Positions 1-64,000 of a stretch of 64,000 nt of DNA are shown here, one piece after another (the first letter of the stretch is position 1; each line of letters opens with the position of its first letter). The position numbers and the translations under genes were made by a program. The stretch is from assembly GCA_964106915.2 (NCBI GenBank), contig OZ066915.1; one strand, given 5' to 3'. The notes beneath the pieces are model-generated. The model was not told where the DNA came from. It worked only from the letters and a program-made list of their open reading frames with translations, and searched no databases. This DNA is from Podarcis gaigeae. Taxonomy: Eukaryota.

Positions 1-3000
1 AAAGGCTTTCTATTGGGGGGAAATAAAAAATGTTTACATCTTGAGTCATCTTAAATTTTCTGACATGGAACATAAGAATTAAGTTGTGGATCACTTGTAG
101 CTGGGGCTTGCTGCTGGCTGATTTGAGACTCAGTATGTTGGTCTGTTAGTGCTTTTCCTATTTAACATTAGTTAGCAGGGTGCTTTATGCTGTAAGGACA
201 CTGGATAGGATCACTGAATTTCTTAGCCATGAAACTTTGAGATGGAGTGTTAAGAGATGCTGTGTCTCTCAAGCATGATGCTAGAGATGGCCCCCACTTC
301 TCTTGTTGTCAGGTTGGCAAAGAATAGGCAAAACGAATATTGAACATATAGAAAAAGAAAGCAGACTGAGATGAAAGAACCACAGGGCAGGTGATAACCA
401 GATGTTGGACTACAGCTCAGCCAGCATGACCCGTGGTCTAAGACTATTTGACTTGCACAGCTAATGATCAGCAGACAAAACTAACCAAGTTACAGTTGTG
501 TTGGTGAGGATTCTTTGCTTCCAAACTTAATTTATCCCATTTGTACTGATCAGTAAGCATTGATACACTACACTACCTATTTATGTATATGTCCTGCTCC
601 CAATTCCTAATTACTTAGATTGGTTTCTATGTTCCATGGAAGCAGTGAAAGGAGTTGTATGTTCCCCGTAATTTCAGAACTTTTACAAAGAGTGGGTGCG
701 CATTTCTGCCACTTCATTAGGATAAATATACATACAACTTTTTTGTTCAGTAAACAGGGCATGTGGAAGGACATTTTGCTCATACAACCTTTTTTCTCTC
801 TCTTACCACTTCTGTGAATTAGCCAACATGGCCTTTAATGAAATAGCTACGAGTTGGGAGTCTTTCCCTTTCTCCTTTTCTTTCTGTTGCACATTGTGTA
901 AAGTTTGTCCCAGGTTCAGCACACAAGCATAGGGGTTCCCAAATTTTGGCTTGGCTTGAATTCTCTTGAAAGGATGGCTGGTTTCTTCCCATTCCTGGGA
1001 AGCTTCTGCAGAAGGCAATAGCACTGGGATGGGTTTTTGTATAAAAGGAAGGGAGAGCCTCCTTTCGCTTCCTCCACATTCTGCCTGCAGAAAAGGAGGT
1101 TAGTTCTCTTTCATGGCCAGGGCTTTTGCTTGAAGGGAGTCACTTGTTGCTGCTGAGGAGATAAATTAATTTATGGTCCCCTGCACATGCATAAAAAGGC
1201 AGAACATTATGCCCTCTAGAAAAGCGGCCTTCCTAGATGCCAGGGGTCATACAGCAAACCTGGAAGAGATTGTATTGTACAGGATCTGAACCAAGAATGT
1301 CGTATCTGATTAGACAATCTCTCTTTTAAACAAAAAAACAACAACACTTTTTGGCAGATTCACAGAACTTATTCAGCACAAGGAAGCACATTTACATGTT
1401 GCTTGCAGGAGAAAGGACTTGGCTAAATAGAATACTATGGGCGGTATTCAATTAAATCCTTTGGCTAGCACCTCAACGTTCTAGAAATTCGTTGGGGATT
1501 TTTTATTTTCCTTTTCCTTTCGTAGCTTTATTTAGAAAATATTATAATGCTCATGGTTGACGGTTGTTCAGAAACTGAGTTAAAGAACACAAGGAAAGGG
1601 TGCTTTTTTCATTACATTAAAAAGGTCTTTCTGAACTCTATAGTGATGGAAAGGCAGAAGTTGTTTCTGTGTTTCATGGGATTCAAAGCAGAGCTTCCTG
1701 TTGCAACCTGTAGTTAATGTTAAGTTAAGGATGGTCGGATAGAACAGGTGCTCATTAATACCTCTAGGCTACACGTACAGGTGACTGCATTTTAAAAAAG
1801 AATGCTGAAACTCAACAAGTGAATCTGGATTCTGTCAGTTTTCCATGTACAATATATGCAACCTGCTAGTCACATAGCAATTCTTTTAATTTGAAAACTT
1901 GTGTTTATGATAATGTTTTTGGTTATGTCAAATTGGTTATGTATATCTTTACCACCACATAAAAAGTTAATGGTACTTTTTCAATTTTGATAATAGGAGT
2001 GTGAATTGTTTTGAAATGAACTGTGAATGTTTGAACAGTTGATTTGAGTATAACATTATTTTGAGAGGATATCACAGAGAGGCTTATCCTGGGTTAAGAT
2101 CATTTGTTGGTCTGGATACATTGCCAAGTTCAAAATAGCTAATAGCATATATTACCAAAAAAGAAAAGAAAAGAACTACACAAGCCTGGGCAAATTCATG
2201 TACATAATATATCTCAGATTTTATTTCTGTCCATCGTTCCAGCACAAAATGTGTGCATGTACACACACATTTTGACAGTGTCTTAGATAAAGGCAGTCAT
2301 TCTTCTTAGTGGGCAACAACAGAATGGACTAGAGAATAAAACTTGTACTGTATGTCATGATATGTGAGAGCCAGGCCTCCAAAGCAGCTTAATTGAGCCA
2401 GCATACCTTGCTTAGCTGCTGAATGTGTTCTGGGTTATCCTAACAGCAGACCCAAAGATTCCTCAGTACTCACCCTGCCTTATTTTCCTCTGATCCTTTG
2501 AACTGTCAACTGCCCATATCCTGGTGTCAGAAATTTTGTGGTACTCCTGACTAGTTATATTTGCTTAAGGCTTAAAATGCATTGCTCAGAGTACACCTAG
2601 TAAAATCCTCAGAGTTGAGTTACTGGAGTTTATTCTCCCATTATGACCCAGCCTCCCTGACCATGAGAAAATCTTCTTTCATTGGTTACAGGCAATAACC
2701 ATACCAAAAGTGACACATGTTGATAAACTCTATGGCCATGTTTGGATATTTTGCTATACCATGGCTTAATGCAATGGAAATGAGCTTAGCCACCTCCCAA
2801 CCTTGGGAATCTTTGCACTTTCAGTCCTGTTATCTGAAGGGGGGAAAAAACTATGGCTGACATTAATTATGGCTAGTTTAAAAGAAGCCACCTTCAAAAC
2901 ATGGTTTCTGAAGCAGGCTTGTTTAACTAATCATACTTTATATTTAACCATAGTTTCCAGTTGGAATGATGTAGGAAGCCGTGCTTTTGCTAAAAGCAGA

Positions 3001-3228
3001 AGTGAAAGCTTCTGAATTGCCACTCTTGTATATATGGGAGGAGAAGAGGGGAGGGGAGATTGCTTAAGCATTGGGGGGGGGGGGGGGAATAACCATGCCA
3101 CACTAAACCATTGTTTAACCATTGTTTAAGATGAGTTCCATGTATGGCCTACATAATCAACAACTTTATTATGACATGGAATTGCTTCTTCAGATGCCTA
3201 ACCTTTTCTTGAAGTACAAAACGTAGTA

Positions 3229-3432
3229 CAGTGGTACCTCAGGTTACAGACGCTTCAGGTTACAGACTCCGCTAACCCAGCAATAGTATCTCGGGTTAAG
3301 AACTTTGCTTCAGGATAAGAACAGAAATCGCATGGTGGCAGTGGGAGTCCCCAATGGCTAAAGTGGTACCTCAGTTTCAGGTTAAGAACAGACCTCCAGA
3401 ACGAATTAAATTCTTAACCCAAGGTACCACTG
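3229..3432. mobile_element. Tc1/mariner (Tigger/pogo-like) MITE
   Basis: TIR CAGTGGTACCT...AGGTACCACTG, TA target duplication; same family as 25373 and 43973. Confidence 0.9.
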
Positions 3433-3912
3433 TAGCTCCTGCCTGACACCTTTCATCTGTGTTTCCCAAGATGAAGAATCGTGTAATGATCAATAGAGCT
3501 TTTCTTTCTACACTTGTTAGAAAAACCAACATTTCCCCCTGGTTTTATTTAAGTCTGAAGTGGAAAGTACATCGTAAACAGTAATATCAGTAGCAGTAAT
3601 GTTTAATCTCCACAAGAAAAAATTTACAGCAGATTTTCAAAAACTGCCTCCAGGGGCTTTTTTGTGTTCTTGTATAACCAGTTAAATCCATTTTTTTCCA
3701 CCAGTTTATTCAACACACTTGGGAACAAGTTAAACTACATTTTTAAAGACAGTTTTAGTGCTGTCAGGTTGTTTTATTTTCTTTCACCAAACAAAAAAGA
3801 GAATACCAAACTTTTGGTCCTGCGATGTGGTTTTCCCTTGTAGGGTAATTTTGTGCCTCTTAAAAGCAGTTTCTTCGTCCTCCTTAGAGGACGTGTTTTT
3901 CATCTTAGGCAC

Positions 3913-4163
3913 TTATTATCATTATTATTATCATTATTATCATTATTATCATCACCATTATCATTATTATTAATTTTACACCCCATCTTTCATCCAGGGA
4001 CCTGAAGGTGGCACGCCCTTCCCATTTATCCTCACAACAGCCCTGTTAGGTATGTTAAGCTGAGCAGCAGTGACTGCCCCAAGGCCGCCCAGTCCTGCCT
4101 GAGTGGGGATTTGAACCCCGATCTCCCAGGCCGTAGTGTGACACTCTAACCACTGCTCCACAC
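3913..4163 (-). mobile_element. tRNA-derived SINE (MIR/Squam-like) with (ATT/ATC)n tail
   Basis: Box-B-like ggattTGAACcc, core atcctcacaacagccctg, simple-repeat tail at 3913-3973. Confidence 0.65.
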
Positions 4164-5062
4164 AGCTAAAAACGACTTTTTCCAATACTGAATTAGTACT
4201 AGCCCTGTTCTGTGACAATAAAGCATTATTCTGCACCAGTGCAAATAACAGATCTGTGGCAGCTGATTCTATTCAAGCCTTTTCCAATTTTCTGCTATTG
4301 TCTTTCCTGCTGGTCGGAAGAGTTGGGGGAGATTACTTATCCTTGAAAAGGACTGTCTTTGCATCAAATTTTGAGTGCACTGTTACATGTTAAAAATATT
4401 ACATGTGTCATGAAGAACTCCTCTACACTATGTGAAACCATAGGCATTTGCTGGTTCATACTCGTAAGCCATGTGATGCAAAGGATCAAAGCCATGTGAT
4501 CTCTAAAGTTACTACAAGCTAACACCTTAAAAAAGTAGGACCACAGGGAATAATGCAAGAGTACAGTGATTTGTATTAATTCCCAGACATGAATGCTCGA
4601 CTTAATGGTGTCAAAGTTGATAGAGAGGCTAATAAAACAAAAACAAAAAACCTTGATATACAGTGCTTTCAAGTCTCAAAAGTGCTTCACATAGTTGCAG
4701 TCAATAGGACAGCGGTATTACCCCTTCATTTCAGATGTGAGGACTGTGAGAGGGCAGCTTGCCTAAGGCTGTCTATTGAGATCATTGCATAGGTGGGATT
4801 CCAACCAGAGATTTTCCAGTTTGTGGCTTAAACTGCAATCCTAACTCCACCTACCTGGTAGTAAGCTCCACTGAATTTGGTGGGAAGAAGGCATTGTACA
4901 GTCGGATTGCACTGTGAAGTCTCTGAGCCACTATACCACATCACACCACATCTCTGTGAGGAAGTTCCCAATTTTAATTGAACACATTACAAGCCTGTGT
5001 TGTGTACTTTCTGTGTTTTGTGTTGTGCTGGCATCATCTGCCTTGAGAGACAGTGGAGTGTG

Positions 5063-5065
<3 letters not shown>

Positions 5066-5098
<33 letters not shown>
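5066..5098. repeat. (GT)n microsatellite
   Basis: seen directly. Confidence 0.95.
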
Positions 5099-5100
<2 letters not shown>

Positions 5101-5747
5101 GGTGGACAAACTAGCCTAGAAGGGGCATGAAGTGTCCCCCATCAGAATGTGTACCTCCTAAAACAGAAATACTTGAAGCTTATGCCTCTCCCCCCCCTCC
5201 CCGGCCCTCACCTGTTCACCACAGAAAGAAGGGGAAGTATAAGAGTTAAGTGACTTTTATTTCCCCTGCAGGCTGTTATTTCTGTAGGCTACAGCAGTTG
5301 ATTAAATTACATACTGTTCAGTAAGCAGTATGTTTGAACTATATTACCTGACTGGCAGATGCCAAGAGAAAGCCTTGTAGGGAAACCTGTGCGGTTGGTA
5401 GGTTTTGGCATCGGACCATTGGAACTGTGTGAAAGGTTTAATTTAGAAGCTTCCTCAGCCTCGCCAAAAAAGAAAAAGAAAAGAAAAACTGTAAGACCGT
5501 AGGGTTGCTGTTTAGTGTATTTGCTGTTGTCTTGTCCTTGGTTTCATTGTGTTACACACCCCTTATATAATTTCAACCTTTTGTGCACGATTCCTTAAAA
5601 TTAGAATGAAATACAGGGGGTGGTTTGAAAGCCAGTTATTACATTTTTTTTATTGCTATCTAGTTCCTCTTTAGCAATAATAATAATAATAATAATGGCA
5701 CATTCTATTTCTTTTTTATTGCTATCTAATTCCTCTTTGAGTTACAC

Positions 5748-5825
5748 TGGTGGCACTGTGGTCTAAACATAAGAAGGTTGTCAGTGCCAATCCCCGCGAC
5801 GGGGTGAGCTCCCAGAGTCGTCCCG
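5748..5825 (+). mobile_element. Internally deleted Sauria SINE fragment
   Basis: ggtggcactgtggtctaaac...aatccccgcgacggggtgagctccc matches the full copies in this window. Confidence 0.6.
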
Positions 5826-6905
5826 ATCAATAGTAGGAAATCCATGGACCATATCCTGCCCACCAGGCTGTTGCAAGTAGCCCACCAGCCCCTGGCAAGA
5901 TTTGGGGGCCTCTTCACTCCATCTCAGCATTGGGCTAAGAAGAGAGATTTGAACCTTAGCTCTGCACCGTAATTGGCAATATGAAATGCTTTCTTTGATC
6001 TGCCCTGAGTCAGCTTCAGATCAGGCTCATTATAAAGCAGTTTTGCACATTGAACTGATAAATAATAATAAGTGTATGCTTTTGAGGAAACGAGAAGTTA
6101 CCAGTTTGATTTGATGAGAAAATTTGAACAGATACTTAGCTCGCATTAAAATGAACCAGATCCAAAAGTACTTAACTTTGGCCAAACTGTGCACTACATG
6201 CGTCTAGCAACTATTAGAGCAGGAATGGGGAACTGGATGTGGATTGTAGGCCTGAGCATCATCTCTCCCACCGCTTACAGACCATGTGACCTTTTTTGCT
6301 GGTATGGCTCTTGCACCAACAATCAATTGATCTTTACATTTTCACAAGCAAAGTGCTATCTGTAAAGTTTTGCAGCGCTGCCAGTCAGCTCATTGGTGGT
6401 GTCTGCAACACCACACCCCCCACCTTTTGGTTTGGCCAAGTCTCGCCAACACCAGTAGAAGGTGGGTCAAGTGCAGAATATGCTAACTGCATCTCAAGAG
6501 GGAGCAAGATGTACTCTGCTTGAGGAAGGGAGTTAAGTGAAGACTCTCTTATGCAATAAAACTAGACAGATGATAGGCTAGAAAGAAAGGTTCTTCAGTC
6601 AAACTTTAATCTTAATGTTATTGTAGCATTAGAATTTTATCTGTGTTGAGATAACTGTAAATATTGTTTGAATCATTTAATCAGTAAATACAGCATGCAG
6701 CCCAATCTACTGCATGTTAACAGACACTGAGTTCAGTGGGGCTCACTCCCAAGGACTTCTGAGTAATAATGCTTTGGCTTGCAATGCAAAAGGCTCTTAA
6801 CTCTTGTATGGACATGTGGGAATCAGAAATACAAACCTTGGTTGAATGCCATTAACTTCTTTTTAATGGCATTTACATGGATTTGGCAGGTTTCAAGATA
6901 CAGTG

Positions 6906-6968
6906 GATAGAATATATTGTGTGTCTATTCTGAAATGATAGAATATATTGTGTGTCTATTCTGAAATG
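6906..6968. repeat. Perfect 31-bp tandem duplication
   Basis: gatagaatatattgtgtgtctattctgaaat x2. Confidence 0.95.
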
Positions 6969-7545
6969 TAAACAAAACACAAGACAAAGCATTGAGATAT
7001 CACAATAAACAATGGTTTACCATGATGTCTGAACGCAGCCACTGAGTCAATTCTTGGGTAATCTTGACTTCTGAGATCAGGTTTTCTGATTGTTTTAATG
7101 ATTTTTCTTGTTTTAGCCATCATTGAAAAGCTACCTTTGTAAAGAATAGAAACTCAAAGCATATTGTCCCCTGAAGGTGTAGTTGTTTTCCATCCAGGTC
7201 TGAGCTGCCTTGTAGAAAGCCCAGGTACTGCTAGCTGAGCTTCCATGCTATTCTACATAAGCACTCATTCAGACCTTCAACATATAGGAAAAATAGGCTC
7301 AGGAAAGCTCCCCTATCCCTTGCAGCAATGCTTGGAATTTCTCAATTAGAAAACAAAAACAACACAATTTTATTTCAATGATTATGTGCACTTCATCCCT
7401 TCCAGCACCTGAATGAGCGTTTCCCACTTGTTGACGTGTTTGTTGCTGCAGTTTTTGTTTAAGTTTCCCTCTAATAGCAAGGCAGTTCTTCACACCTTCT
7501 TCCTCCATTTTGTTTGTACTGTCTCTCCCCACTGATGCAGGATGA

Positions 7546-7857
<312 letters not shown>

Positions 7858-10800
7858 TAAGTTACTACAGTGAAATGCTTGGTTTATCTGTTTCATATAG
7901 ATGGGGCAGATTTCAGAAAATGAACTATGGAATAAATTTGCATTTCAGTAGTGCTTACAAGTCAATACAGTATAAACAAAAACAGTCCCCTACCACTTTC
8001 AAAATAATTTGGTAAAACTGGAACCTGTTATTGTTACATGTCTGTCTCGGAAATCATGTTATTCTACCATTGAATGAATGTATCTAGTCTGCTCTGCTTG
8101 TGTGTTTTTTTTAATTGTTTTTTGGGTTTATGATGTTTTAAATTTATATTGTATTATATTTGGGGGGCGGTTGTTTTATTTTTCCTTACCTTTGTATACT
8201 ACTCTGGTGTCTTTGTAGATGAAAAGTTGCCTAGGAAGCATTTGTAATAAGTAAATGTTATTCTTCTGGGGGCAATTTTTAAAAGTTTTTGATCATGCAC
8301 GTCAACTCTGTGAGAAACATCATTTTTTGCTTCTTTTGAATACTTAAAGAAGAATTCACCCCAAGCGATCTTAGCTGAAGAAATGTTACAAGATCTCCAA
8401 TCAATGGAACGTGTGTTTACACAGTTGTTATGTAATCAATTTTTTAGCCAGAGTCTAAAGATATTGGTGGCAACTTGGTGTTTAGCTACAAATCTTCCAT
8501 CTAGGCAGTTCACTAGTTGAAAATACTTCAACATCCTATTTCTGAGAAATACATTTCTTCTAATGAGGCCCTAAAGCTGTGTGTTTATCTGTCTTTTCCT
8601 CCCGGAATAATGTAGTGTGGGAGCAATGAAGCTCTATGCTGAGAATCAGGAACTTTCACAGGATGACACACAGTTTCACCTGTATTAGCACACCTTGGTT
8701 TACAGCCAGAAACACTAATCATATGCCTTTACTTTCTTGTCTCTTCAGTTCTAACTTTAGGTGTGTCACTCATTCTGACTGAGAAGAGTCATATATTTAG
8801 CCAGAAACAAATTCTGCTACCTTTCAAAATTGAATAATTCGGTATCTTGAAATAGGCTGAACTTCATTGTATAGTTCGCATGTAACTCTCTCTGAAAGTA
8901 AACTTAAGGGATATAGGCATGGAGATGGGCTTAATTTGTACAGTTATTGAGATCTATTGTGTCCCTTCAAGATTTTGCAACGTATTAATCTTGCAAATGT
9001 CCTCATGCCTTCTTGCCTCAGCTATTAATTGGAAGAAATATTGCAGTGCACATCAGGTCATAGAATAGTACACCTGCAATTTTTAATCTGCTGCTCATGT
9101 ACAGTATGCAACATTTTACTGAAATAATTCTTTCATGGTTACATGATGTGATCTTCTAGGACTTTGCATTCTGTGGCAGCAGTTCTGTGTCATAGTAAGC
9201 TGCTGTTGCTTCATTTCTCCCCTAGGGTGAGCAGCAGCAACAAACCATAATCCCTGGTTTAGCATACACTGGAACCAGGGATTTGAAGCAAAGGTTTGTT
9301 TGAGCAAAACAAATAATGAATCCTCAGTCTGGACATATCCCTAAGCCAGGATCATGTACTGTTGCTCCTACTTGCACTCGGGCAAGAACAAAGTGTTACT
9401 GATCTCTGTACTTGTGGGAAAAAGGAAATTGTAGACAGGTAAAATTCAGAAATGCTGCTTTCCCCAATCTGGCGCCCTCCAGTTGTTTTGGTTAATCAAT
9501 TTAGGCTGTTCCTTATAATCATGCCGTAATTGAAAATCAGTATCTTTTCACTAAGCAGTTGTATACCAAATAGCATAATGTTTTTTGAAATGCTGCTGCG
9601 CAGGAAGCTAGGTTTGTTGTATGCTGGGTTTCTATAAATCTTAAAAGATCCTTAAAAATTATGTTTAGTTGAATCACTAGATAATTGTATTGTTGTGTTG
9701 CTAATGAAAAGGGGTCTACTGTTGTGAAGACATGAATGCTCTTCCTTTACTTACGCTTGAGAACAGTACTAACCCGCAGCTCAGAAGAAATTGATGACAC
9801 TGTGGGAGTGCAGGCAGTTTAGTCTTCCCTGGAGTAGTGCCTGGTGAAAAGAAAAGAAAGGTGTGGCTCTTAGGTAAATGGAGCCACTTGACTCTGGGGC
9901 AAGATTAGCCTGCAGAATCAGGAAATATGAATATTGCTCAGAGCTACATCTTGTGCTCTGATGAAATGTTGAGAATAACCTGTACATGAGGAATATAATT
10001 TGTTGTCTGACTAGTTCGTGTTAAAAGTAATATCTGTTACATATTGGGTAACATATTTGCACTCTCAGACTCCATTTTTCACAACGTGTGTGTCTGGCTT
10101 TTGTTGCAGAAATAAGGATTTGTGGCAGTAGTTCAGTGAGGCCTTTTAACATTGCGTCTCTTCTTGCCTACTCATAGTTCTGTCATAATGACTTTGGCAT
10201 TGCTTTTGACCCCAGTGGCTCCTTTGTACACCCAAATTAGCAAACCTGTAAAGATCATGACTGTCTCCAAGAGCAAATGAGGGCAAGTGTGCTTCCACTT
10301 GGCAAACTGTAATGTGAGTGGTTACCAACAAAGAGAAACAGAGAACCTTCTGTTCAAGGATTAATACCAGAAATGGTGTTAATACTCGCTGTAACTGATG
10401 GTGAGTTTGGTGCCCAACAGGATTGCTCTTTTTCAGGGGCTTCGGCCAGCATGGAGACTTGCATGATACCTTTAAAAAAAATTCTCACCCTTCCAAAACC
10501 ACTTCCACTATTAGAGCTCAGAATTGAGACTGGCTGGTTGCCAGCATTGAACCTGAGCATTTTATTGCTGCATAGCCTGAGAAGCAACATGTGCATCTCC
10601 TGATGCTAATGTACACTTCCAGGATAATATGAATGGTGCTAAATGAATGATCGGGATCAAGCAGGCCAGCTCCCTCTTTCTCCATGTTCCTCTTCATCTG
10701 TCATCTTTGGCATTCCAGGGTTCAGCTGTCCTTAACCATAAAACTAAACACAGAATAATCAAATATATTCATTTCCGTAAATATATACCCTACTGTTCTT

Positions 10801-12164
10801 CTCAAACCAAGTCCATATAATAGAAACAGCAGTGATTCCTAAAAAGAGGAAATAACCTTCACTGAAACCACAGCAAAGCAGTAAATATAAAACCCAGCTA
10901 TCCCAAAGGTGTTTTGTTTTTGTTTTTTTGAAAAGCCATGTGTTTGCCTAAACACCTGTGTCAAGAGTCAGATAAGCCTCCTTGGGTTGGGCATTTCTTA
11001 AGACTCACGCTACCACAGAGAAGGTTCTGCAACTTGTGGACACCCACACAGCACATAAATTCTTCTCAGTAGGGAAGACAGAAATGTTTCTCACTTCCTT
11101 CTTTTTGTGTAGCAAGGCAGTGCCTGGCTTGGAAAACCACACCTAGTCCTGCCTCTTCTTTTGTCAGAATAGTGGAGGTGAAGGAAGTAGGGGGTCAGGA
11201 CCGAAACTTTCGATTGCTTGCCCTGCCCTGCCTTTTAAACTTCTTGGGGCTTAAATATACAAAATGGAAACAGTGACACCAACTTTTGTTTAGTGAAAGG
11301 GTGTGCAACTAAACAGATTGCAGTGGAAAGTGGGCAGATTTTCCTGGCTTTGAATGTTACTGTGTTCAGTAGCAGTGGCACCTAATTTACAAGCTAGAAG
11401 GCTATTTAACTTACATATCTAATTTTTATGAAATAATCTGCATCATCATGTACAAGCTCCTTGCTGACTGAACTACATTAGATACCCAGATATTTAGCTT
11501 CACAGTATGAACCCAAATTTCCATGACTTTTTGTTCACTGTGTTCCATCCAAGAGTCATAGTACTATGAGCTCCAGGACCTTGATTTAGTGAAATTTAAG
11601 ATGGCTGTCTTAGATTTACTTCCGCATCCATGAAAATTAGATTTGTTGGAAAAATGTTTTTCAGTAATATGATATTTACCCACAAACAGCATTCATTGCC
11701 AACCCTCATTGTGGAGGTTTCAGTATACCTTTTTTGTCTCTTGAGTTATGCAAAGCAAATATAATGTCATAACAAAAGTTTTAATATGCTTTAGGATACT
11801 ACATAAGAAGTATCATTGACACTTGAAAGAGTGAGCCATTCTTTGCCATACCTGTTGGAAATCAGATGCAATTAACTCCTGATATGTCAAAACATGTTTT
11901 ATTCCTTTCTTGTGAAAGAAATCCCACTTTGGCTGTTCCATTATGTTGGGAAATCCTGGTGGAGTCTCATGTAAACTCCCTTAATAGAAGGGAGGTGATA
12001 GCTTAATCAGATGCTGTAAGCATGGGTTCATGGTGTAATTGCTTATTAGTGCATCACAATGCTTTCCTTGCGTGACTATGAACCTTCTGCCTGGTATTGT
12101 GGATTTTGTGGAGAGCCCACCTCCCCTTCTTGCCCCTAATTATAGTACCTGCTTAATGACCAAG

Positions 12165-12490
12165 AGGACGCAGGTGGCGCTGTGGGTTAAACCACAGAGC
12201 CTAGGACTTGCCGATTAGAAAGTCAGCAGTTTGAATCCCCACAACGGGGTGAGCTCCCATTGCTCGGTCCCTGCTCCTGCCAACCTAGCAGTTCGAAAGA
12301 AGGAAGGTAAACGGGAAGGTAAATGGCGTTTCCCTACGCTGCTCTGGTTTGCCAGAAGCGGCTTAGTCATGCTGGCCACATGACTTGGAAGCTGTACTCC
12401 GGCTCCCTCGGCCAATAGAGCGAGATGAGCACCGCAACCCCAGAGTCGGTCATGACTGGACCTAATGGTCAGGGGTCCCTTTGCCTTTAC
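12165..12490 (+). mobile_element. Sauria SINE
   Basis: Head ggtggcgctgtgggttaaacc, (ccttta) tail, 13-bp TSD cttaatgaccaag. Confidence 0.92.
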
Positions 12491-13181
12491 CTTAATGACC
12501 AAGTGCCATTTTGACTTAATAAACAATACAAAAGATAACATAGTACTAGGCAATTCCACAACAGGCAGAAACCTAGTCCTCTCCCTCAATATTTGAAGAA
12601 CTAGTAAAAAAAGATTTCTTGGCTCTGTTAACCAGCATCTAAAATAGGACCTAATGGGTTGGTGGTGATTGCAGGCTACAAATTGTCACTTCTCTGCATC
12701 TGGGCCTCCTTTCATGATGACCAAAGGCAGGCTAGAAACTATTTGCTCTGGTCTACCCAGTGCAAAAGTTGCTGACCTTGCTATAAGCAGTGAGGTTCCA
12801 CAGAGGGTTGGGATGTCCTAGCTGTCCTGGTGATGATCCCTCAGATCAGGTTGCCTCTGGTCATGTCACTTGTGAACATCTCCCTGCCCCACACTGCGGG
12901 TACAAAGGGGAGTTTCCGTCCAGCCAGAGGGAGATTAAGTATGCTTGCCAAGGTTATTAATAAATGTTGTACAGCATTGTAGAATAGACCCTGCTAATTA
13001 CATTGTGGCCCATTTCTTCATTGTTGCTGTAGTGTGCCTTAAACTATGTAATGAGATTTGTATATCCAGGCAGATCTCAGTCAAATAGTGGTGGTGCCCC
13101 CAGAATATGGAAAGTACAGAAAATACAGAATACAGGAAATATTCTTCCAAGGAACTTTAAGTACATAAAGCTGTAGCCTCT

Positions 13182-13313
13182 GGGTTGTATACAGCTAAGT
13201 AATACTCAAGAGTAGACCTATCAATATTAATGAACCTAAGTCAACGTTAAGTTAGTCATGTCCATTAGCTTCAGTGTATTTACGCTGCATAGGAGTAGCA
13301 TTGGATACAACCC
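13182..13313. mobile_element. Short palindromic non-autonomous DNA element
   Basis: Terminal gggttgtat...atacaaccc; related pieces at ~18050-18142 and ~56095-56220. Confidence 0.55.
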
Positions 13314-13577
13314 TTGAGTGGTGTACATTATGGCTACAAAGGATACAATAATGAAAAATGAAGCAGAAGATAAAAAAAAAAACTTGCTCAAAATGTCTGC
13401 TGAATGAAAAGTTTGTCACCAAGCACCAGAGGTTCAACAGGGAAGGGGGGCTGCCTGATCTCAGCTACTCATGATAATGAATGCCTGACTTTGCAGTGGC
13501 CTGAGTGTTAAAAAAAAATACACTGAAATTCTTACGATTGTCAATTACTCTTATATATTCCTTCTTTCTGTCTTCAG

Positions 13578-13635
13578 TGCCCTGGTTATAACTGCTATAT
13601 TTGACCGTGATATTAATTGCAGAAGAGCTGCCTCG
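13578..13635 (+). CDS. TBCD: TBCD exon (~ex15, 58 nt)
   Basis: ttcag|T GCC...TCG|gtaag; ALVITAIFDRDINCRRAAS. Confidence 0.96.
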
Positions 13636-16600
13636 GTAAGTTGTGAGTTTGCAATATGTTCTAAATGTTTCTGATACTTTATGACACTACTGTGGCCTTT
13701 TTGAGCCGTGCAGTTTACTGGTAGGAAGCTTTTTCTAACATGCAATATCAGTTTGTTAAAGGTTTTATATAATTACTTTCCAATCAGAAAGAAATTACCC
13801 CCCCCCCTTTTTCTGTCTGTCAGATTGTAGCTTAACTCAGGTTCTGAGTATACAAATCTTAAGGTGATTTCTAGTTTAAATATTTTCGTATATCTGGATT
13901 ATATGGACTTTTATGTTTCCAGTATTGAAATAAGCTGCCCACATTTGGCCTGTGCAGGCGTTCCGCATTTTAAAGCTGTTTTTCTACCTTTCCTACATGG
14001 CTGCCATACATAACATACATTTATTTGTATGCTGCCTTTCCACAGTTCAAACCACCCTCAAGGCAGATCCTAACATGAGGGGAATACATAAGTACAACAT
14101 AACAAAAGTAGTAATGAACAATAAATACAACCTTCAGAAATACACAACCAAACTGAACAATTTCCACATAAATCTCAACAAGATCGAAAATAAAGATGAA
14201 AATAAAGCCAACAGCACCACCACCACAACAAACCCCCTCCAAAAAACCCAGCCCAGTACCCTTGACTTTCTCTTCTCCCCAACCTTGTATCCACAAATGG
14301 AGAAGGCTGAGGCCATTTTCATGAGCTAATCTTTATTCTGTCTCATCTCACAATGGCTATTTTCTCCTCTTTTTTGATCTTCTGTACTCCCTTGTTTCCT
14401 GCTCCCCCCCCTCTCTCAGTTTACAGTGTGACAAGCAGTGACACTGGGGGCAGGAGGTGCAGTGGGGGGGGGGCGAGGTTACCATTGGCCCTGGGGGGGT
14501 ATCCCTTCCTACACAACAAAAGTGACCCTCTCACAGGGACAGCTCCTACAGATGCCTGGTTCAGTTGTCCCTCCCCCCCCCGCCTCTGTGTGTGTGTGTG
14601 TGAGACACACACACAATCTCAGGATTCAACTGCCCCTTGACAATCCCCTTCTTCCTCTCTTCCTCCTCCTGGGCTGTGGCCAGAGACCCTCCAGCTGCAG
14701 CTGGCCAGGGTTGCGAGGGGGCAGCAGCAGCAACAGCAGCAGGTCAGACAGCAGCAAAGATTGCAGCAGGCAGCTTGAAATGGCCAAATGTCATATGCAG
14801 GAGTCCACAACCATTGTGGCCGAGTGCTTCTTCTCCAGGTTGTACTGTATCTCATAGCTTGAGGATCAGAAACCTTAATTGAAGAAATCAGACTCCAGCA
14901 TTTTAATCATACAGATTATTCCACGATGGGTTATGCTGCAATCATAGCTGCAGGCTAACACTGCACACAGACTTCCTTTCATGTCCAACCATACTGGCAC
15001 TCCTTTTTGCAACAAAGAATTGTATGAGATTGAAAGCTTGTAACACTTATAAATATATTCTATGAGATTGAAAACTCCAACTGCATGTATGTGTATAAAT
15101 TAATAAAATATGTGAAAGTAGTTTTCACTTTCATTTATTTTTTGTTGCTAAAAGGATTGCCAGTAGTTCCTGCTTATAAAGGCTATGGATATAGCAGTCT
15201 CAGCTTTTCCTCTGTAAGATGGAAATAATAGTCTATCTCACTTGGCTGTTGCAAGACAAACAAAGCAGACTATACACTTTGCACATGTAAAAAGAAATGC
15301 TACATATAGCATAAACATTTCAATTTTTTTCCTGTAAACTCTAAAGCCAAGCACTTTTAAGAGAAGACATTGCCAGCCACTTTGTACCAATGAATTCTAT
15401 AGACTTCCCCCTAAGAAACTGGACCTTTCAATCTCATACAGTTCTTTAAAATACATATGAAACTTTCTTAGTTATTTTAAAAACTAGATCCCCTTTGCTA
15501 TCAGACCATCATTGGGATCCTGCAAGACCATGCATGGACCAAGGACCACTTGCTTTTCCATAGTGCAAGCACCTATTCAACTATTGTTAAACAGCCACGC
15601 GACTCAAGGGGAGGAACTGAGTGTAGCACTAAGGAGTTTGTTCCATCACTGCAAGCATTTTAGCTTGTCAGGGCGATGAGGGTATCCCTCACTCTGTCTC
15701 ATCCTCACCAACAAGAGGTGTAGCTGTACATATGTAATGCTTCTGTGTGCGCACACATGAGTGGAAGGGGAGAGGAAATAGAGGCTTTACCTCCTTGCAC
15801 CAACTGTGTGCATATTCATTTGCATGTTTATGTATTTTTACTGCTTGTTTATATGTATGTCAGTTTGCATGAATCTTTGGAGTAGGTAGAGATCCATCCC
15901 TCTGGCTTCTTTCCTACCTTTCTGAAGTTAACACAGATCCTCTTTTGTTGGTGGCACAACAAGTGCAGAGTGGCTCTGTGTTAGACATGCCTCTTCACTT
16001 GTGTCTTTTCTCTGATGATTTCCCCATTTCTATCTCTTTTCTACTTTGTCTGTGACAGTTAAGAATTATGATAGCCATGCTATTTGACTGTAAGGCATCC
16101 AGCCAAGGCCAACAGACAAATTAAAACTCTGTGTGATTCTTTGTGATTACGGCTCGGATTTAAAGATCCTGTTTAGGTGGGCATATTCCCAGTAAGCTTT
16201 CAGGGGTTTTTTGCCTACTTCACATTGCTCTTGTAGCACATTATGCTGAAAGCTGCCCTTAGCAGCTTTGGAGGCAGCTTGTTGACAACCATAGGGAGGT
16301 TTCTATAAGGAGAAAGGAACTCAAGTAGCATATGCTAAGCTGGATATGGATTTCTATGCCTAGAAATTACATGCAAGCCCATATATTGCCACATGGGATC
16401 TAGTGCTTCTGGCTACAGTGTCTAGAATTTTCTAAAGAACTTAAGTTTTCTGAATGTGTATAAAATAACATAGTGATTCCCATATGCCTCAGGTGTGGGC
16501 ATGTTGCTAATTTGATATAGCAAGTAGAATTATCCTTCATATTAACGATAGTGAAATCAGGAATCAGTAACTTAAAGGGCTGCTATTTATGTAGATTATT

Positions 16601-18226
16601 ATTATTTAATTGAATGTAGCATTTTCCCATGACATAACAAAAGATTGTAAGCAGAAATAAGTAGCCACTAGCATTTTGGATATCTACCAGCAATTCAAGC
16701 TAAGACAGATTTAAAATGACTCAACACCTAAAGGGGGGTGGGGAGGGAGATTAACCAATTCCCTCTCTTACCTTTCCAACGAAGTCATAGTTTCATTCAA
16801 ATTTTATCTATGTATTGCAGTGGTTTTATATGTCTTCTGAATTCATTCCCCCCAATTGTTCTTTTTAGAGTGTAGAACAAATTGAAGAGTATAATTTATG
16901 CGATTTAAGGCTTGTTACTTTGAAATGATGGGCATGCAGGGATTATGAAATTAAAAATACACTTAACTGTCCCAAGATAGGTGCTCAGTTTTCTTTTGAA
17001 GTCTGTGGGAATTGTATTCACCTCATGGATATTTAGAAATGAGCTGAGTTGCAATGTTTGCAATACTTTCCATGGTAGGGAGAGAGGTTTACCTGAAGCC
17101 AGTTTCTCCTGCTTAATGGAAGTTGTGTGAGCCGTTTATCCTATTTATTTTAACTTAGGCAAACATAAAAATAAACTTTCATGAAGCATAACTGCAAAAG
17201 CTTTGCAAGCCCTGTCAACACCCTCTGATGAAATGAAAAAGAGAGTGTCTCAGTCCTCTGTATATATGCTGGCCTTGACATTCTTGAAGGCTCAAAAGCC
17301 AGATCCCCACTTCCTAATTCAATCAAGAGAACAGTATACCACATCACTTTACTATTGAGAACCCTAGTTTTGGTGTGACCTTCTAAGTAGTACTGAAACA
17401 ACACCCAGCTAGACCTTGGATTTTCAAGTATGTTGAATAAACACATATTTTCACCCCTAAAGGGTGTTAGATAATGGCTAATTAAATTGTCACTGAAGCA
17501 CTGTGGATGGGTGGATTAGATGCATGAAATTGGTGTTCATCCTGTTCAGGTTAGGGTTGCAATTCCCCCTGTAATAACAGGTATGCAGTTTGGAGGTACT
17601 CCTTGTTCCGGCAGTGATACTTGAGGCCTACATGGCCTCAATTACCCAAAGTGCTTTGGCTTTCTGCTAATTTTGACTGTTTCTGTAGAGGGATAGTCTT
17701 CCGTGTTGATCTAATATGTGGTAATCTCCTGGCTTGATTACCATAATGGACATGAGGCTGCCCTTTAGTTAGTGTAGAACTTGCCTGCTTGAACTTTGAT
17801 AAGTATCGTCAGAGTTGTTCATAGTGCACTTATTTTGAAAGAACTACATTGACTGTCTGCTTGCTTCAGAGCCTTATTTAAGATGCTTTCACACCCTAAA
17901 TGGCTTGGGACCCATATACCCCAAAGAACATCTCTTCCCATAAGAGCCTGCTTATTGTATCTTAAGTTCTTCTATAGAGGCCCTGCTCCAAGTACCCAGT
18001 TTAGTAGAGATTCGCTGTGCTTGTACAAAGGAGAGGGCACACTGACTTTATAATGCCATCATACTTGGGAGTAGGCCCATTGAAATTAATGGACATGACT
18101 AACTTGGTCAGTTAATATTTGAGTAATATTTGTATACAACCCTTAAAATTATACACTATTTGTGTTCTGTGAATTTTATTCACACCTCTCTGGAATTTTT
18201 TCATGAAGGGCAGCTGAGAAATCTTT

Positions 18227-18259
18227 AAACAAACAAACAAACAAACAAACAAACAAACA
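18227..18259. repeat. (AAAC)n microsatellite
   Basis: seen directly. Confidence 0.95.
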
Positions 18260-19505
18260 CGACACTACACTACAAAAATGTTAGCTAACAGCCTAGTTCC
18301 AAATCTTACTATTCTAGTAAAAAAAATGTGAAGATAAAGTATGTTAATTTCAGAGCCAGTGTTGGAAACTATAGAGCTACACTGCCATTTCAAGACTTCT
18401 GCTTTGTTATTTTGTTCAGTTGTTCCCATTTAAATTTATACCAGTGAGTACTTTAGCTATCCATTGTGGTGTGTTTGAGCTTGAACCCACCTAGACAACT
18501 AGCCTCTCCTGAATAAACTCTTGTCACTCCAGGATAGCAGTGTCACCCGTATCACCATATGGGGTAGTTAGGAGAATTTTACCAAAGGTCATCTGTCAAT
18601 GCGTGGTGAAGTTCTGTTAGGATGTGAAGTAAACTTAGCATCTGTAGTTACTCATGCCTGGAAACTGCCCTGACAAAGGCTACTCTCAATGTCTTACAGT
18701 TTGGCAAAGGTAGGGTGAGTGCTAAGGTTTAATAAAGAAAAATGTGTGGCAGCTTTGAGAGAACACAGGTTTTTCTTTACTACCAGGTAAAGTACTGAAA
18801 TCTCAACTTCACTGCATAATTTAGTCAGGCTGCCTTAATGTAAAAATGCTCCACTACCTATGGTTTACCACTTTCCAATTCTTTTCAAGACCTATCTCCT
18901 GATCGCTAGAGTGTACTGTTAAAAACAGAAGTTTTGACACACACTCTCTCTCTCTCTATATATATATATATGTATGTACATGAATAACAAATACTGGTAG
19001 TTTAGCATATGAAAGTGAAGTCCATAAAGGAAGAACATTCCAACTAAGCTGCTGACAAGAGAATCCTCATGCAGCTTCTGAGAGGAGGAGGCTCATGAGC
19101 TTTGAAATCTGAAAATGCACATTAACCACACACAGGCCTTCCGGAAGCATGTTGGAAAACCACCCTCTCTTGGTACTTAAGTTCTTAGGGCATTGCCTTT
19201 TCATTTCTGTTGGGAAGCCCTGTGTCAGCAATAAAGGCCACTGTTGTGGGTGCGCCTATTTTTAATAAATGCATATTCTTAAACAGTTGGCAGGCAACCT
19301 GCAGATTTAAAAGAGCATTAGCACATAAAGTAGCAGTGACAACAACTCCTTGAGGGCATATTCATCCAGCAAAGCTGACTTTACTTTTTTAAATAAAACC
19401 CATGGGTCGTTTATACTGCTGCATGTTTATTTTGAATTCATGAACTAGTATTTATCTGCAAGCAAACCTGACTCATTTTTGTATGTTTGTTCTTTCTGTT
19501 CTTAG

Positions 19506-19535
19506 GCTGCCTTCCAGGAGAATGTTGGTAGACAG
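19506..19535 (+). CDS. TBCD: TBCD exon (~ex16, 30 nt)
   Basis: cttag|GCT...CAG|gtatg; AAFQENVGRQ. Confidence 0.95.
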
Positions 19536-19828
19536 GTATGGTAACTTCTTCTCTTTTTTTTAACTCTCTTCATTTAATTTCTTGTAAATCTACTGTAGCG
19601 TAAAATTAAGTGTAGACATTTTGTCACTTGTGGAAGTGAAGGGAGAGTTTGGTGAATTTGGACAAATGATTTCAAAATGATCTTGGTAATGCTTCATGTG
19701 TACCTATTAAAAACCTAATTACGACATTTGAGTATATTCTGAGGGAGAGCCCTTAGCTTTTTAAAAGGCAGCATACCAAATACCACCATTCCGAAAATCA
19801 GCACAGTGCAAAGGCTGTTAGGGGAGTA

Positions 19829-20087
19829 TCATATTTTTTGCTCTATAAGACTCACTTTCTCCCTCCTAAAAAGTAAGGGGAAATGTGTGTGCGTCTTTCT
19901 GAGCGAATGCAGGCTGCGCAGCTATCCCAGAAGCCAGAACAGCAAGAGGGATTGCTGCTTTAACTGCACAGCAATCCCTCTTGCTGTTCTGGCTTCTGAG
20001 ATTCAAATTTTTTTTTTTCTTGTTTTCCTCCTCGAAAAACTAGGTGCATCTTGTGGTCTGGTGCGTCTTATAGAGCGAAAAATACAG
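19829..20087. mobile_element. Tc1/mariner-type MITE with internal hairpin
   Basis: TIR (C)CGTATTTTT.GCTCTATAAGAC / GTCTTATAGAGCGAAAAATACAG, TA flanks. Confidence 0.85.
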
Positions 20088-20965
20088 TATTTTTCTTGAG
20101 CAATAGGAACAGCTTCTGCCCTTGTTTCCCTCCTTAACCTGATGCAGCAGTGGTAGTTGGGTAGCTATATAAATGCAATGGAGAATGAGGGTTGAGCACA
20201 ACTTTGTTGGAAAGGAAAAGCACTTCTAATTCCCAGTGGTGCCCACTTCCCTGATTTTTATACAGTTTTGCACATTTCTAGACCAGAATGTAAATAATTT
20301 ATAGTCAGATTAATTTCACTTTTAAGGGAACCTCAATGAGGTTGCTTAAAGAAAGACTGATTAAAAAAATAAGACAAAATTGCTAAAATGGTTTGCCATT
20401 GGTATGTAGAAGGTTGTAGCCTTGCACTGTTTCTTTTCTGAAAGTCCATCAGTAGTGAATATGTATACATTGGTAAGTGGAAACAGATAAGCCTTTTTGC
20501 AGATTAAAGCATTTTTGAAACATGTTTGAAAGCATGGGGACAAAATGTTATTTGGTAACAGACTCACTAGGAGCACTGTTTTTTGTGGTACTATTTCTTA
20601 AGGGATACACAATGCTGATGGATCAATCCTGTACTGTGCTTCTATTTCAAAAGTTGAGAGGACTTAAACATTGTTCCTGGTATGCGTTTACACCAACTGT
20701 ATACACTTCTATTCCTATTCTAGTAGCCCTGGGAGCAATTTTCAAGTATTCAGCAATTTTCAAGTATTGTTTGACATACTCCAGAAATGTGCACAACCTG
20801 TTAGACTAGAGGGGCAGAGACCATGGCAAGAGAGAAAAACATAATTTGTGTTCTGTGGTCCTACGATACCACCCCAGTCCCTGGAATATAATGAATCCAT
20901 ATGGACCAGGTGACCATGTTAACTATATCCTGGTGGGTTTTGGCACCCACATTCCCCATGCTGTT

Positions 20966-21715
20966 AGAATCATAGACTTGTAGAGTTGGAAGGGACCCCA
21001 AGGGTCATCTAGTCCAACCCCCTGCAATGCAGCATTCTCAAGTAAGGTACCAATTACAGATGCCACCCAACCTCTACTTAGAAACTTACAAGGAAGGAGA
21101 GTCTACCACCTTCCAAGGGTGTCCATTCCACTGTCAAACAGCTCTTACTGTCAGAAAGTTCTTCCTGATGCTTAGCTGGAATGTCCTTTCTTGTAACTTA
21201 AAGTCATTGGTTCAAATCCTACCCTCCAGAGCGGGAAGAAAACAAAGTTGCTCCATCCTCCAGGTGGCAGCCTTTTAAAGATTTGAAGATAGCTTGGTTC
21301 ATCATATCCAGTACTGCTGGTTATCTGTTCTAGCATTTGTGAATTTAGTAGATAGTTAATCATAAAGTTTTGAGAAGAAACGTTGATCATTATCCTATTC
21401 TACATAGTCTGTTAGATGCCCTTGTTCTTAGCCCCAAAACTTTATGCTATTATACTTTTGGATTTTTAGAAAGCTCTATACTATTCTTTTCGGGGTTTGG
21501 TTATCAACACTCTGCACAGTATTCCATGTATCTTTGCACCATAGATATTTATACAGGCATTATAATGCTGAGAGTTTTCTTTTCTGTTTCTTTCTTAATG
21601 GCATTCATCTTTTTCACAGCTGTCACATACTGAGGCAATGTTCTTGTTGAGTTATCTACCACAATCCCAATATGCCTTTATTGGTCAGTTATCCACAGTT
21701 CAGACTCCATAAGGC
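20966..21715 (-). mobile_element. CR1 LINE 3' fragment
   Basis: CR1 3' end agaatcatag...gttggaagggacc...atctagtccaaccc, plus degraded ORF2 C-terminal sequence. Confidence 0.8.
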
Positions 21716-21719
21716 ATGT

Positions 21720-22462
21720 GCGATTTTCTTTTCTATTTCTGTTTGGTCATAATGTGATTTAGTATTTCTTCATGCTTGGAGTGGCCAATCCTCGCTGCCT
21801 TCAGAGTTTTCCCAGCTTTTTCATTTAGTATCAACTCTTGACTCGCACTGCATCTGAAACTTAAAACACTCCCTCGAATGTGTCTGCACCCTGGGGTGGC
21901 TTTTACCACACTCTTCATTGACTGCTTCTCACTGAGGTGGCAAAATAGCCTGGTGAACATGCCAGTGCTGGTTATGATGCTGCATTATGAGAAAGGGTGC
22001 AGTTTGGCTAAGTTCTTCATTTTTACCAATATAGCCTTTTGATTATTTTTCTTTTTCATCAGAGTGACATTCATATATTTCTTTTGGTTTGGTTACACTT
22101 GAATGTGTGCAGTCCGCTCCAATTGTTGTTGTTGTTTAGTCATTTAGTCGTGTCCAACTCTTCGTGACCCCATGGACCAGAGCACGCCAGGTACTCCTGT
22201 CTTCCACTGCCTCCCGCAGTTTGGTCAAACTCATGCTGGTAGCTTTGAGAACACTGTCCAACCATCTCGTCCTCTGCCGTCCCCTTCTCCTTGTGCCCTC
22301 CATCTTTCCCAACATCAGGGTCTTTTCCAGGGAGTCTTCTCTTCTCATGAGGTGGCCAATGCAGCAGTTTACGCTGATAGCGCTGCTGGTAGAATCTTGT
22401 ACCTCACATCTCATTTTACTCAAATGCTGATACTTAGCGTTTATATAGGAGTTTACATTTTC
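21720..22462 (-). pseudogene. Antisense remnant exon P14, interrupted by Bov-B and ending at CR1
   Basis: ENVNSYINAKYQHLSKMRCEVQDSTSSAISVNCCIG[Bov-B]ADCTHSSVTKPKEIYECHSDEKEK*...; the frame is restored when Bov-B is removed. Confidence 0.5.
22123..22359 (-). mobile_element. Bov-B (RTE) LINE 3' fragment
   Basis: GHLMRREDSLEKTLMLGKMEGTRRRGRQRTRWLD...VHGVTKSWTRLND C-terminus, (AAC)n tail, ccaat on both sides. Confidence 0.93.
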
Positions 22463-22726
22463 CTGTAATCTCTAATTATAAATTATTATTAACGAATAAT
22501 ACCTCATCTCTACAAAACATAGCTAATAACTGGAAAGAGAATGCATCTTTTCAAACGGGAGTTTTGATATAGACCAGGCTGGTGAAATTAGGCCCATTTG
22601 GCTAATGTGGTAGTTTGTGAGAGGTCATGCTCACCTGACATCATTTGGTGTCAGGTGGGCATGACCTACCAGAAACTATTGGACGTCATTTGATGTCAGG
22701 TGCAGGACAGGTAAAGCCATGGCTCC

Positions 22727-22913
22727 TTAGTGCTTTTCAAATTCTTCTTTTGCAGTAGGTTTTATATTTAGCACTGAATGCAAATCCCTCTGCTTTTCTA
22801 TGGTCTTGGATCTTGCCATCTGTGAAACATGGCTTGCAGAGGAATGACTACTTTTTTTATCTGACCTGCTGGCTCTCACTTCTGATATTGACTTCGGTGT
22901 GTCCCAAAAAGAA
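22727..22913 (-). pseudogene. Antisense remnant exon P13 (phase 2 start; open ~60 codons)
   Basis: ctttgttacag|T TCT; SFWDTPKSISEVRASRSDKKSSHSSASHVSQMARSKTIEKQRDLHSVLNIKPTAKEEFEKH*. Confidence 0.6.
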
Positions 22914-22992
22914 CTGTAACAAAGGTGCAGAATGTTCAAATTGCTCTCTGTGTTGTCACTCCAGAGATTATAGTAATGACAAAAGTACTCAC

Positions 22993-23096
22993 CGTTTAGA
23001 AGTGGATTGAGTAAACACCCTGCTCTGACTTCATCCTGTTTCAAGTTGCCAGTTTTCTTGGGTCTCAAACTTGCAGCTTTACCTTAGCTGGTCTTG
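22993..23096 (-). pseudogene. Antisense remnant exon P12 (104 nt, phase 0-2)
   Basis: atttcag|CAA...CG|gtgagt; two stops. Confidence 0.55.
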
Positions 23097-23331
23097 CTGA
23101 AATTTATTGGTGGCACATGTCCCATGTCCCAATGCAAATACTGTAATTTAACTATGGAAATGGTGATTACAAACGAAGTGATGCTGCCTCTAAAAAAAAA
23201 AACCACTTGATTATCCATAGTTCCTTTTGTTCCTTTTTCAGGATGTGCTTTACATCCATTGAGAAAAGCTTCCCTCTCTCTTTTGAGATGCTTCTCTTTT
23301 GTGGACATGTTACAGAAAAACTATTGCATAC

Positions 23332-23581
23332 CTGACTGTGCAGATGCCATGTATTGTAGCTATGATAGTGAAGCCTCTTGCGATGAGTGCCTGGAAGTAA
23401 AGGGATGAGAGCGATGTCTTGCCAAAATGGCTGGCCTTCCTTTACTACTACTTTTTGCAAAAGCCATTAGGCCTCTGTCCTTTGTTTGATAAGGGGAGGC
23501 ATTCTGTACACAGTGTTTGTATTGCAGTTCAAAATCAGAGGTACTCTCTCCTGTGATTCAGAAGAGCAGCATGCAGTGTTG
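23332..23581 (-). pseudogene. Antisense remnant exon P11 (250 nt, phase 2-0)
   Basis: gtgtcctag|C AAC...CAG|gtatgc; 83 codons, one stop. Confidence 0.6.
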
Positions 23582-23878
23582 CTAGGACACGGAAGTGAGC
23601 ATTGATTTATTGTGGGTAGAACTTGGATTAAAAACCAGTGGAAGAGGATTTGAGACAAAGCAGCAATTCCAGTTGCAATACAGGAATCATTTGGGAGCGA
23701 AGATGAAGAGAGAGAAAGAGACAGAGTAATAAAATTGCAGCAAGTGGGGTGTGAGAGGCGGGAGAAGATAAATGAGAGAGAAAGAGAGATGGGTATCACA
23801 CCAAAAGAGAGAGATGGGCTTACATGGATAGGGAGAGCAGAACATGGCAGGAGAGAGAGAGATGGTTTTACTACTTAC

Positions 23879-24362
23879 TGCTAAGGAGTAATCTGCTGGA
23901 TGAATAAAAATTTAATCCAGATAAGATGGAGATGCTTCTGTATGTCAGTGTTCAAGCTTCTCCTGATGTTGAGATTTTGCTTGTCCTTGATGGATATCTC
24001 TTTCCTTTTGGGGGTTTCTTTGGTTTTTTTTTCTGGGTCTGGTTTTTCTGTTGGATTCTCAAGAACAATGGTTGCGGTCAAGGAGGGAGCTTTGCCCAGT
24101 TCAGGCAGATATACCAACTGCTCCCATTTCTGGGGAAGAGTCACGCCTAGTCATAATGCCTTAGTTATTACTTTAATGTGCTTTTTGTGGGGCTGCCTTT
24201 GAAAGTGTAAGTTGGTCGAGAATTCAAGCCTGGATGCTTGGGGGATTGTGGCTTTCTGATGGAGAGGCCCTTTGCTGCATCCCAGTATGAGTGTGTTGTT
24301 AGATTAATCAGCATGTGTAAGAGGTCATTTCTGTAGCCGCATCCCAGTGTTGGAACACTCTC
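23879..24362 (-). pseudogene. Antisense remnant exon P10 (484 nt)
   Basis: ctctctgcag|GAGAGT...CA|gtaagt; includes LPQKWEQLVYLPELGKAPSLTATIVLENPTEKPDPEKKTKETPKRKE. Confidence 0.55.
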
Positions 24363-24920
24363 CTGCAGAGAGTTTGCTAGATGAATAATTTTTGTGCAGG
24401 TGGGCTTTTTATAATTTTTGGTGTTTTAAACTGATCCTGATTATTAATTCCTTTCCATACTGTTTCTGGGCTTGGGTATTTATTTGATTACTTTATTGTT
24501 TGTTAGTTATTTGTTCTTTGACTGTTGTTAGTTGCCTTGAGAAAGTGTGGAGATCAATTATTCTAAATCAAAAGGAAGGAAACTTGGGATCTGTTTGGGA
24601 GTGGTGACAGATTTGCCTCGAGCCTTGAGTTTATAAGGAGCAGCTCATTTCACATGCCATAAAATCAGTCCAGAGGACCTGAGTGTTGGGTTGCTTTTCT
24701 TGCTGTAAGAGAAGATTTGCTACTGTGTCACAAAAATTGACAGCAAGAAGGAAGTCTATACTAGTGAACCACCTTTTCCCCCAGGGTGGAGTACCAAATT
24801 ACTCCTTGCAGCCTAAGAAAATGGCTGCTAATTATGATAGGTATGTGTGATCCATTTTTTCCTAATCAGTTTTGTAATGTGAATCAGCCAGACAACTTTC
24901 CTCATGACTACAAGGGAGAT

Positions 24921-26261
24921 TTAGGACTTATTTTCCATCGGAAGACATAATGTTGTTGCTGAGTTTTGCAAGGAAAAAACAGTGTTAGATTTGTGTGCAG
25001 TCCTTCTGTTTTCTTGATTACAGTTGCTTGCAGGGCTGAGATAATTTTTTCTGGAGTGGGCGTTCCACAATGAAAGATCACGTTTCAGGTAGCATGACAT
25101 TTTCTCCAAAAGGACAGCTCATCAATCAATCAACCAACTATACTTTTTGCTGTGAAATTGCAGTCTCTTCCTGGCTCTTAGGGAGGTACTTGCCAAGCAA
25201 TCAGGGAATTTTGCCTTGCTCATACTGTTGTGAGTTACCTGTTTAAAGTGACTGCAACAGCTACTTAAATGGGGCAATCAGCAGTGCTATGCTGAACACC
25301 TCCTCCTCTTCCTTGACAAGGAGGGAGTGGATCATGTTGCACATAGTGTTGTTGATGACCTCATTTTGAGTACAGTGGTACCTCGGGTTACATACGCTTC
25401 AGGTTACAGACTCCGCTAACCCAGAAATAGTACCTTGGGTTAAGAACTTTGCTTCAGGATGAGAACAGAAATGGTGTTCCGGCAGCCCGGTGGCAGCAGG
25501 AGGCCCCATTAGCTAAAGTGGTGCTTCAGGTTAAGAACAGTTTCAGGTTACGAATGGACCTCCAGAACGAATTAAGTACTTAACCTGAGGTACCACTGTA
25601 TGTTGCTGCCACTTTAAAGATGATATTTTTGTCCCATTCATTTTACTCCTGACAGATTGCAGAAGATGGAAACCCTTTTTTCATGAGATAGTTTCATATG
25701 TCTCCTTTTTATGCCTCAGCTCTACTTCATTGTGCTTTCCTTTAGAGAAGTTATTTTTAAAAGCCGGTCTTTCTACCACATTTCGAACAACTTGAATAGT
25801 TTGTTTTAGATTGTAAGCTCTCTCTAAATTCTAAATCTGGTGGCAAGTAGAACCTATGCTTTCTTTTAGCAAATCATGACAGAGTGTTGGCAAAGCAATA
25901 AAACCTATATTATGCAAATTTTCTGTATTCACATTTCTTTTTTTATGAGCAAGACTTACTGTGGACATTTTTTTTATCTCTGGCATCCCAGCATCTGAAG
26001 TCTCACTCTCTATTTCAAGCACTTCAATTATATGGTTGAAACAGTTACATTTTTTACCATTTTACATTTTTATAGCTCTCTGGTGAAAGCATGTAAGCAA
26101 AGTTATTTACAAAAATAATTATGAAAAGGTCTAAAATTGATCCATCCTCATAAACTATGGTTTCACTTTTGTTGCATTTTGGTGATTAGTTTCTAGTTCT
26201 AGTTTACTTTGTCTTTAGTTGATGTGTTATCTCCTCTTGTAGGAAAATTTTCATTATGATA
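24921..26261 (-). pseudogene. Antisense remnant large exon P8 (3' end uncertain; MITE inside)
   Basis: Acceptor ttttgcttcag at 26262. One frame runs from ~26022 to ~25140 without frameshift once the MITE is removed. Confidence 0.5.
25373..25598. mobile_element. Tc1/mariner (Tigger-like) MITE
   Basis: CAGTGGTACCTC TIRs, TA TSD. Confidence 0.92.
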
Positions 26262-26482
26262 CTGAAGCAAAACAAGGTCAACTAATAATAACTCTGTGAC
26301 CTATATATCAATTAGGAATGACTCAAGTGAATTTTCAAGCAACAAAAGGTGTGCTAGAGACTTGGGCTGTGGTTCTATACCCATGTGACATTAAGCCTCA
26401 TTCCCAGTTAATTGGACCTTCTCAGTAGACATGGGTTTTTCTGGGCAGATTGAATACTGAACTATTAATCCTGAGAACCTAC

Positions 26483-26644
26483 TTTTCTGTACTCTGGATA
26501 TAAGCCCTCATAGAAAATGGATGACTAGAAGGAATTAAAGTCTAGTGCTAGGGCAGTCTCTCCCCTCTGTGGCTCTAGCTGTGTTTTGTTGGAGGATGAG
26601 CTGCTGTTGGTCTGATAGATTTGTCCCAAATACTGACACTTTAA
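26483..26644 (-). pseudogene. Antisense remnant exon P7 (162 nt)
   Basis: tgtctttcag|TTAAAG...GAAAA|gtaggt. Confidence 0.45.
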
Positions 26645-26774
26645 CTGAAAGACATGAGAGTGTGATGTATGTAACTTTAAAATGTTGATCTGGCTTAGTA
26701 GATTGCCCTTGGACTTGGGAAGTAGCAATAGAAACAAGAGTAAAATAAAAGTGATAGGTCCCAGGAAGCTCGAT

Positions 26775-26991
26775 GGATGCTCGGGTTGTGAACATGATCC
26801 ATGTGGGATGCACGTTCGCAACCCGCAGCATTTGCAACCCGTGTCTGCGCATGCTCGGGTTGCAGTTTGGCGCTTCTGCGCAGGCGCGACCGCCGAAACC
26901 TGGAAGTAACCCGTTCTGGTACTTCCGGGTTTCAGCGGTCCGCAACCTGAAAAAACACAACCTGAAGCGGCTGTAACCTGAGGTATGACTG
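26775..26991. mobile_element. Tigger-like MITE, left TIR damaged
   Basis: Right end gaggtatgactg-TA; internal sequence related to 47988 and 30397. Confidence 0.75.
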
Positions 26992-27936
26992 TATAATGAT
27001 GTTACAGTGTTCAAGGAGGTGGGGGAAATTGCAGCAGTAAAGGTTGGAAAGCTGATGAGTGAGGGAGTGAGACATTTACGCTTTTGAGGGTGCAGTAAAC
27101 CTGGGGTCACCATGGTAGAGGCATGGGAAGCAGTAAATGACATGAGACCTTTTGTGATTGAAATGGCCACATCCAAATGGATTACAAGTGTAAGAAGAGT
27201 TTTGCTTAAGCATTGGATGTGTATTCTAGATCAGCCAACCCTGTTGCTGGCTGATAACTACCTCAGGATCAATCCTGGGTTAAGCATCCCCAGTTGACGC
27301 ACACCAAATAAGAGTGACCCCTCCAGAATGCCAGTTGGGGTGTTCTGTGGCCTGTTAGCTCCCATCTGGGCATATGGACAGAATCCTTCCCCTTGGGAAC
27401 AGTTTACCAGGGTACCACGATACTTTCATTCAGAGGAGAGAGGGGATAAGGCTCCTTTCCACACCCACACCCCGATTAGACTAAGGATCCAACCCAGTGC
27501 TTTTTTCTGCCACAGGGAAATTCCTCCCTGTCCTTGACTACGACAACCAATTCAATCCACTGCAAAGTCATGTGCAAAGTCACCATGCTTCCCTTCAGGC
27601 GGGGCCAAATATATACAGGTTGGGAGGGTGGGATGTCTGATGCCGACTGCATTGCTGGAAGGCAGCACAGCCGTCTTTTAAGTTTTGGAGGCAGACCTAA
27701 GTGAAGACGGGCTTACTCAGGTCTGTCTCCAAATTCCCGCCCCACAGTCTGGCCTCTAATTGACCAGTTAAAATTCTGAAGGTAGGAAAGTCTCATCACT
27801 CCCCATGGCTGACTGATAACGCCTGCCAGCCAACCATGTGGATGGTTTTGCCTCTCCCCAGCTCACCCATGGAAGTTTTAAAGGTTTTAACAATGAAGGT
27901 CGGTGCAGGGTGCCAACATGGGTCTCTACAGATTAC

Positions 27937-28341
27937 CAATGGATGAGGCACGGTAGAGATCTACAGTGCATGGCTAAGCTTAAGTTAAGACATTGATCCA
28001 ACACATGACACACTCCTTGTGCTCTCCTGAAGAGCGAAGGAGGCACAACTATTTGCCATCCTGAGCCTGGGCAAGCAATTTTGTTCTGCTTCATAGAGTT
28101 TGAGGCTACAGTGTTTGTTTGAGCAGGTGCTCTTGCCTCGGCATCTTTGGAGATGGTGGCAAAGTCAATGGAGATGGCTCACTCTTGGACTTAACTCCAG
28201 CTGCCTCACCAGAAGGAGAGGCTTTTTCCCCTAACAGCAGAAGGCACCAGGGTTACATGAACAGATGGTGACATTACGCTTGGGATAGTTGATATCACAG
28301 GGGTGGGCCGCTCTCCTAACACTCTGGGTGCTGATGAGGGG
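27937..28341 (-). pseudogene. Antisense remnant exon P6 (Ser/Pro-rich; 3' end uncertain)
   Basis: Strong acceptor cccttcccatttcag; PSSAPRVLGERPTPVISTIPSVMSPSVHV / GEKASPSGEAAGVKSKSEPSPLTLPPSPKMPRQE with one frameshift. Confidence 0.5.
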
Positions 28342-28482
28342 CTGAAATGGGAAGGGGGTTAAGAAAATTCCTAGTGATGGCAGCTCTGTATCGGGAGAGT
28401 TTTAATGTCTGATGTGTTACAATTTTTAATATATGCTGTAAGCGGCCCAGAGTGGATGGGGAAACCTAGCCAGATGGGTGGG

Positions 28483-28494
28483 GTAGTAGTAGTA

Positions 28495-28543
<49 letters not shown>
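28483..28543. repeat. (TAG)n(TAA)n microsatellite (retroposon tail)
   Basis: Follows gctgtaagcggcccagagtgg...; seen directly. Confidence 0.9.
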
Positions 28544-28544
<1 letters not shown>

Positions 28545-28801
28545 TGTTTGGCCTTTTGGATCCCAGCCTTTGTTCTAGATCTCAGTGGGAGGTACTGAAA
28601 GCTCAGCCAAATCCTGTCTGTGTAGCCACTCCATTTTATCTGTATATTTCCTGTATATTTGGATTCCATTGTTTTTTGTGATGCTAATATGGGACAAATT
28701 CTTTGGGAATTATTCTTGTGTCTACCTAAGTGAAACATTCCCCAGTCTTACTACTGTGATTATATGTGATTATGTGTGATTTTCTCTTCTAACTTTGATA
28801 G

Positions 28802-28887
28802 GGTACTTTCCCACATGGGATTGACATATTGACTGCAGCTGATTATTTTGCTGTTGGAAGCAGAGCGAATTGTTTCCTCAATATAAG
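28802..28887 (+). CDS. TBCD: TBCD exon (~ex17, 86 nt)
   Basis: gatag|GGT...AG|gtaag; GTFPHGIDILTAADYFAVGSRANCFLNI. Confidence 0.96.
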
Positions 28888-29208
28888 GTAAGAGTCTCTA
28901 AATGTAAGTACCTCCTCTACCTTAAATTTATGGGTGACACACAGATAATTTTGGATTTTAAAAAAGTCTTTCTTGTTCTACATATGGTTGCACGGGAAAT
29001 TGGAGAACATTGTGAACAATATGTTTCTGCAATGTTCTATGTGAGAAGACTGAGTGAAATTGGTAGTGCTTGTGTTCTTCACTATTTGTAAAATAATTTT
29101 AAGTAGAAGTCCATATATAGCCCTCTGATTTTTATGTTTAATAGGAGAGGCACTATTAAGGGTGCCACATGGTGTTTCCTTTTATTTTACAAGAAATAGG
29201 GCATTTAC

Positions 29209-29438
29209 CTACACCAAACTGAGTGGGGGGGGGGATAATTTTTCTTCTTCAGCGGGTTGCCCTGGATTGTGAGGTTGTCCTTGGCAGCAGGACACAAATG
29301 TTGCTTAAGTTATCTCAGTAAATCTACAATGGGGCCAGGGGCCAAGCAGAGCCCTTTTAGGTTACTATACTAGCCTCTTTAGGTGGAGGCTTCAAGTGGG
29401 ATCGCAAGCACTGCCTAGGTGTGTGATACCTTGAAACC
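29209..29438 (-). pseudogene. Antisense remnant exon P5 (230 nt, degraded)
   Basis: ttaattag|GG...GTAG|gtaaat; several stops and a probable slip in a C-run. Confidence 0.4.
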
Positions 29439-29614
29439 CTAATTAAGAACTGAGTACAAAAGTAACATGATGGTGTGGAAGGAAAACTTGTGGAGGGGGA
29501 AGTATAAGATGGTGGGCAATACTAAATAAGAGGGAGCTTTAATGTAGATGGGACAACCTTATGTGTCCTCAAGCTGAACACTGTGTTTCCAGAAAGAAAG
29601 GGGGGTAACGTTAC

Positions 29615-29946
29615 CTTGAGTATTAACTGGTGCTAAGCTTCCTTGTCATGGTGGTGAATATAAATATCTGGGGTGAAAATAGGGTCCTGTTTGCATAATT
29701 TGGTTGGCGATTCCTTCCCTTGATGTATGCTCATCAGTGTTGTTAGCTAAGTACCTATACTGGGCTGTGTTTTGCAGATAGTTTCCTAGTGCTTCTGGCA
29801 TGGAGCTTATTTTCATCAGGGGTCTCAGATTTTCGGTTTGGTGGGAATGCCTTGGATGGCTTGACTGTGTTAGGATCTAGGCAGAAAGGAAGACATTTGA
29901 CATTTCTGGAGTTTTCATGCCTCTGCAAAACTGGCAGAAGTCACTC
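29615..29946 (-). pseudogene. Antisense remnant exon P4 (332 nt, phase 2-1)
   Basis: ttcactag|G AGT...CAA G|gtaacg; 110 codons with 2 stops (SDFCQFCRGMKTPEM...HPRYLYSPP*QGSLAPVNTQ). Confidence 0.6.
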
Positions 29947-29996
29947 CTAGTGAATGTGATCAAGGAGAATAGCCAGTGTATGGTGTTGTTTTCTTC

Positions 29997-30370
29997 TTAA
30001 GAATGTAAGAATATGAGAGCGTGCTACATCAGGCTAAAGGCCCATCTAGTCTAGCATCTGTTCCTACAGTGACCATCACAACCCCAAGATCTCTTTCCTG
30101 CCCAGTCACTGCCACTTCAGACACCATCTTCGTATATGTGAAGCTGGGAATTTTTTAGAGAGGTTCTTTTGGATCTCTTCACTTACCTTGTTTTGTTTTT
30201 ACCACCCTGAATAACTTTATGCCATCAGCAAATCTCACCTTCTCAGTGCTCACCCCTAAATATGAACCAAGTGAAAAAGGCCAGTTGCAATACAGATCCT
30301 TGGAGGAACCCCTTCCAAGAATAATCAAGTTATAACGAGTGTGCTTTAACCAGTTACTGATCTGTAAGAA
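29997..30370 (-). mobile_element. CR1 LINE, deleted fragments
   Basis: RT motif FADGIKLFRVVKTK, CR1-type tail ggcccatctagtctagcatc. Confidence 0.75.
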
Positions 30371-30396
30371 GACCCCCCCCTCTTTCCCCCTCCCCC

Positions 30397-30717
30397 CAGT
30401 GGTACCTCTGGATGCGAACGGGATCCGTTCCGGAGCCCTGTTCGCATCTAGAGCAGAATGCAACCTGCGTCTGCGCATTTGTGTGTGTGCGGGTCACGAT
30501 TTGCCACTTCTGCGCATGCGCTTGATGTCATTTTGAGTGTCTGCACAAGCGGCGAAACCCGGAAGTAACGCGTTCCGTTACTTCCGGGTCGCCACGGAGC
30601 GCAAAAGGACACATTCTACTCATGTAAAAACACGCTGATTCCCGGACTGTCTGCGGGCCAGATTTAGAAGGTGATTGGGCCACAACTGGCCCCCGGGCCT
30701 TAGGTTGCCTACCCCTG
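30397..30717. mobile_element. Half Tigger-like MITE (30397-30602) fused to half hAT MITE (30603-30717)
   Basis: Left TIR cagtggtacctc only; right TIR gttgcctacccctg only. Confidence 0.75.
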
Positions 30718-30728
30718 GTGTAGTGTGT

Positions 30729-30753
30729 ACACACACACACACACACACACACA
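30729..30753. repeat. (CA)n microsatellite
   Basis: seen directly. Confidence 0.95.
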
Positions 30754-30860
30754 GAGGGAGAATATTAATATAGCCCCCTTCTGGTTGTGCTTGTTCATTG
30801 CATGCAGGGATTTTGAAAAAGCAACATGGGGGAGCATTAAAAAATACAACCCCCACTTAC

Positions 30861-31025
30861 TGTCTGAAGTAGTATAGTCCAGAATTCTACCAACCCACTG
30901 TGTTTAGTATGCATATCCGTTCTAAACCAAATGTTTCCTGTGCATCAGCTTTGAAGAATATTCTTAAGGCCAGCAGAACCATATGAATTAATGTGCTTAC
31001 TGAATACAAGTCAAGTAATGGTGAA
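30861..31025 (-). pseudogene. Antisense remnant exon P3 (165 nt, phase 2-2)
   Basis: cccttcag|T TCA...AGA CA|gtaagt; SPLLDLYSVSTLIHMVLLALRIFFKADAQETFGLERICILNTVGW*NSGLYYFR. Confidence 0.65.
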
Positions 31026-31120
31026 CTGAAGGGAGGCTGGCAATTTGCAGGCCTTGAAGAAAGTAGCGTGTTTAGCATACTTTGTCTGCGGTGTGAGCAT
31101 ACTTTGTTTTTGTTACTTAC

Positions 31121-31267
31121 TCAGTTTCTAAACTACCTTTTTTATTGTCCCTTTCATCCTTAAGCTGTTCAGCCCACACTCTTCCATGGCACTCCACCCT
31201 CCCTTTAGTCTTTGCTTTTTTTGGTACACACCTTACTCCTACACGCAGCCAATTTCCCAACTCTTTT
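31121..31267 (-). pseudogene. Antisense remnant exon P2 (147 nt, phase 2-2, fully open)
   Basis: tttgtttcactatag|A AAA...ACT GA|gtaagt; KELGNWLRVGVRCVPKKAKTKGRVECHGRVWAEQLKDERDNKKGSLET. Confidence 0.65.
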
Positions 31268-31348
31268 CTATAGTGAAACAAAAACAAGGAAATGTGATGG
31301 GTCCGGAAGGTAGTTCTTTCCCATTTTTCTTATGTACTTTCGAGTTAC

Positions 31349-31498
31349 CGGATGAACAGGTCATAATTGGAGGATTGACTAGGTTTTAACTAAAGTACAA
31401 CTGTCCCATTCCATGGAGAAAACTGATCAGGGCCTTGATTGTAAATTATTTTTTTCCATGACGCATAAACAATCAGTAATTTTAGAGGGTTTGGCCTA
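31349..31498 (-). pseudogene. Antisense remnant exon P1 (150 nt, phase 2-2)
   Basis: ttacag|T AGG...ATC CG|gtaact; RPNPLKLLIVYASWKKIIYNQGPDQFSPWNGTVVL*LKPSQSSNYDLFIR; weak acceptor. Confidence 0.55.
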
Positions 31499-32447
31499 CT
31501 GTAAGGTATGCTATCCCTTCTCTTGCATCTGTGAGCTGTGTATGTTTCACTACACAGATTCTTGTTGCACAAGCATAGGCTTGCAATACGTCATGTATGG
31601 CATGTCCTGGTTTTCAGGTGTAAAAATGGCAGCGGGGGAATTTTGCCTAGTGCGCAAAATGTCAGGGAAAACCCGGATGTATGGCAACGTAATGGAAAAA
31701 GCAGCAGAAACATCTCCAAAAGCTTAAAATCACTAATTTGGGGGGGGGGCTGGGAGTCCTTCAAACCTTCAGGCCTTAAAATATCCATGATTTTTAGTTT
31801 TCTCTTTCCATTTGTGCGGTTTAATTAATGGAATGATTCATTTCTATCAATAGAGATTTATCTTGCTAATTTAAACTTTTCAAAAATCTAAGTTGGTTAG
31901 CATTTTTACATATATTCTTGGAGGAGAGCAGAAGGTTCTGTTTTCTTTCAATTTCTTTTTTTTGATGGTCAGTTCTTAATAATGTTGACTGTGACTAATG
32001 AAATAGCCTTATTTTACTAAGCAGTAGAAATAAAATAGCAAAAAATACCAGGTTCTCTGTTAATGTGCCCCAGATAAGCCAGAGAAATGGCTAATTTCCC
32101 TCCCTGATTAAACATCCCCTCCCCCAGCAATAGCCATGATAATACTTTCTCTACAAAAATGTATTCACACTTCATTTTAGCCAGCCCCTTTGCTTACATG
32201 CCTTTTTAATATAAAGTTTACATGACTTAAATAAGGTCTCATTTAATTTCAGCATTGGCTTTCATAATGCTGTGTTGGTTAAAAGCAGAATATTAGTATA
32301 TGTTTGGGATGAGATGGCAAACATAAATAAAAAGCTTTATGTGTCAAGCTTGACTTCATATATATGTCTATTAAATTCCTTCCTTAACTTGTAAGCCTTG
32401 GACAGTTTGAGGTTATTAGGTTCTTGTTGAAATTGACTTTGAAATAA

Positions 32448-32582
<135 letters not shown>

Positions 32583-32978
32583 TAAGTTTAATTATGTTAA
32601 TATGTGGGGATTCGGTATTTTGATCAGAAAAGTAGAGCTGATTTCTAAATTAGATTCGTAGTGAGACTGCTTTTATTGTTTTCAATTTGTTCAATTTGCT
32701 AACATTTGTTGACTTTCAGCTATATCTGATAAAAATCAGGTGTGCTAGTGAAAATTAATTATTAAGACTGGAATAAGTACAAGTACTTAAATGTGTTGTT
32801 TTGACCCTGAGAAATGAAATAATCCTGTGGTTCAGATGCAGCGAGGAACCATTTTTACTTGCCCTGTCAACAAGCAATTGTGAGCCTTGAGCTTACACAT
32901 CTTCCTTTCCTCTCCTCCTCTCTTGCTCACGTGAGGAGCCACAGTTTGTGAACCTAAATTGTTCTCTATCATTTAAGC

Positions 32979-33512
32979 CAGAGGTTTTCAACCTTTTGGA
33001 GTCCATGGCTTCCTTGACCCTACTACCTTCTTTCTGCAGCACCCCTATGGGGCTCAGGATCCCAGTTATGTCACCCCTTGCCTGCAGAGCTGGCAGCCTC
33101 TCATCCTTTTTCAAAAACCCTCCCTTGTGGAGTGTTCCCTCAGCCTCCTCCCCTCTCCTTGGGAGTCCTCCGGGTAGCCATGACTGCCACCCCTGGTGTC
33201 TGAGCTGTCCGCCCTCCCCAAAGAGAGGTGCGTTCTCGTGCCACCCCACAGGGGCCTGGGCAGAGAATGACCCCAGACGGAGACTGGCTAGAGGTGGACA
33301 TGAGGCCAGCACCTTATCTTGAGAGGCAGCAGGGGCAGCAGCAGGGCTGCTGCAACAGACAGCTGTGCAAGCCTTTGGGAGGTAGAGACGCAAGAAGGCA
33401 TTAAAGGAGGGAGGGAAGGAAAGAAGGACAGAGGCCAGTGTTGCCTGTGGCACCCCTGATCATCATTCAAGGCACCCCAGGGTGCTGCGGCACACTGGTT
33501 GAAAACCCACCG
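32979..33512 (+). mobile_element. Non-autonomous hAT element
   Basis: TIR cagaggttttcaacc / ggttgaaaacccaccg, perfect 8-bp TSD atttaagc; a second copy lies inverted at 62106. Confidence 0.9.
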
Positions 33513-33761
33513 ATTTAAGCAAATCACAGTTCCCTAAATTCCGATATCACAGGGAACTGTGATTCCTTTAAAATCAGGAGCAGAAGGTTCTGCCTCTTCC
33601 TTTGCCAAGTGAAATAGGAGAGGGATAGGGAGCATGCGGACCCAAGGCTCATTCGTGTTGTAGGAAGCCATACTATCTCCCATTCTGGCCTCCTGGGCGC
33701 CCAGTGGGGTTAGCACTGCCCATTATCTCGAGGCAGAAACTTTGCTGCCTCCTAGGAACTT

Positions 33762-33828
33762 GCCTGGCATGCTCTAGTCCATGGGGTCACGAAGAGTCGG
33801 ACACGACTTAACAACTAAACAACAACAC
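33762..33828 (+). mobile_element. Bov-B extreme 3' tail
   Basis: gtccatggggtcacgaagagtcggacacgact...(aac)n with 8-bp TSD aggaactt. Confidence 0.88.
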
Positions 33829-34021
33829 AGGAACTTTAATGGATTATGTTCCTGAAAGCAGCTGCAGTTTTAAGTTCCTCCCTTTAGCTTGAAGCAGCAG
33901 CACTGGAAATGTCATTACTCGTGAACTAGGTGTTTTTAGTTCATATGCCAGCCTTATAAGCACACCTGCTGCATGCTTCCCACCCCCCACCTCATTCTCT
34001 CCCCATCTCTCAATCTTTCAG

Positions 34022-34095
34022 TGTTATTCGGGATCTTTCAACCAAAGCTCTGCATAACATCACACCACAGGCTCCAGAATATATGGCAAACGAAG
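34022..34095 (+). CDS. TBCD: TBCD exon (~ex19, 74 nt)
   Basis: ttcag|T GTT...GAA G|gtgag; [24 protein letters not shown]. Confidence 0.96.
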
Positions 34096-34627
34096 GTGAG
34101 TGAAAACAAGCTTATGATCTAAAGCGCCTAGAACATTACTGCAAAAGCCCTTAATCCTATGTGGCTAATAGAGAAGCAAACTGAATATTTCTAGCAACCA
34201 AAGTAATTAAGTGTCTCTAACAGAGAGAGAAAATTATCCTATAATGGGTTAAATGTATATACAGAACTCATTATCTTAAGAGTAATGTTCACACACTGCA
34301 GACTTTTTGTGGCATTAGAGTAGAATACATGTGCTTGGCTTGTGAAAAGATTTTGTATTTAGCATATGAAGAAATGTGTTAACTTCTTTGGGAAATTAAA
34401 CCAGGGAACTGCAAATGCTAGTCATTTACATACTTTTGCAAACTTCTCGATGTATGTAAAATGAATTCAAGATATAGCCTTTTCAAACATGAATAGTAAG
34501 CAACAACTATTACTCCTTTTTTGTCATTTTATTAGGGATCCAGCATCTAGTCTTCAGACTGGAAGGGGACAATTTCTTGTCTATTTGTCTTTAAATTTCT
34601 AAGTTATTCATGTTTAATCTCTTGCAG

Positions 34628-34745
34628 TTTTACCAAAACTGCTGCCATTGGCAATTGGCACAGATCTTCATACTCGCCACGGAGCAATTCTGGCCTGTGC
34701 TGAGATCACTCACGCCTTGAGTAAACTAGCAGAAGAAAATAAGAG
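34628..34745 (+). CDS. TBCD: TBCD exon (~ex20, 118 nt)
   Basis: tgcag|TT...AG|gtaaa; [38 protein letters not shown]. Confidence 0.96.
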
Positions 34746-35231
34746 GTAAAAAGACAAAATCATTACTGCATTGTTTTTATACATATTTTTGAGACTGTAG
34801 TGAAACACAGTCTATAAATTGGGTCAATAAATAAATAAGGCTTGGAACAAAGATGAATTCTTGTTGACTACCATTTCCCCCAATGCATTATGGTAGAGTT
34901 CATATTGGCATTTAAGCTCTGCATACTAGGGACTACTATGATCAGAAAGAAAACGAGGGTAGTAGAAAATTAAAGAAGAAAAAATAACATCATACTCTTC
35001 TTATCTACAACAGTGGTTTTCTTCACTGTGGGTGGCATTTACCAGGGTGCATTAATGTGCCTTGGAAAGATAATGTGAATTAGCTGGAACTTATTTCAGT
35101 GAATTAGCTAAGAGATCTAAGAAAACATAAATTCACCTAGGAAGGGAGTTAAAAGCTAGAATCGTTAATATTTTAATGGCTATAAATATATTCAAGAGCT
35201 TTGGTTATGAAACAGGTAATACTAGATAAAC

Positions 35232-35354
35232 TAAGGTTACCAGATGTCTCCATTTTGTGGGGACAGTCCCCAGATTTACAAATCAGTCCCCATACAAAAT
35301 CCATTGAAGTTGGAAAGTGTCACCAGATTCATTGAAAATAATCTGGTAACCTTA
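35232..35354. mobile_element. hAT (Tip100-like) MITE
   Basis: TIR taaggttaccagat / atctggtaacctta; 8-bp TSD agataaac/agataagc. Confidence 0.85.
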
Positions 35355-35621
35355 AGATAAGCTTACTAGTCAATACATGATGATCTCACAGGTAATATGG
35401 GAAGAAATACTTAGTATTGGTTTGGAAGGTTTTGTGACATCTGTCAGGAACGCTGGTGGCTTTAGAAGTTTGACTGACACCTTAGTTTTCAGAGAGAAGA
35501 ATAAGCACCTATACTTTCCAGTTAATGCCTTGCCACTGGCAGATAGGTTTCTAGGACTCCCTCACATGTGACAGAAAGAAGCTCATATAGTATTCCTCTG
35601 ATGTGGCTTTTAACTTTGCAG

Positions 35622-35682
35622 ATCCATTACATCATATTTGGATGAAAAAGCCTTGGAAGGACTTAAACAGATTCATGTGGAG
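35622..35682 (+). CDS. TBCD: TBCD exon (~ex21, 61 nt)
   Basis: tgcag|A TCC...GAG|gttgg; SITSYLDEKALEGLKQIHVE. Confidence 0.94.
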
Positions 35683-36595
35683 GTTGGTACAAATTCTGTC
35701 TTATGAAAAAGAAAATGTTTTTGCACTCTTTAAATAGGAAAGTTTCTTTTGTTAAAATCGATAATGTAAAAATTATTTGGTGTGTGTGCATTGTTATATG
35801 GCATGCCCACCTCCATGCAGCTTACTGAATGTTTGAGGGAGTTTCCCAAAGTGGACCATAGCCCGACAGCTGTGGCTGATAGGACAGATCAATGGCAGCT
35901 GCACAGCTGCATGGTGGTAGGGAGGTAGACTATCTGCAGCCAGCCCTGCAAAAACTGGCAGGTGGCACGTTCTGTTGCTCCTCTCAATCTGCTGCCTGCA
36001 CCAATGGATTTCCTTGGCTCACAGAAGAAGTGGCTCACCAGTAATGCAGACTGGAGATATATTTTATTTTTTTCCATAATGTGCTGTACAAAAGTCTGTA
36101 TGAGATTTGAAATGAAGTGGATTTTCTTCTTCAACATAAACATGCAGAGAATTATCCTACACTTAGAATATTGTATGTACGTGGGATCTATTACTGGAGC
36201 TTCCTGGGCAGTAACAGTATAACTAATATTCTTATTAGGAAGATAGATACTATTTTGTTAGCCATCAATGATCTATATGTATGATCAAATATGAGTGAAA
36301 CAATACCGAATTATGTCGCAAAAACTTAATCCTTGTACTCTTATAAAAAAAATACTGTGTACAGTTAACATATTTCTGTGGGGTGGAGTTTTGACTAAAT
36401 TGGTGTTTCTCAGCCATTTTGAAATGGGACCTATTGGTAAATTTACATAACCTTTTGGGATCCAGAATCCCATTGTTGTGTGGTCCACTCAGGAACACAT
36501 CAGGAACTAGCTGTGGGCTATAACTTGCAATTTTAGATTCACTGAACTAAATAGAACTTCTTTATTCCGTATCTTATACCAGTTTTCTCTTACAG

Positions 36596-36618
36596 CTTTG
36601 CCGTCGTCAGTTGTATCG
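36596..36618 (+). CDS. TBCD: TBCD microexon (~ex22, 23 nt)
   Basis: tacag|CTT...CG|gtaag; LCRRQLYR; needed to keep the frame between its neighbours. Confidence 0.92.
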
Positions 36619-38563
36619 GTAAGAGAATTAATGCCAAGTAAAGAAAAGCCTCATAAAAGACGCAGTCCACAAAAAAGCTTGGGTGCCTACTTTCATACTG
36701 ACTCTGTGCATGGGTCTGCTGTGTTTCCTAAGCGTAAGCATAGCTTGGCTGGCATGTGGCCACAGCAGAACTTGCTGCTTGGAATAGAGAGCATGACTGG
36801 AGCAGCCTGTCTTACAAATTCTTTTATGATGCCCATACATAATTACAGCCCAGTGGAAAGTGTGACCCTGTCTTATAGCAACATGCATAGGCTCTCTGGC
36901 ATCTCAGGAGATGTGCAACAGGCAGACAAGGGGTGCCATGTTGAGACCATGACCAGCGCAAGGTATTTTGCCACCCTAGGCAAGGTAAAAAATTATAACC
37001 AACACCTTCCTTACCCTGTCTTGTACAGTAAACACCATGGCATTGGTCCATGAAGTAGCCAAAAGTTTCCTGTGATAATTTAAAGCCCCCTTCTCTTGAT
37101 GCTTCACTTTGTAACATTTAAAATTTGGAACATCGATGAAGCGAACTGAAAATACAGAGCCTAGAGGCAGACTTAATGCTTCAAAATTGGAGAGTCTGTT
37201 GGGAAAGGATGTAGAGACAGGAAACAACTGATACACTTTCAAGCTTTTAGAATCCCCCCCCCCTTATATACAGGTCCATTATATACGTCACAGCTGTTTT
37301 ATTAAGAACAATTCCGAGTTTGGAAAGGGAGAGGAAAGTATATACCAGATGTGTGTTTAGTTGCACCTTTTGAATTGTCTTTCTGTGTAGTCCATGTTCA
37401 CTTCCATGTTTTTGAAATGTAAGACTGAACCAGAATTTCTGGGAGCAAAATGACTATTTTAAATACAAACCATTCTTTGAGACAGCTTTCTTCATTTCGC
37501 GCATTGGTTAATCTGCCTTAGTTCATAATATGTTCATATTTATAGAGGTATCACACTGGCTGTTATACTTTCTGTAAATTCTTTTAATGTCAGGGTGAGG
37601 CTAGGGTATAATTTGACTTTCTCACAAAATGCAAGCTTGCATTTATCGGTTTCATTAGATTCTTAATAATGCCTTTCTTATCAATTAGACTTCAAACAAG
37701 CATCATGTTTCTCTTCAACGTAGTACTTTGCATAATAGAGTTATTCACTTGTGAGCATATTAACATAGTTTCAGGATATCAAAATACCTTTTAAATGGTA
37801 TATAAAATATTCTGCTTTGGATCATTTTGTAATAGCAAGCCACTTAGCTTTTAATAGGCAAGCACTCTGCTAAACAAGCTGAACTTGTTTTCTGAAGAGC
37901 AATCAAGCTGAAGTGCCCTGAAGGTGCTCAGCTGAGAAGTGGTTTCTTGGATTTTGAGAAAGTGTCGTCAGCCATCTGTTGAAGAACATACAAAACATTT
38001 TTTTCCATGGTTTTCTTTATCTGTTTCTGGAATGAAGATTTCTTTTACAGAAATAGGAGTGATATGAAACACTTTCTCAGAAGAGAGTAATTTGATTTCT
38101 GTTTGTTGTGTAAGTGAATGATATCAGCAACAGCAATGAAGTCACATTACCGAGTGATGATCTGTATAGATCATGTGTAATGCATGTGTAATTTCATCTC
38201 TCAATGAAAATGTTAAGAGCACAAGGCCATACAATGAAATAAATTTATTTTGGGTATTAGATAAACCAAAGAATTACTTCACAAAACAAAGCACGTGTGG
38301 GATTTATGAGATTAACTTCCAAGTCTTGAGACAGATGAGTTTTATAGGATAGCTTGCTCTCGTTTGTCTCTTCCTCTGCACTGCCACATCATGTAAAAGG
38401 TTTTACATAAAGCAAGATGAAGTGATAGAAGAGTTAATTTATTTTTTATTTTGAACCTTAACAAGACAGAAAAGAGAATTTTACTTTTCCTTTCCTTTGT
38501 ATTCCTCGTAAAGATAGTGATTTGAGATTTTCAGCCAATACATTTTCCTTTTTCCTTTTTCAG

Positions 38564-38595
38564 GGGTTTAGGTGGAGAACTAATGAGGCCAGCTG
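38564..38595 (+). CDS. TBCD: TBCD exon (~ex23, 32 nt)
   Basis: ttcag|G GGT...GCT G|gtacg; GLGGELMRPA. Confidence 0.95.
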
Positions 38596-39455
38596 GTACG
38601 TCACACGACACACACACACACATATTTAATCCAAATGTTTATTATATAGCATTCTGTGGTATTATGCATTTCTCTGGTTTTTTTGACTGTAAGTAAATGT
38701 ACTTTGGAAATAAATCTTGCATCTTGAACCTTCCTCATTTTTTCAGCTGCTACACCGGTTCACCAGGCACACTGCCAATCCTTCCTTCAATTTGTACCCA
38801 AGGTCAAACTTCCCCCTTAAACCATGTCCGCTCACTCTACCCTAAAATACCTCCCCCATTTTTTTTTAAATGCAGTGCAGATAAAACACAAACAGGTTCC
38901 ATATTGGTAGTGCTCCTTGGTGGCATTTTAGCAGCCACCATAAAACTGTTTTCTTGCTTGTTTGTATCCACGAACGCAGACGTCTCTCTCCAAAAAGAAT
39001 GATTTTCAGAGGGGTTCTCATGTAGCCTGCACATAGGGGCTCCATTTGAAGAAGCTCTAATACAAGCAGAATGTTCCACACTAACATTAAGTCAAGGAGT
39101 ACTTGGATGCACTATATGCAGAAACCTAGGGAGCCTTAATTTGGGACTTGCCTGTGCCATTTCTGTATGCTTCAGTTGGTAAGGTTGGGAGTAACTTTAG
39201 CTACACTAAAGTGTATAGACCTTGTGCTAGAATAGCTGTTAAAGTACTTTTTGTGCTGATCAGTATGCATATTCACAGTGCAACACATCTACTGTGTAGC
39301 AATACCAGTATGGCTGTTATTACATTTGCTTGAGCTCTAACCCTGGTGTCTGTATAATATATATGTACAAGATCCACTGAACTCAGAGGACCATATTTGA
39401 CACAGGATTGTTCTCTGCTGTTTTCAGAAATTGTATTCTCTTCATTTTCTTCCAG

Positions 39456-39518
39456 TCTGTGCTTTAATTGAAAAGTTATCACTTTCAAAAATGCCTTTTA
39501 GAGGAGATCCCATAATAG
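39456..39518 (+). CDS. TBCD: TBCD exon (~ex24, 63 nt)
   Basis: tccag|TC...ATA G|gtagg; CALIEKLSLSKMPFRGDPII. Confidence 0.96.
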
Positions 39519-39800
39519 GTAGGTGATGTTTTTGATGTCTTAAATTTATTCTGTCTTTTTATCTGTTGAAGATTATAATTGCATTCAAATGCACAGTCCT
39601 CTTGATTTCACTTGCCAAGAATATGGCTCACAGAGATATGCTTATTTTCTATCGTCACAAGATGTTCTTTAGGGCTGTGAATGTCCTAACATGCCTTTCA
39701 TGACCCAGTATTTTTGCTTGTTGCCTCCTGCTGTCATTGGCATCATGATGCTATGACTGTGTTTGTCATATTCATTTTAATTCAGAAAAGAATTGGCCAA

Positions 39801-39895
39801 ATTGAGCCCCTCTTTGGGCAAAGAATTCCTGAATTGCACAGGGTTGGACTAGATGAACCTCATGGCCCCTTCCAACTCTACAGTTCTGTGATTCG
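39801..39895 (+). mobile_element. CR1 3' tail
   Basis: gggttggactagatg...ccccttccaactctacagttctgtgattc. Confidence 0.75.
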
Positions 39896-40315
39896 GTGAA
39901 ATGATGCAGCACATGGAGAAAATTGTATAGGGTAATGTCATCTGCAGGAGACTTGGGACAGCAATTCTACCCCACTCAACAGAATGTTCCGTCTATAACA
40001 GAATGCTTCTCTCAATCTTAGTTTGAGTGGGAAAGGGAACCCTGGGTGCCAGGAAAAGGCCTTTGTGGACCCCCGTGATAGATGACGCACCAATCTCAAA
40101 AGCAAATTGAAAACAAAGTTGAAAGCATTTAATATGGGTACAGAAATCCATAAGGATGCACACTTAAATTTGCAGAGATCAGCTGGAGTTTTTATGAACA
40201 CACTCTGGAACCTTTGAATATATTAAAAGTTGTTGTTTTCTAAAAGGTGATGAATACTGGTATGTTTAATTTTAGGTAACTAATGTATTATCAAACATGC
40301 TTTCTTTCCCTCTAG

Positions 40316-40392
40316 CTGAATGGCAGTCGCTCATAAATGACAGTTTCAAAAGTCTCCACCTTGTTTCAAGCAATGCAAAGCAACAAATAAAG
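40316..40392 (+). CDS. TBCD: TBCD exon (~ex25, 77 nt)
   Basis: tctag|CT...AAG|gtaca; EWQSLINDSFKSLHLVSSNAKQQIK. Confidence 0.95.
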
Positions 40393-40625
40393 GTACAGTT
40401 TGCTGTATCTGTATTGTTGTTGCTTGTTTTGATAAAAAAGAAAACATTCATATTTTCGTATTATGAAAGTTGCTCTCAAGGTATTCTTAAATTACCCAGG
40501 TGCTGTATATAACAGAACACAAGAGCACTTTGGGCTTGTATTTCCATGTGATGTAAATTAATTGTTTCTGTGAAAGGACAGAACCTCATTTTCATCCTGA
40601 AGTGATCAATTTTATATTTATAATG

Positions 40626-40981
40626 AGGGTGGCGCTGTGAGTAAAACCTCAGTGCCTAGGACTTGCCAATCGTATGGTCGGCGGTTCAAATCCCCACGGA
40701 GGGGTGAGCTCCCGTCTTTTGGTCCCAGCTCCTGCCCACCTAGCAGTTTGAAAGCACCCCAAGTGCAAGTAGATAAATAGGTACCGCTTTATAGCGAGAA
40801 GGTAAATGGGGTTTCCGTGTGCTGCGCTGGTGCTGGCTCGCCAGAGCAGCTTCGTCACACTGGCCACGTGACCCGGAAGTGTCTCTGGACAGTGCTGGCT
40901 CCCGGCCTCTTAAGTGAGATGAGCGCACAACCCTAGAGTCAGACACGACTGGCCCGTACGGGCAGGGGTACCTTTACCTTT
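40626..40981 (+). mobile_element. Sauria SINE
   Basis: Same head, body and (ccttta) tail as 12165 and 61169. Confidence 0.9.
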
Positions 40982-40983
40982 TA

Positions 40984-41292
40984 CCGTATTTTTCGCCCTA
41001 TAGGGCGCACTGGCTCATAGGATGCACCTCTTTTTTGGGGGGGGGAATGAATAAATGAATAAAATTTATCCCCCCCCCCAGCTGCAGGGCTGGGGCGGGG
41101 GAAGCTCCTGCCAGGCTTGCAAGGCTCACGGATAGCTTCCTGAAGCCTGGAGAGTGAGAGGGGTTGGTGCGCACCGACCCCTCTCACTCTCCAGGCTTCA
41201 GCGAAAGCCTGCATTCGCCCCATAGGACGCACACACATTTCCTCTTCATTTTTGGAGGGGAAAAAGTGTGTCCTATAGGGCGAAAAATACAG
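40984..41292. mobile_element. Tc1/mariner-type MITE with internal palindrome
   Basis: TIR ccgtatttttcgccctatagg / cctatagggcgaaaaatacag, TA TSD. Confidence 0.9.
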
Positions 41293-42273
41293 TAAATGAA
41301 ATTTAGGACAGCAACTCAACTCAAGTTGCACTGCTCTTTGAACTCTATATGAAACTGAATAGGCTTGTTATAGAGACTCCATAACAAACCATAGGAAAAG
41401 ATTAAACCAAGCACATTCTTAAATTGAGATACTCTTTTGTCGAATTCATTTGGGTGGTTGTTGTTGTAAATTTACTGCCTGATCATAAGTGACGTGTGCA
41501 GAAAGAGAAAATCTTTTGCATGATACTGTATAGTTTTTTCTCATTTAAATAAATAAAATGATGGTCCACTCTTTCCCACCTATCTGTGGGAGTGAGGAGA
41601 GGCTCCATAGCTCATGGCAAAAGCTACAGTCATTTAGGAAGCTGGCTGTAATACAGCCACACCCAAACCTAATGGGCCCTGCCCAGAATGCCATCTCTCC
41701 CCATAGGCTATTTTGGAGAGGGATCATTGTGCGAGTATACAATGAAGCTTAAAGCCTAAATAACCTCTGCTGGTTTGACTAGTGTTTGCTTTTAAAGGTA
41801 TGGAAGGCAATATATACACCATGCACCTATTCCTGTGCTAAATTGAGTTAAATTAGAACAAATTGTTGAGTAAGCATCAAGTAAATTCTGTTGCAAGTTC
41901 AACTCTTTAATTTAAGTCTACTAAAATTAGGTTCAGGGTTGTTAATTTAGCCTCCATAAAATTATACTGATGAGCTTTAAAACAGTTTTATAAGTCATGA
42001 GCTATTAGTTACTGTGCCTTCAGACACAGTCCTGAATGGAGAACGTGATCCAAGATACTTTGGAGTGTTATTTTATCTCCTAAACAGTAACAAGTCATGA
42101 ACTGAAAATCTCCTGGCTTGGAATGCAAAGCTTATCTTCAGCTGTTTTATGAATGGGCCCATAGCAAACTACAGTAAAATTATTCATAGGGATAGAGATT
42201 ATTCATTGGGTTTTCCTACAATAGTTGAAAGGAAAGATCTTTTGATTGTTACAGAGTTTTGCCTTTGTCTTAG

Positions 42274-42355
42274 GAATCAGCAGTCGCTGCATTAGCTGCT
42301 CTGTGTAATGAATACTACTACATTGAAGAGGAGGGAGCAAATCCAGCTCAGCGAG
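42274..42355 (+). CDS. TBCD: TBCD exon (~ex26, 82 nt)
   Basis: cttag|GAA...CGA G|gtact; ESAVAALAALCNEYYYIEEEGANPAQR. Confidence 0.95.
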
Positions 42356-43082
42356 GTACTGATTCATAATGTTTGTCTCTTGCCTTTATTAAGGGATAGC
42401 CTGTGATGATCTTGTTAGCTAGAAAACTTCCTACAGGACCAGAACTAGTCCTTAAATAAACATCTCAGTGGTTAGCAACTTCTCAGGACCAGCCCAGTTA
42501 TTTATGTGGGCTTCTAAGACGCACTTAATTGGAGGTGACAGCAGCATTGCTTGTCCCTTTTGGAGAAATGAAAGAATTCTGATTTGCACATGTGTGAGAC
42601 AATGTTTGTAATATGCCTAGTAAAGTGCCACTTGAATTAAAGCAGTGAAAGTGTGCACTTCTGAATCAGCTCTTCACCACAATTTTACTTCTCTACAATG
42701 GAGTTAGAGTTAATAAAGTTTTGTAACATGAGAAGAAAATTTGCAGATCAGAGCTTTTATGGTGGTATTTGGGGTGTTCCATAAGTGCTATAATACTGCT
42801 AATGCAATGGGATGCCTCCCTTCTCCTCCCTGCACATATCCAGAAACCTCCTCATCTGCTCTGGAAGCTTGAAGAAAGCTTGGACAGATTTGGGAAAGGG
42901 GCGGGCTGCGAAGAAGGGAGAAGGCCTTATTGTGCAATCAGAAATCCCTGTGCTGGCAGAATTCATTAATTAGCATTACATTGAATACAGCCTTTTATGC
43001 ATAAAGTAGAAAATGGCATAATGCATAAAACAGCTGGTGCCGGCAGGCATGATCCAGCAAATGGCACCCAGGCACAGCCTTC

Positions 43083-43084
<2 letters not shown>

Positions 43085-43139
<55 letters not shown>
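43085..43139. repeat. (CT)n microsatellite
   Basis: seen directly. Confidence 0.95.
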
Positions 43140-43140
<1 letters not shown>

Positions 43141-43972
43141 AACCTATCCTGCAGAGAGCCTGAAAGGGAGAGGAATGCAATTGGAGGGAAATAGGATTAA
43201 TTAGAGTAAGATTGCTGGTGGGTAGCAACACCCCAACTACTATCCTCTAATTTGGAAGAATTTACAGGGCCTCCACCCTAATAAGTAACATAGCAAATCA
43301 TGGTTAGTTTTTGTGCGCAGTTGGGCATGATAATTTACCTGCAGAGCTTGATGCTTTGGGTTTTGGTCATAGCTTGAAGATCTAGCTTACATCTTCAAGG
43401 TACAGGCTTCACAATGGAAATGAAGATGCCCAGAGTAGCCATCATATTTCTTTTTTATATGTAGTGATATTTTTATACATAATTTCATTCTCCCCGTTTC
43501 CAGCAGTTTCTTCCCTCTGTAATTTGTTGTATTTTTCTTCAACACTTGCTTTAGCTTGTAGCCATTATTTCTGTTAAATTAACAGTTTAGAGATCATGCA
43601 TTTCATTGTGTTATCACATTTACATTTTCTTACTAGTGCCATCTTATAGTCCCATAGGCACTGTTGGGTACTTATCAAGAAACAGCCTATGTGGAGTTTT
43701 CTGCAACCTTTTAATTTGGTTCCTTGTGCTGCTAACAAATTGTCTTTGAAATTAAAATGAGTGCTGATGAAATTTCATTATCTTGGGTGTTCTCACAAGA
43801 CACATAGACAAGAGTAGGATGCCTGTGCTGCTTCAGGCCTCAGTGTTTTATATTTGCACAAATATCTAAAATATCTGTGCTGTTTCTCAGATGTTCGCAG
43901 ACAGAGCCTCTTTGAGGTGTGTGTTTGTGTATTTTCCCATTCTATACTTCTCTGAGCATCTTAAAGTTTATA

Positions 43973-44207
43973 CAGTGGTACCTTGGGTTACATACACTTC
44001 AGATTACATACACTTCAGGTTACAGACTCCGCTAACCCAGAAATAGTACCTCAGGTTAAGAAATTTGCTTCAGGATGAGAACAGAAATCGTGCTCCGGCG
44101 GCGCAGCGGCAGCAGGAGGCCCCATTAGCTAAAGTGGTGCTTCAGGTTAAGAACAGTTTCAGGTTAAGAACGGACCTGAATTAAGTACTTAACCCGAGGT
44201 ACCACTG
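43973..44207. mobile_element. Tc1/mariner (Tigger-like) MITE
   Basis: CAGTGGTACCT TIRs, TA TSD, internal 16-bp tandem duplication. Confidence 0.92.
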
Positions 44208-44890
44208 TAGATCATACTGATGAATTGATTTAAGCAGAAGTAATAAGCCTCTGCATGTGCTAAGAAAATCCATCTTAACGTGGTCTTAATTTGAGCCAGG
44301 GTCATTGGGCTTGGTTCTACAATCAGTACCAGGGAATGGCAACCCCAGACAGTGTAAAGTACTAATAAAAAAAAAAAGTAAATGCATTTGAGTTGTTGCA
44401 GAACTCATTTCCTTCGGTATTGATTAATCACAACCACCCCCTTCATAGCTACACAATTTCCAGATAACAGTGTTAGTTGCAATTCCAGGCAGGAACGAAT
44501 GTGGGCATCTCTCACTTTAAAAATCAAGCACAACCTCCAACAGCAGTGCTGCGGAGAAATTCCTTCAGAAATGTCACATTGTTACCAGGTTCCAGCGTAT
44601 GGAAACCACTTCCTGGAATCCAGTGAAGCATCTTCCTCAAGAGATGCAAGGCTGGAACTTTCAGTAGATTTATGCTCGTTGTTGCCTTAGAACACATCCT
44701 TCAATTCAGTTGTGAAAGGGTAAAACTTTGAAAAAAAATTTGGCCTGCACAGTCATGTTGAGTACACTGTCCTGCTTTCCTAACAGTAAAAAAAATCCAT
44801 AGTAAATCATTTGAATGACTAGACAATGACTGCAGCAATTTGAAATCACCTTTTATCTCTCTCTGGAAATAATTTATGCAAATATTCTAG

Positions 44891-45091
<201 letters not shown>

Positions 45092-46085
45092 TAGAGAGTG
45101 GGGATTTAATATTTTTAATATTTTTTTGTAAGTGCTTAAAGGAATATCATGAAGGAACATACAACAATACAGTATTGCTGACCATGTTTGGTGGTTTATA
45201 ACCAAATCTCTGTCAAGGTTTCTGTGTTAATCTTAGTTTCTTGTGGAAATGATTCTTTGAAGGGATGAGGGATAGACACCGTACTCATAATAGGGCAAAA
45301 AAAGGCAACCAAGTAATGGGCAATGGGTAAATACTGCCATATTGTGGAGCGGGGAAATAGTTTCCTCTTCTAATGTATTGCTCTCCAGCAACACTCTTCA
45401 GTAGCCCAACTCTTCCTGGGGGTGTCACTGTTTTCTTCCATGGCAAGGGAAGCAGGAAAACTAACAATAAAAAGCTTAGATTTTTTATATATAGTTAGAC
45501 ATTCAAACCTCAGAGTTGTGCCAGGGAAAAGAACAAGTGTTATGCACACTTATGAGGAAAGAGACAAATTTGCTTTATATCTTTACAGTAGTGATGGGAA
45601 ACCTCCATGAGGGCCAGCAGTCCTTCCCATTTGGCCCATAGGCCATTTTGGTGAAGCCACACCCACCTGTGATGTCATATGACATTAGATGTTGTATTGG
45701 TGAAGCTGTGGCACCACATTCCAAAGGAAGAATTGGGAGTGACTATTCTTCCTTTGTAGCTGTGGCTATACATTTGAATATGATGCCAGGTGGGTGGCCC
45801 TGCCCAGCTGTCAAAATGGCCTGAGGAGGGCTGGCCAGTTCTCCACCTTTGCCTTATAGAAAGGCTATCCTTCCTTGTCAGATAAAGCATGTTAGTGAAG
45901 GAGTATCAGGAGGCTTGCATTGGACAGTCTTTGTATCCTGTACCTGTCACAAAAACGGAGGGTGAATTTAGAATGAAGCTAGATGCCTGGCAGCAAACAC
46001 AAGATTACTGGTTGTGTGTTCATGTCAAGTGTGCAAAGTAAGTGTGTGTGTGTAGCCACTTTAACTTCTACTGCTTTTTAGATAA

Positions 46086-46277
<192 letters not shown>

Positions 46278-47533
46278 TAATGTAAGTGCCATTAATGAGG
46301 GGGAAGTGTTGGCCTTGTTTTTAAGACTGTCCTTCTATATCAGATAATAGGGAACCTTGTCTAGCTCCTGGGGCATTACCCGCATGACCTTGAGTTCTTT
46401 GCTGGCACAGGAAGGAACAGAAAAGCAGCAAGTTTCAGGCCCCAAGGCCCACTCTGGATCAGGTCCTAGTGTGGGGGATAGAAGGGCTTTCGCCCCTTTT
46501 CCCACCACTGTTGTCCCAGTCTGGATTGGGCTGCCGCACATGTAATTTGTATTGCTCGCAGCCAATCCATTGCAACACACAAGCCCTCCTTAGGTGGTAC
46601 CAGGAAGGGTTAAGTCATCACGGTAGGGATGGGTGCACTACCTCTGCACCCTCTTCACTGTTCTTGCTGCCCTCTGACTCCTGGGAAATGACTATGTGAA
46701 GTAGGGAGCCTCTCCTGTACTTGTGGGGGCTCCCCATGCATTTTAGAAACTTGGACCATAAGGTTTTCAAACAGGTGATGAGCGTGATGAGCTTCCCTCA
46801 GGCTTCCTGCTGCACAAGGTTGCCTTCCCCAAGGTGACTGATGAAGAGACTTTTGCTGAGGCAGGCGGAGCTAACATGTTCATCCCCACTGCCTCCTCAC
46901 ACCTTACTGGAAATGCCTGAAGAAGGTTATTGTGAAAACCTCACTTAGGTCCTTTGTGTCTCTGTGTACGTGTGTTTGATTATGGGTGTGCCTGGCCCTG
47001 TGGGTTGCTGGAATGTGGCTCCCTCAAAGCTTTCTGTGTGGCGAGTCGCCATGTAATCTACATGGCCACCACAAACCCAGGTACCTATGTCTCTGATAAT
47101 CAGACCTGCTACTAGGGTCCCTGTTTCTCAGAGGAGTAACCTCAGCACAGTTGGATAGCTCTTCATCTCCCAAGGAATGAGTCACTTCTAAGAGATTTCC
47201 CTCTTCCTAAGAGTGACATCTTCCTTCCATAATACCCCAGGTCCATGTTACAGCAGATAATCTGCCACCCTTGGGAGTAAGATGCTGCTTTCATTTTCCC
47301 CGAAGACCTTACCCACCAACCGCCTTCCCTCTCTTGCACTCAGAAGATCAAACTTGTTCCCTCTGAGCCAGGAACTCACCTGTGAGTTGGAAGCTTGTAG
47401 AGCACTTCCAGAAGCTCACAATTTTAGGATAACATCCATAGAAAGTACATTTCATGAACATTGATAATTGATACCTTTCATAAATAGCAGTTTTGTTTAG
47501 CAGTTTTGTTTGCTATTAATGCATAAATTTTAA

Positions 47534-47740
<207 letters not shown>

Positions 47741-47987
47741 TAAGGCTTTGTTGTTGCTTATTGTCCCATCAAGGCAAAAAGTGGATAGGATTCAGAGAAA
47801 GAGCCCAGCAAATATTACAAGGCATTCTGGAATAGGATGCCATTTCAGTTCTACCCCGCCCAGAGGAATCTCTTATTGAACTACAAATGTAACCTGTAGA
47901 ATGAAAATGCTAAAAGTGTGCTAAAGGCTTTTATTAAGTTTCTGGCTCATGAATACCATTGATGGGCATTCACTTCCGAAAAATATA

Positions 47988-48238
47988 CAGTGGTACCTCC
48001 GGTTGCGGCCGGGATCTATTCCGGAGCTCCGGCCGGATCTCGAGGTTTCCGCAACCGGAGGGACTGCTTCTGTGCACGCACATGCAGCGGTAGAGCGCTT
48101 CTGTGCATGTGCAAAGTGGTAGACCGCTTCTGCGCATGCGTGCGTGGCAAAAACCAAGGAATATACTTCTGGGTTTGCCGCTTATGTATTGCCTGAAGTT
48201 TATGTAAGCGGAGGGATACATAAGCAGAGGTACGACTG
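47988..48238. mobile_element. Tigger-like MITE (second family)
   Basis: cagtggtacctc...gaggtacgactg, TA TSD. Confidence 0.88.
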
Positions 48239-49084
48239 TAATTCATAGAGCAAGAAGGTTACAGACTCTCCCATCCCTTTCACCATTCACTTTCATTTGC
48301 CGATACTTTAGTATTGTTTTAATACTTCCTGGGGCATATCTATAGCCCAAGTAACAAGATTGACTGCTTAACTCGCATGCTGGTGACTGGACAGCAGAGG
48401 GCGCAGTTGTACCAGCTGTTGGGCTCTCTCATGTGTTGCTACCTTTTGCAAGCATTTGCACATATTATTTTAAAAGCAAATGAGCTGTTGCTATCTCTAC
48501 TATCTACATTCCCTAGAGTGCTAATTTGACATAAACACAATGGCATAAATCCAGCTCTGCCTTGGGTGCACTGAAGCCCATGGATTTAAATGTCATTAAT
48601 AAACAACCTCCTTTCTGCCAGAAAATTCTCAAAATTCAACCTTTTTTGATAGTTTCGTGTGAGAATTCCAGTTGGTTGGTGTGCAGTGTTCACTCTCCCA
48701 CTGTTACATCGTGTTGAGTCAGGATTATAAATAAATAAGATAAATCGTTACACTTTGTACCCTTTATCTAGTGCTTTCATTCCATTCCAACCACATAACA
48801 AGCGTAATAAACTCAAGTCTTCATCTTTGAGCCCTAAATCTAAGAATAACTAGTGTAACGTCATGTCAAGTACCCAGTGCCTAGAAAACATAAGCTATGT
48901 AGCTATCTAAAATTCTTCTTGATTATATTTTAGCGTCAAGAAAATGTATTTATTTAAAATATTCAACACAAGGTTTCAATGTGGGATACAAACGAATACT
49001 AATCAAAACATAAGGACATAACATTACAGTCACCATCAGTCTTAAAACTACAGTGCAGCACCTATAAAATTCCCAGCCAAACAT

Positions 49085-49810
49085 TGAAGTTAATGTGGTG
49101 AGGCTGAACAAGCTGAAGGTTAATCCAGGCACGACCAAGGTGTATGAGTAGGAGAACTGCTGTCTCTGGATATACAGTTCTAGGTGTTTTGCACTCCCCT
49201 TGAAGAACCACACCAGCAGTTCGGTAATGATCCAGAGCTTGTCACCAACTGAGGAAGCTCAGGTGGCAGCTGTGGCTAGGATAAATTCAGCTGGTACACC
49301 ACATGTGACCCTGTCTAGAAGGGTCACATGTGGTGTACCAGCTTGATAGATATCTTGCCTCAGTTATCTATGCATTTGCTGCAGCCAAACCATACTGCTG
49401 CAATGCTTTCTGTGTGCTGTTGCCTGTGAAGGCTTGAAACTGTAACTGGAAACTTGTGGCTGAGGCCAGGTTATGGGAACATCACCTATACCATACCAGT
49501 TGCAGTGGTTGCCCATGTATATCAAGGCCCAATTGAAAGGGCTGGTCATTACCTTTGACACCCTGAAGAATCTGTGGCCAGGTTACCTGCAGGATTGCCT
49601 GCGCTCCTAACAAACTACATATACCTTGCAATTGGCATTGGAGGACTTGCTGCATTGCCCACTTGTTAAGATTATCCGGCCCTTGTAACAGAGGCTTCTC
49701 ACCAGTGGCCCCACGAATGTGGAACTCAGTTCCTTCTGAGACTCAGCAGGCCTCATCCCTGTCGATGTTTAAGAGGGCCTTGAAGTCCTGCTGTTTTCTT
49801 GATGGCTTCT
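49085..49810 (+). mobile_element. L2-clade LINE 3' fragment, degraded
   Basis: NKLKVNPGTTK (cf. LKLNPxKTE), cagttgcagtggttgccc (LHWLP-like), AFS...APRMWNS motif. Confidence 0.7.
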
Positions 49811-51223
49811 GGTTAATGCATACTGCACTTTTATGCTGGCTTTTGGATTTTCACTGTTTTATTGCTGACTGCTTTTGTTGTGCTCTTAAGAGTAGACATG
49901 AAATGATATTATTATTATATTGCAATGCTGTTTTGATTCTAAATATTGTTATAAGCTGCTTTGTGGAGATACTTTCACAAAGATCAGTGTGGACATTTCT
50001 TCAGTAAATAAGCCTTATTGCTTGAGGAGAGGACTAGAAGATGGGAAAGCTCTCAGTGGTCTTGCCCCTCTTCTTGCAACAAAGATGAGTGGTTTGGCAT
50101 AAGAACTGGCTGGAAGGGCACTCTTGTGAATCTTGTCTACTTGGTACTGCTCTTTTTTATTTTCTTAAAAGTATGTATTTTACGTATAAAAGTCAAACAG
50201 GTTTAGGAAAGAATTGCTCTTGTATATGAAGAAAGCTTTGGTTGGATATTTTTTTTAAAAAAAAAGATTCGTGGGAAAGCTAACCAACTGTATTTTCCAT
50301 ATGCAAACTTAACATTCCTTTTGACAGTTTGGACATGTCCCAGCGCATAAACTGTCTTCAGGTGTTGGATATGAGTACCTTAATAGTAAGATGTCATACA
50401 AAAAGAGGAAGAAGTATTCTTTGTTGAAAGGTTGCCAAACGCTATGATGCAGTTTATATTCCCTACCCCCCCCCCTAATTCTCACTTACTTGTCCACCCA
50501 TTTTCAGACTTCATATGCATTTGCCTTCTTTTCACATTGGAAAAGTACAAAAATACAAAAGGCAGGCCACTGTGATAAGATAGTGATAAGAAGAACAGTT
50601 CTCTGTTACTGAAGTAGGTTAATAGCTCTTTAAATACTCACTGGAATCACAGGGGTAATGCATCTGTAGACCAGGTTTTAGCTTAATTATGTGAACACAT
50701 GTAGTATTGATATGCATGAAAAAGAAGCCAAACTCTCTATTGAGATCAGGAAGGAAATGTTCTGGGCCATCCCAGTGTGTCCTAGATGAAAATAAGTTGC
50801 TTCTGCTTGTGCAAGTTGGGACACCCAATTTCTGCTGCTACCGCCCCCTCTACATACACTGCAGCCCTCTGTACCACATCCTACTCTGTTAACACCCAGC
50901 TGGGATGCAGTCCCAATTCTGCTCACCCTCCTCAACAGTTGCTGTCTACTAATAAAATAAAATAAGAACCACATCATTTGCTTTCCTGCAATTAACTGGA
51001 CGTATAACTTGGCCCTTAGAATGGTCCTTTGTTTTCTACTCTTCCTTTGTTATATGTATGTATGTATTCTATATCACAGAGACTGACATGGAAGAAAGCA
51101 CACTGATATATGAGACTGTGGCGTGAAAGTATATTATTCTGATAATAGAAGCAATGTAGATTTACATGAAGCATGTCCGTAAGAAGTTATAAATTTACAA
51201 TGGCAACTTGCTTATTTTTACAG

Positions 51224-51307
51224 GGTGAGAGAAGCTGCTATGACCAGTTTAATGGAAATGACCCTTTTGTTAGCACGGACTGAGCCAGAGCTAATCGATG
51301 CAAATGT
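51224..51307 (+). CDS. TBCD: TBCD exon (~ex30, 84 nt)
   Basis: tacag|G GTG...GT|gtatg; VREAAMTSLMEMTLLLARTEPELIDAN. Confidence 0.96.
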
Positions 51308-51984
51308 GTATGTATTTTGCAAATATAATCTGTGAATGCCTGCTGTATGGTTAGGTGATGAGCTGTTTCTGTGAAAGGCTCTTTCAGTAATCCCTCTTAC
51401 CTATGGGATTCAGTTACTTCCATCAATACTGCTAATGAAAGAACTGGAGCACAGCCTATCTTGCATCTGTTGTGAGTATAGGGAATGCAGATTGTAGCTT
51501 CTGATTATCCCTTCTTTGTTAAACTGCTTTACATTAATAGCTATTCCCGCTTACAATAGATATTGTGCCTTTCCTGCGCCAAGAAACACTGTATCTATTT
51601 TTATATAATTATACATTTGAAAAGTTATAGCTATATATGGGTTATAATAAAAGAATTGAAACCTTAAAAATACTGCACTAGATACAGTTATAAAGAATAG
51701 TCAGCACAGGGAAAGCAGTCAAAACAGCTGTTTTGCCAATCTTGTAAAAAAATGGCAAGCTGAGTAGATGTGTTTCATGGGTCTTCAAAGATAGGAGAGA
51801 AATTTGGTCTAACCACTCCTAGTAAATCTCAGAGTAAAGTAAAAGTATGGCTTCTTTACACAGCTGTTCTCACTTCCTTTGCTGAAGGAATCCTTAGCAG
51901 GGTCTGAATGGAAAATGTTAATGGGGATGGGGAGTAGTCCTATAGGGAGAGGTTTCTCTGGAATATGTCGTTCCAAATGAATGA

Positions 51985-52167
<183 letters not shown>

Positions 52168-53334
52168 TAACTAGTATCTCATTGGTTTATCATAGAATTG
52201 CACAATAAACATTTGCCCATAAACATGAAAGAACTCTTTATTTAGAAATACGTTTAAAGAGAATATTTCATTCTGTCTTGTTAAGGAGTAGACTTTGGAG
52301 ATTCAGAGTGGCTATTTATTAGAGAAGGAAAGGGAAAGGCAACCTAAGTTTTGTTCTGGCCGGATTCATAAATGGGGCTTGGGGAACTTCCCACTGTTGT
52401 TGGACTCTCACTCCCATCCTACCTGGCCATTAACCATGTTGGTTAGAACTGAAGCAAGTTGGGGTTCAACAACTCATGGAGGGCCACAGGTTCCCCATCC
52501 CTGCCGTAAGTTATCAAGTGTGTGGGATTTTCCACCTTTGGTCATTTCGTCAATCCAGTAACTAGTCTTCGCATAGGGTGTGAGTTATCAGCAGTTCCAA
52601 AAGTAAGTAAAATGTAGTGATTTGTTAAAATAATGCTTCAGAAGCTGATGTAAGCAAATTATACTTTGTGCATACAATTTAACTTGGCATCTCAAGCATT
52701 CCTGCATTTTGCAGAGTGATCCTATGGTGCTGATGCAGAAATTCCATGGTAGAGCTACTACTTGCTGGCTTCCTGCCTTATAGCTCCCTTGTGGTCAGCA
52801 GGAAAGAATTACTTATAGGACTGGGGTAGTTGGAGGTTACTTTTGGGTGTCTGTATGCAGAAAGAATGAGGGGACCAGGATATTCTGGATCCTTGCGCCA
52901 TTCCTGGTATTCACCCAAAATGTTTCACTGCTCTACCCCCACCCCAGCAGGACATCTGCACCTGCCAACCTTTCCCTGGGTGTACCTGTGGCACTATAAG
53001 TGCCATCCCACTGGCTGTGATCTCTCTCTACCAACAGAATGGGGCATAGCTGCATCTTGTGGCCCCCCTACATGTCTTTGACTGAATTTTGGATTGCACT
53101 TTCAGTTGAATTTTAAAATGCATTAATGTGTAATACAGTTAATGGTAATAGCACACTATGAAAGCCCCATTTAAAATACGGTTATACTGCTGCATTGACA
53201 AAGAGCATTTCTGAGTCTTACTGTCAAAGGATGCCAGCTTTGATTTCTGTGGATAATTTTTCTACTTTAAAAATGGAGATTTCAGAGTTTAGCAGCAGTT
53301 TTGGTGAAACAAACCATTGCTCAGGAGGACATAA

Positions 53335-53532
<198 letters not shown>

Positions 53533-56500
53533 TAAGAAAATGTTTGATCAGTAGGCGGTGTCTAAGAATGACTATGTTAAGAGCCATGTATCAATTCAGG
53601 TAGTAGTTCATTTCTAGAAGCAAGTTGCTGATGTTTGTACTGCTAAAGTCTTTTATTGGGGTATGAAAGTGTGGGAGGCACCCAGCCTATTGCTGTTTAG
53701 CGTGGCTGAAGCCTGGTTCAGCTCATCCCTGTTTGTTTCCATATAGCAGTTTTCATCACTTCACTACATACCTCTTTTCCTTTATTCTAAGGTGCTGCAG
53801 CACAGCTCTGGTAATCTGACAAACCCGAGGCCAAATGAGAGAAGTCCACACTGCAGTTCCTCCCCACACCAACATCTCCTTTCTTGAAAACTGAGGTCAT
53901 GCTGGCATGGAGAGAACTGCCAAAGAAACATCACAAACATAGCCTTTCACTCCCCCATTTTCCAAATTTTCTATCTAAATTACAATTAGCACCTTGTTCT
54001 TGGGCAGGCTTCCGAAATCCAGAAAAGCACAGTTTGAGCACAACTTGACGATCTTGCCAGTCTCTCTGGATAATGTCAGACGCCATACAGCCTTAGAAAC
54101 CTATTAGTATTCTAACTTTATTTCACTTGCAAATTACTTCAACTGCATTTTGCTTTTAACAAGCATTTCTACTTGTCACTGTGTTCCTTGTAGTTTCCTG
54201 CCTCCAGTTGCCTCTGAAAATGAAACTAACTTGGAGGATTTTTATAATCACTACTTGCAGTCACAAGTAAATTAAGAATGTGGGGCAGCTTACAGCTCAG
54301 ACCTATAGGTTCCTATAGAGTTCTGTGACACCGTTGCCACCTAATCAGCATCAGGTAGTGACTGACGGCTTAGTGTTTGCTCTATCCTACTTGCTGTCCT
54401 TTCTCTGTACTCCATTTACAAATGGGTGTTGGTGATACTGAAATTCAGCTTAGTCACATAGCTTTGTTTGGCCAGTGAGAACACGATCCCACCTGCCCAT
54501 CAACGTCCTTGCAGGCTGTTGCAGTAATGTGCTTTGGTTCTGCAAGTCTCCCCACCCAGTACTTACTGTATAGCAGCTTGCCAATGAGGCTGAGCTACTA
54601 GTGTCTGGGAAGCCTTATTCTTATTAGCACAGGATTCATTAAATCATTGCACCTTTCTGATCCTGCCCCTGCAACACTATGTCCTTGTCCACATTCATTT
54701 CATGCACAGTTGCACTGCCTTGAGTTATTGCAGTGGTGTAATACCACTACTCAGAATCATGCGAGTGCAAGAGTCCTTGAACCTGATTCTGGTCCTTTTC
54801 TTTCTACAACAGACCATCAGGCTTCCAGCACTGTTAAGTGTGCTGAGCCTTCACATTTGTAGAATGCTTGAATGTTCAGTTCATGATGTCAAACTCTTGC
54901 GGGTTTTCATAATGAGGTGGAGATTAAATTTAATTTTGCTTTAAATATGAGGTTTTTCCTACCCCAAGTTTCACAGACAGAGAAATAGCCTTGAGTTACT
55001 TCAAGAGGTCACAGAGAGGTTCCTGCCCCCAATATTTTCATGTTGGGTTTTTAGAATTTGTTACACTTAAGTTTTGAAACGTGTACACAGTTTGATTGCT
55101 TCCAGCTCTTTTGATTATTGTTGGCTCTGCCTGCTTGTTTAAGAGAACAACCTTCTGTTCCGCTTCAAAAACACTGTTGAATCATTAGCTCTTTGTAGAC
55201 CTCCCTAGAATATATCTCAGTTTACTTGGGTTGTAGTCCAGTAATTTCCAGACATGAAAGAAGGGCTAGCGTGCCTCTGAAAATGCATTCATTAAATAAT
55301 TAAAATGCTCCTGTGAGCCCCAAATACCACCTACAAATTAGACTGCTCGCTGAATGTCTGAAATATTTCCATTAGTCTCCTTTGGAGCCAGGTAATTCTA
55401 CCCTATCTTTGCATCAGTTTGGTCAGTCAGTCCTTCCCAGTGCAGATTTATGAATTGCACGTTTATGAATTTATGGAATTCTGTGCAACATGATTTGGTG
55501 ACTGCCACTAGCTTAGATGGTTTTAAAAGAAGATTAGAGAAATTGAGAATAGGTGTATCCATTGCTTTTAGCTATAAAAAGCTATTTTAAACCTCTGTGT
55601 TCAGAGGCAATATGTGTTCAGAGGCAATTAGTGATCAAACCAAAGGTGAAAGCTGTAGGAAACTATGTAGCACAGGAGGCATTCGTCTAGAAAAACAGCG
55701 CAAAGTGTTTTCACATAGGATACGAATGTGGGCTCATAGGTTGTATCTGGTATACGTGACAGCATAATCAAGTGGCTGATAAAAGTAGGAGGGGGGGAAA
55801 TACCATGAGTTCTTGTGGATCAACGTACTATTTTCCCAATTGTGAAATTGATGAGATGGCAACTTCCGACTGGGAACATACAGTTCAGTATGTGAATACA
55901 ATTCAGAGCTCTAGTATTGTTAGAAAAGTGCCTCTGCATCCAATTTGTCCCATGGCTTGCTTGTCAAGTTTGCAAATGGATATTAAAAGCACTTGAAAGG
56001 GAAAGGAAGTGACAGCACTAAGGGGACTGGTAGGCAAAGGAGTAAAGAGGCAGAGGCTCAGTATAATCCTTTCAGTGGAGAAAAAGATGCACTGGGTTGG
56101 AGCCTTAAGTCACACTTAACTCCCATTGATTTTAATGTGTTCTAAGTTAGTGATGTATGAATTTCCATGTTGGTTTTAATGGGACTGAAGTAGGACTTAA
56201 CTTGCTCTGGATCCAGTCCAGCATGACCAAATGCTAATGACAGGATTCTATATTTTTGCCACTTCAGGGTAGTCAATATGTCAACATCTGAAATAATCCA
56301 GAAATGATGCTCTCTTTTATTGGCCCTAATGCACTATTCACTGGTCCCCTGCACTGGAAAAGAAATACGACTCGCTGAGTAGGCCTTTATCTTACTGTTT
56401 GGAAAATCACTGGTGGTGAGGCATTGTTCTCTTGTGCCTTTATACCATATTAAAAGAACTTTAAGGACTCACAAAACGTGCTGAATTTATTAGAAGTGCA

Positions 56501-57044
56501 GTAGTTCCTGTGAATCTTACTGCAGTCTGGATCTTAAGGGTTAGTCACAGAGGGTGGACGAAGGTAATGTCCTAAACATAGGCAGGATCCCCCAGTAGCC
56601 ATAAAACGTAGCAGTCTGTGGAAAGAGGTCCTTGTTTTCTCCCTTCTATCCAAGTCTGTTTAGCAGTTATAAACACTGTGCACATGTAGAAGGGACTGTG
56701 CCAACAGTGCACATATTTCCTGGATAAAATGCAAAACATGCCATGCCACTGGCTGCTTTTCTTGCTTATTTAGCTGTACATTTAAACATCCAATTACATT
56801 TCCCATTTAACTGAAATGGCACCATGTTACCAGGTTGTTATGGGTCCTTGGTTATAAAGGATGCTGAAGTGCGTTTTTCCTATAGTTCGTGTAGTGTAGA
56901 ATTCCTATCGACTTTAAAACTTCAGAAATCAATTTTCTCTTCTCTCCTGCCCCCCAGTCTGGAAAAAAAAGTCCCTCAGAGATATAGTGAAGGCCGAAGT
57001 TAATCTTTTCATGTTTGTTTATTGGAAGTGTTTTTCACTTGCAG

Positions 57045-57166
57045 GTAAGGTGCTCATCACAGAGCCTGTTCAGCTATCTGAAGGGAATTCAGAGCAATAT
57101 GGATGCAATGAACAGCTTTTGTGATACGCTGCTCAAGGTCTTTGAGGACAATCTGCTGAATGACAG
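57045..57166 (+). CDS. TBCD: TBCD exon (~ex33, 122 nt)
   Basis: tgcag|GTA AGG...AG|gtaac; VRCSSQSLFSYLKGIQSNMDAMNSFCDTLLKVFEDNLLND. Confidence 0.95.
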
Positions 57167-58016
57167 GTAACCTGTATCTTTCTATAGGGGGTTGTTGGGC
57201 ACATTCCTGAATGTATTCCTGTCTTACCAGATAAATAGCTAAAAACGTCACTATAGTTTTCCATCTACTCTCTTTGACTTGGAATCTATGGTTATGAAAA
57301 AGCCTAAGGCCAGAAGTGCAAGTTAGTGGGCCAAAATTTTTTTTGCTGATTTGGCAGGCATAAGAGATAGGAAGGCACAATAACTCGGCTAACCAAATTG
57401 CATTTGGGGGATATTTTCCTGAATGGAGCACAGGCTACATAACTAAATGCCAGGAATGGGGAACTGGATCTGGCCTGAGGATCCAGAACTGGCCCCCACC
57501 TCTGCCTCCCTGTCTTGTCACCTGACACAGGATATGATATCAGTTGATTCAGTGTTCAAGCCATGGAAGCAGTCACAGGCTAATCTCCAAATTTGGCACT
57601 GTATTCTCACAGCACTGAGAACAAAGCAAAGCCTCTGCTGCTGGCTGTCTTTTAATTATCAAGGAGCAAATGGAGGCTTATCTCTGAACTTGGTGTTATG
57701 GTCCCACAAAGCACTCTAGAAGAGAAACGTGCACCTCACTATGTGACACTCTCTGTCTCATGAACTATGAGTCCAAGAAGAACTCATTTGTTCCTTCTGG
57801 CATTTATTTCCTGTGCACAGGCAAGAGGAGCCAGTGGAGTGGTAGCCAGTTAGTAGCATGTTGGAGGAACAAACACTAGAGTTATCAGGAAACATGGGAT
57901 GCAGGCTCTAGGACATAGGTGAGGAAATGAATTGTAGGCCTCTGATCATCCAAGAATATAGGGCATGAGATCCCAAGGGCAGGGAGCAGTGTCACCATGC
58001 ACAATTAATATGGATA

Positions 58017-58225
58017 CAGTGGTACCTTGGTTTACGAACTTAATCCGTTCCGGAAGTCCGTTCTTAAACCAAAGCATTCTTAAACCAAGGCAGGCTTTCC
58101 CATAGCAGAGGTGGGGACCCTCCAGATGTTTATGAACTCCAATTCCCAGCGGCATGGCCAGTGGTTAGGGGTGGTGGGAGTTGTAGTCCAGCAACATCTG
58201 GAGGGGCCACATGCTCCCCACTCCT
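58017..58225. mobile_element. Half Tigger-like MITE followed by a palindromic hAT-type MITE
   Basis: TA-cagtggtacctt start; ctccagatgtt...aacatctggag inverted core. Confidence 0.7.
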
Positions 58226-59189
58226 GCTCTAAATTTTCGAAACAGATGAGGGATAGGGTGTGTATGTTAATGCTTGAACACTGCCAGTAAAACTATTTCC
58301 TCATCACATTCTGAAAGGGTATGTAGGCCAACAGCCAGAAAATGACTGTGTGCAGGCACACGCCCCACTCCTTAATGGGAATATTCAGATGTGTGTCTCA
58401 ATGTATAAATTACAGAAAGGAATTCAGGAGCTTTGCCAAACTGTTGCAGACTCTTATCTGACCATTCCCTGGGGCTAAAATGGTTGAAGTTTGAACTTCT
58501 GCACTTTGTTTTTCCCATTTCAAATTTTGTTTAGGAAACGAACTAAGTATTGTGTTAGGTACTGGATACTGGAGAGCCATTGCGTCACAAGTTTACACAC
58601 TCCTGCACTATTTGTGGGCAGAACTGGACAGTATCCTTGCAAATGTGTGGTGCCCACGCTTGCCAAGATAGCAGGAATGTGATGGTGAGGGCACTTGCAG
58701 GGAAGTTTTTGCTGGAGGGAAGGTGCACAGTCCCGTCTCCCCATCCTTTTCATTGCATGTTGATTCCTTGCAAATGATTCCTACCTTCTGGGCAGACCTG
58801 GTTTCAGATCCTGGCTTAGGGAGAAAAATTAAAAATCCGTCAGGTTGGTAAATAGGGAGAAAGCATTCCTTTGATTCTCACCCCAACACAAAGAGCATCT
58901 AGTTTTGCCCTGTAAACAGCACAGTGTGTGATTCCCCCTATGGAGTAAGAATGGTCATACAGGCACTGCAAACATGTATGACTGTATTACCACCTGACTA
59001 CTGCTTTATGATCTCACGAAGTGTGCAGTTAGCTCTCTGTCATTCTCTCAAACTAGTTTTGGCTGTCTGAAAAGACAGAAGTGTATGAACTTTGGCAAAA
59101 GTTTCCCTTTTTAATCTGAATTGTGAAAGTCCCATTGCTAGTGTTGTCAAACATGTTGCTCTGTCTTCTGTGTGTTTTTTCCTCAATAG

Positions 59190-59267
59190 GGTATCTGTGC
59201 CGTTGCTAAAGATGCTGGACCAGATACTGGCCAATGGCTGCTTTGATATTTTTCTAACAGAAGAGAA
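59190..59267 (+). CDS. TBCD: TBCD exon (~ex34, 78 nt)
   Basis: aatag|G GTA...AA|gtaag; VSVPLLKMLDQILANGCFDIFLTEE. Confidence 0.96.
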
Positions 59268-59644
59268 GTAAGTACTAATGAGCATAGTATAAAGCCTCTC
59301 TTTCCCTGCCTCTCCTCCAATTGCTGCTGTGCTGCAGGAAAACAAGCCATAGTTTGGCTGGGTGTGTCATCTGAACCCAGGGTCATGATCAGAAGCCAAG
59401 GTTTTTTGCTTATTGTGTGGGGTTTGTTTCTTCCAAACAAACTAGCCTGTGTTCAGACAACACAACAAGACAGACTATGGCATGTTCCCCTGCAACAAAG
59501 CTGGAATGGGGAGAACCAAAGGGCCTGCAGCTCATTCACACTGAACCAGTTTGTTTTAAATGTGGTTTAATGTGATGTGCAAACCAGGTCATAAGCAGTA
59601 CTAAGAGTTGAGTAGTAAATCCTGTTTACAAATTAAACAGAATA

Positions 59645-59865
59645 ATCAAAACAAAAAGAATTCCTTCCAGTAGCACCTTAAAGACCAACTAAGTTAGTTC
59701 TTGGTATGAGCTTTCGTGTGCATGCACACTTCTTCAGATAGTGTGCATGCACACGAAAGCTCATACCAAGAACTAACTTAGTTGGTCTTTAAGGTGCTAC
59801 TGGAAGGAATTTTTGTTTTTTTGTTTTGACTATGGCAGACCAACACGGCTACCTATCTGTAACTA
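59645..59865. mobile_element. Penelope-like element terminus as an inverted repeat
   Basis: Perfect 72-bp arms containing gtagcaccttaaagaccaact...gagctttcgtg; tail ggcagaccaacacggctacc. Confidence 0.8.
59705..59740 (-). ncRNA. Minimal type I hammerhead ribozyme motif (Penelope-associated)
   Basis: UAU-CUGAAGA-aGUGUGCAUGCACAC-GAAA-GC-UC-AUA. Confidence 0.65.
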
Positions 59866-61168
59866 GAACTAATGATGATCTCCTGCGATGTCAGTCTCTT
59901 TGTAGAAATAATCCCAAAGAACCACTGAACAGTATCTTAGTAAAACTACCTCAAGTGTGTGCGTGCACACACATGCACACTTGATCGTAACAAAATCTCA
60001 AAGTAGATACTTGAGTCATGTTGCTCTCTTGTCCTATGAGATACCAAATGAAAGGGCAGTTTTAGTAGCATATCCAGTATTTATACCTGAGTGTCAGTTG
60101 CAGTTTTCTGTGTTTACTTGCATGTCCATTTGCCGAAGGTGCAGTAATGTGCCATCCAATGGAGTGTATTGCTACAGGTTTAAAGCAACAAGTCAGTGAC
60201 CTTTGACTTCGTCCACAGATGGGTGCTTTCCTTAACAACAGTAATTTCATACCTGTGCAGGCTCTCATCTGGGGGGCACTCTGTGCTCTTGATTTAGGGA
60301 CCACCCTGAGTGATGTCGTGATTGATCTGGTAAAAATGCTCCTCACCTTTTTTAAAAAAGCTCCATTTTCAGGAACACGTGTGCCCAATTTGCATAACAC
60401 AGAACCTTTTAGACAGATCCCTTTTCCCTATTCACTGATCCTGTTTCTGCTGGAGTGCTGCCCATACAGGAGAAGGAATTTTCTCAATTTCCTTTGGAGA
60501 GGCTGTGCTATTTGAGATCACCCATAGGTTAGAGTTAGTTATTACAAATGTGGAATTGGCAGATGACAGAAAGCAAAGCAGGTCTATTTCAGATGCAGTA
60601 TCCTACACATTAGACTACATGCACTAAATTTTTTCCAGATGCTCAGCTGTAATTGGCCTCTTTGCTGAATGCCTGTATTGTCATTTCCTTTGGAAATCAC
60701 ACCTCATTCCCTATATTGCCATTGTCCTGTGCTGAAAAGCAGCAAGCACTCCTGTTAACTGAATTAATCTCCAATAAATTCCATCCTGTCTATGCATAGC
60801 CTTGCATAATTGCTAACAAAGTTAACCTGGCTTGAAACAAAGAATGCAGAATCCATTCTGCACTCTACCTTGCAGCAATATTATAGAGATAGAATGTGTT
60901 TCCCTAGGGGTAATTTACACATGTGCAACTTTGTGCAGCCTTCCTTACAAATGGAGATTCTGGATAAGATTTCACTAAATATGCACACTAAGAAACACTT
61001 AATATTATTGAACCAGCTTTATTTTCGGGGGTCTATGTGCGTCTAAACTAGTTTAAGAGCTACATGAAATCTTTTCCCATTCAGACTTAAAACATAACAT
61101 TAAAAATATATATATTCAAAGCTTTAGGCATAGAAAATAGTGGTTTATATCATACTAACCAGCATGTG

Positions 61169-61523
61169 GAGGGGCGCAGGTGGCGCTGTGGTCTAAAACA
61201 CTTAGCCTTGGGCTTGCTGATCGGAAGGTTGGCGGTTTGAATACCCCACGACGGGGTGAGCTCCCGTTGCTTGGCCCCTGCTCCTGCCAACCTAGCAGTT
61301 TGAAAGCACATCAAAGTGCAAGTAGATAAATAGGTACCGCTCCGGTTGGAAGGTAAACAGTGTTTCCATGCGCTGCTCTGGTTCGCCAGAAGCAGCTTAG
61401 TCATGCTGGCCACATGACCCGGAAGCTGTATGCCGGCTCCCTCGGCCAATAAAGCGAGATGAGCGCCACAACCCCAGAGTCGTCCACAACTGGACCTAAC
61501 GGTCAGGGATCTCTTTACCTTTT
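61169..61523 (+). mobile_element. Sauria SINE, full length
   Basis: 13-bp TSD taaccagcatgtg. Confidence 0.93.
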
Positions 61524-61675
61524 TAACCAGCATGTGATTACTAGGCCAAGATATTAGCACCCCAAACTGAAGTCCACTGTGCCAGCTTAGTGGTTAGTGA
61601 TTGCTTATGTAACATCCAACGCAGTTTGCAACACTCAGGAGAACTGGTAAAATAATGTTTACTTAAAATTTTCAG

Positions 61676-61765
61676 CCACCCATTTCCTATGAAGTTACTC
61701 ACACTCTGTAAAGAAGAGAGCAGAAGATCTAAAGATATCCAGAAACTTCGCTCCAGCATTGCAGT
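61676..61765 (+). CDS. TBCD: TBCD exon (~ex35, 90 nt)
   Basis: ttcag|C CAC...GT|gtaag; HPFPMKLLTLCKEESRRSKDIQKLRSSIA. Confidence 0.96.
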
Positions 61766-62105
61766 GTAAGTTGGAAAAAAAAATGTAACAAAGCAGAGGG
61801 ATAACTAGGGAACTATTAAAATAACCTAGTGCATTGAGGAAAGAATTGTCATTGCATTTGTGTAGTGGCTTTGGGGCGGGGGGCACATGAAAATGTAACA
61901 AAAAGCTCACCTCCCATTGTAAAGCAATCTTGTGATTTCACGCTGTGTTTTTTTTTAAAAAGTGCCAATGAATTGTTGCCATACTGAATTTAGAAGCACC
62001 TTGTATGAGTACTGATTCTAAAGCAAATACTGCTAACTAAAACATCCCTAGTCTGTTGATGTATGGCCTTAACCATAGGGCAGTTTGGATTGTGATATTC
62101 TACAG

Positions 62106-62616
62106 CAGTGGTTTTCAACCAGTGTGCCATGGCACCCTGGGGTGCCTTGAATGATAGTCAGGGGCAACACCAGCCCCTTTCCCTCTTTCTTTCTTTCCTT
62201 CCCTCCCTTCCCCGATGCCCTCTTGCGTCTCTGCCTCCCAAAAGTTCGCACAGCTGTTTATTGCAACAGCCCTGGCTCTAAGCTCCCCAGGCAAATGGTG
62301 CCTCTGGGGCTGGTCGGGGGGTGCTTCCCAGGCCCCTGTGGGGCAGTGTGAGGAGGCCTCTCTCTTTGGGGCAGGGGAGAGACCAGGGTTGGCAGCTGTG
62401 GCTGCCCAGAGGACTCCCAAGGAGAGGGGAGAGGAGAGAGGAGAAGAGGCTGAGGGAACACTCCACAAGGGGGAGGGTGTTTGAAAAAGGGCGAGTGGCT
62501 GTCAGCTCTGCAGGCAAAGGGGTGACATAACTGGGCTGCTGAGCCCCACAGGGGTGCTGCAGAAAGAAGGCAGTTGGTCAAACAAGCCATGTACTCAAAA
62601 AGGGTGAAAACCTCTG
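62106..62616 (-). mobile_element. Non-autonomous hAT element (same family as 32979)
   Basis: TIR cagtggttttcaacc / gggtgaaaacctctg; TSD ttctacag/ctctacag. Confidence 0.88.
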
Positions 62617-63446
62617 CTCTACAGATACTCCCCACCAGCTAAATAGGCTAGCTGCTGAAATAATCAGCATTCTGAGGTCTTTGTAGGACTTGATGGGGAT
62701 TTCTAGAACCTTGCTGCTAATGGTTAACTTGTTTTAGTAAGCTGCTTCTCTCAAGTTTGTTCACTTCTTTCATGTAGCCAATCTGCTGCCATTGTTGTTG
62801 ACTGATTGATTCAACTGAAGAACTAGACAACACTTGATTTTTTTAAATTTAAAAAAAACACATAAAATTAATCTTTCTAAGTGTGTGTTATGGAAACTTT
62901 TAAAGTTTCTTTTTTTAAAATATAAGACTTACTGTTTTTGCAGTTCTAATAATCAGTTCTAAATCCACCCCCCAGCCCAATACCAGCTTTCAGATGCATG
63001 ATGAAAGACAGACATGGCAGACAGATTTGTTAAGCTTTGTTTGATACATTCTCTGGGTTCAGTGTCTGTCCATTCACCTGTTCTTTGTTAAGGATATATA
63101 GGCTGAAAATCAGCAGTACTTCTCTTGTGAAACTTCACAGTTTAGCAAATGCTTATCTATTGTTTTATGCAAGAGAACTTCTTTTTGTAGTGTCAGGTGA
63201 GTGTATATAATACCGGCACCTTTTAGTTTTTAAAACCTCATATCTGACACATCTTGCTCCAAGAATGGTTTCAAAACTCAATTTCCCCCTATGCATATAT
63301 TTCTGCAGAGTTGGTTGTGACACTGATAGAGTGCAGCAGAGGGCTTCTCTACATTGCACATCCTTTCTTAATAATACAATTTCTCCTCTGTGGTAATATG
63401 AAAAAAAGCCACTGATGAAATAACATTACTTATTTTTTTTATAAAG

Positions 63447-63534
63447 GTTTTGTGGTCTGATCCAGTTTCCAGGCAGCATGAGAGAGAAAGTTCTGTTTCA
63501 GCTCCTCCTCCTCCTTTGTCATCCGTTTCCTGTT
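63447..63534 (+). CDS. TBCD: TBCD exon (~ex36, 88 nt)
   Basis: taaag|G TTT...GTT|gtaag; FCGLIQFPGSMREKVLFQLLLLLCHPFPV. Confidence 0.95.
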
Positions 63535-64000
63535 GTAAGTATTGGAGATGTTGGTTAGGAACTTGGAGGTGTTGATCTTTTATTGCTTGTGTAGTTCTCA
63601 CTAAATGTAATAGTTGGGCAACTTCATTACTATTTGCATTTCTTCTTCTATAATGTATTTGTAAACCACTACCATCTTCCTTGAAGAGTGCTCTCAGTTT
63701 AGCAGTTGGGTTCACCTCGGTCCTATTATTTAATGCACAGCAAACAACCCAGCTTTAAAGTCCACTCTTAGACATATCTGGCTATTGAACCAGTATCCTG
63801 TTTTCTGGACCTACATAGTTGAAAGGTAGAGTGACTGTGTATATTCTAATTTACTATGCTGGTTGACTCCGGAGTGCATGTGTATAGAGCAAGCAGTACA
63901 TCCAGATATGAGTGTTAATGGTACCCTAGTGCTTTAGAAGCTGTGATTTTCTGGACATGATACAAGGGTGTTCTTATCCAAACATTTAATCTCTTTAGAG

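What the first reader, a model, noticed from the sequence alone, without database searches (positions are those of the whole stretch)
21720..31498. Hidden multi-exon antisense gene, apparently dead, nested in TBCD introns and straddling a TBCD exon
Seen in sequence: at least 12 minus-strand segments bounded by pyrimidine-AG acceptors and GT donors (gtaagt x3, gtgagt, gtaact, gtaacg, gtatgc), some separated by compact 79, 81 and 95 nt introns. Two runs splice in phase with no adjustment: P1-P2-P3-P4 (~264 codons, 4 stops) and the 3' part of P10 into P11-P12-P13. The N-terminal exons read like a folded domain; later exons are Ser/Pro/Lys/Glu-rich. The TBCD exon at 28802-28887 lies in one of its introns. 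Inference: an intron-containing gene of possibly >1000 codons decayed in place (unitary pseudogene), not a retrocopy or TE. I know ZNF750 as a gene nested in TBCD; this peptide does not resemble it and I cannot name it. An intact orthologue in other reptiles would be an uncharacterised gene.
Basis: partly seen in the sequence, partly recalled or inferred. Interest (0 to 1): 0.9.

Follow-up and report, generated by a model that had tools for sequence, protein, structure and literature searches.

The report
Possible dead gene inside lizard TBCD
Inside two introns of a lizard's TBCD gene, four opposite-strand pieces line up like the exons of a dead, unnamed gene, but nothing outside this sequence confirms it, and chance plus transposon debris explains it almost as well.

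Summary
TBCD on the plus strand is confirmed. The minus-strand block P1-P4 is as described: AG/GT borders, 81 and 95 nt introns, 264 codons, 4 stops. It is the only such tight chain in the window (0.3-1.6% of simulated strands with thresholds fitted to it; 27-46% once loosened). The rest is weak: in-phase chains can be threaded through any DNA, P12 does not enter P13's open frame, and two related species carry a 2-nt insertion that breaks the P6 frame. No homologue, domain or spliced RNA was found; one blank search type also failed its positive control. Two RNA runs gave only unspliced, low-depth contigs. Divergence to close relatives equals that of flanking intron (about 2%), so present constraint is not evident. 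Four stops without a frameshift fits neutral decay poorly. Verdict: about even odds between a decayed intron-containing antisense gene (0.5) and chance plus transposon debris (0.38). 'Unitary' and '>1000 codons' are unshown. The scan had noted this same stretch and similar fossil-gene candidates at other loci of this genome; it showed no copy of this sequence on other DNA. Spliced models were searched exon by exon; the joined search was left out.

The parts
31349..31498 (-). P1, candidate exon, 150 nt, one in-frame TAG; acceptor very weak (-6.1), donor 2.4
31121..31267 (-). P2, candidate exon, 147 nt, no stop; best acceptor (7.4), GTAAGT donor; folds alone as a beta-hairpin (pLDDT 72)
30861..31025 (-). 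P3, candidate exon, 165 nt, one in-frame TAG; acceptor -0.1, GTAAGT donor
29615..29946 (-). P4, candidate exon, 332 nt, two in-frame stops; a stronger acceptor lies at 29876 in another phase
25239..26061 (-). Lys/Ser/Glu-rich stop-poor stretch (198 codons, 4 stops once the inserted element and one TA are removed); the frame is broken by a 2-nt insertion at 25976 in both relatives
23879..24362 (-). P10, weak candidate; stops in all frames (4-9)
23332..23550 (-). P11, weak candidate, 219 nt, one stop in the chain frame
22993..23151 (-). P12, weak candidate, 159 nt, one stop in the chain frame, GTGAGT donor
22727..22913 (-). P13, candidate last exon after a 79-nt gap; its 61-codon open frame is not the frame entered from P11-P12
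28802..28887 (+). TBCD exon lying between P4 and the downstream segments; expressed
32501..32581 (+). next TBCD exon, closing the intron that holds P1-P4
   Evidence: AG/GT borders; reads on in phase from the 28802 exon; identity from knowledge of TBCD
19506..19535 (+). previous TBCD exon, opening the intron that holds the downstream segments
25371..25600 (.). short inverted-repeat element with TA at both ends, inserted in the stop-poor stretch; further copies in the window
29960..30770 (.). repeats filling most of the P3-P4 gap (high-copy elements 30397-30770; CR1-like piece about 29960-30255, family from memory)
   Evidence: depth table
26774..28400 (.). high-copy short element 26774-26995 and a GC-richer, moderately repeated stretch 27000-28400, probably a decayed retroelement

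Best explanation
The stretch does nothing today. P1-P3, probably with P4, are leftover exons of an intron-containing gene once transcribed antisense to TBCD from inside its intron. It lost function through nonsense changes and then took transposon insertions; being on the other strand it never had to be removed for TBCD to splice. It is now copied only as part of TBCD intron RNA and drifts at the neutral rate. Shown: geometry, frame, stops, single copy, no visible constraint among close relatives, only unspliced RNA contigs. Inferred: that it was ever a gene, the order of events, and any link to the segments downstream of the TBCD exon, which are at best heavily eroded remains.
For: Only three-exon, short-intron geometry on either strand of the window, and it is the stop-poor one; 1.6% of simulated strands, 0.3% with P4; the loosened test also recovers real compact TBCD exons. 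Five of 11 minus-strand GTAAGT in 15% of the window. Strongest A/T and G/C strand skew of the window at 20-29 kb (0.13 and 0.10). Stop-poor minus-strand windows slightly in excess after masking repeats (p 0.05-0.06; plus strand 0.2-0.4). Amino-acid make-up of P1-P4 (0.00 bits per residue) lies between intron (-0.05) and TBCD exons (+0.06). Removing the 25371-25600 element keeps a frame (one chance in three). Single-copy depth in two related genomes. Divergence 2.0-2.2% over candidate contigs versus 2.05-2.07% elsewhere.
Against: No vertebrate relative of P2 among 1.84 billion proteins; nothing in Pfam, NCBIfam, PHROGs, PDB, ESM Atlas. The chance level rises to 27-46% with looser thresholds. 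Weak acceptors. Four stops imply about 11% decay, at which 4-9 frameshifts are expected in P1-P4 and none is seen; best joint probability 0.002-0.011 (assuming 7-15 substitutions per indel). The composition excess of P1-P3 is not significant (p 0.10-0.14).
Confidence: 0.5

Rival explanations
1. No gene was ever here. The interval is ordinary intron full of old, partly unrecognisable mobile-element debris lying antisense to TBCD; the reader picked AG/GT pairs and stop-poor frames that arise by chance.
For: Equal chains are threaded through all 64 kb and simulated DNA; loosened test gives three other minus-strand loci; a stop-free 181-codon variant of P1-P4 can also be built from weak sites, showing how much freedom there is; the P6 frame depends on a 2-nt allele absent from both relatives; P13 frame mismatch; stops without frameshifts; no homologue; much of the interval is repeat.
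Against: The tight P1-P4 chain is rare in the null; donor enrichment, strand skew and composition all lean the same way.
Confidence: 0.38
2. The segments are remains of an old intron-bearing DNA transposon or LTR element, now below 80% likeness to other copies, so coding-like but not a host gene.
For: A neighbouring stretch (27000-28400) is moderately repeated and reads, from memory, like a decayed Gypsy-type integrase; strand skew fits an inserted element.
Against: P1-P4 are single-copy at 80% likeness; no transposase, integrase or reverse-transcriptase family hit; one element cannot straddle the older TBCD exon.
Confidence: 0.07
3. A live, fast-evolving, tissue-restricted gene with slightly different exon borders: 31389-31349, P2, 31025-30899 and 29876-29646 give 181 codons with no internal stop.
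For: The stop-free variant exists, and uses the stronger P4 acceptor (5.6); the tissues of the two RNA runs are unknown.
Against: It needs an acceptor of -6.4 and a donor of -0.1, first Met at codon 78; RNA contigs run unspliced across the P3 and P1 borders and P2, P4 have no cover; neutral-level divergence.
Confidence: 0.05

Closest known systems
Unitary (unprocessed, in-place) pseudogenes
   Same: Exon-intron layout kept in place, premature stops, transposon insertions, neutral drift.
   Different: They are defined by an intact orthologue in another species; none was found or could be looked for here.
ZNF750, the known antisense gene nested in a TBCD intron (own knowledge)
   Same: Same host gene and orientation; shows TBCD introns can carry a nested gene.
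   Different: ZNF750 has long coding exons and a zinc finger; no such frame is in the window and no piece hit a zinc-finger family.
AID/APOBEC deaminases (APOBEC3G; NAD1 clade present in lizards, PMC5889660)
   Same: 19 residues of P1 resemble the W..F/I..NQG..F.PW.G tail of APOBEC3G (E 0.11).
   Different: No Pfam APOBEC/NAD model hit; no HxE or SPCxxC catalytic motif upstream; P1 goes on into further exons. Treated as chance.
Cystatin repeats of an insect cathepsin F (P0001)
   Same: P2 is a predicted beta-hairpin with 22% identity to one repeat.
   Different: The E-value is summed over seven repeats; no Pfam cystatin hit. Treated as chance.

Membership tests
Unitary pseudogene | Exon-intron structure retained in place | tested here: inconclusive
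   P1-P4 geometry present, 0.3-46% by chance depending on thresholds; downstream chain not above chance
Unitary pseudogene | Disabling mutations | tested here: met
   4 in-frame stops in P1-P4; element inserted at 25371-25600
Unitary pseudogene | Neutral evolution | tested here: inconclusive
   2.0-2.2% versus 2.05-2.07% in two relatives, contig-level counts only, low power
Unitary pseudogene | Intact orthologue at the same place in another species | not testable with these tools
   No vertebrate genome collection; P2 protein search blank; short-query search failed its positive control
Unitary pseudogene | No working paralogue in the same genome | tested here: inconclusive
   Single-copy at 80% DNA likeness in two relatives; older paralogues not testable
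Processed pseudogene (retrocopy) | Intronless copy of a known mRNA | tested here: not met
   No long frame and no parent protein; segments are separated by intron-like gaps
Transposable element | Multiple genomic copies or a transposase/RT/integrase domain in P1-P4 | tested here: not met
   Single-copy depth; no family hit; repeat-library search not available
AID/APOBEC deaminase | HxE and SPCxxC zinc motifs upstream of the C-terminal PW motif | tested here: not met
   No such motifs on the minus strand upstream of P1; no Pfam hit
Active nested gene | Spliced antisense transcript | tested here: not met
   Two RNA runs, tissue unknown, contigs only; unspliced low-depth cover, no listed joint at P1-P4; lists were truncated

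The most novel reading that the evidence does not exclude
P1-P4 are the fossil of an unannotated reptile gene with an undescribed N-terminal domain, nested antisense in TBCD, intact in some other lineage and lost before these lizard species split.
Probability: 0.3. Interest if true: 0.6.

Novelty: new member of a known kind. Interest (0 to 1): 0.38.

Why it matters
If real, it points to a vertebrate gene missing from protein databases and to a datable gene loss in lizards, found without any homology; aligning one intron across reptile genomes tests it directly. If not, it is a calibration case: in-phase AG/GT chains with few stops are easy to find in intron DNA, which bears on the several similar fossil-gene calls in this genome.

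Tried and rejected
Homology, exon by exon: phmmer of P2 against 1.84 billion proteins gave three repeat proteins only. Word-indexed searches with P3 and P1 were blank but so was a real TBCD exon, so these blanks mean nothing. Pfam, NCBIfam, PHROGs, PDB, ESM Atlas, Rfam, metagenome contigs: nothing. Fold search of the P2 hairpin: only unrelated matches. APOBEC and cystatin leads rejected. Gypsy-integrase reading of 27000-28400 not confirmed by Pfam or PDB. Papers on a second nested gene in TBCD: none. Poly(A) signal and bacterial promoter scans were uninformative. No orthologous DNA from distant reptiles could be fetched.

Full report
Setting. The window has no N. TBCD runs on the plus strand: the exon at 28802-28887 matches solved TBCD chains (E 6e-11), and its neighbours lie at 19506-19535 and 32501-32581. 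P1-P4 sit in the 3.6-kb intron after that exon, the other segments in the 9.3-kb intron before it. The repeat content suggests a lacertid lizard (own knowledge); public DNA runs of two other species lie about 2% away.

Observation. P1 31498-31349, P2 31267-31121, P3 31025-30861 and P4 29946-29615 have AG/GT ends and give 264 codons with 4 stops; other frames have 10 or more. That part is right. The second chain is only partly right: the 3' part of P10, P11 and P12 join in phase, but the frame stops 11 codons into P13, whose 61-codon open frame is a different one. On a simple weight matrix the candidate acceptors have a median near 1.4 bits against about 9 for real TBCD acceptors; donors are slightly weaker than TBCD's.

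Chance. Three segments of at least 140 nt joined by two gaps of 70-110 nt with at most 2 stops occur once in the window, at P1-P3, and in 1.6-2% of simulated strands; adding P4 gives 0.3%. These limits were fitted to the observation. Loosened, the figures are 46% and 27%, and three more minus-strand loci appear, along with real compact TBCD exons on the plus strand. A free exon-chaining program threads stop-poor in-phase chains across the whole window on both strands; the minus-strand score is inside the null range while the TBCD strand is at its top. So the count of a dozen segments carries no weight; only the tight block does. Weak signals lean towards a coding past: 5 of 11 minus-strand GTAAGT fall in the region, strand skew peaks here, stop-poor windows are in slight excess on the minus strand (p 0.05-0.06), and amino-acid make-up lies between intron and TBCD, though not significantly for P1-P3 (protein background from memory).

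Homology. Searched exon by exon; the joined model was left out. P2 against 1.84 billion representatives found only three repeat proteins with summed scores; vertebrate coverage of that library was not controlled. The word-indexed search was blank for P1 and P3 and also for a true TBCD exon, so it is uninformative. Family libraries, PDB, the ESM Atlas and metagenome contigs gave nothing. A 19-residue likeness of P1 to the APOBEC3G tail (E 0.11) lacks the catalytic motifs and any profile support; lizards do have a divergent NAD1 deaminase (PMC5889660), but nothing ties it to this locus.

Reads. In two probable RNA runs of a related species the TBCD exon has depth 75 and 147; P2 and P4 have none; P3 and the P1 acceptor are crossed by single unspliced contigs of depth 3.6 and 2.3, as intron RNA or DNA would give. 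No joint at P1-P4 is listed, but the lists were cut and the tissues are unknown. In two DNA runs P1-P4 have single-copy depth, whereas 26774-26995, 29900-30300, 30397-30900 and 31500-31690 are high-copy and 27100-28100 moderately repeated. Contigs over the candidate exons differ by 2.0% and 2.2%, flanks by 2.07% and 2.05%. Both relatives have 2 extra letters behind 25976, which breaks the longest Lys/Ser-rich frame; at nearby sites three species agree against the window, so the window's longer frame may be the recent state. The state of the four stops in relatives was not shown.

Internal consistency. About 4.5% of substitutions in P1-P4 would make a stop, so 4 stops imply about 11% decay, and 4-9 frameshifts; none is seen (best joint probability 0.002-0.011; for P1-P3 alone 0.03-0.07). 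Either the gene died recently with unlucky stops, in which case close lizards should keep a findable orthologue, or P4 is not read in its ancestral frame, or the chain is chance. In favour of an older frame, removing the TA-flanked element at 25371-25600 leaves 198 codons with 4 stops. A stop-free 181-codon variant can be built from weak sites; I take it as a sign of the freedom in such models, not of a live gene.

Reading. The best single account is a dead, drifting remnant of an antisense intron-containing gene, supported only for P1-P3 or P1-P4 (0.5). Chance plus mobile-element debris is close behind (0.38); an old intron-bearing transposon (0.07) and a live gene (0.05) are minor. It works like a unitary pseudogene, but membership needs an intact orthologue, which these tools cannot fetch. 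Earlier notes of the scan repeat this stretch and list similar unchecked calls elsewhere in the genome; they are not evidence.

Noticed in passing
window 27000-28400: GC-richer (49%), moderately repeated stretch; its minus-strand text recalls a decayed Gypsy-type integrase (from memory); Pfam and PDB gave no hit.
   Followed up: partly
window 26538-27230, minus: 231 stop-free codons running through a short high-copy element; both flanks stay open in one frame without it (about 157 codons).
   Followed up: partly
window 35366-36546, minus; 36598-37053, plus: Further stop-poor stretches and a loose three-segment chain (35810-35366) in a later TBCD intron; no family hit. Could be more of the same remnant or chance.
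   Followed up: partly
window 11619-13001, minus: Two loose three-segment chains with short gaps, of the quality chance gives.
   Followed up: no
window 22122-22381 and 33763-33827: 3' end of an RTE/BovB-type or Sauria SINE-type repeat (family from memory), two copies in opposite orientation, 91% complementary over 65 nt.
   Followed up: partly
window about 21000-21700, minus: Decayed CR1-like LINE 3' end (from memory) abutting the lower border of the finding.
   Followed up: no
window 19924-20002: Near-perfect 34-bp inverted repeat with an 11-nt loop.
   Followed up: no
window 22611-22678: Imperfect palindromic stretch (82% over 68 nt) just downstream of P13.
   Followed up: no
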